A stretch of 64,000 nt of DNA from a virus (lineage: Duplodnaviria; Caudoviricetes), in the IMG/VR virus record IMGVR_UViG_2595698521_000001, positions 1-64,000 of that record; one strand, given 5' to 3'. A program made the position numbers and the translations under genes. Positions 1 to 64,000 of this stretch are shown here, one piece after another. The notes under the pieces were generated by a model. That model searched no databases and was not told the DNA's origin. It saw nothing but the letters and a program-made list of their open reading frames with translations. Each line of letters starts with the position of its first letter. Position 1 is the stretch's first letter.

Positions 1-549
1 CTACAAGTCCATTAGTACTAATTTCTTACCTTTTACTTTCTTAACTTTAATCTTCTTTCTCTTCTTTTCCGGAATTCGTCTTGCCATTTCTTCCTCTTCT
101 TTTAGTTGTGCTTTTCTTGCCTGTTCTTCTTCGTCATGTTTCTTTAGTCTTGCTTCTCCTTCAATTCTTTCCCGCTCCATTTTCTCCTTTTGAGCTTGGT
201 CACGTTGCACCTGTACGTTTCTGATTAGTTCATAAGGGATTTCTTCTTGCATAACTGCTAACCCTTTGTATCGGCTAAAGAATCGCTTCGTGAAAATACT
301 CCACGCTTCTTCATATTGTTTATCGTTATCATCAAAGAATTTATCCTTACCTTCGAAGTTCTTTTTAGGAACTCGTGCATACCTTACATCTAATAAGAAC
401 ATCCATAATTCTTCTTCCGACTTACCGTTCCATTTCTTCAGCGCAGATTTTAAATCCTTTTCCGTTTTTACCGATTCGATGAATGTATGAGTTAAAGAAT
501 GATAGATAGAGTATTCTTGTGCGACTGCCTTTATATAAAATTTAAACAT
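1..549 (-). CDS. hypothetical protein, charged coiled-coil and Lys-rich C-terminus
   Basis: 182-aa ORF; AAGGAG RBS upstream of ATG; no family recognised. Confidence 0.7.
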   Translation of the reverse strand: MFKFYIKAVAQEYSIYHSLTHTFIESVKTEKDLKSALKKWNGKSEEELWMFLLDVRYARVPKKNFEGKDKFFDDNDKQYEEAWSIFTKRFFSRYKGLAVMQEEIPYELIRNVQVQRDQAQKEKMERERIEGEARLKKHDEEEQARKAQLKEEEEMARRIPEKKRKKIKVKKVKGKKLVLMDL

Positions 550-601
550 TGTATTAGCTCCTTTTTAGTTGGTAAAAGTTGAACGGGAACATGTCCCGCT
601 C

Positions 602-1258
602 TTATTGTACTACTTGTTTATGATGGATGTCAAAGTACTCTGTTTTGACTAATTCCATAACCGAATCATAGTAATACTTCATTGCAATACTTGTTAAATC
701 TTCACCTGTGAAGTAGTTCTTATAAGTATCTTCTTTTCCTTTTTCGTTTGTGAATTTAAATCCGTCTTCATAGTTCTGTGAGTAAAGAAGTATACCGTCT
801 TCTCTTACGATTTGGAATTCTCTCTTATCATAGTTATATATAGAAGAAACTTTCTGCCCGTAAATTTGTCCTACTAAATCCGAAATATGATAGTGAAGTT
901 CTTTCATATGATAGTCCGCAACTGTAACAAGTTTTTTCGGGAATAAGTTTACCAACGTCATTCCATTTTCATAATGATTTCTTGTATGTGCATATCTTAG
1001 TTGTGGGTGATACATACCGAACTCCCACATAATATGATTTATGTATTGTGCATCCGTTCTACTATATCCACCGGAATTGTTTTGCACTACTTTAGAATGA
1101 ATATTTGCATCTAAGATTAATGTACCTTCTCTATATACAGTTAGGTTTCCGTCCAAAATTTCAATAGAAAAAACTACATAACCGTTTTTCTTTTTATAAG
1201 CTTCACCTTCAGCTTTAGCTTTTGCAATCATATTAGATAACCATTGTACTTTTTTCAT
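602..1258 (-). CDS. hypothetical early protein
   Basis: ORF track 602..1342; ATG at 1258 (MKKVQW) has a GGAGG RBS and lies downstream of the promoter at 1307-1335. Confidence 0.7.
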   Translation of the reverse strand: MKKVQWLSNMIAKAKAEGEAYKKKNGYVVFSIEILDGNLTVYREGTLILDANIHSKVVQNNSGGYSRTDAQYINHIMWEFGMYHPQLRYAHTRNHYENGMTLVNLFPKKLVTVADYHMKELHYHISDLVGQIYGQKVSSIYNYDKREFQIVREDGILLYSQNYEDGFKFTNEKGKEDTYKNYFTGEDLTSIAMKYYYDSVMELVKTEYFDIHHKQVVQ

Positions 1259-1306
1259 TTTTAAATTCCTCCAATATTTTGTTTTCGATGTGCTGTTTCT
1301 ACATAT

Positions 1307-1335
1307 ATCGTACATTTTTAGTTGGTAAAAGTCAA
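1307..1335 (-). promoter_or_regulatory. SigA-like promoter overlapping the 14-bp box
   Basis: TTGACT-N17-TACGAT on the minus strand; box TAGTTGGTAAAAGT at 1319-1332 overlaps the spacer and -35. Confidence 0.6.
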
Positions 1336-1354
1336 ATCGCACAAGAAAATCGGT

Positions 1355-1654
1355 TTAGAACCGATAATCTTCAATTTCTTCTATTATTAGTGAATCTTCC
1401 ATTAACCATTTCCCTGCGACCTGCTTGAACGTGATACCATCTTCTAAGAAGAAATCCCAAACCTGCTCGGTTGTGAAGAAATCCACCGTGAAGTTATGCT
1501 CCATGCAAAAGATCACCACGTTATAGAGAGCTTCACTTTTATTTCTACCGTAAACGATGTACGTTGTTTGTGCTTGTGGGTGCAACTGGACACTAAATAC
1601 TTTGTCGAAGTTTGCGGGATTATTAATTTCAATAGGAATATATAACATTATCAT
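1355..1654 (-). CDS. hypothetical protein (probable paralog of 1708..2028)
   Basis: 99-aa ORF with GGAGG RBS; YIVY..E.AL motif shared with neighbour. Confidence 0.65.
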   Translation of the reverse strand: MIMLYIPIEINNPANFDKVFSVQLHPQAQTTYIVYGRNKSEALYNVVIFCMEHNFTVDFFTTEQVWDFFLEDGITFKQVAGKWLMEDSLIIEEIEDYRF

Positions 1655-1707
1655 TACCTCCGGTTGTGGTTTTACTAACTAAAATCAGTGGAAAAAGAAA
1701 AGCGGGA

Positions 1708-2028
1708 TTAATCTTCCCGCTTTGTGATTCTTAGGTACGCTGTACAAACATAATAGCGTCCCTCGTTTCCTGCTGATACATAGTCGTCTATATCATCGTT
1801 CCACTCTTCTATGATTTCCCTAGTGTATAAGAGTCCTGTTTCTTCTCTAGCTACTAAGAAGTCAATCAGAGCGTCTAGTGCGTCCTGCTCGCAGTTCGCA
1901 TAAACGATGTAATCCATCTTGTCGTTATGGTAGTTGATAATGTAACTCGTATCAAAATACTCGATGTCGTTTGGATTAACAAAAGTGAAGTCTACGTTCT
2001 CAATATAAGTCATAAGAAATCTCTCCAT
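1708..2028 (-). CDS. hypothetical acidic protein
   Basis: 106-aa ORF; YIVYANCEQDAL motif. Confidence 0.6.
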   Translation of the reverse strand: MERFLMTYIENVDFTFVNPNDIEYFDTSYIINYHNDKMDYIVYANCEQDALDALIDFLVAREETGLLYTREIIEEWNDDIDDYVSAGNEGRYYVCTAYLRITKRED

Positions 2029-2183
2029 TCAATATATAGTTTTCAAAGGTCATGTAGGGACATCCCCTACAAGAAATACTTTACAGGATAAGTTGGTAAA
2101 AGTAAAGAAAAACTTTTGTTTCACGTGAAACATGTTAATTTTAGTTGGTAAAAGTAAAAAGGCAGGGAACAAGTCCCCACCTT

Positions 2184-2423
2184 CTAAAGTAACGTTAATG
2201 ATTGTACCTCGTCTAAGAATATTTCTTCTGCATCATCGTTGTACGGAGAAGAAAGAATAAGTTTACCTTGATACATACTTCCGTAGTCGTGTACTCGGAA
2301 TGCATCGAATATGATACCTGTCTTTGTTGTCCCATCCGTCATCTGCAACTGCGCCTTTAAATGTTTCTTCTGCGCTAAAAAGTTTAATGTACCTTCTAAT
2401 GTATTAATGTTTACTGTTAACAT
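2184..2423 (-). CDS. hypothetical protein
   Basis: 79-aa ORF with GGGAG RBS. Confidence 0.6.
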   Translation of the reverse strand: MLTVNINTLEGTLNFLAQKKHLKAQLQMTDGTTKTGIIFDAFRVHDYGSMYQGKLILSSPYNDDAEEIFLDEVQSLTLL

Positions 2424-2458
2424 ATAACCACTCCCGCTTTTTATTATTTTCCGGAGAA

Positions 2459-2536
2459 GTGTCGGTTCTCCTATATATAGAGAAGAGGCAACAAACCTGC
2501 CTTATTGGTATTCTCTATATATAGAGTAATCGACAC
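2459..2536. repeat. long imperfect inverted repeat containing two CTATATATAG palindromes
   Basis: GTGTCGGTTCTCCTATATATAGAGAA ... TTCTCTATATATAGAGTAATCGACAC arms with an inner AGGCA/TGCCT stem. Confidence 0.7.
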
Positions 2537-2617
2537 CCACCGTCTTTCCCCTGCTACACCTATATAATTTCCTACCTGCACCTTTTCCCACCTGCGATTC
2601 TGCTTCTACCAAGTAAA

Positions 2618-2836
2618 TTATACGATTAACCATGAATATAACACTAAAACTGCGTAACCAAGAAGAATGAAGCTTCCAACTTGCAACACCTGCGTAACGG
2701 GTTTCCGGAGTAAAGTGTCTGCCTTTCTATATATAGAGACTAACACACCTAATGTATCTAATAACGCATCGTTACCTGTGTAATTCTCATCAAATTCTCT
2801 CTTCTGCATTGCCTTTTCTACTAGTTTCATAGTCAA
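2618..2836 (-). CDS. small protein with C-terminal transmembrane segment
   Basis: 72-aa ORF, hydrophobic C-terminus, directly downstream of a consensus promoter. Confidence 0.6.
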   Translation of the reverse strand: MTMKLVEKAMQKREFDENYTGNDALLDTLGVLVSIYRKADTLLRKPVTQVLQVGSFILLGYAVLVLYSWLIV

Positions 2837-2862
2837 TTCCCCTCTCGTTTCCTTCTGATTTC

Positions 2863-2891
2863 ATTATATCATAGTTGGTAAAAGTGGTCAA
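2863..2891 (-). promoter_or_regulatory. strong SigA-like promoter with the 14-bp box in its spacer
   Basis: TTGACC-N17-TATAAT with extended TG; spacer ACTTTTACCAACTATGA. Confidence 0.8.
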
Positions 2892-3285
2892 AACCGTTAC
2901 TTTTACTAAGTAAGGAGCAGGATACCCTATTTTCCCTACCATACCCACAAAACCACAAGTGAAACCCTCGCACGAGAGCCACTAGGAAACCCTATGTTAG
3001 TCGTAGCTTTTATCTATACTTCTCTCTATATTCTCTATATATGTTACGTTATAGTCCATACTTCGTCCCGCGCCATTTCTCCCCTTTCAGCGTTCGGGGA
3101 TATTTTAGGGTGTTATTTTGCGGTATTAAGCGGTACATAAAAAGGGTAGTCGTCTTTATTCCACTTTTACCAAGTATAAAGTAACGGTTTATATAATAAA
3201 AGAAAAGAGCTTACTAACCCTTGTATTTTAAAGGTTTTCAGCTCTTTCACTATTACCAACTAAAATGTACGTTATTCCTTATAAA

Positions 3286-3597
3286 TTAAAGGTTTTCAGT
3301 ACTTTTCGTATTTATAAGATGATTTTGGTAGTCTTCCCTTGCTTGTGCAATACCACTAATGTTGGGAGATGAAGAAGATAATCTACCTGTTTGTGTTCCT
3401 CTTGTATTAATAACACTTCCATTAGCCATTAACATATATCCTTTATGGTCTAATGCATCGTTATCTTTTAAGTGTGTTCTTATACCTAGTCTTACTTCTA
3501 ATTCTAATATCTCTTCCGGCGAAATATTTCCGATACCAAGTGCGCAGTTCTTTACTTTACTCATTAGTTGTCTATTACTCATTTCCCTTACTTTCAT
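3286..3597 (-). CDS. hypothetical protein
   Basis: 103-aa ORF in a coupled minus-strand run; contains GTQTGRLSSSSPN, like the PolA TGRLSS motif. Confidence 0.6.
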   Translation of the reverse strand: MKVREMSNRQLMSKVKNCALGIGNISPEEILELEVRLGIRTHLKDNDALDHKGYMLMANGSVINTRGTQTGRLSSSSPNISGIAQAREDYQNHLINTKSTENL

Positions 3598-3772
3598 TAC
3601 GTATCACCATCGCTTCCCGCATTCTTTCCAACATTTCATTCCGCATAACTTCTAACTTCCATGATGGAGTACCGGAGTTACATCTAACACATCTGTAAAA
3701 CTCGTTGTTGTAAGTATCCATTAACTCATCACTATCTAGTTCTTTCAACCGTTCTTGTAGTGGTTTAGGCAA
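3575..3772 (-). CDS. hypothetical protein
   Basis: 65-aa ORF overlapping both neighbours. Confidence 0.5.
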   Translation of the reverse strand: MPKPLQERLKELDSDELMDTYNNEFYRCVRCNSGTPSWKLEVMRNEMLERMREAMVIRNESKGNE

Positions 3773-4172
3773 TTAATTCAGCGCCTTTCTCCATATACTT
3801 TACTGCCATGTACTTAACTAAACTGTAACGTGTATGGTCAACTTGGAAAGGTAACACCTCATCATAGTCTATCTGATTTAGTAGGAACTCATCTCTCCAA
3901 TCAAGACTAAGAAACTTATCCTTTACCTTTGCTTGCAGTTCTTTAATTAACTCTACTAGCCTATCACTAGTAATCTCTTTGATGTAAGTAAGGTTTTCTA
4001 TATGCTTCTTGAACTCCATTACTACCATGATGTTCTCTGTATGCATTCTTCTTTCCGTTTCTATCCGCATAATTTGTGCATACTCCTTAGGAACTGGGAG
4101 GTTAAAGTAAACCTCCGCAAGTTCATTAGGGTCTAAATCCAGTAACATTTCCGTAAATTGATATTTATTCAT
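3765..4172 (-). CDS. hypothetical protein
   Basis: 135-aa ORF, translationally coupled. Confidence 0.6.
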   Translation of the reverse strand: MNKYQFTEMLLDLDPNELAEVYFNLPVPKEYAQIMRIETERRMHTENIMVVMEFKKHIENLTYIKEITSDRLVELIKELQAKVKDKFLSLDWRDEFLLNQIDYDEVLPFQVDHTRYSLVKYMAVKYMEKGAELIA

Positions 4173-4557
4173 CTGTATTTCCCACCTTTACAAACAACTC
4201 TTCTACTGGAACTATTGGCTCTTTTGGTTCTTGTAACTTTCTATCGGCACGGGACCAACTATTTACTACTGCACGAGCATTCAATATATGGAATTCTGTT
4301 ACCTTTGCACTAAACTGTTCATTGTTTCTTTCTAGATGTTTTAAGTTATCATAAATAGTTCTACCGATTCCCATAGTCTCTACTCTAATTAAATCAGCAT
4401 TACCTAACTTTGCTAAATCAATAACGTTTTGTGTGATTTCGCTTGCGTTTAATCCTTCCCCACGATAGCTACGAACACCTACTTCTTCCGGCTTTTCGGT
4501 GTCAGTAAGAATAACAGTAGTTTCATATGCTCCTGCATCGACAATTATTGTGCGCAT
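4165..4557 (-). CDS. hypothetical protein, possible RNase H-like fold
   Basis: IIVDAG...IRVETMGIGRTIYDNL resembles terminase nuclease-domain motifs. Confidence 0.55.
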   Translation of the reverse strand: MRTIIVDAGAYETTVILTDTEKPEEVGVRSYRGEGLNASEITQNVIDLAKLGNADLIRVETMGIGRTIYDNLKHLERNNEQFSAKVTEFHILNARAVVNSWSRADRKLQEPKEPIVPVEELFVKVGNTDE

Positions 4558-4877
4558 TAAGAATACACCTTCTCTACGATGTTTAGATTTCTTGTTAATT
4601 TATGTACGTCTATGATGTTTGCTACATAATCAAATACCGGTTTCATTTCTTGGTCTTGCTCAATGATCACCATGTTATGTTTCTTACCTACGTATCCTAA
4701 AACTTGCTCCGCTACAATATGCACATCTGATTCTGAAGTTAATGGAGTTACTGGGACTGTTTTAATGATTTTAGAACCATTTTCCTCAAATCTTTCGATT
4801 ACGATAAGTCTTCTTCCGTAAAGGTTTACACCTTTTATCATTGTGATTTTCATATTAGTTGAAACTCCCTTCATCAT
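4557..4877 (-). CDS. hypothetical protein
   Basis: 106-aa ORF, coupled; start may be a later ATG (MKIT). Confidence 0.55.
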   Translation of the reverse strand: MMKGVSTNMKITMIKGVNLYGRRLIVIERFEENGSKIIKTVPVTPLTSESDVHIVAEQVLGYVGKKHNMVIIEQDQEMKPVFDYVANIIDVHKLTRNLNIVEKVYS

Positions 4878-5169
4878 GCATACTTACATCAACACCGGGT
4901 ACTGTATAATCGAATTCTTCGTAGATTTCCACGGGCTTTTTCTCTCCTGCATCAACAATAACTCCATGAACAAGGCGTGGTTCTTCACCTGGTCGTAAAG
5001 TGCGGTTGAAATATTCAACTGTTAATTCAGCCATAGCTACTAAATCAGCATGCGTTGCACTTTTCGGGACAGGAATTAAAGTTCCCGATACATTACGGTA
5101 ATGTGTGAATTCCTCATCTCTTACTTTAGTTGCACCTACTGCACGAGTTTGTAAAGTTACTTTTGACAT
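4855..5169 (-). CDS. hypothetical protein
   Basis: 104-aa ORF with GAGG RBS. Confidence 0.6.
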   Translation of the reverse strand: MSKVTLQTRAVGATKVRDEEFTHYRNVSGTLIPVPKSATHADLVAMAELTVEYFNRTLRPGEEPRLVHGVIVDAGEKKPVEIYEEFDYTVPGVDVSMHDEGSFN

Positions 5170-5170
5170 A

Positions 5171-5647
5171 TTAATCTACCTCTTTCCCATTTATAATTGT
5201 TTTAGATTTTGTCCCTTCTCCCGCTAAATCCATCCCAACGCAGAAATAACCTTGCAGATACTTTGCTTTAATATCATGTATAAATGATTCCATTCTTCTT
5301 TTGTTAAACTTGTACAGCCTATTGCTTGTTAATGCGGGTCTTTCAATAGTTAGTGTATTATCCCCAATACTTAGATAACCTTCGCTATCAAGAGGTCTAT
5401 CATAGTATGAATAATAATCCGATGAATCACTATCCGCAACTCTTGGTTCTAAGTTACTCCACGCTTTATTTGCCACTTCTTCTAGATATACAAGTAGCTC
5501 CATGAATTCAATCGGGTCAAACTTAAACTTGAATGTGAATACCTCTTCTGCATTGTGGCTTGTCCCAAATACTACTGAAGATTTATTACTGCTAATAATT
5601 AATTGTTGCCCGCTTTTATCTGTAAATGTTCTAATATCTTGTGGCAT
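5171..5647 (-). CDS. hypothetical protein
   Basis: 158-aa ORF with AAGGAG RBS. Confidence 0.65.
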   Translation of the reverse strand: MPQDIRTFTDKSGQQLIISSNKSSVVFGTSHNAEEVFTFKFKFDPIEFMELLVYLEEVANKAWSNLEPRVADSDSSDYYSYYDRPLDSEGYLSIGDNTLTIERPALTSNRLYKFNKRRMESFIHDIKAKYLQGYFCVGMDLAGEGTKSKTIINGKEVD

Positions 5648-5685
5648 GGCTTTTCTCCTTTAAAGTAAGAGGGGAAGTCCCCTCC

Positions 5686-6054
5686 TTATTTTACGCTACC
5701 ATTGAATATGAATACTGATATGATGATTAAGAATACTGCAATTAAAATCGGCATAAAAGCCTTTAATAGAATGCTTGATAACTTATCCCACTTAGGACTA
5801 CTAGTGAATAGTAATCTTCGTCCCCACTTAATAGAGTCGGGGTCATTACAGTGAATAATACGTACATCACTGAAGCCTAAACGCTTTAAGTCTAATTGGC
5901 ATATCATATGGTCAATTGGTAATGCATCATCGAAATGACCGAACAATCTAGCTATTAGAATGCTCTTATCTTCTGAATGTAAATCAAAGTCCACATACAC
6001 TTTCCGGCTTCTTCCCTCGTTTGCTATGACTCTGAAAATCCTTTGTTCTAACAT
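5686..6054 (-). CDS. hypothetical protein with C-terminal membrane anchor
   Basis: 122-aa ORF; hydrophobic C-terminal helix. Confidence 0.6.
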   Translation of the reverse strand: MLEQRIFRVIANEGRSRKVYVDFDLHSEDKSILIARLFGHFDDALPIDHMICQLDLKRLGFSDVRIIHCNDPDSIKWGRRLLFTSSPKWDKLSSILLKAFMPILIAVFLIIISVFIFNGSVK

Positions 6055-6058
6055 GTTA

Positions 6059-6916
6059 TTAACCTCGCACTACTACATCATGATTCTTGTAATCTCGTAC
6101 CATTTTATCATTCATCTTTTTAACTGCTAATCTCTCAATATGGTATTCCATTGCTTCCTGTGCAAATTCCCACAACATAGTACGACATAATTCATCAACC
6201 GAATTCTTCATGTACTTCTCACGGACTGCTTCAACTTCTTTAAATAGTGTGTCTAGCTTTACAGCTATATCATGCAGTTCATATTCACCATCACGAATCT
6301 TGAACATTTCCTCTTTCGCTTCATCCGAAAATTGGATAGCATGACCGAATGAAGTGAATCCATTACGTGCGAATGTGCTTACTGTCATAAGAATACGAGC
6401 GCATCCAACTACAGCTTTTGTATTGTACCCGTACTTATAAAACATGTGTTGAGTATCCGGAGTAGGGTTTTCTATGCGCTTGAAGTATGACTTAGCTGTA
6501 CCGATTGCAGAATCAAAGAATCTAGGTAAATTCATGCGGACAATATCATGACGCATTTCTAGTAATCTAGTTACCCACGGATTGTCATAGTATCGAATAT
6601 CCGTAGAAAATAAGAGTTCAAGGGTAGTAATGTTTTGTTTGTCTAGCATAAGTGGGAAGTCTCTAAAGTCCTTCACTTCAATTGTTAATCCATAATTTCG
6701 CTGTACCATTTTATCTTTAAATACTTGTTTCTTGAAAAGGTCTTCCATAGTTGGCATTGCATATAATACATAATCAAAATCAGAACCAGGTCTATCTAAG
6801 TTATAATTCTGACTTCCCTTTAAAGCTAAGAATCCCGTTGTGTGACCTAATTGCGTTGGGTTACTTAATAAGATATCCATTCCGTGCGGTAATACTAATT
6901 TCTTTCTTAATCCCAT
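6059..6916 (-). CDS. nucleotidyltransferase, Pol-beta superfamily (RlaP/YcgL-like)
   Basis: GSQNYNL...SDFD motif (GS-x-Y...SDxD) and NITTLELLFS. Confidence 0.8.
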   Translation of the reverse strand: MGLRKKLVLPHGMDILLSNPTQLGHTTGFLALKGSQNYNLDRPGSDFDYVLYAMPTMEDLFKKQVFKDKMVQRNYGLTIEVKDFRDFPLMLDKQNITTLELLFSTDIRYYDNPWVTRLLEMRHDIVRMNLPRFFDSAIGTAKSYFKRIENPTPDTQHMFYKYGYNTKAVVGCARILMTVSTFARNGFTSFGHAIQFSDEAKEEMFKIRDGEYELHDIAVKLDTLFKEVEAVREKYMKNSVDELCRTMLWEFAQEAMEYHIERLAVKKMNDKMVRDYKNHDVVVRG

Positions 6917-6955
6917 GTTAATTCCTCCAATAGTTACTGTAATAGAAGGGAAGAC

Positions 6956-7402
6956 TTATCTTCCCCGTTTTCTTCTAAATACCTTCTTCTTGCGGTTTTG
7001 TTTAATCTCTAAAGCATTAGAACTCACGTTATCCGCAATTTCTTCATACTCGATAGCTTCTTGAATGAACCTATCAAACGCTTGAAGTATTTCATCATAT
7101 TTCTCTTCAGAAAGATCACCTAAATCATTGTACGTATTTAGGGTGCTTGTAATGTTATTAAACACTGTTTGCACATTAACAACATTCTTGTAAGTATTAC
7201 GACTATAGAAAGCGTCATCTCTTACCTTGAATCCTTCATTTACATAACGGGAAGGATGAATTCCTGTAATGACAGGCTCACGTCTTAAACCATCTTCTAA
7301 AACGATTACTTGTCTTCCTCCGTTATTTGTATCTTGCATTAGTTTAAATACTTTTGTGTTCGACATTTTTGTCAGCTCCTTTCCGTGCTTTAAATATAAC
7401 AT
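6956..7402 (-). CDS. hypothetical protein
   Basis: 148-aa ORF; true start probably MSNTK after AAGGAG, downstream of the promoter at 7393-7421. Confidence 0.65.
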   Translation of the reverse strand: MLYLKHGKELTKMSNTKVFKLMQDTNNGGRQVIVLEDGLRREPVITGIHPSRYVNEGFKVRDDAFYSRNTYKNVVNVQTVFNNITSTLNTYNDLGDLSEEKYDEILQAFDRFIQEAIEYEEIADNVSSNALEIKQNRKKKVFRRKRGR

Positions 7403-7421
7403 AGTTGGTAAAAGTGGTCAA
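7393..7421 (-). promoter_or_regulatory. SigA-like promoter with the 14-bp box in its spacer
   Basis: TTGACC-ACTTTTACCAACTATGT(17)-TATATT. Confidence 0.75.
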
Positions 7422-7461
7422 ACTCACTACTTTTACAATATTACCATTGTGCTTTTACTAC

Positions 7462-7590
7462 CTATAGGGATTTCTCTGCTATATACTCCCAACATGGTTC
7501 ACAATACCATTCTCGAAAAACTCTACTATACTGAAGCTCTTGGTCTTCTCTATCACATGATTCACATTGACCAACTTTTGTTTCCGGCAT
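7462..7590 (-). CDS. small Cys-rich (CxxC...CxxC) protein, below the ORF-track cutoff
   Basis: hand translation MPETKVGQCESCD...YCEPCWEYIAEKSL; GGAGG upstream. Confidence 0.55.
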   Translation of the reverse strand: MPETKVGQCESCDREDQELQYSRVFREWYCEPCWEYIAEKSL

Positions 7591-7591
7591 A

Positions 7592-7816
7592 TTAATCCCT
7601 CCATTTCGGTTTAATCCATCCTCCGATGTTTGGAACTCTACAAGAATATCCGATTCCTATTCCATAATGTTGTATATAGTACAACTTACACTTCTTACAT
7701 TGCCATAAATTTTGCTGTGAACAATTATGGTCTGCTATGTGCTTATAATCATGAGTACAAAAGAACTGTCTAATTCTTCCCACGTTATTTCCTCCTTCTG
7801 CGCATATCAATACCAA
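7592..7816 (-). CDS. small Zn-ribbon-like protein
   Basis: FFCTHDY...WQCKKC; probable GTG start after AGGAGG. Confidence 0.55.
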   Translation of the reverse strand: MVLICAEGGNNVGRIRQFFCTHDYKHIADHNCSQQNLWQCKKCKLYYIQHYGIGIGYSCRVPNIGGWIKPKWRD

Positions 7817-7883
7817 TATAGATATTTACTGCAAGCAATAACAAGCAAGCTCCTAAGTTAATCCAACTCATAACTTCGCTCAT
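7785..7883 (-). CDS. 32-aa single-pass membrane peptide
   Basis: hand translation MSEVMSWINLGACLLLLAVNIYIGIDMRRRRK; GGAGG RBS. Confidence 0.55.
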   Translation of the reverse strand: MSEVMSWINLGACLLLLAVNIYIGIDMRRRRK

Positions 7884-7911
7884 AATTTCCTCCCTATAAA
7901 GAAAAGAGCCT

Positions 7912-8016
7912 TTATCGGCTCTTTCTCTCGTTGTAGATATTTATTACTCCGGCAATAGCTGAAGCACCAATGAAGATTAATGTAACTATACTAAGTGAAT
8001 AGGCTAAGTTCTCCAT
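7912..8016 (-). CDS. 34-aa single-pass membrane peptide
   Basis: hand translation MENLAYSLSIVTLIFIGASAIAGVINIYNERKSR; coupled to the dUTPase stop (TAATG). Confidence 0.5.
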   Translation of the reverse strand: MENLAYSLSIVTLIFIGASAIAGVINIYNERKSR

Positions 8017-8579
8017 TACTTCCCTGTGCTTCCGCTTGTATCTTTACGTTCCGCTTTTTCAGTGTCCCCATCACCATCTACGAGTAGGAACTTTTGGAAT
8101 ACACCTTGTCCAATTCGTTCACCTTTTTTGATTTCTTTTGGTAGTAATCCAAAGTTATAGAATTGGAAAGCAATTTCTCCTTCATTACCCGGATTGTTGT
8201 AGTAATCCGAATCAATAACTCCTACACCGTTTGATTGGATTAAGAAGTTTTTAAGCGGGTTAGAAGAACGGTTATGAAGCATTAATACTTCATCTTCTTG
8301 CATATATGCTTTAACCCCTGTATGAACTAATTTCGGTGCGATTGATTGCTTAACTGCTTCAACTACTGATTGGTCTTGTGTGAAGATTAAGCTAATAGCA
8401 TTCTTCATGCTTGCCCAAAATGGAGGGATAACAATATCGTGTCCTGCTTCAAAATCATATCCTGCCGCATTAGTAGTCATGCGTACTGGAAGGTTAATTT
8501 CTGCATCTTTGAAATCCTCTACTACTTCGAACCCGCGAACTTTTTGTACTTTAGATGTTTTAGCTTTTACTCTTGCCAT
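8016..8579 (-). CDS. dut: dUTPase (trimeric type)
   Basis: AAGYDF, RSS, GVIDSDYY, GERIGQG and a motif-5-like RKDTSGSTG. Confidence 0.92.
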   Translation of the reverse strand: MARVKAKTSKVQKVRGFEVVEDFKDAEINLPVRMTTNAAGYDFEAGHDIVIPPFWASMKNAISLIFTQDQSVVEAVKQSIAPKLVHTGVKAYMQEDEVLMLHNRSSNPLKNFLIQSNGVGVIDSDYYNNPGNEGEIAFQFYNFGLLPKEIKKGERIGQGVFQKFLLVDGDGDTEKAERKDTSGSTGK

Positions 8580-8685
8580 TGTTTGTTTGCTCCTTTTCTT
8601 TACATGATTTACATGGTTTATCTAATAAATAATTGAACTGACTAGTTTGCTTACCACATACTGAACACGGATAATCCCTAGTCAT
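8560..8685 (-). CDS. 41-aa Zn-finger peptide
   Basis: hand translation MTRDYPCSVCG...PCKSCKE; ATGA overlap with the upstream gene. Confidence 0.5.
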   Translation of the reverse strand: MTRDYPCSVCGKQTSQFNYLLDKPCKSCKEKEQTNNGKSKS

Positions 8686-8954
8686 AGTAATTTTACTCCC
8701 TGCTCTCGCAGAGTGTACATAGTATCAACTAAGCCTAATGACTCTAATACTAGTCTTCCTTTGAACTTAGGCTCATAGAAAGTTACATTTGCGTATGCAT
8801 CAACCGAGAATACTCTTAGAAATGTTACATCTTCGGGAAGTTGTGCTAAATGCTCAACAACTGTTTGCGGAGATGTGAACTTTTTCATTGTTTCTTTTTG
8901 AGTAACATCTTTGTTGTGCTTAGTTACTACGAAAAATTGTTCTACCTTATCCAT
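8682..8954 (-). CDS. hypothetical protein (possible paralog of 34622..35113)
   Basis: 90-aa ORF with AAGGAGG RBS. Confidence 0.65.
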   Translation of the reverse strand: MDKVEQFFVVTKHNKDVTQKETMKKFTSPQTVVEHLAQLPEDVTFLRVFSVDAYANVTFYEPKFKGRLVLESLGLVDTMYTLREQGVKLL

Positions 8955-9071
8955 GCTACGGTGTCCTCCTTTGAGATTGCTAAGTTACGAGTTTTATTGT
9001 CTTACATAAAAGCTGAAAAGTCAAGATAATAAAGGATTTACAGTTATGAAGAGAGCCGAAGCTCCCTCACA

Positions 9072-9998
9072 TTACTTCTTATGTAAATCAGTATTAATTA
9101 CACCTGCTTGGATTAGGCGATTGTACTTATTCATAGCAATAGTATTTGCAATAGTGAAGTTTCCGTTTGCATCACGGTATTCATCAGTTGTTCCGTTCCC
9201 TTTTAAAGTTGCAGGTTCTACCTCTAATGGTGTTTGGCAGTTATGACAGCTAACATTCTCATGTCCTTCCGGAATATAGTGTCTGCCGGAATTTCCGCAG
9301 TTAGGACAGTTATATCCACAACGATATACTAATTTATCTCCTTTATGCTTAATTCCTGTACGGAAGAAGTCTTGCTCTTTATCAGATTCTTTTACATCAC
9401 CGAATGATTTCTCTCCGGAAACAGTTTCATCCTTAGTTTCATATTGTTTTGGGCTTAATCCCATTTTAGATGTTAAATCCGCAAGTTTCTTATCCCCTAA
9501 TAAATCTGCCATTGAGCTTGTTCCGTGACTTCCTTGTAAATCTACTTTACGCTTACGACCTTTAAATTCTTCTTTGGAAACTTGTTTAATTTTAACTTCC
9601 TCATTGTATTCAGTTCTACAAGGGTCTACTCCCGCAACCGTTTCTTGATATCCTTTTTCTAATTCACGTTCGCTCCATTCTTTTCTAGCTAATTCTCTTA
9701 TTCCTGCCGGAACTCTCTTTGCATCCATAATATTATTAAGTTTAATCTTTGCAGTTGGATGTTGCATACTTGCTCCACCAGGAATAGGTTTAGATTTAAG
9801 ATCACCTTGAATCGCTTCATTCGCTTGTTGGCGTTGATAGTTATAATTGAAAGTTGGGATTAGGACGTTATCAATAATTCTATCAATCTGTAAATCTGAT
9901 AAGTCCGCATTAATATTAAATGATTTGTTTCCTTGCGCTAATTCTAAGCTGAAGAACTTAGTTCCTTCGGTATTTGATGACATTTCTTGTTTCCCCAT
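9072..9998 (-). CDS. hypothetical protein with C-terminal Zn-ribbon
   Basis: CPNCG...CHNC in the C-terminal domain. Confidence 0.7.
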   Translation of the reverse strand: MGKQEMSSNTEGTKFFSLELAQGNKSFNINADLSDLQIDRIIDNVLIPTFNYNYQRQQANEAIQGDLKSKPIPGGASMQHPTAKIKLNNIMDAKRVPAGIRELARKEWSERELEKGYQETVAGVDPCRTEYNEEVKIKQVSKEEFKGRKRKVDLQGSHGTSSMADLLGDKKLADLTSKMGLSPKQYETKDETVSGEKSFGDVKESDKEQDFFRTGIKHKGDKLVYRCGYNCPNCGNSGRHYIPEGHENVSCHNCQTPLEVEPATLKGNGTTDEYRDANGNFTIANTIAMNKYNRLIQAGVINTDLHKK

Positions 9999-10272
9999 TT
10001 CATTTAGTTTTTTGTGTTCCGCTCTTGGGAACGTCCTAACTATATCATCCTTCCGAAAAATCCGTCAACTCTTTATTTTTAAGGCTTCACGTGCCTATAT
10101 ATAATATAATGGAAGCAAATTTCGGCAACGAAAAAAGGACACTAATTAAAGTGCCCTCTTTACCGACTCATCACTAACATAAGGAGATGTCCAAACTAAA
10201 GAATTAGCTGTACATACAAGCGTCTGCGTATCGACTGGTTCTTAGTTAGATTACCACAATTTTCTTACCTTG

Positions 10273-10322
10273 TCAGTATATATTATATATAATCTTTTAA
10301 TTATTTATAAATAATATACTGA
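10273..10322. repeat. AT-rich element with inverted ends, copy 1
   Basis: TCAGTATATATTATATATA...ATATACTGA. Confidence 0.7.
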
Positions 10323-10326
10323 AGAC

Positions 10327-12600
10327 CTATTGTTCAGATACAACATCATTAGTTACATCTTTTCTGTCTTGTTTCTTTTCTTCTTCGTCAAGCGGATTTT
10401 TAGATTGAGTTTCTTGTGCGAAAAGTCTACTAAGAATTCCACCTTGCGGGTTAGTAACTGTAGTTGTAGTTTCTTCTGTGCCATCTGCGTGAATTACTCT
10501 CCTTTGCATTGCCGCAATTTGATTCTGCTGTTCATGTAATCGTCTAACGCTATCCATTAAGCGCATGTTTTGGTCAATCATAGCAGAAACAGTTGGGTCT
10601 GCCATTCCTCCGTCCATTGTCTCGAATAGTAACAGACGTTGCAAGCGTTCCATGTTCGCATCTGCCATTCCCATCATAGCATCTTGTAAATCATTAATAT
10701 CACGAGTCTTAAACTTCTTGAACTCTTTTTCAAATGCACATGCATAATCCGGTTTATACTCCGGACATTCTCCTGCCTTGTAGCAAGTGTTACATGCTAA
10801 TTTCGGGAAGAATTTAGAACCTAATGATTTCGGCTTTCTTACTTTCTTCTGTCCTTTTAAGAATCTTCCCTTTTCATCTCGTACAGCTACAATACCTTTC
10901 TGCGCTAATTCCGCATCCAATGCTTCTACTTCCGGCATTTCTCCCTCGACAGGTGCAGGAAGGTAATTAGCCATCTCTGCTTCACTTACGTCCACAACTT
11001 TGAAATGTTCCTCTTCCAAATAACTGTCACGCTCTTTTGGTCGTGGTGGGGCTTCATCCATAGCATCAGAATCATCAGAAACGTAGTCAGAACGTTCACC
11101 ACGAGCATTTTCTTCAAAATAGGTAGTAAGAGAGGTAATTGCGTCTTCTCGTTCGTTACAGTCAATTTTGAGAAGGAAATTAGCCATATCACAAAGCTGT
11201 TCATCCGTGTACTCTTCTAATTGGTCTGTATCCACTAAGAAAATGCGGTAGTTATAAAGAATATCCAGTACCTCTTCTTTAGGTAGGTCTAATGGAATTC
11301 CGAAATACTTCGCAACTACTTTGTAATTCTCTGCTTCTCCATCGTACCAATCAAGCGGAGGAAGATTAGTATGGACTTCTTCTAATGTCTTAACTGTCCC
11401 GTCCGGCTCATCTGATAGTGCCAAGAACTCTTCGAACTTAGTTTGTGGACGATTCTGCACTTGTTCATCTAATTGCTCCCATATACCTTTCTTAGCAGGT
11501 GCAGTTGTTTTTGGTTTAGGTGCTTCTTGTTTTGGTTCTTCAGCTACTTTCTTCTTAATTCCTAATTTCTTCTTCGGTTTCACCTTCAGCTTTTTCTTAG
11601 GTGTAGTTTCTTCAGCTTCAGTTACTTCCTTTTTTGCACTTGGACGTTTTAATATCTTCTTAGCCATAGTTCGTGTACTTTCTCCTTTCCCGCTATTTAT
11701 TCCTTTTAACCAATAACATCTTGCTTTAATTCGTTTAATGATGTATTTCTCTGCTTCACGGAATACTAATAAATTTATCCGGATTAATTCGTATGGATTT
11801 TCCTGTCCGGCTAAATCCCAGTTTGCGCCAAGCTTAATGTACTTCTGCTTGTATACGGTTTTCCATTTGTCTTTCTTTAGTCGCTTTAATCTACGTCCGT
11901 CAAACCAGTTCAATTCTCCATACTGCGTTCCGACAAGCCAAGTCGTGGAATCTCCCGTAAAGAAAGGAAGTTTTGACATGATTTCAACACGTGTCAAAGC
12001 GAATCCGTGAATGATACTGTTATATCTTCGAGCAGTATTAACCATCTTCATAATTTGCGCATCAGTAAGGGAAGAAGATGTCTGTAATGAGAATCCTACA
12101 TAGTCGTACTTTTGGCACATTGTTTCCCAGTATTTAATCCCATCGTATTCATGCCATACATAACATACTAAAATTCCCTCATCCTTTAGTGGTTCAAAAT
12201 ACTTTGCTCTTAGTTCATCCAGTTTATCGAAACCTATTATATTCCCGATATCCAACTCCACGCAGGAGAATACTAAATCTTTATTTTCCCGCACAAAGTT
12301 TGTATACCGTTCTAAATAGTTCTCCCAAAACTCCATAGGCTTATTTTTGTACTCTTCCTCTTTGATATGGAATGTATAAGCTCCGGAGTCAATCATTACC
12401 TTGATGTGTGGGTGCTTCTCCAAACGTTTTCGTAAGAAGTTCTTACCCTTCTGCTGTATGTAGTGATAGGAAACTAGCACTCTATCCACTCCGGATTTTA
12501 TTGCTATGTCCCAATATGCATCAGATTCCACACCAGACATTACAAGTCGAGTGGGACTGTTTACACTTTCTCCGTAGATTTCATATAACTTGTTACTCAT
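10327..12600 (-). CDS. DpdA/TGT-like deazaguanine DNA transglycosylase domain fused to a long C-terminal region
   Basis: IDSGAY, ELDI, IHGF and DSTTW motifs of the TGT-like barrel; directly downstream of folE in the que cluster; C-terminal CxxCxxxxxC...C cluster. Confidence 0.7.
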   Translation of the reverse strand: MSNKLYEIYGESVNSPTRLVMSGVESDAYWDIAIKSGVDRVLVSYHYIQQKGKNFLRKRLEKHPHIKVMIDSGAYTFHIKEEEYKNKPMEFWENYLERYTNFVRENKDLVFSCVELDIGNIIGFDKLDELRAKYFEPLKDEGILVCYVWHEYDGIKYWETMCQKYDYVGFSLQTSSSLTDAQIMKMVNTARRYNSIIHGFALTRVEIMSKLPFFTGDSTTWLVGTQYGELNWFDGRRLKRLKKDKWKTVYKQKYIKLGANWDLAGQENPYELIRINLLVFREAEKYIIKRIKARCYWLKGINSGKGESTRTMAKKILKRPSAKKEVTEAEETTPKKKLKVKPKKKLGIKKKVAEEPKQEAPKPKTTAPAKKGIWEQLDEQVQNRPQTKFEEFLALSDEPDGTVKTLEEVHTNLPPLDWYDGEAENYKVVAKYFGIPLDLPKEEVLDILYNYRIFLVDTDQLEEYTDEQLCDMANFLLKIDCNEREDAITSLTTYFEENARGERSDYVSDDSDAMDEAPPRPKERDSYLEEEHFKVVDVSEAEMANYLPAPVEGEMPEVEALDAELAQKGIVAVRDEKGRFLKGQKKVRKPKSLGSKFFPKLACNTCYKAGECPEYKPDYACAFEKEFKKFKTRDINDLQDAMMGMADANMERLQRLLLFETMDGGMADPTVSAMIDQNMRLMDSVRRLHEQQNQIAAMQRRVIHADGTEETTTTVTNPQGGILSRLFAQETQSKNPLDEEEKKQDRKDVTNDVVSEQ

Positions 12601-13154
12601 TTACGACCACCTCTTGCATAATATCTTTCAAACACATCCGGTCTGTAAATTCTGCGGGTAGTAGTTGTTGCTTCAGAACGTACACCTCTTGCACACATGC
12701 AAGTATGGATACAATCATATATTTCAACCTCTAATGCTTCCGGTTGTAGAATCTCAATTAAGAAATCGTAAATTTCCGTGGTCAAATCTTCCTGTACTTG
12801 TGGCTTCTTAGCAAACCATTCTGCAATACGTGCAAACTTCGATAGTCCGATAATTTTAGCACCAGGAATATACCGTATGTAAACTTTCCCGATAAAAGGT
12901 AAATGATGATGTGAACACATAGAACTAATTGTAATTCCGTCTTGTTCAACTAATGACGAACCAACACATTCAAATGTAGTACAAATTGGTGCTAATTCCT
13001 CATAAGGGTCTTTACCTTCATTCTCTGTCATTTCAATTAATGCTTTTGCTACTCGCAATGGAGTATCTGCATTATCCGCATTTCTTTCTATTCCTAGTTC
13101 CCGCATAATTCCGCTATAGTGTACTTCGATAGTTTCTCTGTTAACTTTTTTCAC
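12597..13154 (-). CDS. folE: GTP cyclohydrolase I
   Basis: DTPLRVAK, SMCSHHHLPF, GLSKFAR, PQVQE, HTCMCARG. Confidence 0.93.
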   Translation of the reverse strand: MKKVNRETIEVHYSGIMRELGIERNADNADTPLRVAKALIEMTENEGKDPYEELAPICTTFECVGSSLVEQDGITISSMCSHHHLPFIGKVYIRYIPGAKIIGLSKFARIAEWFAKKPQVQEDLTTEIYDFLIEILQPEALEVEIYDCIHTCMCARGVRSEATTTTRRIYRPDVFERYYARGGRK

Positions 13155-13218
13155 GTTAATTCCTCCTTAAAAAAAAATAAAAAAGACTGATACTAATATA
13201 GTACCAATCTTTTCATGA

Positions 13219-13437
13219 TTAGAACAGTGACATTTGATCACCGTCATTTCTTCGTTGTTTACGAGGAAGTTTACCTTTACTAGTTTTAGTAGTATTACGT
13301 GGTAAACGTCCTAAATTCATAGATTGCTGTCCTAAGTTTCTTGGAGCTGTACGAGGTAATCCGCCACCGGATGGTGTTTGGGTACGTGTACTGCCACCTC
13401 CACTTTTAGGCGTAGCGTATACGTTTAAGAATAACAT
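13219..13437 (-). CDS. small basic Gly/Arg-rich protein (paralog B)
   Basis: 72 aa; GGGAGGTG RBS; MLFLNVYA leader; LPR repeats. Confidence 0.75.
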   Translation of the reverse strand: MLFLNVYATPKSGGGSTRTQTPSGGGLPRTAPRNLGQQSMNLGRLPRNTTKTSKGKLPRKQRRNDGDQMSLF

Positions 13438-13454
13438 GATGTCTCACCTCCCCA

Positions 13455-13480
13455 AAAGAAAAAGCTCCCCGTAGGAAGCT
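13455..13480 (-). terminator. intrinsic terminator between the two basic mini-proteins
   Basis: AGCTTCC-TACG-GGGAGCT stem followed by TTTTCTTTT on the minus strand. Confidence 0.6.
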
Positions 13481-13486
13481 TCTTAC

Positions 13487-13696
13487 TTATCGTCCACCCA
13501 TACGACGTGGAGCTGTACGTGGTAATTTAGCACGGCTTGCACGAGCTTGACGAGCTTGTCGTCCTGCTGAAGCACTTCCACCGCCACCTAATGTTCGTGG
13601 TGCTGTACGTGGAAGACCACCACCCGCAGGTGTTTGCGCTCGTCCACCACCGCCACCCGCTCCTTTTGGTGTTGCGAATACGTTCATGAATAACAT
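13487..13696 (-). CDS. small basic Gly/Arg-rich protein (paralog A)
   Basis: 69 aa; AGGAGGTG RBS; MLFMNVFA leader; LPRTAPR twice; no acidic residues. Confidence 0.8.
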   Translation of the reverse strand: MLFMNVFATPKGAGGGGGRAQTPAGGGLPRTAPRTLGGGGSASAGRQARQARASRAKLPRTAPRRMGGR

Positions 13697-13784
13697 AGAG
13701 TTGCACCTCCTAAATTGGTATAACTACTTCAACGGTGAGTTGTGGGGCGTTACTCCCATGTAGTCTATGTTTAACGCTAACTAC

Positions 13785-13813
13785 ACTATACCTTATTTTG
13801 AGATGCGTAACAA
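13785..13813 (-). promoter_or_regulatory. SigA-like promoter for the mini-protein genes
   Basis: TTGTTA-N17-TATAGT, followed by a ~80-nt leader with two hairpins. Confidence 0.5.
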
Positions 13814-13818
13814 CTACT

Positions 13819-14508
13819 CTATGAAATTATTTCCTGCTCATATTTTCGAATAGACTCACAATCTCCACATTTTCCGCAAGGGAAACCGTCTGAATCCGGT
13901 AAATTACAAGAGATACTGTGTGCAAGAATTTCCGCTAAATCAAGACCTAAAACATTTACTGCATAATCTTTTACTTGGTCTTTACTATTTAGTGCGAATG
14001 GAGCAACTACTTGAATCTTTTGGTCTGTAATGCTAAATAACATAGAATCGAATGATTTTACGAATCGTGCATTACCATCTGCATAACATCCATCAATAAT
14101 AGCTGTGTAGATATCAATAGCACCTATACTCTCCGCAATACTTGATGCATAAGCTAAGAAGATTAGATTTCGCATTTCGATGTATTGGATACTCTCATCT
14201 GCTTTATCAATTTCTTCTCCGGCTACTTGGTTATCACGTAGCATTTTAGCTTTTGACCAAGAATTAATACTCGGTAATTCCAAAATTCCCATTTCAAGTT
14301 GATACTTTCTAGCCCAGTAGTGAGCGTTGTTCATTTCTTGAATTCGGTTCTTTTGTCCGTAATCGAAAAATAGTAGGAATGGTTTCTGTCCTCTATTCAT
14401 TACCTCATGTAATAGTACAATGCTATCGAATCCTCCACTAAATAAAACTACTGCATTATTTTCCACGATATTTTCCACCTTTCTTGTTATTGCGTTCTTC
14501 TGCTTCAC
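13819..14508 (-). CDS. queC: 7-cyano-7-deazaguanine (preQ0) synthase
   Basis: AVVLFSGGFDS PP-loop, FDYGQ, RNLIFL, SC...PCGKCGDC; start may be GTG at 14466. Confidence 0.9.
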   Translation of the reverse strand: MKQKNAITRKVENIVENNAVVLFSGGFDSIVLLHEVMNRGQKPFLLFFDYGQKNRIQEMNNAHYWARKYQLEMGILELPSINSWSKAKMLRDNQVAGEEIDKADESIQYIEMRNLIFLAYASSIAESIGAIDIYTAIIDGCYADGNARFVKSFDSMLFSITDQKIQVVAPFALNSKDQVKDYAVNVLGLDLAEILAHSISCNLPDSDGFPCGKCGDCESIRKYEQEIIS

Positions 14509-14641
14509 GTAACTTCTTGCTTAGTACTCGGTTTAAATGCTTATGACGTTTCTTTTCGTTTTGTTCTTTCTTTAATTGCTTCTTTAACCGGAAATTTTCG
14601 GCTTCAATAAGTTTCATGTATTCATATTGTGCGTCCGTCAT
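14456..14641 (-). CDS. small basic coiled-coil protein
   Basis: 61-aa ORF with GGGG RBS between queE and queC. Confidence 0.5.
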   Translation of the reverse strand: MTDAQYEYMKLIEAENFRLKKQLKKEQNEKKRHKHLNRVLSKKLREAEERNNKKGGKYRGK

Positions 14642-14654
14642 AATAATTCCCCCA

Positions 14655-15323
14655 TCAGTCGATATTCAAGAATTTGTGTGTTTGTAAACCTAAACGTACT
14701 TTTGGAATCTTGTCTTCCATAATCCATTGCGCAAGCTCTTCAGCTATTTTACTATTCTTACCTCGGAATAGCGGACTAAAGATAATGTTTGCACGGGTTG
14801 GATATTTGCGAATAACATCTTTAGCAAAAACATAATCTTCAATATTACCGATAACAAATTTAACTTCATCCCTTTCAGTTAGACGTGCTAAGTTTTCATA
14901 GATGTTTTGGTGTTCTGCTCCACTTGATAAACCTTTAACATCCATCGTATATGCAAAGGAACGGAACTCTCTTTCCTCTAATTCCACTCCACCGTTTGTT
15001 TCGATGTTAACTGTATGTCCTGCTTGCACTAATTCATAAATTAGCGGGTAAACATTTTCTTGAATCAAAGGTTCTCCACCTGTGATACAAACATGTTTAT
15101 TCTTCATTTTCTTTACTTCTTCAACTATTTTCTTTACTCCCATCGTTTTCCACTGTTTGCCGACAACTGCATACATAGAATCACAATAGGTGCAACGCAT
15201 ATTGCAACCGAATAAGCGGACAAAAGTAGTAGGATATCCAGTGTACTTTCCTTCCCCTTGTAGCGTAGTGAATATAGTGTTAACTTTTAATGTCATTGCG
15301 TTTCCTGCCATCATACATCCCAC
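14655..15323 (-). CDS. queE: 7-carboxy-7-deazaguanine synthase (radical SAM)
   Basis: FTTLQGEG, FVRLFGCNMRCTYCDS (CxxxCxxC), ITGGEP, IETNG, LQTHK. Confidence 0.93.
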   Translation of the reverse strand: MGCMMAGNAMTLKVNTIFTTLQGEGKYTGYPTTFVRLFGCNMRCTYCDSMYAVVGKQWKTMGVKKIVEEVKKMKNKHVCITGGEPLIQENVYPLIYELVQAGHTVNIETNGGVELEEREFRSFAYTMDVKGLSSGAEHQNIYENLARLTERDEVKFVIGNIEDYVFAKDVIRKYPTRANIIFSPLFRGKNSKIAEELAQWIMEDKIPKVRLGLQTHKFLNID

Positions 15324-15799
15324 TCTTTCCGGAATTCTGCGTAACTTGTAGGTGTTTCGAATAGTCGTACAAACTCTACTCGTGCATCTAATGTATCCGC
15401 AAATTCCTTATTAATTTCTTCTTCCATCTTTTTATAAATCCAATAGACCATGTTCTCTGCTGTCGTATTCATTGGCGGTAATGTTTCGTTTAGGTAACGA
15501 TGGTCTAAATGTACCTCTATTTCGTCTTTCCAAATGCGCTTAATTTCCCCGAAATCAATAGCTAAACCACGGAAATCTGTAAAGCTACTAATTCCAAACA
15601 CGACTTTATATGTATGTCCGTGAAGGTTCTTACATTTACCTTCGTACATGTGTAGATGATGTGCGGAATCAAAAGTAAATTCCTTAGATACTAATACTCG
15701 TTTCTTATGATACTTTAATTGGTCTGCTTTAATATCTGTTCCAAACTTCTGCAATTCGTCTACGATTCTAAAACCATACTCGTTGCTTAATTTGCTCAT
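15311..15799 (-). CDS. queD: 6-carboxytetrahydropterin synthase
   Basis: FDSAHHL, CKNLHGHTY, LDHRYLN, TTAEN, FETPTS. Confidence 0.93.
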   Translation of the reverse strand: MSKLSNEYGFRIVDELQKFGTDIKADQLKYHKKRVLVSKEFTFDSAHHLHMYEGKCKNLHGHTYKVVFGISSFTDFRGLAIDFGEIKRIWKDEIEVHLDHRYLNETLPPMNTTAENMVYWIYKKMEEEINKEFADTLDARVEFVRLFETPTSYAEFRKEWDV

Positions 15800-16067
15800 C
15801 CGTAACTTCCTCCTTATTTTCTACTTTTGGCTCTACGTATTGTAATCCTTCAACTTGTCGGCAAATTTCTTTCAACTGCCACGGATTAAATCGTAAGAGT
15901 TTAGATACTACATCATCTATATTACCATTAAATCTGTGTTCTTCACGCATTTCTTTCCATCTCATGGTATAAAAATCTGCGGAAACATAGTAAGGAGGGT
16001 CGCCATCCGGCTCTCTCCCCACAAAATTTATGTACGATTCTCTTGTTAGTTGTACCCGCTTTGGCAT
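15768..16067 (-). CDS. hypothetical protein
   Basis: 99-aa ORF with GAGGTGATC RBS. Confidence 0.6.
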   Translation of the reverse strand: MPKRVQLTRESYINFVGREPDGDPPYYVSADFYTMRWKEMREEHRFNGNIDDVVSKLLRFNPWQLKEICRQVEGLQYVEPKVENKEEVTDEQIKQRVWF

Positions 16068-16077
16068 TTGATCACCT

Positions 16078-16422
16078 CTAATTGATTGCGAATATAGAGC
16101 GATATCCTGTCACTACATAGAATCCGTCTTGCCACACTTTCCCTGTGTCTACTTTTTCATCTGTGACAACATTAGTAATCCCATATCCTCTTTTTAGTTT
16201 TAAATCTTCCTGACCGAAAATATGCTCATATTGGAACTCGTCACGTAAAAATTTAGCGTGGTGTTTATTCCAAATTACAACCGCATATCCTTTTTCCTTT
16301 GCATACTCTATTAGTGCAGTTGTCTTCCCTGTTTGACGTTGTGATTCTCCATATACAGGTACTAATTGTTTAACTTCTTCAGCGTGTGCCAACATTTGTT
16401 TCCATGCTCCTGTTAAATTCAT
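16078..16422 (-). CDS. small P-loop-like protein
   Basis: RQTGKTT Walker A-like and VVTDE Walker B-like motifs in only 114 aa. Confidence 0.6.
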   Translation of the reverse strand: MNLTGAWKQMLAHAEEVKQLVPVYGESQRQTGKTTALIEYAKEKGYAVVIWNKHHAKFLRDEFQYEHIFGQEDLKLKRGYGITNVVTDEKVDTGKVWQDGFYVVTGYRSIFAIN

Positions 16423-16480
16423 CGTTAATTCCTCCGTTAATTTTATTTTAGATACAGAAAAAGCGAGGAATAATCCCCGC

Positions 16481-16753
16481 TTAGTTTAAGCTAACTATCG
16501 CTTTAAGCGTAGTCTTATCATCACCATCAATTGTTACGTTTCCGAAACCAGGTCGAACAACTAGGTCACGTCCCTTTGTAGCAATATTGCCACGAGCTTT
16601 AGCTAATGCTTTATAAGCTTGGTTTAATGCTCCCGCACCAATTACAGTGATTTCTAAATCGTGTCCGTCTTCTAATGCTTTTGTAATACTTCCGGATAGG
16701 GTTTTTACATTAGCAGTAGATTTTACCTTCATTTGCTTCAGTTCTTTACTCAT
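16481..16753 (-). CDS. spoVS: stage V sporulation protein S homolog
   Basis: KV...IGAGALNQAYKALAKARG...PGF...IDG SpoVS signature. Confidence 0.88.
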   Translation of the reverse strand: MSKELKQMKVKSTANVKTLSGSITKALEDGHDLEITVIGAGALNQAYKALAKARGNIATKGRDLVVRPGFGNVTIDGDDKTTLKAIVSLN

Positions 16754-17196
16754 GTGCGTTTCCTCCCAACTGTATTAAAGAATGCTTCTTTAAATGGAAC
16801 GACTCTACCTAGTACATTCTCGGCTACGAGGAATCCATATTCCCTACTATCAAGACTATTATCCTTGTTATCTCCCTCAAACCACAAATATGTATCGTGG
16901 TGAGTATCAGCACAAGAAATTAATCGCTTAATGTTAGGTCTACCAACTGTGGGTGGTAAAACTACGAATATCTCATCAACAAACTCGGAAGCTATTAGTA
17001 TCTCCCTAAAGTTAAATTTTCGGTCAAGAATCATGAATCTACCGTGTTTAAGGGTAGGCATCATGCTTTCTCCGTTAACTCTAACGATTGTATAGCGCAT
17101 GAAAAATGCGACTAGGAACAGTAGTACTACTATGAGTATAACCATGCTTACTATGAATGGCAACATTTTCTTTCCCTCCAATTCTACTTTTACCAA
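16750..17196 (-). CDS. S26 signal peptidase-like protease (short SodX/IMP type) with N-terminal TM
   Basis: GESMMPTL (catalytic Ser), IKRL (Lys), GDN...SLDSREYG; TM helix near the N-terminus. Confidence 0.85.
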   Translation of the reverse strand: MVKVELEGKKMLPFIVSMVILIVVLLFLVAFFMRYTIVRVNGESMMPTLKHGRFMILDRKFNFREILIASEFVDEIFVVLPPTVGRPNIKRLISCADTHHDTYLWFEGDNKDNSLDSREYGFLVAENVLGRVVPFKEAFFNTVGRKRT

Positions 17197-17199
17197 CTA

Positions 17200-17577
17200 T
17201 TAATTAATAACTTCATCAACTGCATCCATTAAAACTTTCTCTTCTTTCACTTCTTGGAATCTATTAACCATCATTCCCTCATGGTAAACAGTTCCGAAGA
17301 AATCACGGAAAGGTCTGTGGTGAGGATAACCGTCTATGTCAAGGTAAGTAACAATCATTGTTTCATCTAAATGAGTATCATTAGAAGACTTGAACATTCC
17401 TATTCCTTCTACCTTGTAGTATGTTCCTCTACTGTAGTGCTTAAAGTACCTTCCTGCGAAGTCGTGGGACATTTTTCTTGTCCACTCTAGTTTTTCCTTG
17501 TACGTCCAATTTTCCCACCCGCTTCTTGACGGTTGAATTTCCATTTCGTGCAGTTTGTTTTTTTCGTTGATTTCCAC
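17200..17577 (-). CDS. DUF1653-like protein
   Basis: GRYFKHY..GTYYKV...VTY...HRPFRDFF. Confidence 0.65.
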   Translation of the reverse strand: MEINEKNKLHEMEIQPSRSGWENWTYKEKLEWTRKMSHDFAGRYFKHYSRGTYYKVEGIGMFKSSNDTHLDETMIVTYLDIDGYPHHRPFRDFFGTVYHEGMMVNRFQEVKEEKVLMDAVDEVIN

Positions 17578-18142
17578 GTTTAGTTGCTCCCTTCGGTCTT
17601 ACGACACGTTTTTTATCTACTAAAGAAAGAAAGTCTTCAAGCTTCAGCATTACAAAGTCTTCAGCTTCCTGTACTCTCTTACCTTCCTTTGCTTTTTGTC
17701 TACGATGAAATGCTATGATAGGGTAGGAATTTTCCGGACAGTCGGAAATAGCTTGCTCCCACCATTCGTTTAACTTCCATACTCCATGATTCTTACATTC
17801 AATATGTAACCCGAAATCAATATCTTCATCAAGGCAAGAAAGATCACCACGAAGTAATGAGTTATCGGACGACTTCTGAAATCCACCGGAAGCAGGGGTG
17901 CGTACTAAACGCAATCCCCACTTTCTTAGGAATTTCTTAGCTACATCATTCTCGTATGTAGCTCCTTTTCGCTTACTGGCTTTTCCTTGCTTACTTAGTC
18001 GAATCTTATCTTCTAATTCCGCAACTTTCTCTGCCAATTCAGCTTTTGTCCATCCATTCAATTTCATTACTTGTTTAGGTGCTAATTGCAACATCTGCAA
18101 TTGAGTTTGGTAATGTTCGAGATTACTTACTTTTCCCGCCAT
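17441..18142 (-). CDS. Holliday junction resolvase-like PD-(D/E)XK nuclease
   Basis: SKRKGATYE, RTPASGG, GDL, IECKN. Confidence 0.75.
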   Translation of the reverse strand: MAGKVSNLEHYQTQLQMLQLAPKQVMKLNGWTKAELAEKVAELEDKIRLSKQGKASKRKGATYENDVAKKFLRKWGLRLVRTPASGGFQKSSDNSLLRGDLSCLDEDIDFGLHIECKNHGVWKLNEWWEQAISDCPENSYPIIAFHRRQKAKEGKRVQEAEDFVMLKLEDFLSLVDKKRVVRPKGATKRGNQRKKQTARNGNSTVKKRVGKLDVQGKTRVDKKNVPRLRRKVL

Positions 18143-18351
18143 TATTCAAACTGTCCTTCCCCTGTTTGGAAGTACTGCATATTAACCTTGTTAACAGGTA
18201 CGATTGTAACAGACAAGATTTTATCCTGCTCGATAGAGTGGTCATTTGCTATTCTTGTTAATACTTGCGCTTTAGTTGGTTCTTTCATATTCAGTGTGTT
18301 GCGGTAAGTACCGTCTTCCATAATAATTGTTACATTCCAATCTCTATTCAT
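18142..18351 (-). CDS. hypothetical protein
   Basis: 69-aa ORF with GAGG RBS, coupled to the next gene. Confidence 0.55.
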   Translation of the reverse strand: MNRDWNVTIIMEDGTYRNTLNMKEPTKAQVLTRIANDHSIEQDKILSVTIVPVNKVNMQYFQTGEGQFE

Positions 18352-18357
18352 CTTCCG

Positions 18358-18903
18358 TTACCTCCGTTTATTCCCGATATTTGTTTCACGTCTGTCATCC
18401 CCGAAATCTGCACTTCTGCGGGATACTTCACGTGATATATTAAAAATTCCATCGACTAAGTTTTCAAGGTAGTCTTTCAATAATCTGTGCTTTTCCTCGA
18501 ATATGTCCAAACGCTGAAGGATTAGTGCCACTTTGTCATTCGTTCTGAAATGAAGCTCTTTTTCTTTGATAGACATTTTTGCGGGTAAATCAGCATATAC
18601 ACCCGCTTTTAATCCGTCTAATTCACGACTCATTGCTTTCATATTTACTTCCATACGTCCAATCAGCGTTCTAGTCCACATCTTTTGTTGAGTAAAAGCA
18701 TTCATATGTCTGCCTAACTCGGAACTTTCGATTTCTGTAATGTCTGCGGGTAATTGCAGAAAGTTTTCTTCAACATTAGAATTGTTAAAGAGTTCAATCC
18801 CCTCTTCCAGTAGTTCATCTTCTACCGTGTCTAGTAGGGTCTTTTGCTTCTCTTTATTTGCTACGTTATTTTCTGTTTTATCTTTGCGCTTTAATTTCAC
18901 CAT
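18358..18903 (-). CDS. hypothetical coiled-coil protein (possibly a UvsY-like recombination mediator)
   Basis: 181-aa helical ORF ending ISREVSRR, next to the exonuclease; UvsY call is weak. Confidence 0.55.
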   Translation of the reverse strand: MVKLKRKDKTENNVANKEKQKTLLDTVEDELLEEGIELFNNSNVEENFLQLPADITEIESSELGRHMNAFTQQKMWTRTLIGRMEVNMKAMSRELDGLKAGVYADLPAKMSIKEKELHFRTNDKVALILQRLDIFEEKHRLLKDYLENLVDGIFNISREVSRRSADFGDDRRETNIGNKRR

Positions 18904-19072
18904 TGTTTTCTCCCCTATACTATGATTTAGTAATCATAAGTTTTGTTATACGTTCTATGACATCGAACACAAACTAATTTATAAAATAAGAAAGTTTGTT
19001 TCCACTTATGAAAGCCAATCCTACATAGGAAAGGCTTCTTCTTCTCTTCCTTACAGCACACAATTACACCTC

Positions 19073-19957
19073 CTACACTGGGAAGCATTCACTAAGATAT
19101 GAGCAGAATCTCCCTTGTGATTTACTTGTACATTCTCTACATGGAATCTTTTGTGTTCTCCATGCTTCGTTGTTGACCGCGAACTTTTCTAATACTTCTT
19201 CTATGATGTCATCTTCGAACTCAACAACAAACTCCTTCATTTCCTGCGTATCTTTGCATTCATAAAGGAGTACCGCTTTCGTAATTGGTTTAGTGACTTT
19301 GAATAAGATATTGTCCATTTGAATATGTTGTAGGACTTTATGCTTAATCTTCTCATCCCTAGTATACTTCTTACCATCCTTTAAGTGAAGATATCTTTTT
19401 CTATACGCATTTCTTCGGACTAATTCGCTTTTCTTAAAATCAGCCATTGTTGGATATGTTTCACGTAAGAATAAACGATGTTCTTCAGCAACAAACATAT
19501 ATACATGTGCTTGTGCTTTATGCTCTTCTTTTGCATCTCTTAATCCGCTAAATTGGCGGGAATTAATAGACTTCAATTCTAGTATTTCTACTTCATTCTT
19601 TTTCCCTGTCATACTAAGTATTCCATCGGTATGACCTTGTATTTCCCATTCCTCATGTACAAGCGGAACTTCGTCCATTAATAGAACTCCCATTTTCATG
19701 AGATATCCTTGTATGCGCTCATGCATTCCATGACCATTATCAAATATGCGCTGTACTCGTGGGTCTACTGAATCCTTCTTAACACCCATGCGCTGATAAT
19801 AGTTAGCACGACTACATCCTAATGCTGAAGATGGAGAGTTAGTTATGTTTACCCTGTCTTCTCCACTTTCGTTTCCGTTGACTAAAAGGAATTGGTTAAT
19901 ACGTTTCACCAGTCCATCTTGTTTCTTCATTGTTCCGAAAAGATTTCCTAAGCCCAA
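19073..19957 (-). CDS. Cas4-like PD-(D/E)XK exonuclease
   Basis: SPSS..GC.R, G...HERIQ, GHTDG, ELKS, Q...Y; C-terminal Cys residues (Fe-S staple pattern). Confidence 0.8.
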   Translation of the reverse strand: MGLGNLFGTMKKQDGLVKRINQFLLVNGNESGEDRVNITNSPSSALGCSRANYYQRMGVKKDSVDPRVQRIFDNGHGMHERIQGYLMKMGVLLMDEVPLVHEEWEIQGHTDGILSMTGKKNEVEILELKSINSRQFSGLRDAKEEHKAQAHVYMFVAEEHRLFLRETYPTMADFKKSELVRRNAYRKRYLHLKDGKKYTRDEKIKHKVLQHIQMDNILFKVTKPITKAVLLYECKDTQEMKEFVVEFEDDIIEEVLEKFAVNNEAWRTQKIPCRECTSKSQGRFCSYLSECFPV

Positions 19958-20024
19958 CGTAAATTCCTCCTTTAAATAATAAAAGAGCGGTTTTACTTTT
20001 TACTTGGTAAATGTCCGCTCTCCT

Positions 20025-20053
20025 ATTATATTATACTTGGTAATAGTGGTCAA
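20025..20053 (-). promoter_or_regulatory. SigA-like promoter with a box variant in its spacer
   Basis: TTGACC-ACTATTACCAAGTATAA(17)-TATAAT; second box variant at 20001-20014. Confidence 0.78.
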
Positions 20054-20058
20054 ATCTA

Positions 20059-21066
20059 CTATTTTGCTAGATTCAGTACCTTCAAGATATCATCATCCGT
20101 AATTGGTTGTACATTCATTGCTTTTACATAACCATTTCCCTTTTGAGAGAAGAAGTCATGATTCTTAGTTTGTGTATCTAATCCGTTCTTAACAATTGGA
20201 TTAATTTCTTCTTCCGGATATGGAGCTTCATACCCTAAGTTCATCATTGCTTTATTTGCGTTGTAACGAGTGAACTTGTTAACATCGACTGTTTCCCCTA
20301 TTGCATCATATAGAGAGCCTGTGTACTCATCCTCGTAGCGCATTAGCTCATCCAATACAGCTCTTACTTCTACTTGTACATGTTCTTTTTCTAAATCCGT
20401 TAAATGCTCGTTAAAGATTTGTTGCGCAATCAATCCAACGAATACACCGTGAATACTTTCATCTCTTAAAATCAAATTAATGATTTCTCCACTTGCTTTC
20501 ATCCTACCTTGTCCCGCTAATTTTAGTGGTAGGTAGAATCCACTATAGAACAAGTATGATTCCAATAGTACGGATACGCACATTGCCATGTATAACTCAC
20601 GTGGCGTTACGATTGGTTTTAATAATCTGCGGTAATAAGTAGTTATGATTCCCGCTTTCTTCTGCAAGAATCCGTGTTTCTCTACCCAGTCGAATACTTC
20701 TTGCGTTTCTTCTTCTGTACAGATTGTAGTGAAGATTGTACTATAACTCTTCGCATGCATACATTCCATAGCACCCATGAATTGTAGTACTGAAGCTTTC
20801 TTATCCTGCCCTAATAGTTCCGCTACGTGTAACGCTATTAATGGCATTCCGGAAAGTCCCTGCTTTGTATCAAGTAATGTTAATCCACCTAATGCACGTT
20901 TGTACGCTGATTGTACTTCCGGAGAAAGTGTATTCCATACCTCCGTATCTGCTGAAGGTGTGAATTCCGTATCTGTCCAAAATTGCGCTATGTTCTGATT
21001 CCAAAACATTAACGCTATTTCATCTTTCTCATTCCAGTTGGTTGCTTTATGAATTGTCTTAGCCAT
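20059..21066 (-). CDS. nrdF: ribonucleotide reductase class Ib beta subunit
   Basis: GLTLLD, MECMHAKSYS, LESYLFYSGF, RDESIHG, NHDFFS. Confidence 0.95.
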   Translation of the reverse strand: MAKTIHKATNWNEKDEIALMFWNQNIAQFWTDTEFTPSADTEVWNTLSPEVQSAYKRALGGLTLLDTKQGLSGMPLIALHVAELLGQDKKASVLQFMGAMECMHAKSYSTIFTTICTEEETQEVFDWVEKHGFLQKKAGIITTYYRRLLKPIVTPRELYMAMCVSVLLESYLFYSGFYLPLKLAGQGRMKASGEIINLILRDESIHGVFVGLIAQQIFNEHLTDLEKEHVQVEVRAVLDELMRYEDEYTGSLYDAIGETVDVNKFTRYNANKAMMNLGYEAPYPEEEINPIVKNGLDTQTKNHDFFSQKGNGYVKAMNVQPITDDDILKVLNLAK

Positions 21067-21460
21067 TGTTCTGCTCCTTTACTATCTCGTATCTATCGTT
21101 AAAATCTTTTGCGGACATCATTTTCAACGTCCCGTCTTTTCGTCTAATAACGTAATCCCCGTCTTGTACTACTTGTCCTATACCATACTGCGAATCGTTC
21201 TCCAATCCCTTTACAGGAATCCAAGCCCATGCAGGATGTTGGACATTTCTTGTACCGTGTTTGTCTTGATAGTATAAAGGCATATCCCACGGTACTTCCC
21301 ATAGTTGAGTTACTTTACCGTAGCTATGTTCCTTGTATATACTTCCGTATGCTTCTCCTTCACTATTAATTTTCCGCATGGAAATTAATCCTTCAATCTG
21401 CATACCTTTTCTCCATTGAACTGCTTCTACATTTAATTGCTTCTGTACGTATAGATTCAC
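21059..21460 (-). CDS. hypothetical phage protein (VEAVQW...GDYVI family)
   Basis: VEAVQW and GDYVIR motifs; inserted between nrdE and nrdF. Confidence 0.6.
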   Translation of the reverse strand: MNLYVQKQLNVEAVQWRKGMQIEGLISMRKINSEGEAYGSIYKEHSYGKVTQLWEVPWDMPLYYQDKHGTRNVQHPAWAWIPVKGLENDSQYGIGQVVQDGDYVIRRKDGTLKMMSAKDFNDRYEIVKEQNNG

Positions 21461-21475
21461 GTTATTTCCTCCTTT

Positions 21476-23605
21476 TTATACTGCGCAAACTTCACATTCT
21501 TCTACCGATAATTTTCTAGTACGAGTGTAGTAAAGGCTCTTCAGACCTTTCTTGTACGCATATAAATAATACATAGCAAGCTCGTTTGTTGCGATATCAC
21601 TATTTACATACAAAATAGTACTAATGCCTTGGTCAACGTGTGGTTGTATTTCTGCGATTAAGTCAATCAGTTTGTACATGCTCATATCGTAAGCAGGTTT
21701 ATACATTAAGAAATTCTGTTTAGATAAGTATGGAGCAGGGAAGTACGTTTCTGCATTTTGGTATGTTCTCGGTTCGATTTTATGCGTAATTGGCATAACC
21801 GATTGAGTAGCGTTCTGCACATATCCAATACTTTGTGTAGGTGCAATTGCTAATCTATATCCGTTGTACATTCCTGTTAGCTTTACTGTATTACTTAATG
21901 CTAACCATTCTGCTTTACCCGGAATTTCGATTCCTTCAAACAGCTTTTTAACTTTCTCTGTTTTAGGTGAGAAGTCATTAACTAAATACTTATCGAAATA
22001 TTTTCCGGAAGCATAATCCGATTTCTCGAATCCTTTAAATGTTTCACCTTTTCTCAATGCTATTTCTGCGCTTGCTTCAATTGAGTAATAGTTCAACATC
22101 ATGAAGAATGTACGAGCAAAGTCTTTCGCTTCTTCAGATTCATAAGCAATCAAGTTTTTAGATAAGTAGCCATGTAAGTTCATAGCTCCTAATCCTACTG
22201 AATGTAATTCTTCATTTGCTTTTTTAACACCTGGGGCGTTTTGGATCACCGACATATCTGATACCGCAGTTAATGCGTACATTGCATTATGGATAATCAT
22301 ACGTAGTCGCTTGTCTTCCATTACGTTTACGATGTTTAGTGAACCTAAGTTACAGCTAATATCGTTACGAATAATGTCTTCTTCTCCATAATCCGTAATT
22401 GTTGATACTTCGGATAGTTGGAAGATTTCTGTACAAAGATTAGACATTTTAACTTCGCCTATTTCGCTAAGTGGATGATTGTCTCCATTTGCATTCCCTT
22501 TGTACATTAAGTACGGGTATCCGCTCTCTTGTTGTGTAATAGCTATACGAGTTAACATGTCTCTTCCCGTCATAACTTCACCGCTGTTATTCTTTGGTTG
22601 ATATTTACGAACACGGTCATCTTTTACTAAGATGTCATACATTAAGTCCATATCAATATCATCCAACGCTACACCGAAATATTTCTCCACGTCATAAGGT
22701 GAGAATGTGTAGAATGGTTTATTTTCGATTACTAGTTGCATGAATTTATCCGGAACAATAACACCGATTGACATAGATTGAATTCTGCTCTTTTCATCTA
22801 CGTTAATTCGTTTTGTATCTAACATGCGGATAATGTCCATATGGAAGATATTTAAGTAAGTTGCTCCTGCACCTTTTCGCTGTCCTAATTGGTTTGCGTA
22901 AGAGAATGCATCTTCTAATAACTTCATTACTGGAACAATACCGCTACTTGCTCCCTCGATTTCTTTAATCGGGTCTGAAGTAGCTCTTATTTTAGATAAG
23001 TTTAATGCTACTCCACCGCCAATTTTCGATAACTGCATTGCTTTGTTAATTGCAAATCCAATTCCGTTTAAATCGTCCCCAACTTCAGTAAGGAAGCATG
23101 ATACTAATTCACCACGTCTTGCTTTTCCACTATTTAAGAAGGTAGGCGTTGCGGGTTGATATAGTTGTTTTCCGATAATTTCAGCATAGCGTCTAGCTTG
23201 TTCAAAGTCCCCTCTTGCTAAATACAGAGAAACGATTACCACACGGTCTTCGTAGAACTCTAAATACTTTCGTTTGTCTTCAGCTTTTTCATTCGATTTA
23301 AGCGCATAGTCTAAATAGAATTTGCTGATTGCCATATACGATTGGAATTCGAATCCGTATAAGAATACTTCATCTGATAATTCTTTAATCTGCTCTTCTG
23401 AATATTGTCGTAGTACTTCCGGATAGTAATAGTTGTTATCCACTAACCATTTAATTCTCCCAATAACTCCACCCTCGAAATTCTTCATCTTCGGCAATAC
23501 TTCTTCATAATAAAAAGCATCAATCGCTTCTTTATCATGATGCAACTTGTAAAAACCGCTTTCGTCCTTCTCTGTAATTTTATTGTTTAGCTCAACGTGT
23601 CTCAA
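21476..23605 (-). CDS. nrdE: ribonucleotide reductase class Ib alpha subunit
   Basis: YQPATPTFLN, LVSCFL, SNLCTEI, AIAPT, KSLYY, C-terminal CEVC. Confidence 0.96.
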   Translation of the reverse strand: MRHVELNNKITEKDESGFYKLHHDKEAIDAFYYEEVLPKMKNFEGGVIGRIKWLVDNNYYYPEVLRQYSEEQIKELSDEVFLYGFEFQSYMAISKFYLDYALKSNEKAEDKRKYLEFYEDRVVIVSLYLARGDFEQARRYAEIIGKQLYQPATPTFLNSGKARRGELVSCFLTEVGDDLNGIGFAINKAMQLSKIGGGVALNLSKIRATSDPIKEIEGASSGIVPVMKLLEDAFSYANQLGQRKGAGATYLNIFHMDIIRMLDTKRINVDEKSRIQSMSIGVIVPDKFMQLVIENKPFYTFSPYDVEKYFGVALDDIDMDLMYDILVKDDRVRKYQPKNNSGEVMTGRDMLTRIAITQQESGYPYLMYKGNANGDNHPLSEIGEVKMSNLCTEIFQLSEVSTITDYGEEDIIRNDISCNLGSLNIVNVMEDKRLRMIIHNAMYALTAVSDMSVIQNAPGVKKANEELHSVGLGAMNLHGYLSKNLIAYESEEAKDFARTFFMMLNYYSIEASAEIALRKGETFKGFEKSDYASGKYFDKYLVNDFSPKTEKVKKLFEGIEIPGKAEWLALSNTVKLTGMYNGYRLAIAPTQSIGYVQNATQSVMPITHKIEPRTYQNAETYFPAPYLSKQNFLMYKPAYDMSMYKLIDLIAEIQPHVDQGISTILYVNSDIATNELAMYYLYAYKKGLKSLYYTRTRKLSVEECEVCAV

Positions 23606-23969
23606 TACCTTCCACTCCTTCTACAAAATCTTTAACATCTTTTTCTGTCCCGAACATTTCAAATTTTAGTATGACCGGAACATTGTACTTCTTCGATATG
23701 ATATCAGCAGGTTTTGCATAATTGCTTCCCCAGTTCACATTCCCACTACAAGCGACACCCTTCATGTATGTATGTACAGCTTCCGCATTCTTCTGTAAAA
23801 AGTCGATTGTTTCAAGCGGAACATTCCCAAAACCTGTTGCATGAGTGACTAAAATAAACGGAGAAGTTATAGTTTCAACCTCTCCGATGGAATCTGAATC
23901 ATAGGGTAGTTTGTTGCAAAATCGCTTCGTGTTGCCGGTTTTGCTGTCATAATAAATTTTCATTAGCAA
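23592..23969 (-). CDS. nrdI: flavodoxin NrdI
   Basis: YDSKTGNT, TGFG, SGNVNWG, FEMFGT. Confidence 0.92.
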   Translation of the reverse strand: MLMKIYYDSKTGNTKRFCNKLPYDSDSIGEVETITSPFILVTHATGFGNVPLETIDFLQKNAEAVHTYMKGVACSGNVNWGSNYAKPADIISKKYNVPVILKFEMFGTEKDVKDFVEGVEGIETR

Positions 23970-24007
23970 CTCACTCCCGTAAAGTAATTCTAGCTCCTTT
24001 TTTCTAG

Positions 24008-24523
24008 TTAATCAATATAGTTTGCCAACTCATTCATATCTAAAATTACTAGATGTTGATTTGTAGCGGAAAATTCGACACCATATGCTCGATTTGGTTC
24101 TCTAAAAATACCACTCATTTGATCACCATGAAGCATGCACGATTTAGATTTCGCATTAATGATTCCTCCCACCATACGGAAGTGTTCATTTAGTCCTAGT
24201 CCTATGTAATCATTTTTGTCTAATACCGCTAACTGGACGTAATTAGCTATGTCTATTTGCAACAATGGCATGCGTAAGTTGTCTCTTAATGCTTCCTTCG
24301 CTATCTTATCCCATATCGTTAACTTCAGCGAATATTTTCCCGCATCCGTAAATTTATTCTCAATAAGAAAATCTCCGGAATTAAATTGTCCTGCTTCTAA
24401 TGTTCCTGTTCTTCCATCTGCTTTAGCAAACCAAATTGCTCCGGACGCTAACTGCACTTTCCCACCTAATTGTTCAGCTACACGCTGTTCTTGCTTTTGC
24501 GACTTCCTTTTTATATAAGACAC
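24008..24523 (-). CDS. PD-(D/E)XK endonuclease (resolvase-like)
   Basis: SQKQE.RVA..LGG...ASGA...KAD...LIENK. Confidence 0.7.
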   Translation of the reverse strand: MSYIKRKSQKQEQRVAEQLGGKVQLASGAIWFAKADGRTGTLEAGQFNSGDFLIENKFTDAGKYSLKLTIWDKIAKEALRDNLRMPLLQIDIANYVQLAVLDKNDYIGLGLNEHFRMVGGIINAKSKSCMLHGDQMSGIFREPNRAYGVEFSATNQHLVILDMNELANYID

Positions 24524-25019
24524 TCCAAAAACCCCTCTTCACGTAAGTATATTCTTTTCCGGTAGGAACACCGTTATCTGTCTTCCATCTTTTAAGACGT
24601 TGATTTGAAATACCCCATTTAATTGCTATCTCTCCGTCACGTAATCCTTCGAATTTTAGTTGGTAATAGTGCATTGGCTCATATGGTATGTAAGTTCTAC
24701 TGCCGAAATGGACATCAGTTAGGTTTTGTTTCTCGATGAGTGCATTCAATCTTGTATGATGCATTTTAAGTTCTGTTGCTACCTCGGATTTGTTTAGTCC
24801 TTGATTTGCTAACATAACAACTTTTTCGGCTAAGTACGGATTATCCTCTTTTAACAATCCTCTTAATCCAAACTTATATTTATAGTGTTCGAATTTTTCC
24901 TTCGTTGTACCTAAATGCTCTGCAATATGGATATCTAATAAGAATTCCGCTTGCAACTTGTAATACTCATCCTCTGTAACTGGATATCCTTCCAACGGAA
25001 TAACTAACTCCCTTACCAA
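24474..25019 (-). CDS. multi-HTH DNA-binding protein
   Basis: three HTH-like units (IAEHLG, VATELK, IAIKWGIS...RWK). Confidence 0.6.
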   Translation of the reverse strand: MVRELVIPLEGYPVTEDEYYKLQAEFLLDIHIAEHLGTTKEKFEHYKYKFGLRGLLKEDNPYLAEKVVMLANQGLNKSEVATELKMHHTRLNALIEKQNLTDVHFGSRTYIPYEPMHYYQLKFEGLRDGEIAIKWGISNQRLKRWKTDNGVPTGKEYTYVKRGFWSVLYKKEVAKARTACS

Positions 25020-25059
25020 TTTAAAGCACCCCTTCAGTATATATTTATATATGTTTTCT

Positions 25060-25620
25060 TTATTTAATAATATGTTCTACTTTACCGCTAGTAATGTTAA
25101 TTCGTGGTTCGCTACCCTGTCTTTCGATTAGATTTCTTAGGAATCCAATTTCTTCTCCCATATGCTGTACTAGCATTTGTGTAGATGTATCAGTAGACAG
25201 GGTATTCATTTGCTGTTTGAGCGCATCAATTTGTGCCACAAGCTCGTCATTTGACTTCAATAGGTATTTGTTATGCTCTTCTAGTTTCTCTCTATCCTGC
25301 CTAAATTCAGCAAGCTCCGCTTTTAGTGCTTTTTCATTTGCTTTATATGTATCCTCCATGTTGATTAATCTGTGTTCATATGTTTCCTTCATGTCCTTCT
25401 TCGTTTGTTTCTGCACTTCATCAATTAATGAATCAACTTCCATTTCTATATTGCCGAAAATATTAGCGATTACGTCCGGTGAAGCAAATTCCGTTTCCAT
25501 TTCCACTTCATGCATCATCGGACCACGTGTTACTGATTTAATCCATACAATTCTAAATTTGTTTACTTCCGGTTCTGCATTTAAAGTGTCCTCTAACATA
25601 TCACGAATAATTTTAGCCAT
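25060..25620 (-). CDS. coiled-coil hypothetical protein
   Basis: 186-aa ORF with AAGGAG RBS; heptad-rich. Confidence 0.65.
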   Translation of the reverse strand: MAKIIRDMLEDTLNAEPEVNKFRIVWIKSVTRGPMMHEVEMETEFASPDVIANIFGNIEMEVDSLIDEVQKQTKKDMKETYEHRLINMEDTYKANEKALKAELAEFRQDREKLEEHNKYLLKSNDELVAQIDALKQQMNTLSTDTSTQMLVQHMGEEIGFLRNLIERQGSEPRINITSGKVEHIIK

Positions 25621-25740
25621 TATTTGTACATCTCCTTTATTCTTAGTGCGCTATCGCAAATACGAGCCAATTCCATAAGTGATAAGGAGCGTAAATGCTC
25701 CCTATCGTATGGAAGAATTTTTGTAATCGTTTCTATCAAA

Positions 25741-25980
25741 CTAGAATGAATCCTTCTTCTTTCGTCCATTGTCATATGCGTATCCCTGCCAAAACACACA
25801 ATAGGTTCTATTCTCTTCTTTGACTAAATCCCATTCCGTTACCGATGTATTCTCACACTCATCGTCATCGTTAAAGAATACACACGACTGACAATTTGCA
25901 ACATGTTTCGCTTTGCTCGGACTGTCTCTTAGATGTTTACTGAATTGATTAAAACCTCTCTTGCGTTCCCCTTTTTTCAT
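25741..25980 (-). CDS. small Cys-rich protein
   Basis: CQSC...C...C. Confidence 0.55.
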   Translation of the reverse strand: MKKGERKRGFNQFSKHLRDSPSKAKHVANCQSCVFFNDDDECENTSVTEWDLVKEENRTYCVFWQGYAYDNGRKKKDSF

Positions 25981-26402
25981 TCTTTTCTCTCCCTAAACTC
26001 TTTCATCATATCCGCTACTGACGTAAGCCTTTTAATCTCGACTAATGATTTTGTGTAGTTCTCCATAAGTGAATTGAATTCAGCAATAGTGAAAACTACT
26101 ACACCCATCTCGTACTCATCTTCATACGGGTTATGATGTGGAGGTGGTTGTATTCCAAGCTCCACCCAATCCTTCATATAGTCCCGCTTCTCAATGTTTA
26201 CTTTTCCGGATTCTTTAAGAGCATGTGCCAAGTTATGACACATCTCATGCGTGATTCTTTCTATGTGGTCATAAGGACTATTTTTCATATGCTCCGGAAT
26301 AATAACACGTGACTGTAGTAAGTTTTCATTTACTGCATTTACTAATGCTCTTCCTTGTGGTAATTGCTGATAATCGTATTTACCATCCTTTAGCGTAATC
26401 AT
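25977..26402 (-). CDS. hypothetical protein
   Basis: 141-aa coupled ORF. Confidence 0.6.
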   Translation of the reverse strand: MITLKDGKYDYQQLPQGRALVNAVNENLLQSRVIIPEHMKNSPYDHIERITHEMCHNLAHALKESGKVNIEKRDYMKDWVELGIQPPPHHNPYEDEYEMGVVVFTIAEFNSLMENYTKSLVEIKRLTSVADMMKEFRERKE

Positions 26403-26591
26403 TTATTCATCGTCCCCCACTAAGAAATAAACTACTGTTTTAAGTGTTACAGCTAAAACAAACATCTTCCAAAATCCCACGCTTGTTTCAAATACAAACC
26501 ACATGCAGAATTTCATTAATCCTGCGATTACTCCAAATACAATGATTGCTATTAGGAAGTCGGTCTTACTTGCTATATTAATCTTACTCAT
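26403..26591 (-). CDS. small two-TM membrane protein
   Basis: two hydrophobic helices; coupled to the recA stop. Confidence 0.55.
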   Translation of the reverse strand: MSKINIASKTDFLIAIIVFGVIAGLMKFCMWFVFETSVGFWKMFVLAVTLKTVVYFLVGDDE

Positions 26592-27898
26592 TATGCTGTC
26601 GCCTTCTTTCTTCCTCCGGTTTTCTTAGCAGTAGATTTCTTGGCAGTTGATGCTTTCTTAGCCTTTGCTGTCGCTTTAGCTTCTGCTTCCTTTGCTAACT
26701 TCTCTGTAATTTCTTCAGCTTTAGCTAGTTCTCCTGCATCTACACCTTCGTCATACTCTAATAACTCCGGATTACTTTCTTTGATTCCCGCAAGTTCTTC
26801 CTCGTGTGCAGAAAGTGCTACTTTCATAGTTTCCGCTTTTAATTGCTCGTACAAGTCCGGACGTTCTCGTAACGCTTGAACAAATGCGTTCTCACCATTT
26901 ACTTTTACATCTCCGTATGAAATCCAGTTTCCGGATTTTTCAGTAACTCCATATGCGATACCTTCAATAACAATCTCTTTGAAGTTATCAATATGTCCTT
27001 TAGGAACAACTCCACCCTCATCATTGTAGAAGTCCCATTCTCCTGTTCTAAATGGTACAGATACTTTAGATTTATTAATCTTGAATCTAACTTGCTGACC
27101 GATGATTTGAGTGTTAACTCCTGTTCCGGTTTTAATCCATTCCCCACGTTTTAAGTAGATATCCAGTGAAGCAGTAAATCCAATCGCACGTCCACCAGGA
27201 GTAAACTCCGGATTTCCATGCATAACACCGATCTTTTCACGAATTTGGTTAATACCGATTACAGTACAAGGGAACAATCCTTTTCGAGAAAGAATATTGT
27301 TTGCCGCTTGGAACTTTCTAAAATACTCGTCGAATAGTTTTGGCTTTAATCCCATCTGTACCGACTCATCCATCTCTGAATCTCGTTCCTTAGTAGGCAC
27401 TAAAGATGCTAAACTATCAAATACGATTAATTGCGCAATACCGTTTACTTGTAGTTGATACGCTACTTCAAGACTTTCCTCCATCCCTCCGGATTCACTA
27501 AGGATTAGTCTTTCCGTATCAATACCGATTTGTTCCGCATATTCCATTGTGAAGGAAGCATTCTCCCCTTGAATCAATGCAACTTGTAACGGTACTTTCT
27601 TCCCGTCAACAACCATCGTTGTATTTTGGAATTCTCGGATTCCATGATAAACAGTAGAAGATTTTGAAGCACTAAATGCTCCGGCTACTTGAATGAATCG
27701 TCCTACTGGGTATCCACCACCGATTGCAATATCTAATCCAATACTTCCCGTAGATACTCGAATTGTATTCTCCGCTTTTATATCACTTGCTTTACGTAGA
27801 ATGTTCATACCGAATTTCTTCTCTAGCTCCTGCTGTACTTTAGCTAAAGACTTCATTTCTCTATCTGCGGGTTTAACGGGTGCTTTCTTTGTCGCCAT
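26591..27898 (-). CDS. recA: RecA-like recombinase
   Basis: STGSIGLDIAIGGGYPVGR, IVFDSLA, INQIREKIG, TPGGRA, KINKSKV; atypical Walker A. Confidence 0.9.
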   Translation of the reverse strand: MATKKAPVKPADREMKSLAKVQQELEKKFGMNILRKASDIKAENTIRVSTGSIGLDIAIGGGYPVGRFIQVAGAFSASKSSTVYHGIREFQNTTMVVDGKKVPLQVALIQGENASFTMEYAEQIGIDTERLILSESGGMEESLEVAYQLQVNGIAQLIVFDSLASLVPTKERDSEMDESVQMGLKPKLFDEYFRKFQAANNILSRKGLFPCTVIGINQIREKIGVMHGNPEFTPGGRAIGFTASLDIYLKRGEWIKTGTGVNTQIIGQQVRFKINKSKVSVPFRTGEWDFYNDEGGVVPKGHIDNFKEIVIEGIAYGVTEKSGNWISYGDVKVNGENAFVQALRERPDLYEQLKAETMKVALSAHEEELAGIKESNPELLEYDEGVDAGELAKAEEITEKLAKEAEAKATAKAKKASTAKKSTAKKTGGRKKATA

Positions 27899-27919
27899 TT
27901 AATCAATCCTCTTTCTCTA

Positions 27920-28171
27920 CTATTCTTGTTCTGCTAGTTTGCTAATACATTTCTTACAGATTCCGGATTTCCCCACCAACTCCACATCATGCGCTCCACA
28001 CTCGGAACATTTTTTGATAGGGTCGTATTTTCGGATAATAATAGTTCCTCCTGTTTCAGTTAGAAACTCCATATTAGTTCCGAAGGGAATGTCAAGCATA
28101 TCCCTTAATTCTTTTGGAATGATTAATCGTCCTAAATCATCCACTTTGCGCACGATTCCCGTTGCTTTCAT
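27920..28171 (-). CDS. abrB: AbrB-family transition-state regulator
   Basis: MKATGIVRKVDDLGRLIIPKELR; C-terminal CxxC...CxxC. Confidence 0.85.
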   Translation of the reverse strand: MKATGIVRKVDDLGRLIIPKELRDMLDIPFGTNMEFLTETGGTIIIRKYDPIKKCSECGAHDVELVGKSGICKKCISKLAEQE

Positions 28172-28587
28172 TATTCCTCGTCACCTCCTGCAAATTGATG
28201 TGTGATTTTCCACATCTTAGCGTGTACTGGTTCTGCTTCCTCATCGTCCGCATCATCCTTATTAAATAACGCCCATCCTCCGATAAAGTGAAGTTCCATT
28301 GCTTCATCATCCGATTCAAAACGTGGCGTATCACCTTCGTCAATTAATGCTAACCCTAAATCATCTAGTTGCTTTTTCAGCTTCTCCGCTCCGCCTTCCT
28401 CTTCTAAGATGCTGTAGTCCAATCCTGCTTCTTTAAGGATTTCTCGGAACGTTTCTTCTTTAGCGTTTAGGATTGCTACTTGTGTAGCTCCTGTTACTGC
28501 TTCTAACATACCCATTAAGCCGATTTCTTCTCCGGAAATTTGCGCTTCTTTCTCTGCTTTTGCTTGATTAAAGTTGATGACTGACAT
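28171..28587 (-). CDS. acidic hypothetical protein
   Basis: 138-aa ORF with AGGAGG RBS. Confidence 0.6.
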   Translation of the reverse strand: MSVINFNQAKAEKEAQISGEEIGLMGMLEAVTGATQVAILNAKEETFREILKEAGLDYSILEEEGGAEKLKKQLDDLGLALIDEGDTPRFESDDEAMELHFIGGWALFNKDDADDEEAEPVHAKMWKITHQFAGGDEE

Positions 28588-28861
28588 TTAGTTTCCTCCT
28601 AATTTGACCGCTTTCTAGCAGTTCATTCATTTTAGTTATAATAATTTCTCTAATAAGTGCTTTCATATTCTCCGCATGAAACGGAAAATCATTTACTACA
28701 ATACTTGCTTTAGTAAGTAACTCACGGGTGAGTGATTCAAGCTCTAAATCCCGTGAGATAATTTCTACATGAAACCGCATAAAGTCTTGGAAGTGAACAA
28801 CGATGTGTTTTCCTAGCACATTAACCGGAACATCAATTGGTTTAAATGGTTTGTCTTTCAT
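28568..28861 (-). CDS. hypothetical protein
   Basis: 97-aa coupled ORF. Confidence 0.55.
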   Translation of the reverse strand: MKDKPFKPIDVPVNVLGKHIVVHFQDFMRFHVEIISRDLELESLTRELLTKASIVVNDFPFHAENMKALIREIIITKMNELLESGQIRRKLNVSHQL

Positions 28862-29186
28862 AACGTCTCTTAAGCTCCTTCTCTAATTGTTCGGTAGGAA
28901 TTGCTTGTAAGATGTTACGTTTACCATGAATCGCTTCAAACATATCCGTCATATCAAATTCCTTAGAACAGCAGTTGTTGTAGTCTCCTTCGCAACCGGG
29001 AGTTTTAAGGAATCCTTCTTTTAATAAGAAAGTTTCCTCTTCCCCTCCTGCATTCGTAAGTACGAAATCAAGGAAACGAACTACCTCTTCAGAAAGATCA
29101 CCATTATGTTCAATCCCTAATCGGATATCTACTTCTTGCGCTTGGCTAATTGCATCAATTTTTACTACGTTATTTTTCTTTTCCAC
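28842..29186 (-). CDS. hypothetical protein
   Basis: 114-aa ORF, GTG start with GGAG RBS. Confidence 0.55.
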   Translation of the reverse strand: MEKKNNVVKIDAISQAQEVDIRLGIEHNGDLSEEVVRFLDFVLTNAGGEEETFLLKEGFLKTPGCEGDYNNCCSKEFDMTDMFEAIHGKRNILQAIPTEQLEKELKRRYERQTI

Positions 29187-29197
29187 GTTAATTCCTC

Positions 29198-31543
29198 CTA
29201 TTTCGCTTCAGCGTATGTTTTACCATAATCCCCATCGGCTCTTAGTTCGATGTTATTCATTGGTTGTGGTAGACAGTTAGCCATGATTTCTTGCACTCGC
29301 TCCATAGCTCTTTCTCTGTTACGTGCAGGAACTAATCCTACAATCTCATCGTGTACTTGGAGTACTTGTTCATAACCTAATTCGTTTAGTAACGGGTCAT
29401 GCTCAATGATGAGCTGTGCAGAGATTGTAATGTCTGCCGCACTCCCTTGAATCGGTGCGTTAACTGCTAAACGTTCGTTATATCCACGAGTTCCGTAATC
29501 AGAATCGTTTATTCCGTCTAAGTGTCGTTTACGTCCTAATACCGTATACACAACTCCATGACGATGCGCAAATTTCTTCTGCGACTTCATATACTTCGCT
29601 ACTCCTTTATAAGTTGCGAAATACATATCATATAATGTTTGTGCTTCATCTTTAGAAACACCTAACTGACTTGATAATGCTGAAGGACTTCCTCCATATA
29701 CAAGTAAGAAGTTGATTGTCTTCGCTTGTTGCCTTTGCTTCGGATACTTCTTCTTAGCTTCTTCAGCAGTACAATCCAACTTGAACATGTTAACAGCAGT
29801 ATCACCATGACTATCCACGTTACGTGCGAACATACTAATAAGTAACGGGTCTTGTGAGAAGTGAGTAAGTATGCGCATTTCCAAGTTGGAAAAGTCATGT
29901 GCGGTCATATCAATTTCTTCTTTAGCGTCACCAGGTACTACGAATGCATCCCTAATTTCGTATCTCTTCCAAAAATCATATTCCGCTTTTTCTTCCTTGT
30001 ATATCGCCCACGCACTTCTAAATGCTTCTTCATTATCAAACCATTCTCGTTGCGGTTCTTTTACATCCTCAATCGGACGTGGCAAGTTCTGCAAGTTAGG
30101 TTCTGAAGATGATAAACGTCCGGAAGTAGTTCCGGTTTGGTTGAATGAACAATGAATACGTCCATCAGAATAAACCTGCTCTGCAAGTCCTTCCATGTAA
30201 GTAGAGCGAAGTTTTTCAAGACGTTTGTATCTTAATACTAATCGTACAAATTCCTGACCTTCTTTCTTCTTCTTACTCTTCTTATAGTTACGCTTCAGTA
30301 TCTCATCTAATTCATCACTACCCGTTTTAGGTTGTCCGGTTTTTTCGGAAACAGCTCCCATAGGGAATTTATATGATGCTTCAATTAGATGTTTATTACC
30401 TGCGGGTTCATATCCAATGATTTTATTCTTGTTGTTCTTTTCTTTCCACTTTAATTCCCCTTTACGTGGACCAGTTTTATAAACTCCCTGCTCCCCAGTT
30501 TTCGGGTCAATAATTGGCTCATATATCTTTTCATATATCGGTTTTTGTTTTTCCCAACCGAATAATAACTCTGCAAGTTGTTGTCCACTCGTAATACTAA
30601 ACTCTAATCCTACTAATTCGAATATCTTATATTCCAAGTCGGCAAGGTCTTTCTCCGCCATTTTCGCCATTCGTTTTAGACGTTCAAAATCAACGGGAAC
30701 ACCTCTGCGCTCCATATTGAATAGAACTCGTAAGTAAGGCATTTGACGTTTAAAGAAGTAAGGCATAATCTTCTCATCTTCTAAAGCGTCCATGATATCA
30801 ACATAGATTTTCCAAGTCCAATAAGTATCATCCATTGCGTAAGGTGACATTATGTATTGGTCAACTAATGTTGCATCCCCTTTATACGTCTTCTTATAAC
30901 CAAATTCTACTTTTACTGAATCCGGAATAGTTAGAAGTAAATCTTTGAAGTGTGTTTGATGATACCCATAATAACGTTCTGTAATCTCCTTCAATCCGAT
31001 TAAGTTGTTTTCATCTATATTCCAAACAGCTATCATCGTATCGAACAAGTCATTCGTTTTAACCTCGATATCAACATTGGCTAATGCGTGTAACTCGGCT
31101 TTTAAGTTATGTCCTACAATCCGAATATCTGTCCTAGCAAAGACTCTTCTCATTAAGCGTTTGAACAGCCACATTGGAATCTGTTCTCTGTTCGAGTTTA
31201 CCCAACTTCCAACGGGTACGTAATAGTTGTTATCTTTTCCCCACGAAAATGATACTCCGACTAATTCCGATTCCCCTTTGTACTGCATGCGTAAACTACT
31301 GAACTCGGTATCAAATGCAAATTCTTCTACCTTCATTAGCTTTTTGTAGAGTCTGCGGAATTCTAGTTCATTAGTAACTGTTATTCCTTTATAGTGTTCC
31401 GACTTCACACGGGTTTTTCTTTTCTTATCCGTTACTCGGTCAACAAAGGCTAGTACGTTCTCCGCAATTCTTAACTTATCTTCTTTTGTTTGCGCCAACT
31501 CGCTTCCTCCATTTCCTCTGATTTCCTCTACAAGTAAAATCAT
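29198..31543 (-). CDS. polA: DNA polymerase family A with 3'-5' exonuclease
   Basis: AFDTE, GHNLKAE, YAMDD exo motifs; TTSGRLSSSEPNLQNLP, DFSNLEMR, RQQAKTINF..VYG, QVHDE. Confidence 0.95.
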   Translation of the reverse strand: MILLVEEIRGNGGSELAQTKEDKLRIAENVLAFVDRVTDKKRKTRVKSEHYKGITVTNELEFRRLYKKLMKVEEFAFDTEFSSLRMQYKGESELVGVSFSWGKDNNYYVPVGSWVNSNREQIPMWLFKRLMRRVFARTDIRIVGHNLKAELHALANVDIEVKTNDLFDTMIAVWNIDENNLIGLKEITERYYGYHQTHFKDLLLTIPDSVKVEFGYKKTYKGDATLVDQYIMSPYAMDDTYWTWKIYVDIMDALEDEKIMPYFFKRQMPYLRVLFNMERRGVPVDFERLKRMAKMAEKDLADLEYKIFELVGLEFSITSGQQLAELLFGWEKQKPIYEKIYEPIIDPKTGEQGVYKTGPRKGELKWKEKNNKNKIIGYEPAGNKHLIEASYKFPMGAVSEKTGQPKTGSDELDEILKRNYKKSKKKKEGQEFVRLVLRYKRLEKLRSTYMEGLAEQVYSDGRIHCSFNQTGTTSGRLSSSEPNLQNLPRPIEDVKEPQREWFDNEEAFRSAWAIYKEEKAEYDFWKRYEIRDAFVVPGDAKEEIDMTAHDFSNLEMRILTHFSQDPLLISMFARNVDSHGDTAVNMFKLDCTAEEAKKKYPKQRQQAKTINFLLVYGGSPSALSSQLGVSKDEAQTLYDMYFATYKGVAKYMKSQKKFAHRHGVVYTVLGRKRHLDGINDSDYGTRGYNERLAVNAPIQGSAADITISAQLIIEHDPLLNELGYEQVLQVHDEIVGLVPARNRERAMERVQEIMANCLPQPMNNIELRADGDYGKTYAEAK

Positions 31544-31616
31544 ACATCAGAATGACATATCCGTCAACGTTTTTTAACATGAAAAAATCCTGCACCGTAA
31601 AGTACAGGACTTCTTT

Positions 31617-31949
31617 TTAATTTACAGATTCAGCAAAGGTTTTTCCTTCAGTGAACTTAATTTTATTGTGTGCAGGTTTGGTAGATTTCTCACCATTCTG
31701 CGGGTTACGATGCACACGTGCAGGAATTTCACGTAATGCGAATGAACCGAATCCTACTAATGTAAGTTTTGCGCGAATATCTTTCTTCCCTTCGGGTTGC
31801 TCATCTGCATGAGATTCAAGCAAACCGATAATACCGATCAATACATCATCAATAATCTTTTCAGATTCCTTTTTAGTACGTCCGCTATCAGCAACGATTT
31901 GACGTGCTAAATCCTCTTTACTAAGTTGTTTCATATTATTCACCGTCAC
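31617..31949 (-). CDS. HU/IHF-family DNA-binding protein
   Basis: LSKEDL, LVGFGSF, RNPQNGE, IKFTEGK. Confidence 0.88.
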   Translation of the reverse strand: MTVNNMKQLSKEDLARQIVADSGRTKKESEKIIDDVLIGIIGLLESHADEQPEGKKDIRAKLTLVGFGSFALREIPARVHRNPQNGEKSTKPAHNKIKFTEGKTFAESVN

Positions 31950-32187
31950 TTTCTAACTCAATGATGATTTTAGTAACTGCTCCCTGTGAAGCGTGACATA
32001 ATGCCATTGCTTGCTCGATAGTACGATTAGAAAACTTCTTGTTATCTAATTTAACAGAGAACGTGTTACCTTCGTTCTTTACTACTTTGTTAACTTCTTT
32101 TTCTGCTACTTTATTTTCAACCGGATTTGCTTCGATTGTTTTTGGAGTAGCTTTCTTTACTGCTCGTGCCATAATGCATTCCTCCAA
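31936..32187 (-). CDS. hypothetical protein
   Basis: 83-aa ORF; likely start MARAVKK after GGAGG. Confidence 0.55.
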   Translation of the reverse strand: MEECIMARAVKKATPKTIEANPVENKVAEKEVNKVVKNEGNTFSVKLDNKKFSNRTIEQAMALCHASQGAVTKIIIELESDGE

Positions 32188-32226
32188 TTTAATAAACTAT
32201 GTAAAGGGGATTTCTCCCCTTATGTA

Positions 32227-33114
32227 TTACTTACGTTTAAATACTGATTTCTTTTTCTTAGATGCTACTGTTTTCTTAGCAGGAGCTTTTGATGATTTAG
32301 ATTTAGAACCGATTTTTCTACGTGGACGTTCTTCTTCCTCTTCGTCCTCATCTTCATCTTCGTCTTCCTCATCATCGTCATCGTCCTCTTCATCATCAAG
32401 GGACATTGTGCTACCTAAATCATCATCGTCTTCGTCATCATCTTCTTCTCCGTCTTCATCATCACGACCTGTATCCTGTCCTTCTAATTCAACATCGTCA
32501 AAGATTTGTGATTCAACGATTTCATATAATGATTCCATTTCACCGTCAAAGTGATTACGCACTTCTTCCGGAAGTTGTGCAAGTAGCTGTTTGATTTCCT
32601 TTTCAGTAAGACGAATCTTTTTATCATTTTCTAATTCGTAGGAAGTAGTTGCTTGCTTCCCAGTCTTAGACATTAACCATAAGTACTTAGTCAATCCTTT
32701 ACGTTGAGATTTACGAGCGTATTTCCCGATATCACTAGAACCACGGACTAATAATTTAACACGGTCTTTAACTTTCTTTTTATTACCTGTCTTCTTATTG
32801 TCCTTGTATTCATCAACTTCGAATGTTCGTCTATCGACTACTAACCAAGCTCCTTTATATGACGGGTTATCCCCTCTATCGCACTCCGGACAGTTATCTC
32901 CGGAACAAGTAATGTTATCCCATCCCTTACCACTCTTGATAGAATGTTCGTGGAATAAAATTGGCTCTTCAGTAAGGAAGATTACAGGTACATCCTCGTC
33001 CCCGTCTTTTAAGAACATGCGGAAAATCTTACCTTGTCTTCTTGCACGTTCCTTTTCACGTTTTGTTTCTTCCTCTTTGTGTGCGCTGAAACCTCTTCGT
33101 TTAAATACTGACAT
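32227..33114 (-). CDS. putative single-stranded DNA-binding protein (gp32-like) with poly-acidic tract
   Basis: H...C...CxxC Zn site, long D/E run, basic tail; position in the replication block; own promoter. Confidence 0.6.
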   Translation of the reverse strand: MSVFKRRGFSAHKEEETKREKERARRQGKIFRMFLKDGDEDVPVIFLTEEPILFHEHSIKSGKGWDNITCSGDNCPECDRGDNPSYKGAWLVVDRRTFEVDEYKDNKKTGNKKKVKDRVKLLVRGSSDIGKYARKSQRKGLTKYLWLMSKTGKQATTSYELENDKKIRLTEKEIKQLLAQLPEEVRNHFDGEMESLYEIVESQIFDDVELEGQDTGRDDEDGEEDDDEDDDDLGSTMSLDDEEDDDDDEEDEDEDEDEEEEERPRRKIGSKSKSSKAPAKKTVASKKKKSVFKRK

Positions 33115-33180
33115 ATTATTTTCCCCCTGCTGACTCTTATTGAGTCGATTAATTTGATGTAGCTGATTGCTACGCTTTTT

Positions 33181-33209
33181 ATTATATAATTACACTTTTA
33201 CAAAGTCAA
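33181..33209 (-). promoter_or_regulatory. consensus SigA promoter
   Basis: TTGACT-N17-TATAAT. Confidence 0.75.
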
Positions 33210-33219
33210 CTTTTAATTT

Positions 33220-33558
33220 TTATATGGTAAAAGTGGGTTCAATACGCTCAACACTAATTTTAGACCATTGTTTGCTAATGTCTAATGTAGAAACTCCTAA
33301 TGCCATTAAAGATGACTTCAGAGTGTTTAATGCTTCCGTCATAACTTCCACATCGTTTCCTTCAATTCGCTCATCGTACCAAGTCATCGGTACAGTAACG
33401 AAAAACGGAGTACGGGAAGTATTCTCCCCTATCGTTGTAAGTCCTGCTCCTACATTTACAAAGAACTGTCCTTTAACCGGAGTATTAGAAATCTCCATAC
33501 TAACTTGGTCTAATCTTACTCTTCTTTTATTTGATTTCTTACCGTATTGTCTTCTCAT
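33220..33558 (-). CDS. hypothetical protein
   Basis: 112-aa ORF coupled to primase. Confidence 0.55.
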   Translation of the reverse strand: MRRQYGKKSNKRRVRLDQVSMEISNTPVKGQFFVNVGAGLTTIGENTSRTPFFVTVPMTWYDERIEGNDVEVMTEALNTLKSSLMALGVSTLDISKQWSKISVERIEPTFTI

Positions 33559-34610
33559 AATCTGCGCAACTTCTTTCTCCCGTATCGGGTTTTATTTTTT
33601 AACATCTTATCCACTTGTTTCTTAGTCATACCTTCGGGGTCTTTCTGTCCTTCCGGATATTCCGTATCAAAACAAATGAAGTCATCTTTCAGAATCTCAT
33701 ACGCTACTTCTTTACCTACTCTTCCGGCTTTATCGTTATCATGCATAAAGATGACACGCTTAACTCCTAATTGATGCAGGATTTCTGCTTGCGTAGAATA
33801 CCCTGTTTTCTTATCCATACTCATTTTGGCAACTATGATGGAAAGTACATTAGTGTATCCCAGTTGTTTTAACCATTGTCTATCTAATGTTCCCTCTACT
33901 ATGATTGCGGTATTATCTTCCGAATAAAATTCATGACTTCCGTAAAGAACTTCACCGATTGGGAAATTGTCGTATATGTAGTACTTAGGTTGATTCCCGT
34001 ATACTTCTTTATACTTCCTATTAACTTTCCCGCTTTTCGTTTTCTCATTCAATACAGCACGTCCGATAATACCTGCTAATGCTCCGTCCGGATGGAATAC
34101 TGGAATTGTGATTCTCTTCCGGATTCTGTCCCACCCCATCATAGCTTCTTTTACAATTTGCTTTGTGTATCCCCGCTTAAATATGTAGGGATGAGTTTCT
34201 TTCCCGCTTCTGAATGGAGCTAATTTCGTGCGTGGAAGTTCAAAACGTTTTCCTTCTTCCTGCTTCGCTTCTTCGATATCTTCATACCGTCTTAGCTTTT
34301 CTTCGCTATCAAAAGTACTTCTAAAGTCCACATTGAACTTTTCCTCAATTTCGCTCATAGCGTCATGGAATTCTAATCCTTTTACGTATCCGTATAATTT
34401 AGGAAGACTAAAGCGTTCTTCGCATGCATAACACTGACCGTAAATTCCTCCCTCTCCGTCCATAACAATTCCGGCTGAAGGAGAATTCTCACCGTGGAAG
34501 GGACAACAAAACATGTAGTTTATCCCTTTTCGTCCACTGTGTCTTTTTACTTTATCTAAAGCTAAGTCATGTTTTAGAATCTCTTCCAATTCATGTTCTG
34601 CCAACTTCAT
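33555..34610 (-). CDS. DNA primase
   Basis: CPFH...CYAC zinc finger, IVEGTLD and DNDKAG TOPRIM motifs. Confidence 0.9.
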   Translation of the reverse strand: MKLAEHELEEILKHDLALDKVKRHSGRKGINYMFCCPFHGENSPSAGIVMDGEGGIYGQCYACEERFSLPKLYGYVKGLEFHDAMSEIEEKFNVDFRSTFDSEEKLRRYEDIEEAKQEEGKRFELPRTKLAPFRSGKETHPYIFKRGYTKQIVKEAMMGWDRIRKRITIPVFHPDGALAGIIGRAVLNEKTKSGKVNRKYKEVYGNQPKYYIYDNFPIGEVLYGSHEFYSEDNTAIIVEGTLDRQWLKQLGYTNVLSIIVAKMSMDKKTGYSTQAEILHQLGVKRVIFMHDNDKAGRVGKEVAYEILKDDFICFDTEYPEGQKDPEGMTKKQVDKMLKNKTRYGRKKLRRL

Positions 34611-34621
34611 AAAAGATCACC

Positions 34622-35113
34622 TTACTCTGCTTCGAAATATTTTGTAGTTATCGCAATTGATAACTTCATAGGATTCTTTAAATCATCCCGTAACCATGAT
34701 TGCATCTTCTCATCTCTAAGTAATGTTTTAATCGCTTCTAGCGGGTGGTCATCGTAAACATCTCCAATGCGCATTATAATTCCCGCAGGAAGTCTTACCT
34801 TATGTCCTAATCCGTGTCCTTCTACTAATACAAACTTTCCATCAACGAATTTAGGCTCTACATCTATTACATGTCCATCTTCATAAATACGTTGAATGTG
34901 TAGAACTTTGATGTCCTTTGTCATTTGAACTACCGCATGAAGTACACTTTGTTCGCTGAAGATTTCCGTGAAGAATGTTGCTTTCCCGCTTCCATCATCA
35001 AATGTATGCTCCTTACAAATTACATGCGTAAACTTTTGCTCTCCAATCTTTGCCACAATAATCGCTCCTTTTTCACTTTTAACAAGTGTTTTATATGGTA
35101 AAAGTAGAATCAT
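34622..35113 (-). CDS. hypothetical protein
   Basis: ORF with AAGGAG before an internal GTG start; similar to 8682..8954. Confidence 0.55.
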   Translation of the reverse strand: MILLLPYKTLVKSEKGAIIVAKIGEQKFTHVICKEHTFDDGSGKATFFTEIFSEQSVLHAVVQMTKDIKVLHIQRIYEDGHVIDVEPKFVDGKFVLVEGHGLGHKVRLPAGIIMRIGDVYDDHPLEAIKTLLRDEKMQSWLRDDLKNPMKLSIAITTKYFEAE

Positions 35114-35158
35114 AGGGTTATTGTAACTCTACAATTCTACTTTTGTCAATTTGCTGTA

Positions 35159-36430
35159 TTATGCTATTTCTTGTACCCCACTTGGTAGTTCTGTTTCTTC
35201 ATCATCGTCATCATCCGGCTTATTATCTCCACCTTCAGAATAGATAGTATCGTACTTCATTTTGTCGAAGTCCCAGTTCATATAAATAGCATGAGAAATA
35301 TCACCCTCACGGACTTTTAGGAACTTCAGTTTAATCTCTTTGTCCGCTTTCATTTCTTGGTCTTGTTCTAATGCCATAATAACGTCACAGTCTGCCGCAA
35401 TTGCTTTAGCGAATGCGATAGCTCCTAATGACGCTTTCTCTTCTTTAATTTGCGTAGATACGTAGATTGGAAGCTTCTTGACTAATGCTAAACTATGTAA
35501 TGCTCGCCATACACGAACATGTGACTTCCAATCGTCCTCATCACTCGCATCATCAGATAGTAAGTAAGCACCATCGACAAATACGATATCCGGTTTATGT
35601 TGGTCAATCTTAGCTGATACTTGCGTAACTCCTGCTGTAGCTTGTTCCACGATTAAATTCGTATCCGTGTCACCTTCCATTTTAGCTAAGTACGCTTTAT
35701 AACGTTTCTCTTCTTCCTTCGTAAGTCGTCCATCTCGGAAACGTGTATACGACAATTTACACCAAATAGCATCAATACGTCTAATAATCATCTTCGTACT
35801 CATCTCGGTAGTGAAGAATAGAACTTTGTATCCTTGCTTCGCCATGTAAACTGCTTGTATTAACTCAAACCACGTTTTCCCCGTTCCGGTATATCCTAAC
35901 AGGGTAATTAGTTCCCCGCCATTATATCCCTTCAGTGTGTAGTCGAGTCTATCAATTCCCGATGGAATCCCAGTCATACCACCCATGTTCTTTCGGGTTT
36001 CATAATCATTCCAACGTTGTTCGGTGTTCTTTGTAACTTCCTGTCTATCCGTTAAAATGATGTCCTGCTCAATCTTAGAAATTACCTGCTGTATGATTTT
36101 GTAGGCTTCATCCGTTTCTAAGTTGTCGATAAGTTCCGTTGCTTCGTCCATTCCATCTACTAATGTATTATGTTTCCGTTTATTCCGGATTTCATCGCAG
36201 TAGTAGCGCAAACCTTCGGGAGCATCAGAAAGTTTTAAGTGTGGATGTTTCTTCTTAAATACTTCTAATGACGGAACTTTACCATACTTAGTTTGATGGT
36301 TTGTTATAAAACGAAATGCTTTTCGATTACGTCCCGTAAAGAAACGAGGTGTAATCTGCATATCGTTAACCACAATAAGATCACCGGTTTCAATAATCTT
36401 AGAAATCAATTGAGTTTCAATATTGCTCAT
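35159..36430 (-). CDS. DnaB-like replicative helicase
   Basis: GIPSG...LD, GYTGTGKT, FFTTEM, VFVDG, STQ, KVREG. Confidence 0.9.
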   Translation of the reverse strand: MSNIETQLISKIIETGDLIVVNDMQITPRFFTGRNRKAFRFITNHQTKYGKVPSLEVFKKKHPHLKLSDAPEGLRYYCDEIRNKRKHNTLVDGMDEATELIDNLETDEAYKIIQQVISKIEQDIILTDRQEVTKNTEQRWNDYETRKNMGGMTGIPSGIDRLDYTLKGYNGGELITLLGYTGTGKTWFELIQAVYMAKQGYKVLFFTTEMSTKMIIRRIDAIWCKLSYTRFRDGRLTKEEEKRYKAYLAKMEGDTDTNLIVEQATAGVTQVSAKIDQHKPDIVFVDGAYLLSDDASDEDDWKSHVRVWRALHSLALVKKLPIYVSTQIKEEKASLGAIAFAKAIAADCDVIMALEQDQEMKADKEIKLKFLKVREGDISHAIYMNWDFDKMKYDTIYSEGGDNKPDDDDDEETELPSGVQEIA

Positions 36431-36861
36431 TTAAGTACCCTCCAAATATCATCTATGTGCATGAAATGTTTAGATGATGCAATGCTAATTAGTGTATCGT
36501 CTGCTGTAAAGAAATAATGATATGGAAAGTCACCGATATAATCCGTACTTCGCACAACTACTATTCTTGTATACGGGATAAACTCTGCATTCAAGAAATT
36601 CTCCAATGATTCAATATCCGTATACTGTCTAGTTACTAATACAATACTTACATCTTGCTTCCAAACCGCATTTAACGTTTTAATGAATTCCGATTTTATC
36701 TTGCGTTTGAATAGTAATTGTTCTTCATTTAAAAAGAACTTCATTAAGTTTCCCCGAAAAGTAGACTCTTCAGCTTCAAACATTAAAGAGTCGATATCGA
36801 AACCGATGTATGGAGCGCATCGGTTCGAAATATTTCCTCCCATCATACAATCACTCCCCAA
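36427..36861 (-). CDS. hypothetical protein, HAD-like
   Basis: IGFDIDS, LVTR, TADD resemble HAD motifs. Confidence 0.5.
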   Translation of the reverse strand: MGSDCMMGGNISNRCAPYIGFDIDSLMFEAEESTFRGNLMKFFLNEEQLLFKRKIKSEFIKTLNAVWKQDVSIVLVTRQYTDIESLENFLNAEFIPYTRIVVVRSTDYIGDFPYHYFFTADDTLISIASSKHFMHIDDIWRVLK

Positions 36862-37486
36862 ATAGTAATTTAATGCTCTTCTTCTGCCTTGTTACAGAAG
36901 TTCTATTATCTTCTTCCGTGTATTTAAGTTTAACAAAGTTTCCTTTAATAAGAGAAGATATAGATTTACCATATTGCTCATAAAGTCCATCCTTTGTATC
37001 AAGTGGAAGGTTTGTACATATGATTGTTGACGTGCCTTTTGTATCTCTGTATCGCAGTAACTCTTCTAATAAAGTTACATTGAATAGTTTCTCGGAAAAT
37101 GTTTCTTTACCTACTTCATCTATTACTAAGAATTCCGCATCATATATTTTCTGTATCTTCTCCCGTGCATCTTCGTCACGATTGGACTTAAACTTTAAAT
37201 CTATTAAGCTTTGCAACGTGATTAAGAATGAGGAATAACGATAGCGATAAGCTTCTTTCACGATAATAGCAGAAAGGTATGTTTTCCCGCTCCCGTTTGA
37301 GCCATACATAATTAAACTTTGTCCATCGGCTAACATTTCCGGAAAGTTATTAATGAAGTTTTTAACCAACTTCTTCTTACTTGCATCAATAGGATACTGT
37401 TCTAATGTAGCATCGAAATAATCACGTGGAACACCTCGATATGCTAAATTCTCTTTTGATAACTTGCTACGTTTTGGACGACTCAT
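36851..37486 (-). CDS. DnaC/IstB-like helicase loader ATPase
   Basis: GSNGSGKT, LVIDEVG, R.....TIICTN. Confidence 0.88.
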   Translation of the reverse strand: MSRPKRSKLSKENLAYRGVPRDYFDATLEQYPIDASKKKLVKNFINNFPEMLADGQSLIMYGSNGSGKTYLSAIIVKEAYRYRYSSFLITLQSLIDLKFKSNRDEDAREKIQKIYDAEFLVIDEVGKETFSEKLFNVTLLEELLRYRDTKGTSTIICTNLPLDTKDGLYEQYGKSISSLIKGNFVKLKYTEEDNRTSVTRQKKSIKLLFGE

Positions 37487-38085
37487 AGGAAAATGTCCCC
37501 TCCTGTACTTTCTACTTTCTTCGTTTTAATCTTTTTGCGCTTAATCGTTTTCTTCGGTTTTGCTCCCAGTTCGAGCGCATCATCATTTTTCGGCTTTTCG
37601 CTTGCTTCTGCTATCCACTCACGATTGCGTTTAGGAGCATTCTTTGTTTTGTACTCTCCCGCTTTCCATAGTTGCGTATTTTGGTAGATTGATTGCAACC
37701 ATCCTTTGGATATAATCCATACTCCGACTGTTCGTGTATCTGTAATATCTTGACCACTATCAAACACGAAATCTATCATATCCTTCAAGTTGCTCCATCC
37801 CATGTTATCTAAGACGGATTTAATAATTGCATAATCACGAGCGTAATTAGTTTGGATATAACGAGAACCCTGTTCCTCGAACTTCATTACAAAGTACTGA
37901 TACCAGTCCTTGTGGTCGAACTCATGAAATTCTCCCTCATCAAGTCGAGCTTGGAACTTCTCCTTATTCTTTTGGTTTGCTGTTTTCTTTTCCGCTTTCT
38001 TTTTAGGTTGCATACGTTGAGCGGAAAAATCCACAATATCTTTCTTGTCGAATAGGTTTACAACTTTTGAACGGTCTGGACGCAT
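37483..38085 (-). CDS. hypothetical protein (possible replication initiator/organiser)
   Basis: 200-aa ORF coupled upstream of the loader; function inferred from position only. Confidence 0.5.
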   Translation of the reverse strand: MRPDRSKVVNLFDKKDIVDFSAQRMQPKKKAEKKTANQKNKEKFQARLDEGEFHEFDHKDWYQYFVMKFEEQGSRYIQTNYARDYAIIKSVLDNMGWSNLKDMIDFVFDSGQDITDTRTVGVWIISKGWLQSIYQNTQLWKAGEYKTKNAPKRNREWIAEASEKPKNDDALELGAKPKKTIKRKKIKTKKVESTGGDIFL

Positions 38086-38105
38086 TGCTTTACACCTCGT
38101 ATATG

Positions 38106-38294
38106 TTATTTATTTTTAAGATTAATTAATGTTGGTTTTCGGATTTCTCCTATGTTTGTTTCTCCTTGATACACCATTGTTTGCTTCTCCCCGCAGACTG
38201 CACAATGCATAAGTTTTCGTAAATAGTACTTATCGACAATTGTTGTATGTCCGCATCCTTTTTCACATTTGTATACATGAAAAATTTGCTCCAA
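38106..38294 (-). CDS. small Zn-ribbon protein
   Basis: YKCEKGCG...CAVCG. Confidence 0.55.
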   Translation of the reverse strand: MEQIFHVYKCEKGCGHTTIVDKYYLRKLMHCAVCGEKQTMVYQGETNIGEIRKPTLINLKNK

Positions 38295-38437
38295 TTTAAT
38301 CCCTCATTTCATTAGATTTTTGGTGCAATGATTCTTGCAAAAAGAAGTATAACACTAAAAATGAAAATCTGTAAAGTCGCTAAAATAACAGGTTTTCGCA
38401 CCATATAAAAAGGAGCGGAAATCCGCTCTCTTCTTAG

Positions 38438-39172
38438 TTATTTGTATACTTTGTATGTGATTGAATATCTAAAATCGAATCCGTTGCCGGATAAGAATGG
38501 CTTGATTTGCACAATGTCTTCTGCGTTCTTATCTGCTAAGAATTCATTTGCTTCATGTTCCGTGTCACAGTCCTTTACTCGTAACGTGGGTTTAGCTATT
38601 TTGCCTATAATTGTTCCTTCCTGCTTCTTCTGCTCCACATCAATTGGAGAACCTTCCGCAACGAAAAGATGGTGAGTCATAGCAAAATCAAATAACTGTC
38701 TATGCATTTTAATAATAGCTTCTCCATAGTCCTTTTGAGATGACCACTTTCCTCCTAAGTCCTCCCAGTACATTGCACTTCCTCGCTCTACGTAGTTAAA
38801 ACGTGGGTCAAGGATTGGACGTGAAATTATCCCCTTTTCATTACCGTATGCATATAAGTGCTGAAGTTGTGCTTCTACTCCTTCCCATATAGTATTAAAG
38901 CTATTACCTGTCATTCCAAGCTCTAATACCCCCATTCCACAATAATTATGTTGCTCCGGCTTTACTGCTGTCCCATCCGCAAACTTAAACCATCCTGTTT
39001 CAATGATAGATTGGCAGAATGCTATATCCCCTCGAATACTATAAAGCTTACCCAATTCAATAAAGGCTACTGCAATCTCTACATCAAAATCCGGATTATT
39101 ACGTTTTACAAAGTCCGCTAAAATTTGTGGCTCTTTAATCATTGCATTTCCCATTATCATTACTGTTTCCAT
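38438..39172 (-). CDS. glucosaminidase (GH73-like) domain protein
   Basis: GDIAFCQSIIETGWF, QHNYCG, GVEAQLQHL.AY, DPRF, LGGKW. Confidence 0.8.
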   Translation of the reverse strand: METVMIMGNAMIKEPQILADFVKRNNPDFDVEIAVAFIELGKLYSIRGDIAFCQSIIETGWFKFADGTAVKPEQHNYCGMGVLELGMTGNSFNTIWEGVEAQLQHLYAYGNEKGIISRPILDPRFNYVERGSAMYWEDLGGKWSSQKDYGEAIIKMHRQLFDFAMTHHLFVAEGSPIDVEQKKQEGTIIGKIAKPTLRVKDCDTEHEANEFLADKNAEDIVQIKPFLSGNGFDFRYSITYKVYK

Positions 39173-39185
39173 ATTAATTCCTCCC

Positions 39186-39470
39186 TTATTCGTATCCTAC
39201 AATTGTAGTTTGTGTTACTGGCTTTATTTCTCTTTCAGTATACCCATATCCGCTACATATGTCACAAGGCTTATAGTCTCTTCCTTCTTGGTATACCCAT
39301 CCACTGTCCGGAAGTCCTGTAGGGTACTTATTATATGTAGTATAAGTTTCCCCTTCCCCTTTACATTTAGGACATTCATATTGACGTAGACCTTGTACAT
39401 ATGCGACTAAATCCTCTAAAGTAATATTTCCGTAAGTTGCAAGTAGTCGTTTGGCTTCTTTAATTTTCAT
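39186..39470 (-). CDS. DnaJ-type Zn-finger protein
   Basis: CPKCKGEG and CDICSGYG. Confidence 0.65.
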   Translation of the reverse strand: MKIKEAKRLLATYGNITLEDLVAYVQGLRQYECPKCKGEGETYTTYNKYPTGLPDSGWVYQEGRDYKPCDICSGYGYTEREIKPVTQTTIVGYE

Positions 39471-39517
39471 AATGTCACCCCATTATAATAAGCAGAGGAT
39501 TAATCCCCTGCTCATTT

Positions 39518-39901
39518 CTATTCTTCTACCATTTCAAAGACTGCTTCTGATTGAGCTTCAATTTCTGCATTGACTAACTTATGCATCTTCTCATACTCAT
39601 CTTGGATTACCTTCTCATCATCCGGAACATTTCGCATAATGTAAACGTCCAAACGTGCTGATTGGTAGTTATCCATATTAAGAGTAACACCCAATCCGGA
39701 AGCTATCGTTGCAAATCCCGCAGGTGGAACTTTTCCCGTACTATTCGGAATGATTCCATCCATTAAAGGAGGTTTTGCACCTGGTATTTCAACTTGGTTA
39801 ACTGTTTTTCCTGCTTCTTTAATATCTACTTTTTTAGTAACTCTTTTCCCTTCAAGGGCTTTCTTTGCAGAGTTAGCTTTTTTCACTTTACGTACTGCCA
39901 T
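39518..39901 (-). CDS. hypothetical protein
   Basis: 127-aa ORF; GLGVTLNMDNYQSARLDV motif seen in phage proteins. Confidence 0.6.
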   Translation of the reverse strand: MAVRKVKKANSAKKALEGKRVTKKVDIKEAGKTVNQVEIPGAKPPLMDGIIPNSTGKVPPAGFATIASGLGVTLNMDNYQSARLDVYIMRNVPDDEKVIQDEYEKMHKLVNAEIEAQSEAVFEMVEE

Positions 39902-39914
39902 AACAGTTCACTCC

Positions 39915-40457
39915 TTATTTAGTTGTTGCTTTCTTACGTGTAGCTTTCTTCTTAGTTGCTTTCTTTTTCGGTTTTTCTTCAACCGCTTCTTTTTGATCAC
40001 CGGAAGTTTCGATTTCTACTCCCTCGGAAGTTTCTTCTTCGTTAACACTGATTCCATCTCCGGAAAGGTTAACTACTAATTTATCTCCCGCTTTCATGTT
40101 AGCACGAATTGAATCTATGTCAATTCCGTCTTCTGAAGCAGGTAATCCCATACCTACACGAGTGATAATTTGCATAAACTCGGTATCTTCCAAAACTTTC
40201 TCCGGAAAATCAAGATTATGCTCAATATGGTTTTTAACGTATGCTTCTTTACGTGCTAAATCCCATTTCTTCATTAATTCAAATTGTAAGTCGTCTTTCG
40301 GGAATGAAACTTTAACCGGAGTTGTTCCGTTTGTCATTCCGATAGAAACAGCATTAGCTCCTTCATTGAATGTAAACATTTGATATTCTGTTTCATCCAA
40401 ACCAAAACGATTAATCATAACTTCAGTTGCAATGTCTAACATTTGATTCTCTGCCAT
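39915..40457 (-). CDS. hypothetical protein with Lys-rich KKAT tail
   Basis: 180-aa ORF. Confidence 0.6.
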   Translation of the reverse strand: MAENQMLDIATEVMINRFGLDETEYQMFTFNEGANAVSIGMTNGTTPVKVSFPKDDLQFELMKKWDLARKEAYVKNHIEHNLDFPEKVLEDTEFMQIITRVGMGLPASEDGIDIDSIRANMKAGDKLVVNLSGDGISVNEEETSEGVEIETSGDQKEAVEEKPKKKATKKKATRKKATTK

Positions 40458-40478
40458 TATAGTTTCCCCATTTCTACT

Positions 40479-40673
40479 TTACTTAGTTTTATATTTATTT
40501 TCTAAAGCTTCGATTGTATCACTATCAATTAATAGGTATCTACTTCTCTCCGCTTCTGTAACCATATCTTTGTAATGCTTTTGACTTACAGTTGCTACAT
40601 CTCCGGCTTTGCCTACTTTTTCAAGAGCTTTCCAAAGTTTAAATGCAACTAGTTCCCAGTTAGTAGTTTTCAT
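40479..40673 (-). CDS. hypothetical protein
   Basis: 64-aa coupled ORF. Confidence 0.5.
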   Translation of the reverse strand: MKTTNWELVAFKLWKALEKVGKAGDVATVSQKHYKDMVTEAERSRYLLIDSDTIEALENKYKTK

Positions 40674-40996
40674 TACTTACCCTCATTTCTCGCAATTGAA
40701 GCATTAGCCCAAAATACAGCATTGTCGATATGTTTTAGTGCTTCTATAAATTCAACACTCCACTCCGGACAAAGCTCTGTAAGCTTCAAAGCAAACTCTT
40801 TCCCTGCTTCACGAATTTCACCGTATTTCTCCGGTTGTCCTTCTTTTGGCGGGTGGTAAGTAAATCTATTTTCAATAATGTTGCGTGTACTAGCTTTTGG
40901 GTCAAATCTAAATGTATCATCAGCGATAAGACCTACTGTAGTGCTTTTTGCGTTTAATGTGTATACTCCATCCTTTTCCATAGTACTAACCTCCAT
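40673..40996 (-). CDS. Acb2/Tad1-like helical hairpin protein (candidate nucleotide-signal sponge)
   Basis: ENRFTYHPPKEGQPEKY..IR....CP......AL..I..AVFWANASIARN. Confidence 0.65.
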   Translation of the reverse strand: MEVSTMEKDGVYTLNAKSTTVGLIADDTFRFDPKASTRNIIENRFTYHPPKEGQPEKYGEIREAGKEFALKLTELCPEWSVEFIEALKHIDNAVFWANASIARNEGK

Positions 40997-41321
40997 ATTT
41001 TGCGTTAATTGTTTCTAATGCTTCCCAAATCTTTTCCGAAAAGTCGGTGCTTGCGATAGACCATCCTTGACGGATATTACATTCTTTAGCAACTGCGCAA
41101 TACGCTTCAATTTGCTCCATAGAATATAATCGTTTGCTACCGTTACGGAAAATAGCGGGCGGTGTTACTCCGCTACTCTCCCATTTACGGATAGTTTGAG
41201 CATCACGAGGGAAGCCCATTTCTGTTAATTCGCTGACTAATCTACTAATCGGATATAACACAACTTCCTCCCCGTTAATGTTATATACTCGACCATCCTC
41301 TTTTAAAGGCATAAATATCAC
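40986..41321 (-). CDS. MerR-like HTH DNA-binding protein
   Basis: Y.I..L...QTIRKWESSGVTPP...KRLYS. Confidence 0.75.
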   Translation of the reverse strand: MIFMPLKEDGRVYNINGEEVVLYPISRLVSELTEMGFPRDAQTIRKWESSGVTPPAIFRNGSKRLYSMEQIEAYCAVAKECNIRQGWSIASTDFSEKIWEALETINAKYGG

Positions 41322-41935
41322 TCCTGTTCTTGTTGTAGCTTCTTATCATCAATGTACGCCATTGCATAATTTATGTTGATATCGCATAATTCCTCAAATT
41401 CATTCATTGGAATTACTTCGCTTGTAACTAACTGCTCAATTGCGCTCTCATCAATTACCTCAATCTTTTCTAATAGATGTGGAGCATGTTCTGCTAAAAC
41501 ATCCAATACCTGCTCGTCCGTAACGTCTGAAGCAATAACTTCTTTGTTACTCACTACTTTTTTAAGTAGCTTTTTCTTTTTAAGGTAGGCTTTCGCTCTT
41601 TCCTCATTTAAAGTAATTTTCTTACGTGCTTGTCTTTGCAGGTGAATTTTGTTCCCTTCACTATCAACCGTAGTAAATAGGAAGTGTCCGCTTGTATCCG
41701 GCTTGAACGTTTTCTCCATGAAAGTTCCTAATTCATTCTTTAGTTCTGTTTCACGTCCGCCTAAAAGTTTCAATTGTTGTTTTACACGGTATAGTTCTAA
41801 TTGCTTGTTCTGCATTTCTGCTACATCAATCTTATCTTCCTTTTTCTTTTTAGACGTTCCCAGTTTAATTTTCTTGCGCTTGATTACTGCCATGTTTTTC
41901 GTCCCCTCCGAAAAGTTACTTTGTATTAGTAACAA
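41318..41935 (-). CDS. hypothetical protein
   Basis: likely start MAVIKRK after GGAGG; coiled-coil N-terminus. Confidence 0.6.
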   Translation of the reverse strand: MLLIQSNFSEGTKNMAVIKRKKIKLGTSKKKKEDKIDVAEMQNKQLELYRVKQQLKLLGGRETELKNELGTFMEKTFKPDTSGHFLFTTVDSEGNKIHLQRQARKKITLNEERAKAYLKKKKLLKKVVSNKEVIASDVTDEQVLDVLAEHAPHLLEKIEVIDESAIEQLVTSEVIPMNEFEELCDININYAMAYIDDKKLQQEQE

Positions 41936-41947
41936 TAGATTATCATT

Positions 41948-42310
41948 TTAGTTGGTAAAAGTCAAATCATTAATTGGTAATAGTTTTGTGTTTTTGTACG
42001 GGTTTCCGAACGTTTCATTCCAATGCTCTTTAGAACAAAAGTGAAGTTGTCCGTCATATTGGATAATTTCAAACTTGTCTTTGCTAAGATATCCAAGTAC
42101 CGTTTCGTTCTTTCCTTCTATCATTCCAATAGTAACGAATACATGGTTACTAATCTCTTCCGGCAACATTTCTTGACCGAACTCATATACAATTCGATTT
42201 ATGTCTCGAATCTCTCCTTCTTCCTGTAAAACGAATTGTACTCTTTCTGCAATTTTTTCTAAGTATGGTTTCATAATTTCTTGTTTGATTTTCATTAAAA
42301 TTACCTCCAA
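41948..42310 (-). CDS. hypothetical protein
   Basis: likely start MKIKQ after GGAGG. Confidence 0.55.
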   Translation of the reverse strand: MEVILMKIKQEIMKPYLEKIAERVQFVLQEEGEIRDINRIVYEFGQEMLPEEISNHVFVTIGMIEGKNETVLGYLSKDKFEIIQYDGQLHFCSKEHWNETFGNPYKNTKLLPINDLTFTN

Positions 42311-42323
42311 TTTTTATACCTGC

Positions 42324-42374
42324 TCAGTATATATTATATATAATTATTATTTATTATTTATAAAGATATACTGA
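42324..42374. repeat. AT-rich element with inverted ends, copy 2
   Basis: TCAGTATATATTATATATAAT...ATATACTGA. Confidence 0.7.
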
Positions 42375-42378
42375 CAGC

Positions 42379-44091
42379 CTACTTTTTAAATTTTCCCCAT
42401 CCTCTTCTTGGTTGTTTCTTAGTTGGGAGTTTTAGTTCTTCACCTATTACAGTGAACTTTCTAGTTTTGTAAACTTTGTCTCTTTTCTTCCCGTGATTCT
42501 TAGCAACGGAAACATGCGGGAAACGATAGTCATATATCTTACAATCAGACTTTCCAGTTTTGGTTCTACGACATCTACCGATAGCTTGAATAGTATCTTT
42601 CTCATTTGCAACTGTAGACGCTAAGAAACCACGTTCCCACGCTTTAACGTTTGTCCCTTCCGTAGCGATTGAATACGTAGCGATTGTAATTAATACTTCT
42701 TTATCCTCCGCTCGTTTCTTCATTACTTCTTTAGGAGTTTTTGAATCTCCATAATACAACTGAATTTGCTCTGCGGGAACACCACGTTTAATTAGTGTTT
42801 CTTCTATTACTCTACAATGTTCTTTTTCGTGCGTGAATACAATGCAAGACTTACCTTGTTTGTATTCCGCTATTACATCAGTAGTTAGCATTCTGTTAAA
42901 TCTATCGTTGAAAGAAATTACTTTGCGCACTTCACTAATAGTAACGTTCTTAGGATGCACTTTCTTTTTAAATTGGTCAAATATGTCTTCCCCGAAAACT
43001 TCCTCAACCTCTTCTTCAGAGAACGGATCACCTTCCATCATGCGGTTATATAGTTCATCGTCCCATCCACCGCTATTGTGGAGAATGTCTGATATCTCTG
43101 AACGGTACTTTTTCATAACTTCATAGTGTCGCTTGTATTCCCATTCCATCGGTACGTTTTTAATAACTATTGTTGCCGGAAGAATATCCTCATCATCTTT
43201 ATCTTCTATGAATTCGAATACTTTCTTTCCGAAATGATGATATAGAACTTTTTCAAGTCCATCAGTTCTCATTGCAGTAGCAGTTAACCCTATTTTGAAT
43301 CGTGCAGGGAAATAGCTTAATGCTTTATAAATGTTAGCGACTGAATGGTGAAACTCATCAACTATTATCATGCCGAAGAAGTCTTTAATCTTATCAATCT
43401 TTTCCGGAGATAATCGGGACAATGTTTGTATAGTCGTAACAGTTATTTGTTTCCCGAATCTGAAGTCTTTACCTTTTATCAATCCGACTTCTTTCGGTTT
43501 CATTCCGAAAATAACTTTAGCGTCCTGCGTCCAACCATCAACTAAGTCATCTTTATGTACAATGACTAATGCTCTTTGTGAGAATTTGCGGGCTAAGTAC
43601 AGTCCTAATATTGATTTTCCTTTACCCGTTGGTAAAATAATTACTCCATTCTCATCTTTGTCTTCCAAATATGCTTTCAAGTATGCTTCAGACGCTTGTT
43701 TTTGGGTATCACGCAATTCTATCCGCAATTTCGGATATTCTACTCCATAATTGATTAACCGCTCATCTGACGTAACTTCATAAGGGAAAGGTATCGTGTA
43801 ACTTCTTGGAACTAATACTCTTCCTCCAATACCTTCTTCATAGTACTGAATATAAGGTGGTATCTTGCCTACCCCATATCTACTATGACGTTTAGCACTT
43901 TTATATGCGGGATTATCAAATGTTAGGTCTTCTTTAATTGCCACTAATTCATCCTCGGTACAGTTAGATATAATTTTTACTCCGCTAAGTTCTACTTTTA
44001 TCAAGTAAAATCCCTCCTTATAATAACTATTACCAATTGTACCGTAATTTGGGCAAAAGGAAAAGCCTACTCTATTGAGTAGACTTGTCAT
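42379..44091 (-). CDS. superfamily 2 (DEAD/DEAH-like) helicase
   Basis: LRDTQ, PTGKGKS, VDEFHH, GLTAT, QAIGRCRR; real start probably TTG near 44004. Confidence 0.9.
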   Translation of the reverse strand: MTSLLNRVGFSFCPNYGTIGNSYYKEGFYLIKVELSGVKIISNCTEDELVAIKEDLTFDNPAYKSAKRHSRYGVGKIPPYIQYYEEGIGGRVLVPRSYTIPFPYEVTSDERLINYGVEYPKLRIELRDTQKQASEAYLKAYLEDKDENGVIILPTGKGKSILGLYLARKFSQRALVIVHKDDLVDGWTQDAKVIFGMKPKEVGLIKGKDFRFGKQITVTTIQTLSRLSPEKIDKIKDFFGMIIVDEFHHSVANIYKALSYFPARFKIGLTATAMRTDGLEKVLYHHFGKKVFEFIEDKDDEDILPATIVIKNVPMEWEYKRHYEVMKKYRSEISDILHNSGGWDDELYNRMMEGDPFSEEEVEEVFGEDIFDQFKKKVHPKNVTISEVRKVISFNDRFNRMLTTDVIAEYKQGKSCIVFTHEKEHCRVIEETLIKRGVPAEQIQLYYGDSKTPKEVMKKRAEDKEVLITIATYSIATEGTNVKAWERGFLASTVANEKDTIQAIGRCRRTKTGKSDCKIYDYRFPHVSVAKNHGKKRDKVYKTRKFTVIGEELKLPTKKQPRRGWGKFKK

Positions 44092-44167
44092 TGTGTATGT
44101 CGATTACTATTCTAGCGACTACGATAAATAGGACTATGATATTTGCGATTTGAATATTCATTTCCAT
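44072..44167 (-). CDS. 31-aa membrane peptide after the holin
   Basis: hand translation MEMNIQIANIIVLFIVVARIVIDIHNDKSTQ; weak RBS. Confidence 0.4.
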   Translation of the reverse strand: MEMNIQIANIIVLFIVVARIVIDIHNDKSTQ

Positions 44168-44179
44168 AGTTTAACCTAT

Positions 44180-44407
44180 TTACTTTTGGTCGTCCTTGAA
44201 CCATTTATTTTCTGTTGTTGGGTCATTGACTAAACCGAAATAAGTAGCTAAGACTAGAACTGAATCGACTAGTGCAAGAATTTCCCCGCGAATTTGTTCT
44301 GTTATCTCTATGCCGAACAAATGAAGAGCTAATTGTGCAACAAGGATTATTTGTGCTGTGATAGCCATTAGCAATCCTTTGTTTCTGAAACGAGCTTTAT
44401 TAAACAT
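44180..44407 (-). CDS. holin
   Basis: RFRNKGLL, two TMs, GLVNDPTT; ATG at 44407 with GGGAGG RBS. Confidence 0.8.
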   Translation of the reverse strand: MFNKARFRNKGLLMAITAQIILVAQLALHLFGIEITEQIRGEILALVDSVLVLATYFGLVNDPTTENKWFKDDQK

Positions 44408-44408
44408 A

Positions 44409-44669
44409 TTAATTCGCCCCTCCCAATTTGTTATTAATCGAAGCAATATCCTTTTGGATACCGTCAATACTTGTAGTCATTTCTTGAATAACTGCAATGT
44501 ACTTTTCTTCTCTCTCGATGTATTTATCTTCACGAGCCTTTGATTCCGCTAAATACGAGTCTTCCCTTTGGCGTGAAGATTTTTGTTGCTCCCTGCTGTC
44601 CCAAATGACGTAAACAACAAGGGCTACGAATAGCCCATACTGCTTCGCAATCTCGAATAAGAATTCCAT
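44409..44669 (-). CDS. BhlA/UviB-like holin-associated protein
   Basis: QYGLFVAL TM, REDKY/REEKY, coiled-coil tail. Confidence 0.75.
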   Translation of the reverse strand: MEFLFEIAKQYGLFVALVVYVIWDSREQQKSSRQREDSYLAESKAREDKYIEREEKYIAVIQEMTTSIDGIQKDIASINNKLGGAN

Positions 44670-44687
44670 CCCGACACCTCGCTCCCC

Positions 44688-45401
44688 CTATTTAGTGAAA
44701 GCAGAGATAAAAGTATCGCTGTAGCCTTTTGCTTTAAGTTCTGCAACTAAAGCTTCAGCATTGCTTTTATCTTTGTAAGATGCAACTACTACACGGTAGA
44801 ATACTTCACCTTCTCCACCGCCAGTTGTTGGTGGTTGTACAACTTGCTTACGTGTTAAGCCCATTGCGTCTGCGATACCTTCAGCATATGCATGAGACAT
44901 TTCACGAACGAATGCTTCATTTTTAAGCAAGTTAGAATCAGCAGTATCAATGAATGCCATCTCAGTTAAAACAGCGTCCATTGCAGTTTCACGTAAAACG
45001 TGTAAGTCCTGCTTCTTCATACCACGGTCACGTAATCCGTATTTGTTCAATACTGGAACTACTTTCGCATGGATTTTCTTTTGTTTCTGTGCGCCTGTTG
45101 AAGCGTCAGAAAGTCCGCTATAGATAAAGTCTTCATATCCTGTTCCACCACCGGAGTTGATGTGAGCAGAGAAGAAGAAGTCCACTCCTAAACGGTTAGC
45201 TTGGTTTGTTCGGTCTGATAATGTAGGGAACACGTCACTAGTACGAGTCATCGTAATTTCAATACCGTCAAAGTTAGCTAGTAAGTAGTCACGAACTTGG
45301 AATCCGATGTTTAATGTTAATACTTTTTCAAGTAAACCATTTCCTACTGCACCGGAATCTGTTCCACCATGACCTGGATCAATTAGCAATTTTTTAACCA
45401 T
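44688..45401 (-). CDS. N-acetylmuramoyl-L-alanine amidase endolysin (Amidase_3 + SPOR)
   Basis: IDPGHGG, EK, SAHINS, VLRET, LTE; C-terminal YRVVVASY...NAEAL SPOR. Confidence 0.92.
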   Translation of the reverse strand: MVKKLLIDPGHGGTDSGAVGNGLLEKVLTLNIGFQVRDYLLANFDGIEITMTRTSDVFPTLSDRTNQANRLGVDFFFSAHINSGGGTGYEDFIYSGLSDASTGAQKQKKIHAKVVPVLNKYGLRDRGMKKQDLHVLRETAMDAVLTEMAFIDTADSNLLKNEAFVREMSHAYAEGIADAMGLTRKQVVQPPTTGGGEGEVFYRVVVASYKDKSNAEALVAELKAKGYSDTFISAFTK

Positions 45402-45503
45402 TATAATTCCTCCCTCTTTTGTATTCCCTATTATGATACTGGAAAACATTGCAGATTTCTACACTCTTGACAAAATAAAAGGACACGCAAGGTGTCCAAT
45501 TCA

Positions 45504-45809
45504 TTAAATATTTGTCGCTTCGCAAAATTCCGGATGCTTTTCCTTTAAATATACGTAGCATTGTTTTAGATGGTTTACATCTTCGTCACTCACCGTAGCA
45601 GAGCAGAAGTACTTCTCATAGTCCAGTGGTGAAACATTTACCTTTCTCATCTCTAAAGGAGTGCTTCCATTCTTTCGTGCGTTCTCATCAACATAACCAC
45701 CTAATGTAATGATTACAATATGACGGTTAAAGTCGATTTGCATATTTGATACTTTCCAGTAATGGACGTTTACTCCGTAACTAGTTTCCATTTCATTTTT
45801 TAATGCCAT
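45504..45809 (-). CDS. hypothetical protein (tail-fibre associated)
   Basis: 101-aa ORF directly after the fibre gene. Confidence 0.6.
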   Translation of the reverse strand: MALKNEMETSYGVNVHYWKVSNMQIDFNRHIVIITLGGYVDENARKNGSTPLEMRKVNVSPLDYEKYFCSATVSDEDVNHLKQCYVYLKEKHPEFCEATNI

Positions 45810-45811
45810 GC

Positions 45812-48800
45812 TTAATTGCTCCCTTCTAATTTAGCTAATCTTTCTAGTACTTCAGCTAATGTATTCTTTAATTCCGCATTTTCTGTTTCAAGTGCGTCAA
45901 TTCTTTCTTCTTGCGCTTCAGTTTTTTCGATGTTGTGTTTTGTACCGGAAGCAACAAGGGAAGCGAATGAGTAGATATCTACCGATGGGTTCGTATCAAA
46001 TGTTTCTCCATCCTTATCTAATACGAAGAATGGTAGTTCATCTGCCATCGTTCCTAACTTCATTTCGTTCTCGCTGTTTTCTCGGTCTGTGTAGTGGTAA
46101 GTGTAAATGCTTAGGTCTTTCAGAGCATTATAACCCATTTCATCATCGTACACTTGGATATCGCCCTTAATCTTTCTATCAGACGCTTGAATCCATCCCG
46201 CAGAAGTGTATCCTTTGTAGAACTTGAAGTCATTCGTCCCTACAAATCCATAACCCGAACGTGGATAAGGCATAATTGTAGGCTCTTTACCTTCAGTTCC
46301 CACACCATTACTGTTAAATGTAATGTAGTTATCATACACAACGTTATTAATCATGAAGTCTAAAGAGTTACCTTGCATACGATGCGTAGTGTTCTCTTTC
46401 TCACGACCAATCCATACTTGACCTTCCATCGAAATTTTCCCGAAATCATTTCCGTAGTTGATAACAAGACCGGGACCATATGTTGTTCCTACCATAGCAC
46501 GTTTACCGCCTAAAGTAGTTAAGTCATACGTTCCTCTTACTTCCCATGAACCCCAGTGAGATTTAAGAGTTACAGGGTCGCCCGCATAAGATAAGATTCC
46601 GTCATCTCGTAATTGCAGGTATTTTCCGGATTTAGTATTGGTAATGTAAGCATCACTTGCTCCTACTCCCATTAACATACTCTTATCGGTAGTTCCACCT
46701 CTAATGTAGTTACCCCAAACTGTTCCGTTGTCTTGGAATTGTATAGAGTTACCTACATCCCAATCTTGTGCGTTTACAGATTTCGAAGGGACTAATGAAA
46801 TTGCTTGCGTAGAAGGGTCATTCCATAATGTCCATGACTTCTTATTCTGTACTTTAGAAATTAACGGATAAGCATGATTAACTGTAAGACTTCCCGTGAA
46901 AGTATCACCTTTTACGAATGCATAAACGCTATCGTGGTTGTGATTTGCTTCTGCTTTAGATGTTTTCAATCCTTCAGCAGTATCAAATACTCGCTTCAAT
47001 GCGTTTGCAGTTGGTGCTTGTGTTACCGATGTACTATTTGAAGCATCCGTTAACTGTACAATACCCGGATTTCCTGTTGCCGCAGTCGGTAAGTTCTGCC
47101 ATGTATTATCATTTCGTAAGAAGCGATATCCGTTTGCAGTCTCCGTATTCGGAACATGGTTTCCGTGAGAAGCTTTCGCATAAACTGTATCATGATTGTG
47201 GTCACTTCTTGCTACTTGTGTAGCACTACCATTTCCTCCGAAGTTTACGGATAGAGTTGTATCTGTTCCGATGTTACTTCCACCTAATAATCCTGCTCCG
47301 GAATTAATTTTTACATTGTATCCGGCATATTTAGCAGAAAGGTTTGTTCCTCCCTCACTAATATTACCTGGTACAAGTAAGTTACCCGAACGGTTAAATA
47401 CCATTTCTTTTCTATCTTCCCATGCAGTATTAACATTTGCTAAGAAATAGATATCAGCATCCGCAGTTACAAACATATTTTCAGCAGAGGTAGCTACGTT
47501 AGGAGCAACAGTAGCAAGCGCACCTTCACCTGCTCCGATGATTACTGGACCGCCACCTTCGATTACTAATTTCATTCCGTATTGGTCTGCATCAGAAGCT
47601 TGTATTACTTTACGTTTATACCATTTAGTTGCTCCTGTAGCATCTTGATACGATTTGTTAATAGATATTCCCGCATCCTGCATAGTTAGGTCGCCCGTCA
47701 TTGTGTCTCCTGCACGAGTAACTTGTTTTGCTAATTCAGTAGCAAGGATTTCATCATCCGTAAGTCTCTTCCATGCGCTCCATGAAGTTCTATTCCAAGC
47801 AGAGCGTACAAATACTTGAGCACCTGTATGTGAAGTGTAGCGTTGGAATAAGTGTCTATCTTCACTAGTATTTCTGTATACTTCTAATGTACCGTAAGGG
47901 TAACAGTTAGGTGGTGTAGAAGCGTGTCGAGTACCTGTAGCATCAGAAACGTTATAGTTACCTGTAGTAATAATTGCGTTCCAATCACTTTGTACAGTAG
48001 TACTTGCAGTTTGTTCTCGGACTATATTCCACCCCGCATGAATTACATCCCACGTATTGTCGATTTTTACAGGACCATTAATATTAACTCCGTTTTTAAA
48101 ATCTTTACCGTAGTTAAGGTGGAGTTTGTCTTCCCCAGTAGTTGGCATACCTACTACTGCTCGTTTGTCCCAAACTAGTAAATCTTGCCCTCCGTTTGTT
48201 CTCCACTGTCCCCAATCTTTATGAATGCTTGGTTTATCTGCATGGTCTTTAAAAGTCTTCGTGTCTACTACTTCATCAAGGAAAGCTAGTTTTCTTTTCG
48301 CATTCCATGTTGCACCATCAAATGCTCCTTGTTGTAAATATACTCCCTCTTGTGACTTATCAAGTAAGAGCATGTTTATTTTCCCGCCCGATTGGTCTTG
48401 GTAAGTAGAGAATACCATTGCATCTGCATACGGACTATTTGCTACGTTGTTTAATCCCGTAAATAGGAATTGTACTTCTTTATACTTAGTAGGAGCGGTA
48501 GCACCAAACTGGGTAGGAGTAGTAGTTCTTACATCTCCCGCTTGTACACTATAGATTGTGTTACCACTTGCAGTATAAGCAGTATCATGATTATGGTTTA
48601 ATGATGCTTTGTTGTTTAGTGCTGATTGTAGTCCAGTGATATTGTCGATAGTATGCGCATGACTATTATCAGCAATTTCTACTGTACCGTCTGTTTGGAT
48701 AACTAAATCTCTTCCGCTCTTAATACCACCCAATACTGAAGCAGTAGCAATTGGAAGTGAGTAGTTACTTAATCCGGCAAGTTTATTCTTTTCAGCAGTT

Positions 48801-50191
48801 GTATAATCATTTGTTGAAAGTCCTTTACCTGCAACTTTATCCACTTTGTTATCAAGTGAAGTCATGATTGCGCCTACTGCTGATTCATTGTTTCCTAATT
48901 GCTCGGTAATCTCCTTAATCGTGTTAAGAAGCTCTTGATTCATACCTAAAACTTCATTGATTTTCGTATCAGTTTCCGTTTTAGAATATGTTGTACTTCT
49001 GTCCGCTTTTGCATTCCAAGCTGTTCTTTCCGCAGAAGTTATATGACGTACATTGTCGTCAGTGTGTACCTTAATTTTTCGATCAACCTCTGCCGAAGTT
49101 TCAAGTGGAGTCCATGCTTGCCAAGCTTTAGTATCTCCATTGTATGTGCGAATTTGAATCGTATCTTTCGCTTTCTCATGGTAGATTTGGAAGTTTCGGT
49201 GTTCTGAATCCATAAACGTAATAACTTCCCCGAATGGAGAAGGGAATCCAGTTTCTTGTCCACCTAATGCTTGGAAGCTAATCCCTTGCGGATACGTAGT
49301 AATAGAATCTGCTCCGTTCTTCCCAGTAATCATAGGTCTAATACCATTAGTTACAGTTAGTTTCCCCGTAATAGTACTATCTCCCGTTTTAGGTATAGAA
49401 GCGTTCTTTGCGTTTGTTTCCGCTTGGTTTGCTTTTGATTGCGCACCTTCCGGAGTTTCTTTCGCATTCCATGCTGTACGCTCTGCTGAAGTAACGTGTT
49501 TTACTGTATCACTGTTATGTGTGTTAAATTTCTTTAACACGTCATTTACTGCTCCAACCATAGTTCCTTTTTCGTCAGTCATTAAATCAGATAACAAACC
49601 ATTATAGCGGTTAATGATATCAACAACTTCGATTTGAGAAGCTGTATCTTCATAAGTACTTGGTGTAACTGTTAGACTTCCCGCTGTTCCCGCAATTTTA
49701 CATAGTTCAATGTAATTACCGCTAACAGGTTTTGTTGTAGTAAGTGTGTATGTAAGCTGAATTCTTCGGCTCGATTCTTCACCTATACGTGGGTCTAAAA
49801 TGTTGTTTACTTCCTCATTAGTAGTATGAGTATTTCCGTCTTTCTTAATTTTAGAACCCGCAGTAATTTCTATCTCATTTGTCGCTACATAAACAGTATT
49901 CCCCGTTGCTACTGTTAGGACAACATTTTCAATATTGATAATGTCACCATTAACAACTACTGTTTTGTCTTTAACTGTTAAGCTTGCTCCGCTAACAGTC
50001 ATAGTGCCACCTTTTAAAGCTCTGTCTCCGAATGATGCTCTAGTTACAGCTCGGATTTTTTCTAATGCTATTTTCTGCATTTCGTTTAGCTCTACTTCGA
50101 GTAAATGTCCGTCTTGTCCGAATTTTACTTGCGTAAAAGCTTTCTCTTTCTTGAACTTATCCGGTACAGAAAAGTCAACCGTGTGTGGCAT
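45812..50191 (-). CDS. tail fibre protein with knob domains and C-terminal intramolecular chaperone (peptidase S74)
   Basis: LLEVELNEMQ baseplate anchor, KGLSTNDYT, HxH repeats, W..W knob motifs, SDRKIKGDI autocleavage motif. Confidence 0.88.
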   Translation of the reverse strand: MPHTVDFSVPDKFKKEKAFTQVKFGQDGHLLEVELNEMQKIALEKIRAVTRASFGDRALKGGTMTVSGASLTVKDKTVVVNGDIINIENVVLTVATGNTVYVATNEIEITAGSKIKKDGNTHTTNEEVNNILDPRIGEESSRRIQLTYTLTTTKPVSGNYIELCKIAGTAGSLTVTPSTYEDTASQIEVVDIINRYNGLLSDLMTDEKGTMVGAVNDVLKKFNTHNSDTVKHVTSAERTAWNAKETPEGAQSKANQAETNAKNASIPKTGDSTITGKLTVTNGIRPMITGKNGADSITTYPQGISFQALGGQETGFPSPFGEVITFMDSEHRNFQIYHEKAKDTIQIRTYNGDTKAWQAWTPLETSAEVDRKIKVHTDDNVRHITSAERTAWNAKADRSTTYSKTETDTKINEVLGMNQELLNTIKEITEQLGNNESAVGAIMTSLDNKVDKVAGKGLSTNDYTTAEKNKLAGLSNYSLPIATASVLGGIKSGRDLVIQTDGTVEIADNSHAHTIDNITGLQSALNNKASLNHNHDTAYTASGNTIYSVQAGDVRTTTPTQFGATAPTKYKEVQFLFTGLNNVANSPYADAMVFSTYQDQSGGKINMLLLDKSQEGVYLQQGAFDGATWNAKRKLAFLDEVVDTKTFKDHADKPSIHKDWGQWRTNGGQDLLVWDKRAVVGMPTTGEDKLHLNYGKDFKNGVNINGPVKIDNTWDVIHAGWNIVREQTASTTVQSDWNAIITTGNYNVSDATGTRHASTPPNCYPYGTLEVYRNTSEDRHLFQRYTSHTGAQVFVRSAWNRTSWSAWKRLTDDEILATELAKQVTRAGDTMTGDLTMQDAGISINKSYQDATGATKWYKRKVIQASDADQYGMKLVIEGGGPVIIGAGEGALATVAPNVATSAENMFVTADADIYFLANVNTAWEDRKEMVFNRSGNLLVPGNISEGGTNLSAKYAGYNVKINSGAGLLGGSNIGTDTTLSVNFGGNGSATQVARSDHNHDTVYAKASHGNHVPNTETANGYRFLRNDNTWQNLPTAATGNPGIVQLTDASNSTSVTQAPTANALKRVFDTAEGLKTSKAEANHNHDSVYAFVKGDTFTGSLTVNHAYPLISKVQNKKSWTLWNDPSTQAISLVPSKSVNAQDWDVGNSIQFQDNGTVWGNYIRGGTTDKSMLMGVGASDAYITNTKSGKYLQLRDDGILSYAGDPVTLKSHWGSWEVRGTYDLTTLGGKRAMVGTTYGPGLVINYGNDFGKISMEGQVWIGREKENTTHRMQGNSLDFMINNVVYDNYITFNSNGVGTEGKEPTIMPYPRSGYGFVGTNDFKFYKGYTSAGWIQASDRKIKGDIQVYDDEMGYNALKDLSIYTYHYTDRENSENEMKLGTMADELPFFVLDKDGETFDTNPSVDIYSFASLVASGTKHNIEKTEAQEERIDALETENAELKNTLAEVLERLAKLEGSN

Positions 50192-50256
50192 AATATCACT
50201 CCTTTATTGGTAAAAGTAAAAAGAAAAGGTAAAAGACAAAGCTTTTACCATATTAA

Positions 50257-50901
50257 TTAGAATGTGAATCGTAATGTACGAGTGATTTCCATTCCACTAG
50301 TTTTGAAGATTACACCGTGAGTTTTACGGTTAATCATATGTCCACTTCCTAAAACATCGACTTTACAGTCAGCTCCACCACCGAAGATTCCGAACTCACG
50401 TAAATATCCGTTTGCTTCAGTAGATAGGAAAGTTACTTTAATTTGAATGCGGTTTGTAACAGTAGAAACAACTGCGTTAGCGCCATCAATGAAAGAGATA
50501 TCCGATAGTTGGATAGCTTTTCGGAAGAATGGAGTAGCTAATGCCTTGTCAGTTACGTTTGGTGCAGGTGGGTTTGCATCGTCCCATGTACTTTGTCCGC
50601 TTCCTACTTCCCATTGCAAAGCTCCTTGATAACCTGTGTGACGTTTAATTAGTGCCGCAATTAATTTACTCGCTTCATTTACTACTGTGTTGTAACCTAC
50701 TGGAAGCTCTAATACATCTCCCGCTTTTGCGTTCACTGTAATATCTTCCGTAACTTTGTAGATTCCGTCTTTTACGAATTTAATAGTGTCAGTGATTTGT
50801 CCGATAAATTTCGGTTTCATAGAATCCTCATCCACTAAATGCAATCCGCTTACCTCGTTATCTACTGCTTTCTTTTCCATTTCATCATAATATACTGCCA
50901 T
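50257..50901 (-). CDS. baseplate/tail-fibre attachment protein
   Basis: NTVVN, VGSG, EANGYLREFGIFGG. Confidence 0.7.
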   Translation of the reverse strand: MAVYYDEMEKKAVDNEVSGLHLVDEDSMKPKFIGQITDTIKFVKDGIYKVTEDITVNAKAGDVLELPVGYNTVVNEASKLIAALIKRHTGYQGALQWEVGSGQSTWDDANPPAPNVTDKALATPFFRKAIQLSDISFIDGANAVVSTVTNRIQIKVTFLSTEANGYLREFGIFGGGADCKVDVLGSGHMINRKTHGVIFKTSGMEITRTLRFTF

Positions 50902-50914
50902 TGTTTATTCCTCC

Positions 50915-52039
50915 TTATAATTGGGTAATTTTTGTTGGTATACTTAATCTTAATGTGTTTAGGCGTTTTGTTTCTGAATTCAATGAGTGAGTCCAGTCTA
51001 ACATTACACCTTCTGAATCTTCTGCGATTTTCTGCGTATAAACATCCTCGTCAGTCATTGCAACTATTTCTTCTACTGTATCGGAATTTCTATCCATATT
51101 ATATGTCTCTTCTACCACGTCACGCAAGACTTCAATAACTTCTTCTACAGCAGATTTTACATCAAAGTCCTCATCACCATCATCCAAAGCTACTTGTTCG
51201 CTATGTGAATCCCCGAAATTAGGTAATGAATAGTTATCTTCCATGCCATCATCAACGAATAGTTGGTCAAGGTATTCGATTACCGTATCTTTCGTATAAT
51301 CCTTTAGCTCCGTGTCAATTATAGTCATGATTTCCTTATCAACTTCTTCTTTAATAGCTTGGAAAGCGTAAGTTTCATTATCATACGTTTTGACTTCTTC
51401 ATAGTGGTAAGAATCATCGAACCTACTTCTATCTTCATTGTACTTATCTTCGTAGTACAAGATGATACTTGGAAATAGCTCATGGTTTACTGGTCGGAAC
51501 TTCTCCGCTTGTTTACTAAATAACTCTAGTTTCTGCGCAATTTTGTCCTCCCCAGTACCTTCATTAACATCAATCGTAATTACAATACGGTTTCGGTCTT
51601 TTACAGTACCGTCCGGATTATATGTACGGTTTTTCCACACTACATTAGTAGTTGCTTCTTTACTGTAAATTTGACGTGCTAAGTAATCAAATACAGCCGA
51701 AGTTCCTTTTAATTTATACAAAGTCGGTACTAATTTTAATAATCCCCTTTGTTCAATTTCAGTCATTTCATAAGGAATATCAAAACCGATTTGTCTAAAT
51801 AAGTGCGGTAAGAATTCCGGTGGACATTTATCTATGTCATATAGGTTAAAATGTCCATCAATCTTTTCCCGCATAAAGTCCAATCCCGTACCAACTACTT
51901 GCATGAATCGTTTCAGTGGTAACGGGTCGGGCTTAATCTTGGAATCTTCTTCTTTATAGATGTTAGGGAGAAGGTTATACAACTCTTCCCCCATTGATTT
52001 CTTATTTTTTCTATTGGACACCTTGAATTCCTCCTTCAA
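50915..52039 (-). CDS. baseplate wedge protein (P2 gpI-like) with acidic C-terminal half
   Basis: LYNLLP, DIDKCP.EFL..L...G, YKLKGT; follows baseplate J. Confidence 0.75.
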   Translation of the reverse strand: MKEEFKVSNRKNKKSMGEELYNLLPNIYKEEDSKIKPDPLPLKRFMQVVGTGLDFMREKIDGHFNLYDIDKCPPEFLPHLFRQIGFDIPYEMTEIEQRGLLKLVPTLYKLKGTSAVFDYLARQIYSKEATTNVVWKNRTYNPDGTVKDRNRIVITIDVNEGTGEDKIAQKLELFSKQAEKFRPVNHELFPSIILYYEDKYNEDRSRFDDSYHYEEVKTYDNETYAFQAIKEEVDKEIMTIIDTELKDYTKDTVIEYLDQLFVDDGMEDNYSLPNFGDSHSEQVALDDGDEDFDVKSAVEEVIEVLRDVVEETYNMDRNSDTVEEIVAMTDEDVYTQKIAEDSEGVMLDWTHSLNSETKRLNTLRLSIPTKITQL

Positions 52040-53441
52040 CGGTGATATTCACATTTCTTAGCTTCGGAAGCTCATTGAATGCAGAAGCAATATCACCTGT
52101 CGGAGAACTGATCACCACGTTACGAATACCAGGTACAAAGAATGTGCGCTGAATAACTTTTGATAGGTAGATAGTTTCTCCTAATTCAAAGTTTCTTGGA
52201 TGTAGGTACGTAAGCAACTCCGCTTGCAACTCTTCTTTCACATCTGAAGCAACAAAACCATCATGTAAGAAAATCTTTAAACTCATATCGAACTCTTTGT
52301 ACATACAAGTGTATACGTTCAATTTTGAGTTAACTACACGAACACGGTTTAATTCCTCTGCTACCTTGTCGATTAAAGCTTGCGGTGCAGGTGTGTACTC
52401 ATCAGTAGCTATGTAAAGATTTACGTTATTGTCTTTATCAAACGTTTCTTTACAAATAGCTCTACTTACACCGGAAATTGTTTCCGCAATATCTGCATGG
52501 TCTTGAACGGTTACTGCTTTACCTAAAGTACGATTATACTTAGGTGCAACTTCTCGTGCATGTTCTACTGTTTCCGAATCTTCTCCACCGACTGCTTCCT
52601 CTTCATTCGTTACTGATTGGATGCTACTAATTGAAGTATCGTATAAGAAGTTAATTTTACCGGGTGCTAAATTCCCTTTGTTTCCTCCACCATGTCGGTA
52701 TGAAGCAAAAATGTTTACATCCAATGGTGGTTTCATTCCCGCAACTCCCGAACCGAAAATGATAGTCGTGTAATTATCTTCATCAATTTCAGTCATAAAG
52801 TGGCGGTCTGTTTGTTGGGATTCTAGTAAATTATCTACTAGTTTCCAAGTGTAATCTTTCCCGTTTTCGTTCGTAACTACTAACAATGTATCTTCTAATA
52901 CTTCCGCACTTTCTAGGCGGTATCGTTGGTCGGGTTGGTTAGTACCTTTTCCGACTAATTCACGTATTTCGGATTCTCCTTGCGTAGCTGTTACAGTTCC
53001 CTCCATTACTCCCTCCGGAAGTACCAAAGGTGCGTCAATCTCGAAAATGATTGGCTCTCCTAAATCGGGATTTGTACTTACTTTTGCTCTTTGCGGTACT
53101 ACTACATATTGGTCTTTTCGGAATGCTTCTTTCGTGAATTTTAGCGTAACAACGGAAGCACTTTGTTTTTTAGGCTCATACCCTAAGAACTTACAGCCTA
53201 AAAGAATAGCTCTTTTCGTCGTTGCAGTATGAAGGAAGTTTTCGTTAACACCTTTATCTTGGTAGTATCCTAAAACATGTAGTCCGTAAGACAATGCTTG
53301 CAGAATTACGATACCTTGGTCAGATTCGGACATATCCGTCCATTCCGGAGTTAAAGAAGGAATCATTCCTTTCATCATCTGAAAGAATCCTTCATAATCC
53401 TTTGTAACGTAATCAATAGGTAATTGTTTTACTTCACTCAT
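52011..53441 (-). CDS. baseplate J-like protein
   Basis: IDYVTKDY, PEWTD, FGSGVAG, GG..GN, GGEDSE, AVTVQD. Confidence 0.88.
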   Translation of the reverse strand: MSEVKQLPIDYVTKDYEGFFQMMKGMIPSLTPEWTDMSESDQGIVILQALSYGLHVLGYYQDKGVNENFLHTATTKRAILLGCKFLGYEPKKQSASVVTLKFTKEAFRKDQYVVVPQRAKVSTNPDLGEPIIFEIDAPLVLPEGVMEGTVTATQGESEIRELVGKGTNQPDQRYRLESAEVLEDTLLVVTNENGKDYTWKLVDNLLESQQTDRHFMTEIDEDNYTTIIFGSGVAGMKPPLDVNIFASYRHGGGNKGNLAPGKINFLYDTSISSIQSVTNEEEAVGGEDSETVEHAREVAPKYNRTLGKAVTVQDHADIAETISGVSRAICKETFDKDNNVNLYIATDEYTPAPQALIDKVAEELNRVRVVNSKLNVYTCMYKEFDMSLKIFLHDGFVASDVKEELQAELLTYLHPRNFELGETIYLSKVIQRTFFVPGIRNVVISSPTGDIASAFNELPKLRNVNITVEGGIQGVQ

Positions 53442-53453
53442 TTATCCCACCTC

Positions 53454-53852
53454 CTATTGTGGTAAAACTACTGGAATCTTAAATGTTTCTGTTCTTTGGA
53501 ATTTAATGATTTTAGCTTCTACCTCAATATACATTGTACTGTCTTCCGTTGGAGATGTGTATACTTTTACATTTAATACTTCGATTCTATCCTCGTATCT
53601 CATTAACGCTTGTTTTATTTTATGACCTAAGATAGCCATATCCGTAATATCTCCATTTACTTCAAACATATGATGCTTTAATTCTGTCCCGAATTCTCCG
53701 TTATAAATTCGTTCTCCTACCGTAGTAAAAACGATTTGTCTCATTGATTCCTCAATGCGGGAAAAATCATCATATGATAGTTTGGAAGTTGCTACACCTC
53801 CACTAGCTCCAAAACGGAAAGGGAATGATATCCCTTTGTATTGTTCTGCCAT
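53454..53852 (-). CDS. baseplate wedge gp25/GPW family
   Basis: GISFPF, GERIY..EFG, YEDRI. Confidence 0.9.
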   Translation of the reverse strand: MAEQYKGISFPFRFGASGGVATSKLSYDDFSRIEESMRQIVFTTVGERIYNGEFGTELKHHMFEVNGDITDMAILGHKIKQALMRYEDRIEVLNVKVYTSPTEDSTMYIEVEAKIIKFQRTETFKIPVVLPQ

Positions 53853-53865
53853 TCATATTCACTCC

Positions 53866-54105
53866 CTAATAGAATTGTCCCATCCAAACGGGTTTATCTA
53901 GCTCTCCCATCTCAAAGAAGATGTACACCCATTCTCCGGCTTTTGGTGGTGTCCCTGCAAATTGCGGAGGTAGGCAAGCTCTCGCCCATCCTAATTCATT
54001 TCCGTTGAATAGGTAGGGACTCTTTACTAATAATCTTTTCTTATTTTCGGGGTCTGCGTCATTAACTACTTGTGCTAAATAATTCCCGTAAACTTTCCCT
54101 GCCAT
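53866..54105 (-). CDS. Gp5/gpV N-terminal OB-fold protein (stand-alone)
   Basis: G.Y.A.V....DP...R, WA, P..GEWV..FE.G....PVW.G. Confidence 0.75.
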   Translation of the reverse strand: MAGKVYGNYLAQVVNDADPENKKRLLVKSPYLFNGNELGWARACLPPQFAGTPPKAGEWVYIFFEMGELDKPVWMGQFY

Positions 54106-54115
54106 AGTATCCCTC

Positions 54116-54613
54116 CTACTTTAGTAAATGACCTGGTATTTTATAAACTTCTCCTACAGATACATACCAATATTTCGTGTTTCCTTGTACTACGGGTTGT
54201 TTTCCGTTGTATGGATACCATTCTCGGTATGCAGTAGCAGATTTACAGAATCGTTCCGAAATGTTCCATGCAGTATCCCCACGAGTGACTGTATAAACTT
54301 TTTCCGCTTTATTAGTCGTATTACCCGTTGGTCTATCTACATCAGATTTTTCTTGTGGAACTCCATTTGATACGGTTTTCTCTACCTCTAATGATGTAGT
54401 TAGTCCATCCGTCAAATTGAATTTATGCGTTACTTTCTTTACTCGGTAATTCCCATCGAATACAGCTCCCGTACCTATTACTCGATATACGTCATTTGGT
54501 CTATATCCTACGTTTGGGATTACTTCCATTGTTCCCTCTTGGACAAAGTTCTCTTTCTCCGCAAAATCCTTGTCTTTCTTAGAAGACGCTCGGAATACAT
54601 AAGCTTGTGCCAT
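54116..54613 (-). CDS. baseplate hub C-terminal-like domain plus LysM
   Basis: G..FDGNYRVKKVTH...G; YTVTRGDTAWNIS LysM. Confidence 0.7.
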   Translation of the reverse strand: MAQAYVFRASSKKDKDFAEKENFVQEGTMEVIPNVGYRPNDVYRVIGTGAVFDGNYRVKKVTHKFNLTDGLTTSLEVEKTVSNGVPQEKSDVDRPTGNTTNKAEKVYTVTRGDTAWNISERFCKSATAYREWYPYNGKQPVVQGNTKYWYVSVGEVYKIPGHLLK

Positions 54614-55353
54614 TAGTAATCCCCTCCATCATCTCCACCATCATCCCAGTCAGAGCCAGTGTCAGTATCGTCATCTTCAGCATCCATTACTTCTAGCTCA
54701 CTAAATACCGGATTAAATGATTTGATTGCTTTATTTCCTACTTTGTATCCTAATGTTTCAAGCGGGAAATCTTTTAGTGACTTCTTCCCGAAATAATACT
54801 TTCCGGAAGGTGTGCGGAAGAAGTTCCATCCCATTTCTTTTGCCTTACGTTGACAGAACTCAATTACGTTCTCATTATTTACTGGGATATGTGGTAAAAC
54901 TGTATAAGTATTATCCACTTCAGAATCAGCACGTAACCATCTGAACCAGTTATTAATCATGAACGTTAATGTTTGGTTTGTAGCGGTATAGCTCATTCTC
55001 CCACGTAACGGGTCAAAGTCTCCTGCAATACCGGATACAATTAAAGTAGGAACTCCGGAGTCCGGATATTCTGCTTCAACACCACTAATCTTTCCATCGA
55101 AAACACGTCTAATATCTCCACGGTGTCCTAATGTAATACTTAGTGAAGCGCCTTTTACGATGATATCCGCATCACTCCAAAAGTTATCAATGTCATTCAC
55201 TTTAACTTTTGCAATTCCGGATTTTAAATCATCCGTTTCTTCTACTTCTATTTCTTCAATGTTCTGTTTCATCTTTGCGGTAATTTCTTTTCCCGCAATC
55301 CAAATATCCATTACCGGATTAATAATTACGTCTTGGTGTAATCGTTTAGACAT
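54613..55353 (-). CDS. baseplate hub (late control D / gp27-like) N-terminal part
   Basis: I.LG....VFDGKI, Q/NE...EF..R.A...G. Confidence 0.7.
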   Translation of the reverse strand: MSKRLHQDVIINPVMDIWIAGKEITAKMKQNIEEIEVEETDDLKSGIAKVKVNDIDNFWSDADIIVKGASLSITLGHRGDIRRVFDGKISGVEAEYPDSGVPTLIVSGIAGDFDPLRGRMSYTATNQTLTFMINNWFRWLRADSEVDNTYTVLPHIPVNNENVIEFCQRKAKEMGWNFFRTPSGKYYFGKKSLKDFPLETLGYKVGNKAIKSFNPVFSELEVMDAEDDDTDTGSDWDDGGDDGGDY

Positions 55354-55642
55354 TGTACATCACCCTTTGTGGAAGAGGAACAACAATTTGATCACCGGGC
55401 TTTACATCGAATGGAGTATTGTAGTTTGGATTTGCGTCCAATAGTACCCATTCTAATTGCTCGTCCCCGTATAGACTTTTTGCAATTAAGTCTAATCTAT
55501 CTCCTTGTTGAATCTCAATAATGAAATCCTCTTTTGCTTCCGAAAATTGTCTTTCTCGTAGCGGGTCTAAGAACATAATTTCCGGATTATTTACGTCTTG
55601 GAAAACGTAAGCACCTTCGAATCTGCTGTGTCGGAAAATCAT
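55346..55642 (-). CDS. tail protein X / LysM-like
   Basis: GDRLDLIA..LYGD...W....DANP...PG..I.VP. Confidence 0.8.
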   Translation of the reverse strand: MIFRHSRFEGAYVFQDVNNPEIMFLDPLRERQFSEAKEDFIIEIQQGDRLDLIAKSLYGDEQLEWVLLDANPNYNTPFDVKPGDQIVVPLPQRVMYNV

Positions 55643-55653
55643 TCTATCCCTCC

Positions 55654-56097
55654 TTAATAGTAAGTATCTTTAATCAGCGCAATTGTTACAGAAATAGTTG
55701 CTTCAGTTGGCTGTAATTCCGGTGAAAATGCTGTATACTTCGCTTCTACGTTAGTAATATAGCAATCTGAAACGAACCATCCATATGCAAATACTGCTTT
55801 TCTCGGATGCTGTACATCTGCTCTATTATTTTGAGAAGGTAAGTAGCTTTCTAAGTGCCATACCCATTTCTTCGTTATTCCGTCTTCGACTTTATCATTT
55901 ACATAGATGTCAAAAGTTACGTTTCTTCGTTCTGCACCTGCGTACACAAAAAGCGGATAAGTCATATACGGTGTTTTAATCTCGTTAAAAGTAACCGCAT
56001 GAGTATCTGTAAAAGTAGTAGGATTGTATAAGAATTTTAATCCTCCTAAACTCGCTTTCGATGCAACGTGACGTGGTACTAATTGCATAGCATTCAC
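55654..56097 (-). CDS. tube initiator (CIS tube / Afp7-like)
   Basis: FLYNPT, F.YG...C.IT.V...YT.F...L.P..A. Confidence 0.7.
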   Translation of the reverse strand: MNAMQLVPRHVASKASLGGLKFLYNPTTFTDTHAVTFNEIKTPYMTYPLFVYAGAERRNVTFDIYVNDKVEDGITKKWVWHLESYLPSQNNRADVQHPRKAVFAYGWFVSDCYITNVEAKYTAFSPELQPTEATISVTIALIKDTYY

Positions 56098-56168
56098 TCC
56101 TTTCTTACCTAATTATAGTTTACTTCTCATATAAAAAGAAGGTGGAACATTACGCTCCACCTGTCTTC

Positions 56169-59100
56169 TTAGTATTGGTCAATCATTTGTGTGAATGTTA
56201 ACTTGCTTTTCCCATTTCTTCTACGTTCTTCACGTAACAAGCGTTGTAATTCTTTCAAGATGTATTTCGCTTGGCGTTTTACATCTGCCATGCTTGTTCC
56301 TGCCATTGATTCCGGCAATTGTACAGTGAAGTTGCTAATGTTAATGCTGTTATCTTCGTTTACAGGAGTAGATGAAGCTTGCTGTCTTCCTCCTGCTTGT
56401 TGTGGTCTTGTTTGGTTGAAGTTCACACCTAACTTCTGTCTTGCTACTTCTAATAATTCTGCACCGCGGGCTTTCTTCGTAGTCGGGATAATTACTTCTT
56501 CCCCGTCTTCTCCGACAACTCCCATATGAGGTTTGTCGATGACTCCACCTTCAGCATACATTTTCAGTCCTGCCATTAATCCAAACATAGAATCAACTTG
56601 TGGGTCTGACATTTCAGTTGATTTACGGAAGATGTCTTTTTGCTTCTCGTTGTGCTGTCCTCCGTTTGGAACAAGTCCGAATCCTAGCATGCTTGCAGTA
56701 TCATGTAATAGGTTAGAAGCATATCCACGCATATTACCGGAAAGTGGAATGATTGCTTCGGGACCTGCTTCCCCGATTACCCCGAATGTAGGAGCGTTGA
56801 CGATTCCCCCACGTGCTTTCTTACTTCCTCCCCCTAATGCACTACTTAAAGCTCCTCCGACAATAGGGATATTAGATGCTAAATCAGCAAGTTTTCCTTT
56901 CGCCCAGTCTACTGCTTCCCCTACTTTGGTCGTGATTCCTTCCCAAAGTGCTTGACCAATATCCATTGCGATTTCTCCTGCTGTTTCAACTAATGTGAGT
57001 AAACATTCTCCGGCAAATTTAACAACTTCCTTGAATGTATCCCATCCGTGTTCTTTTACCCAATCCCATGCTTGACCAAGTTTCTCCTTGATGGATTCAT
57101 ACAATTGGATAGCAGTTTCTTTACCGTGGTTCTTAATCCAGTTCCATGCAGTTTTTGCCGCATTAACGATTGCGTCCCAGTTAGTAAAGATTGTTACGAT
57201 AATATCCCATGCCATTAACGCCCATCCAAGAATCGGAATTGCTCGGAATCCTAACATGAATACTTTCGGAATTCCTTTAGTAACTACTCCACCGATTCCT
57301 CGAACCATTCCTCCCCCTGCTCTAGTTCCGGCACTTGCCGCACCTGTTACGACTCCCCCGAAAATACGAGTTGCAGAGATTCCGGCACGAGCGGTAGTTG
57401 TTACTGCACGTCCTAGTGAACGTCCTGCACGTCCTCCTACACGTCCTGCTGTGTTTTCAATACCTGTGAATAAGGTATTCCATCTAGCATTAGCTCTTGC
57501 TTGACGTTGCATGTTTCTTCCTAAGTTACGTCCTGCTCTTGTTCCCGCTTGTCCTGCTTGTGTTTCTACTGGACGGAATAATGCTCCACCGGATATTCTG
57601 TTCATTCCGGATTTAAAAGCATTAGTGAATCGGTTTCCGGCACGTCTACCGGATTGTTGAGCTTGGTTTTCGTAGCTTCGGAATATCATACCTCCGGACA
57701 TTCTATTCATTCCTGCTTTGAAAGCATTCGTAAATCTATTTCCGGAGCGTTGTCCTGCTCCTTGTGCTTGTGCTTCAAATCCACGGAAAGCTTGACCTGC
57801 GGTGATTCTATTCATTCCTCGTTTAAAGGCATTCGTGAATCTATTCCCCGCTTGTTGTCCTCCCGTTTGCGCTTGTCGAATTACACCTGCTGTATTTAGT
57901 CGTCCTGCAACGAATCGTACAGTTTGGGTAATTGGTCTAGTTACTGCTGAAGCTCCACGTCCTACCGCTTGTCCTGCACGTGAACCACGAACAGCATTTA
58001 CTCCCATTCCTAATCCTTGTGCGGTATTTCGTCCTACTTGTCTTACTCCTGCGCCCACTTGACGGAATGGTGCAGAAATCATACTTCCGGCAGGTTGAAC
58101 GATGTTACGACCTAATGCAGAAGTCGCTTGTCGTGTAGCTCGTCTTGCAGTAACAGTTGCTCTACGGAATGGTGAAGCATTGTTTTGTACACGAGTATCA
58201 TTGCTACGTGGATTTAGAAGACCACCTTGACGTAATACATTTCTTCTACGTCCGTTGTTGTCGTAAGTGTCATACGCTTGTCCGAATAATGCACGACTAA
58301 TTCTACCTTGTCGTCTTTGGTACATTGCTTGTCCGCTTTGTGTACGTCCACCTGCACTTACTCCACGTTCTAAATCTCTTCTTCCTTGCTCTGTTCTTGC
58401 TCTTCCTCTGATTCTGTCCGCTTCTTCGTTGTTTACTCGTGTTCCAACTCCACGTCCCATCAATCTACCTAATAATCCTCCGCTTCTTTGTTGCGCTCTT
58501 GATAGGCTTCGTTGGTCACGTTGACGTTGACGCTCTACACGTCCCATTGGAGGCATCATTGGTAATGGAACCATTGTTGGACGAGCCGGACCATGCATTG
58601 CTGAAGTTTGTGTTGGTGTTGCAGTTGGTGTATGTCCACTTGCCATAGGTACACGGTTTCCGTTTCTATCATTCAATAGTACAGAATGCGCTCCTACAAC
58701 TCCTGCTCCACCTGTTCCTCCTGCACCGGGTCTTCCGTTAGCTCCAATTACTCCTGCTCCCGTAGTTCCTAATGCTCCACGCATTGCACCTGCTCCACGG
58801 ACAGCTTGTGTTGCTCCGGAAATTGCTCCCCCGATACTTCTAAACTTCCCTGCTACTTTATTCAATGGACTAAATAACGTTTTAAGAATCTTGAATCCTG
58901 CTAACATTGCTACAGCGTATCCAATTGCTTTCCCTACGTCATACCATCCATCTTTCATTCCCGTCATTTTTCCGATTGCTTCACCGAAGTTTTTAGCGTC
59001 CCCGCTTCCTCCGAATAACTTACTAAATCCGTTAAAGATACTTGTTAGTACTTTGTCGATATTCTGTAATTGGTTATACATCTTATCCCAAACTTCAACA

Positions 59101-61379
59101 ACAAATTCTTTCCCGATTTTTAGTGCGTCACCGAATCCATCTTTAAATCCTTTCCAAAAACGTTCTACTTTTCCGCTTACGTCTGCTAAAGTAGTAGCTA
59201 CTCCTTCAAGACCTAAAGCTTTAATAACGTCTTTTTGTTGGGAAGTAAAGTTTACGGATTCTTTTCCGAAGTCTCGGATAGTATTCCATGCAATCATGCC
59301 GACTGTTTGGATTTTAGCGAATCCTTTTTCTACTCCGTCTAAACTTTGAACGTACTTGTTCACTTCTTCCGTTCCCATAGGTTTCTTGAATAGGTCACTT
59401 GCTTTCGTCCAAGCTCCTACCATTCTTCCCACGGTAGCGTCCATAAGATCACCGAATCCTAGCCAGTTATTTTTATATGCAAGGAATCCGACTGTTAATC
59501 CAGTCATTAACGGATTTATTCTCGCAATCTGTAATAACAATGCAGGAATCATACGAATCATAGAATAGAGTAATGGAATTGTAGAAAGTAAGGTTTGCGG
59601 GAATCTAGCAAATGCTACAACCATGCCTTGGAAGTTACGTTGTGCCATTAATGCTTGTGCAGAAAGTACTCCCAATCCTCCGTGTGACATTGCTCTTAAT
59701 CCTAAACTTGCTCCCTCAATTACTCCTTTGAATCTAAGAAGTACTCCCGTTAATAAGAAAATTGGACCGAGTGATGCCGCAACTCCTAAAGCGATTGCCG
59801 TGAATCCGGAAGCGAATGCAGTTAATTTAGGGTGACTAGCTAAGAATCCATCTACCGCTTGTGCCGCACCTTTAATTGAATCTGCTATAGACTTAATAAC
59901 TCCGTCTATACTTCCCCATGCGGTTAATCCAATACTTCCGATACTCGTGAACATTTCCCCGATACTATCCATAGAACCACGGTTTAGTGCTTCGTCTACT
60001 CTGTCCATTGCATCAGCGTATTTATTTGCTCCGTCCGTCAATTCTTTGTATTGTTGCGGATTTCCGAGTACTTCATCCAATGCTCCTTGCGCACCTTTAA
60101 AGTTACTCTTCTTCTTACCGCCATCTCGAATTTCGGAGTTTGCCGCATAGTACATATCCCATGCTTTTGCATCCGTTACACCTAATTGCTCACGAATGTC
60201 TCGAACGTCACTCATTGCTTTCTGTATATCCGTTTGGAATACTTCTTTAAATTGCAACGCTCTTTCCGCATTAAATTTCACGTTTTCCATCGACTTATTG
60301 GAGTTCATATTATAGGCGTGTCCAAAGGCATTACCTATTTCTTGATAGTTTCCTCCCTTATCAGCCCAATGCTCTTGAATAGCTCGGTCAAAACCGGGTG
60401 CTTGTGAGTTTGGAGCTAAAGTCATGGCTTGGAATTTATTCTGCGCTTCTTGCATTTTATTCATCAATGTCCCTAATGCAGTAACAGCTATTGCAATAGG
60501 TGCAGTTGCGAATTGTGTTAATGCCATCCCCGACATTTGGAGAGTCATAGCAAATTGCGCTACTTTCATCTTAGTCTCCATGTAGGTATTCCCTAATCCA
60601 ACCATCATCTTTCCGGTTTTATCAATGGAGTTATAAGCCATTTGCGTTGCTCTTTGTACATCTGCAAACATAGCTCCCGTAAACATATTCCGCATTTCTG
60701 CGCCTAATGTTTGTGGCATACGCATCATTTGCTCACGTCCATTGAAATTAAATAACTGCATTCCGTTGGTACGTGCTATTACTTGTGCAGAATTCACACT
60801 TCGTAACTGATTCTCGTATGCTTGCAATGCTCTTTGAGCTACCGCAATTTCTCTTGTAAATTGTGCGCTATTTGGTGCATTGTTCATTCCCTTGATTGCT
60901 TGCTTAGTATGTTTGATTCTGTCTTCTAAATCACGCATTTGTACGTTTAGGGCATTGTACGCTCTTCCGTCTGCCATATCTCGTTGCATTTGCGTCATTC
61001 CGAATCCCATATTTCCTAAGACTCGTTGGACACGTGTAATTTCGTTATACATTCGACTTAAATTACCTGTCGCTTGCATAGAATTCATTGCACTACCAAA
61101 CTGTGCCGCAGAATATGTAGCTCGTACTAATCTATCGGAAACATGGTTAAGCGCATTTCCCATATCACCCATAGCAACTCGCATATCTTGGAACTGTCTT
61201 CGGTATTCCCCATAACGTCCAAAGCTGTTATGTAGTCCTCCGCTCATTGCGTTGTATTGCTCTGTTGTTGCTCTTGCTTCTGCCCGCAATCTTTCTAAAT
61301 CCCGAATAATCGGGTCAACGTTTCGGGTTACGTTTTCGACTAAATCTAGTCGTACTCCTAATCCCAAGCTATTAAACAA
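56169..61379 (-). CDS. tape measure protein
   Basis: 1736 aa, follows the chaperone; helical and hydrophobic segments; two GGIV...GE.G.E.IIP motifs near the C-terminus. Confidence 0.88.
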   Translation of the reverse strand: MFNSLGLGVRLDLVENVTRNVDPIIRDLERLRAEARATTEQYNAMSGGLHNSFGRYGEYRRQFQDMRVAMGDMGNALNHVSDRLVRATYSAAQFGSAMNSMQATGNLSRMYNEITRVQRVLGNMGFGMTQMQRDMADGRAYNALNVQMRDLEDRIKHTKQAIKGMNNAPNSAQFTREIAVAQRALQAYENQLRSVNSAQVIARTNGMQLFNFNGREQMMRMPQTLGAEMRNMFTGAMFADVQRATQMAYNSIDKTGKMMVGLGNTYMETKMKVAQFAMTLQMSGMALTQFATAPIAIAVTALGTLMNKMQEAQNKFQAMTLAPNSQAPGFDRAIQEHWADKGGNYQEIGNAFGHAYNMNSNKSMENVKFNAERALQFKEVFQTDIQKAMSDVRDIREQLGVTDAKAWDMYYAANSEIRDGGKKKSNFKGAQGALDEVLGNPQQYKELTDGANKYADAMDRVDEALNRGSMDSIGEMFTSIGSIGLTAWGSIDGVIKSIADSIKGAAQAVDGFLASHPKLTAFASGFTAIALGVAASLGPIFLLTGVLLRFKGVIEGASLGLRAMSHGGLGVLSAQALMAQRNFQGMVVAFARFPQTLLSTIPLLYSMIRMIPALLLQIARINPLMTGLTVGFLAYKNNWLGFGDLMDATVGRMVGAWTKASDLFKKPMGTEEVNKYVQSLDGVEKGFAKIQTVGMIAWNTIRDFGKESVNFTSQQKDVIKALGLEGVATTLADVSGKVERFWKGFKDGFGDALKIGKEFVVEVWDKMYNQLQNIDKVLTSIFNGFSKLFGGSGDAKNFGEAIGKMTGMKDGWYDVGKAIGYAVAMLAGFKILKTLFSPLNKVAGKFRSIGGAISGATQAVRGAGAMRGALGTTGAGVIGANGRPGAGGTGGAGVVGAHSVLLNDRNGNRVPMASGHTPTATPTQTSAMHGPARPTMVPLPMMPPMGRVERQRQRDQRSLSRAQQRSGGLLGRLMGRGVGTRVNNEEADRIRGRARTEQGRRDLERGVSAGGRTQSGQAMYQRRQGRISRALFGQAYDTYDNNGRRRNVLRQGGLLNPRSNDTRVQNNASPFRRATVTARRATRQATSALGRNIVQPAGSMISAPFRQVGAGVRQVGRNTAQGLGMGVNAVRGSRAGQAVGRGASAVTRPITQTVRFVAGRLNTAGVIRQAQTGGQQAGNRFTNAFKRGMNRITAGQAFRGFEAQAQGAGQRSGNRFTNAFKAGMNRMSGGMIFRSYENQAQQSGRRAGNRFTNAFKSGMNRISGGALFRPVETQAGQAGTRAGRNLGRNMQRQARANARWNTLFTGIENTAGRVGGRAGRSLGRAVTTTARAGISATRIFGGVVTGAASAGTRAGGGMVRGIGGVVTKGIPKVFMLGFRAIPILGWALMAWDIIVTIFTNWDAIVNAAKTAWNWIKNHGKETAIQLYESIKEKLGQAWDWVKEHGWDTFKEVVKFAGECLLTLVETAGEIAMDIGQALWEGITTKVGEAVDWAKGKLADLASNIPIVGGALSSALGGGSKKARGGIVNAPTFGVIGEAGPEAIIPLSGNMRGYASNLLHDTASMLGFGLVPNGGQHNEKQKDIFRKSTEMSDPQVDSMFGLMAGLKMYAEGGVIDKPHMGVVGEDGEEVIIPTTKKARGAELLEVARQKLGVNFNQTRPQQAGGRQQASSTPVNEDNSINISNFTVQLPESMAGTSMADVKRQAKYILKELQRLLREERRRNGKSKLTFTQMIDQY
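57546..57860 (-). repeat. three tandem 105-bp (35-aa) repeats in the tape measure gene
   Basis: GNRFTNAFKxGMNR three times at 105-nt spacing. Confidence 0.85.
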
Positions 61380-61397
61380 AACGATTCACCTCTCTTT

Positions 61398-61574
61398 TTA
61401 TTCTTCTCCCCCACCGTTCGCTTCGTTTTGTAGCTTGATATGCTCGTTAATCATTTCCACGTATCTTTTCCTCTTACTACGAGAAAGAGCAAGGATACAA
61501 TCCTCGCTCCAATGGTAATTAAATGCTATTATATGAGTTTCAACCGTGAGCGTATCAAGCTTCGTTACTCCCCC
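61398..61574 (-). CDS. tail assembly chaperone frameshift extension (DUF6760-like)
   Basis: HIIAFNYHWS...IL.L....R.RY; in the -1 frame relative to the upstream chaperone. Confidence 0.7.
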   Translation of the reverse strand, partial: GGVTKLDTLTVETHIIAFNYHWSEDCILALSRSKRKRYVEMINEHIKLQNEANGGGEE

Positions 61575-62338
61575 AGTAATGTTGTTGGTGGAATTGGTTG
61601 TTTGTGTTCGTGTCCGCATGATGGACAAATTGCTTGCGGTGATAAATCCGGACCGATTTCTTGTTTCGCCATTTGTTGAGCGATAAACTTACGGTCACGT
61701 TTTGACATTCCTTTGAAAGTATCCGGTGAACAATGTCCATATCCTTTAATACCTTCAGTAATGAAACTAAGCATAACTGACATTGCTGTACTTTCGTTAA
61801 TAAAGTATTGTGGGAATACTTTCTCTTGTGCGTAACCGTTCGGTAATGAGATAGTCATTTCCTTGCAGTACGTTCCTTCATCGTTCTTTACCCCTCTAGG
61901 AAGCTCGAACGTCCACTCTTTTTTCTCATCATGAGCTAAATAAGTGATTGGAATAGAATCGACATCAACATTCATATCCATTTTAGCTTCACACTTCGGA
62001 CAAACACCTGTCCATTCGATATTGTCTCCCATTGTTACTTTGTAGTTCATTAACATTAAGAAGTCTCTGTCCGGTGCAGTTAATGATTTAATAACGCCAC
62101 GGTCAATGTTCTTCTTCTCAACGCTCCCGATACGTTCCACAACTCCGTGTAATGCTTCAGTAACTACTTTTGCATAGTTCTGACGTACATTTTTCTCCGC
62201 AATTGCTTCCTCAACGTAACCGTCCATCTCTGTTAACTTAGCTGTTTTATGGAATACTCCATTGATTGTCGTACCTACTGGTAATTCAAACTCATCTGCT
62301 TCTAATACTTCTTTAAGTGTTGGCTTATTACTTGGCAT
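61565..62338 (-). CDS. tail assembly chaperone
   Basis: two repeated F.LP.G...CPxC units; ends CTG GGG GAG TAA. Confidence 0.75.
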   Translation of the reverse strand: MPSNKPTLKEVLEADEFELPVGTTINGVFHKTAKLTEMDGYVEEAIAEKNVRQNYAKVVTEALHGVVERIGSVEKKNIDRGVIKSLTAPDRDFLMLMNYKVTMGDNIEWTGVCPKCEAKMDMNVDVDSIPITYLAHDEKKEWTFELPRGVKNDEGTYCKEMTISLPNGYAQEKVFPQYFINESTAMSVMLSFITEGIKGYGHCSPDTFKGMSKRDRKFIAQQMAKQEIGPDLSPQAICPSCGHEHKQPIPPTTLLGE

Positions 62339-62404
62339 GTTAAATTCCTCCTTAATTATTCTACCATCATTATAATATCACGGGATTTCGGTGTCCACCA
62401 ATAT

Positions 62405-62893
62405 TTACACTGGGAGGTAATCTACTCCACTAAAAGTAACAACAATCGTGTTAATTGCTACCGCAGAACTTTGCGCATCAAGATCACCTTCTTGGAATGA
62501 CGTAATCATAGCATTCAATAAACGTGTGTGACGTACCACTGTGCGGTTATCTCTGTCTTTAAGGTAAATGTCTATTGTATACGTGTTATGCATCCCTGCG
62601 CCTAATCTCGTGAATTGTGACGCATATGCTGAAGGGAATTCTAAACTATCTGTTACTCCGTGCGTCATTGTAATAGGTTCATAGTTTACATCGGACGGAA
62701 TTTTATCCGGTACTCCGTTGTTTCCACCTTCTTTATACTCTACAAAGTTTATTGTAGATTTTACTCCCGTTACTTTTTGGAATCCCGTTCTATAAATCTG
62801 TTTCCCTCTTCCGGAAAAAACTACTTCAAAGTTAAATCCTCTAACTGGGTCATAATGTCCTGTATTCGCTCGGAATCTATTCATCATTTTCAC
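62405..62893 (-). CDS. tail tube protein 2 (T4 gp19/Afp1-like)
   Basis: DP..GFNF.V, GFQKVTG, EYKEGG, ITMTHG, LDAQSSAVAI. Confidence 0.85.
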   Translation of the reverse strand: MKMMNRFRANTGHYDPVRGFNFEVVFSGRGKQIYRTGFQKVTGVKSTINFVEYKEGGNNGVPDKIPSDVNYEPITMTHGVTDSLEFPSAYASQFTRLGAGMHNTYTIDIYLKDRDNRTVVRHTRLLNAMITSFQEGDLDAQSSAVAINTIVVTFSGVDYLPV

Positions 62894-62894
62894 C

Positions 62895-62947
62895 TCGGTA
62901 TATTTAATAATAATAAATAAAGTACATATATATATAATATATACTGA
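62895..62947. repeat. AT-rich element with inverted ends, copy 3 (opposite orientation)
   Basis: TCGGTATAT...TATATATAATATATACTGA. Confidence 0.65.
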
Positions 62948-62965
62948 AGAACCTTATTTACCATA

Positions 62966-62992
62966 GAAAAAAGAGAGGAATTTCTCCCTCTC
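62966..62992 (-). terminator. intrinsic terminator after the major tail tube gene
   Basis: GAGAGGG-AGAAAT-TCCTCTC followed by TTTTTT on the minus strand. Confidence 0.65.
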
Positions 62993-63000
62993 CTTTAGTG

Positions 63001-63549
63001 TTATTTTTCAACTGTTCCTGCTACTCCACCAGTGTTAGAACCTTTTAGTAACTTGATTCCTTCATGCTGTACTACCATCTTCTCAACTGCTACGTTGTTA
63101 GATTTAGCATCGAAGTCCCCAGTTTCATAGTCAGAAATCCAAGCTTCACGCATTTCCCATGCTTTAACACCTTGTCGTCCACGGTCTAAAAGCTCAATTT
63201 TCACTGTGCATTTATGTCCGTCATCATTTGGTGCTTTAGTAACTTGTTGATAAATCCAATCGAACATGTCGCCATCTTCTGACATCCCACGTTCGAATGT
63301 GATAGGGTCATTTTTCAATAGACCCGGTAATTTATGAGGTGATAACTGTCTGTCGCCACCTTCACGGTATTCGATTACGTCAGTTTTTAACTTTAATCCC
63401 GTAATCTTTTGGAATCCTGCTTTCGCAAAGATTTTCTTACCCGTAATAGTAACTAAGAAGTTAAAGTTACGGTAAGGGTCGTGGCGGTCAGTTGAAGCAA
63501 AAGATTGACCGCTATCTGCGTGTACGTTCATGAATAGTTTTTTCAACAT
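63001..63549 (-). CDS. major tail tube protein (T4 gp19/Afp1-like)
   Basis: DPYRNFNF, GFQKITGL, EYREGG, KLPG, ITFERG, FDAKSNNVAVE. Confidence 0.9.
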   Translation of the reverse strand: MLKKLFMNVHADSGQSFASTDRHDPYRNFNFLVTITGKKIFAKAGFQKITGLKLKTDVIEYREGGDRQLSPHKLPGLLKNDPITFERGMSEDGDMFDWIYQQVTKAPNDDGHKCTVKIELLDRGRQGVKAWEMREAWISDYETGDFDAKSNNVAVEKMVVQHEGIKLLKGSNTGGVAGTVEK

Positions 63550-63568
63550 ATCCTATTTCCCTCCCCTA

Positions 63569-64000
63569 TTATTTACGTAAGCTTTGGCGGTAAACTAAGA
63601 ATTCACTTGGTTTTTGAGTTGCAATACCCCAATCCGCAAAAGTACGTCCGTTTTGGATGTCTTCGATTGTAGTAGTTTCAGAGTTACAAATGAAGTAGAA
63701 TGCTTCTGCTTCTGTTGTTCCTCGTAAACCACCTGCTTGCCATAATCCACGTAGGAATTCTTCGCCAGTAGCTTGAATCTTCTCGAATAATTTCTCATCA
63801 TTCGGTTCAAAGATAGCCCAACGAGTACTTTGTGTAAGTGACTTACGCACGTACTGCATTGTTACTGTATCCGGAATGTATTTGTGGTCACTATTCACAT
63901 CAGAGTTTCTAGCACCCCAAATTACAATTCCTTCTCCGCTAAATGCACGGATAACGTTAATTCCCGCAGGGTTTAGTAAGTCGTGTTCTGCATCATTTAC
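63569..64000 (-). CDS. tail sheath protein, C-terminal part (5' end outside the window)
   Basis: open frame to the window edge: LLNPAGINVIR, IWGAR, WAIFEPND, LWQAGGL.G, PSEF. Confidence 0.92.
   Translation of the reverse strand, partial: VNDAEHDLLNPAGINVIRAFSGEGIVIWGARNSDVNSDHKYIPDTVTMQYVRKSLTQSTRWAIFEPNDEKLFEKIQATGEEFLRGLWQAGGLRGTTEAEAFYFICNSETTTIEDIQNGRTFADWGIATQKPSEFLVYRQSLRK

Follow-up and report, generated by a model that had tools for sequence, protein, structure and literature searches.

A miniature S26 peptidase as a candidate leader peptidase for tagged head, tail and small basic proteins of a tailed phage

In the prevailing view, tailed phages mature their virions with prohead proteases resembling herpesvirus assemblin, with ClpP-like enzymes or, rarely, with the host protease Prp, and the gene of a classical prohead protease is usually located between the portal and capsid genes. 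In phage T4, one short N-terminal tag is borne by the scaffold, the capsid protein and small internal proteins, and is removed by the prohead protease gp21. Canonical S26 enzymes face outward; virion proteins are cytoplasmic. The leader of nickel superoxide dismutase (NiSOD) ends in a small-x-Ala motif. SodX, the NiSOD maturation peptidase, takes this short leader off a non-secreted protein (available excerpts of PMC3919588 and PMC8346466). In Staphylococcus phage 80alpha, host Prp (MEROPS C108) processes the capsid and scaffold proteins (excerpts of PMC9405229). In our literature search, no paper on S26-type trimming of phage virion leaders was found, and such trimming of virion parts is apparently undescribed so far.

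Here we analysed 64,000 nucleotides (the window), corresponding to positions 1 to 64,000 of the 93.8-kb IMG/VR record IMGVR_UViG_2595698521_000001 (G000). We propose, with a probability of about 0.6, that its S26 enzyme is a leader peptidase replacing a prohead protease. The phage would make its own miniature Ser-Lys enzyme, anchored to the membrane through a single N-terminal helix. This enzyme would take a short N-terminal (V/A)-x-A tag off the major capsid protein and its scaffold, off the tail tube and off one or two strongly basic mini-proteins, and would thereby fill the prohead-protease role in a lineage without a recognisable prohead protease. The features concerned are the following (slashes mark predicted cuts).

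13180-13214: terminator-like hairpin near the mini-protein pair (consensus scan, weak evidence)
13219..13437, minus strand: basic mini-protein 2, 72 aa (ORF with Shine-Dalgarno site; phrog_32714, E 1e-43)
13487..13696, minus strand: basic mini-protein 1, 69 aa, net charge +13 (ORF with Shine-Dalgarno site; phrog_32714, E 2e-37)
13785..13813, minus strand: promoter-like site ahead of the two mini-protein genes (consensus scan, weak: 1 found, 1.4 expected)
16481..16753, minus strand: SpoVS-like gene (PF04232, E 4e-20), overlapping the S26 stop codon
16750..17166, minus strand: short S26 (signal peptidase I-like) Ser-Lys peptidase, 138 aa (PF10502, TIGR02227)
17441..18142, minus strand: PDDEXK_15 / resolvase-like endonuclease (PF24608, E 4e-27; phrog_244)
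63001..63549, minus strand: major tail tube protein, 182 aa (PF06841, E 1.4e-33; Shine-Dalgarno site)
68092-69165 of G000, outside the window: major capsid protein, leader ...LFQNVFA/DASQ
69192-69989 of G000, outside the window: scaffold, leader ...MFMTVHA/EEP

Five proteins of G000 start with a leader of the form (L/M)F(M/L/Q)(N/T)V(F/Y/H)A: the two mini-proteins, which are paralogues with 51-56% identity, the tail tube, and the capsid and scaffold proteins encoded just beyond the window. The original prediction had placed leaders on both mini-proteins and on the tube, and all three were confirmed on the minus strand: MLFMNVFA (13673-13696, then TPKGAGGGGGR...), MLFLNVYA (13414-13437, then TPK) and MLKKLFMNVHA (63517-63549, then DSGQSFAST...). 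Each of their ATG codons is preceded at 6-9 nt by a strong Shine-Dalgarno sequence (AGGAGGTG, GGGGAGGTGA, GGGGAGGG), which argues that the leaders are translated. A position matrix trained solely on tube leaders from other phages was then used to score the N-terminal windows of 168 ORFs. About 0.6 windows were expected to score at least 7.8 and five non-tube ORFs did: capsid (15.7), mini-protein 1 (10.9), mini-protein 2 (9.4), ORF 602-1258 (9.0) and scaffold (7.8); the leader motif exceeds chance. The capsid and scaffold proteins, the two most telling substrates, had been missed earlier. Tube 2 and the hub protein, put forward at that stage as weaker candidates with F-R-A endings, fell below the matrix threshold.

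Among the relatives, the tail tube leader is kept in 73 of the 77 tube homologues and a leader ending in (V/A)-x-A is present at 53 of 66 capsid loci. Position -3 of the tube leaders is V (46) or A (23), i.e. 69 of 73, a count in which the choice of cleavage site was biased to V/A at -3; the alignment columns serve as an unbiased check, and columns V9 and A11 are each at least 90% conserved. Position -2 is variable (L, F, Y, H, M, K, N, E, Q...) and Pro never occurs at +1, so that the leader motif, as aligned, fits the -3/-1 rule of S26 enzymes. Save at -3 and -1, the tags differ freely from phage to phage. A phage contig of a Thermosipho MAG (G001:C10) carries them on its mini-protein (MFIKVFA/E), scaffold (LIKSVFA/E), capsid (FFLNVYA/E) and tube (LLMNVYA/E), and in G014, G021, G026, G029 and G035 the same set of proteins is tagged, each phage having a variant of its own. 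The leader-bearing basic mini-proteins of the relatives are encoded 3-5 kb from S26, with tags of down to five residues (MKVFA, MKAYA), and some relatives have tags with a complete basic-hydrophobic-AxA layout.

Comparison with tagless homologues locates the junction. Capsid homologues without leader begin MANxINTVV where leader-bearing ones read ...A/DSQINTV, and the G014 tube reads ...QVHA/MARTS where leaderless tubes begin MARTI.... In G000, the phrog_1357 profile aligns with the capsid protein from residue 24 onwards, the first residue past the predicted cut. Judged by these alignments, the tag is an add-on set exactly ahead of the mature N-terminus.

The S26 gene had been drawn from 16750 to 17196. 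An ATG at 17166 is the more likely start because GGAGGG lies 7 nt upstream of it whereas the TTG at 17196 has no Shine-Dalgarno sequence, which shortens the product from 148 to 138 aa. The protein passes the thresholds of PF10502 (E 7e-14, 52.5 bits, cut-off 22.9) and TIGR02227 (53.5 bits, cut-off 47; 69.7 and 80.2 bits in two relatives). An N-terminal transmembrane helix is followed by GESMMPT (Ser34), IKR (Lys80) and GDNKDNSLDSREYG. All 13 phage S26 sequences compared retain S34, K80, G98-D99-N100, S104 and D106-S107-R108 without change, as well as the catalytic box GDN..S.DSR..G, despite an overall identity of only 25-33%. The AlphaFold2 model (pLDDT 78.6) has one N-terminal helix (residues 2-24), and its top Foldseek matches were SEC11, SpsB, SipA and the LexA C-domain (probability 1.00 each, E-values 5e-3 to 5e-2). 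Profile scores, catalytic boxes and the modelled S26/S24 beta-barrel fold together assign the phage enzyme to peptidase family S26. The phage enzymes measure 112-140 aa and their profile matches span positions 5-77 and 132-164 of 168, the large inserted beta domain being missing; intact Ser/Lys motifs in a protein without this domain were what the original prediction had described.

A closer identity with SodX, also proposed there, was not upheld: scores against TIGR02754 were 37.3, 52.6 and 56.5 bits, all below the cut-off of 63.25. The sodN gene (PF09055) was not found in G000, the control genomes giving no match either.

The N-terminal membrane anchor of the peptidase had gone unmentioned in the original prediction. 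The N-tail ahead of it is 0-7 residues long in 11 of 13 sequences and the flanking charge counts are small and mixed, without clear topology. Given this anchor, the active site may face the cytoplasm or, as in canonical S26 enzymes, the outside, away from cytoplasmic virion proteins. The SpoVS-like gene adjoins S26 in relatives and is also present in S26-less G038, G039 and Streptomyces phage BRock; it is a conserved neighbour with nothing pointing to a processing role. On the upstream side, the PDDEXK_15 endonuclease is conserved by synteny and is no protease.

The short S26 was detected in 9 of the 10 IMG/VR relatives of at least 90% completeness, the exception being G039, which has neither capsid nor tube leader. 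BRock likewise possesses neither leaders nor S26. The neighbourhood test covered 16 IMG/VR records that include the SpoVS gene, the neighbour of S26: the peptidase is present in 14/14 of those with a leader-type capsid and in 0/2 of those without capsid leader. When the G000 ORFs with 60 aa or more were profiled, QueC, a PDDEXK nuclease and S26 were the only ones found in 8/8 S26-clade genomes and missing in both G039 and BRock. The leaderless S26-less genomes form two or three lineages outside the S26 clade (capsid identity 46-47%, versus 53-70% inside); these lineages are few, and shared ancestry alone could produce the co-occurrence. The profile of S26 is also that of QueC and the nuclease. 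Two S26-bearing phages depart from the common scheme, G026 by a tube without leader and G035 by a Prp-like capsid leader (FNFNLQTFA/G).

Prohead proteases of the S78 (PF04586) and ClpP/S14 (PF00574) types were detected in 0 of 12 records, as was S77 (PF03420), whose control matched nowhere. The gene between portal and capsid encodes a coiled-coil scaffold without protease domain. Prp was found neither in G000 nor in 5 further records (4 of them within the 12-record panel).

Host Prp, a cysteine protease trimming L27, might nevertheless cut each leader right after its aromatic residue, ahead of Ala, the phage S26 being otherwise employed. The lack of a prohead protease and an N-terminal tag common to scaffold and capsid recall 80alpha (PMC9405229, excerpts), the residue preceding Ala is always F, Y or H in G000 and G001:C10, and two MAGs holding related contigs encode Prp and a long L27. 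The phage group is also able to use Prp, since true Prp-type motifs occur in it: the scaffold of the complete, S26-less G039 carries PLNLQLF'AEE, the exact L27/Prp-type motif (LNLQLF'A), and the motif (D/N)LQ(F/L)F'A is matched by this scaffold and by the L238/L239 capsid (L239 belonging with G035). However, where a Prp motif does occur in this group it copies L27 exactly, which the V-x-A tags do not: an L27-type motif is absent from all five leaders of G000, [LIM]Q.[FL]A matches 0/77 tube leaders, and the would-be P1 position frequently holds L, K, N, E or Q, whereas L27 keeps Phe or Leu just before the Prp-cut Ala (excerpts of PMC9405229). Moreover, the N-terminal L27 sequences in both MAGs (..DIQLF'AK) are unlike the tags of their resident phages, notably ..REALA/S and ..RTARA/D. 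We consider cutting by Prp very improbable. The claim of a phage S26 with a portable V-x-A tag distinct from Prp is favoured by comparison (the tag is conserved, S26 travels along with it and an S26-less relative has a Prp-type motif in its place), while cleavage itself we infer.

An unrecognised phage protease or a non-Prp host protease might also cut the leaders, with S26 facing outward and acting on an exported phage or host protein. The classical N-terminal anchor would suit this, as would the location of S26 among early DNA-metabolism genes beside SpoVS, distant from the structural genes, and many phage ORFs have no known function. The capsid N-termini of Bacteroides phages BS162P1 and MT835482.1 end in A-G-A and A-I-A after a long hydrophobic stretch although neither has an S26 gene. 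On the other hand, no other protease-signature gene among the profiled ORFs (60 aa or longer) follows the phyletic pattern of S26, the conserved tag positions are exactly those needed by an S26 site, and an unsystematic look came across no exported phage substrate; we hold this explanation to be unlikely. Slightly less likely still, the tags would stay on, as a shared structural or assembly element or as a context for translation initiation common to abundant late proteins. Cleavage is read from sequence, residues 1-24 of the tube model have no confident structure either way, and the codons encoding the G000 tags resemble one another. Nevertheless, MKVFA and MKAYA are too short for structural modules, the tags vary freely except at -3 and -1, and functional homologues do without them (the G026 tube, the capsid and scaffold of the nested leaderless clade L198-L202, and G039 and BRock).

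The leader peptidase reading is therefore the one we retain. The tag would be cut after Ala, S26 would do the cutting, its catalytic domain would gain access to cytoplasmic substrates, and the basic mini-proteins would be virion (DNA-associated) proteins. A broader and more speculative scheme, which we regard as possible but doubtful, would have this miniature signal peptidase, turned round or otherwise let into the cytoplasm, act as a tailed phage's general peptidase for pre-proteins: scaffold, capsid, tube and DNA-binding mini-proteins would be pre-proteins with signal-peptide-derived tags, matured at the inner membrane face, and one enzyme would link the assembly of head and tail to the membrane and set its timing in both.

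Compared with T4, the tag is likewise common to scaffold, capsid and small proteins and one phage protease is proposed, but protease family and motif differ (T4 is cut after Glu) and a tail protein is tagged too. The phage enzyme shares with type I signal peptidases (LepB, SipS, SpsB; S26A) the SMxPT, KR and GDNxxxSxDSR boxes, the N-terminal anchor and the small-x-Ala rule, and differs from them by its small size and by its proposed substrates, which are not exported proteins but virion proteins of the cytoplasm bearing 5-30-residue tags. With SodX, as far as the excerpts describe it, it has in common the short S26 core (aligned over positions 1-90 of 90 in the SodX model) and a short leader on a non-secreted protein; the membrane anchor and the many proposed substrates set it apart. 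As in 80alpha, unrelated head proteins carry a short N-terminal tag without a prohead protease and a protease not of prohead type is proposed; unlike in that system, on the excerpts available, the motif is (V/A)-x-A instead of (D/N)LQ(F/L)F'A, the candidate enzyme is a phage-encoded Ser-Lys S26 instead of a host Cys-His enzyme, and tail tube and small basic proteins are tagged as well.

If the proposal is true, the S26 signal-peptidase type would be a new protease family in virion maturation, this would be the first case of one tag marking head, tail and small basic proteins alike, and the phage enzyme would join SodX as the second S26 peptidase acting on non-secreted proteins. With a single 138-aa enzyme and tags of 5-11 residues, the system is small enough to be tested directly, and the tag-and-peptidase pair could serve as a tool. 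It also bears on annotation, as gene callers cut off such leaders: the public call of an identical tube (P0001, 176 aa) begins at an inner Met, clipping the leader. In a near-identical sibling, the public S26 call (P0088, 94 aa) begins at Met45 and hence lacks Ser34.

The leaders on which the original prediction rested were recovered on two tandem mini-proteins and the tail tube, each opening with an ATG behind a strong Shine-Dalgarno site (3 of 3). It had called for a search of the rest of the genome; the window covers the first 64 kb of the virus record (93,839 bp, complete according to CheckV), and all ORFs of that record were scanned. Two extra carriers of such a tag, the capsid and the scaffold, were found. 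The tagged ORFs and one further candidate are as follows (hyphen, predicted cut).

13487-13696, minus strand: mini-protein, start MLFMNVFA-TPK
13219-13437, minus strand: mini-protein, start MLFLNVYA-TPK, in tandem with the former
63001-63549, minus strand: tail tube (PF06841), start MLKKLFMNVHA-DSG
68092-69165 of the whole genome, just beyond the window end: major capsid protein (phrog_1357, E 5e-73), reading ...FLNVLFQNVFA-DASQ
69192-69989 of the whole genome, just beyond the window end: coiled-coil scaffold, upstream of the capsid gene, reading ...LEGMFMTVHA-EEPTTPP
602-1258, minus strand: 218-aa ORF, start MKKVQWLSNMIAKAKA-EGE, leader-matrix score 9.0, no PHROG match

A leader matrix trained only on the tube leaders of other phages was used with a threshold score of 7.8. 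At N-termini, about 0.6 windows reaching this threshold are expected by chance, whereas 5 non-tube ORFs were observed: the capsid, the scaffold, the two mini-proteins and ORF 602-1258, which may be an additional substrate or a chance match. The phrog_1357 match to the capsid starts at residue 24, the first residue past the predicted cut. Two weaker substrates suggested originally, tube 2 and the hub protein, were discarded, both having F at -3 and a matrix score under the threshold. In a structure model of the tube the mean pLDDT is 65, residues 1-24 falling below 50. The public gene calls of this tube (P0001, 63001-63549) and of its homologue P0031 begin at an inner Met (MNVHA... and MNVFA..., respectively), clipping the leader, so that automatic annotation conceals the tags.

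Tube leaders were counted in 77 of 87 homologues (P0002-P0078, excluding P0001 and P0079-P0087). An N-terminal extension ending in Ala, 8-18 residues ahead of a conserved (H/Y)DP motif, was present in 73 of them. In the alignments, conservation reaches at least 90% at V9 and A11, the remainder of the tag being variable. Of the 73 tags, 46 have V and 23 have A at -3, a tally biased by the choice of cut site, which gave preference to V or A at this position. The -2 residue can be L, F, Y, H, M, K, N, E, Q or others, and Pro never occurs at +1. Distant PF06841 tubes mostly have no extension; a metagenome scan with the tube returned, among the matches listed, only distant tubes of at most 40% identity.

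We sorted 66 IMG/VR capsid loci by manual reading of their N-termini, automatic classing having misplaced several sites. Four kinds were distinguished (apostrophe, Prp-type cut).

Kind A, 53 loci: a basic start followed by a short hydrophobic stretch and (V/A)-x-A
Kind B, 5 loci (L198-L202): begins at the mature end, MANxINTVV, with scaffolds likewise untagged
Kind C, 3 loci (L238, L239, L241): tag resembling that of ribosomal protein L27 cut by host Prp, FNFNLQTF'A
Kind D, 5 loci (L244-L248): untagged

Some kind A tags resemble near-complete signal peptides. The kind B loci form a nested clade, represented by fragments that bear no tube, SpoVS or PDDEXK gene. The capsids of Bacteroides phage BS162P1 (L166 8998-9996, OP172706.1) and of a faecal phage contig (L324 3929-4927, MT835482.1) are 40-42% identical to the capsid of our phage; they start with some 20 hydrophobic residues, closed by A-G-A or A-I-A, which resemble a complete signal peptide or a membrane anchor.

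In relatives read whole, the tag is carried by the scaffold, the capsid, usually the tube, and 1-2 small, very basic Gly/Ser/Arg-rich proteins located 3-5 kb from the gene of a phage S26 peptidase. Judged from the sequences, the tag is a portable and dispensable add-on of which -3 and -1 are the sole fixed features, because its variant differs phage by phage, on mini-proteins it may consist of no more than MKVFA or MKAYA, the tube of the related phage G014 (...QVHA-MARTS) retains an apparent ancestral start behind the Ala, and that of G026 is untagged, with a stop codon just upstream.

The enzyme proposed to act on these tags corresponds to the following ORF.

16750-17196, minus strand: S26 peptidase, with family profile matches

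Profile matches bore out a real peptidase gene with intact Ser/Lys motifs; its start is more likely the ATG at 17166, with GGAGGG 7 nt upstream, than 17196, giving 138 aa. In 13 of 13 phage S26 sequences, Ser34, Lys80-Arg81, GDN, Ser104 and DSR..G are kept, a single hydrophobic helix lies at the extreme N-terminus and the large inserted domain is missing, the profile matches being split at positions 5-77 and 132-164 of 168. The copies retrieved by profile searches of whole records are only 25-33% identical to that of the window. An AlphaFold2 model (pLDDT 78.6) has a helix at 2-24 and a beta core; its top PDB matches, with weak E-values, are SEC11, SpsB, SipA and LexA C-domains, and the nearest ESM Atlas clusters to the protein are short S26 proteins, mostly viral. 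It passes the cut-off of the bacterial signal peptidase I model. The SodX likeness first put forward held as far as an end-to-end alignment with the SodX model, but the score stays under the SodX cut-off. The gene call of a near-identical sibling begins at Met45 and so lacks the catalytic Ser.

GenBank phages gave no megablast match to window 13000-18000 and no tblastn match to S26 or to a mini-protein. A word-index protein search recovered only the near-identical sibling and one 28% match for S26 and nothing for the mini-protein; a viral-contig scan yielded one weak locus and none, respectively.

We propose, with a probability of about 0.6, that the phage S26 acts as leader peptidase for the virion tags. 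The anchored Ser-Lys peptidase would bind the end of the tag in extended-strand form, its pockets accommodating the small side chains at -1 and -3, and would cut behind the Ala, so that the mature proteins start with D, E, T, S or A. Scaffold, capsid and tube subunits may be held back from early assembly by the tag or, alternatively, be brought by it to the membrane, and the basic mini-proteins probably belong to the virion and associate with its DNA. Since signal peptidases normally face outward, and the charge counts flanking the S26 anchor are small and mixed with regard to the positive-inside rule, it has to be assumed that S26 can reach substrates in the cytoplasm. Signal peptidase I and SodX are the enzymes nearest to it, and among known systems the processing of 80alpha head proteins by Prp comes closest; at the level of search results, no paper in the literature searched proposed that an S26 enzyme matures phage virions.

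The syntenic trio PDDEXK nuclease-S26-SpoVS occurs in our phage, a Thermosipho-MAG phage contig, a Bacillota MAG contig (separate from the contig of that bin bearing tube and capsid) and eight IMG/VR records read. S26 was searched for in the 43 of 66 capsid loci whose contigs reach 16 kb or more (the other 23 lie on shorter ones) and was found in 14 of the 43 records. It is present in 9 of 10 records at least 90% complete, the exception being G039 (complete, 105 kb; the record behind L247), whose capsid and tube are untagged. The co-occurrence of S26 and tags anticipated in related phages was largely observed: among the 16 records holding SpoVS, S26 accompanies the tagged capsid in 14 of 14 and is found in 0 of 2 of kind D. 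Against it stand the untagged tube of G026 and the position of the S26-less genomes as outgroups. The latter means that shared ancestry alone could produce the pattern, as for QueC, which shows the same distribution: of the phage's ORFs of at least 60 aa, those present in 8 of 8 S26-clade genomes but in neither G039 nor Streptomyces phage BRock are limited to QueC, the PDDEXK nuclease and S26. BRock has neither tags nor S26. Against the proposed role of S26 also stand the BS162P1 and MT835482.1 records, which have no S26 gene, and the sibling gene call lacking the catalytic Ser.

Cutting of the tags by host Prp instead of the phage S26 is very improbable. The L27 motif, as given in PMC9405229, is matched by 0 of 77 tube tags, and L27 of two MAGs begins ..DIQLF'AK, a start that the tags of the phages residing in them do not resemble, ..REALA-S and ..RTARA-D least of all, in line with the original distinction from Prp. 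Where these phages use the motif, it is an exact copy, as in the G039 scaffold (46857-47684, start ...PLNLQLF'AEE); leader types seem swapped within a single capsid family (G039, L238 and L239, the latter two with FNFNLQTF'A). Favouring Prp, the related phage G035 has a Prp-like capsid tag despite its S26, with V-x-A tags on scaffold and tube; the T-F-A of this capsid tag would be an acceptable S26 site too. Among other proteases, no Prp was found in the genome or in 5 further records (4 shared with a panel of 12), and no S78, ClpP or S77 in 12 records, the S77 control being also without match.

The SpoVS-like gene (window 16481-16753) overlaps the S26 stop codon. A partnership of SpoVS with the peptidase was rejected, since the gene also occurs in S26-less genomes; 10 of 10 near-complete relatives have it, the S26-less one among them.

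A 7-deazaguanine gene set (window 10327-15799, Pfam matches) flanks the mini-protein pair. It comprises the genes below; the 757-aa ORF 10327-12600 of this region gave no Pfam match.

12597-13154: GTP cyclohydrolase I
13819-14508: QueC
14655-15323: radical-SAM QueE-like gene
15311-15799: PTPS/QueD-like gene

Elsewhere in the window, the gene at 44688-45449 matches Amidase_3 and SPOR domains and encodes a probable endolysin.
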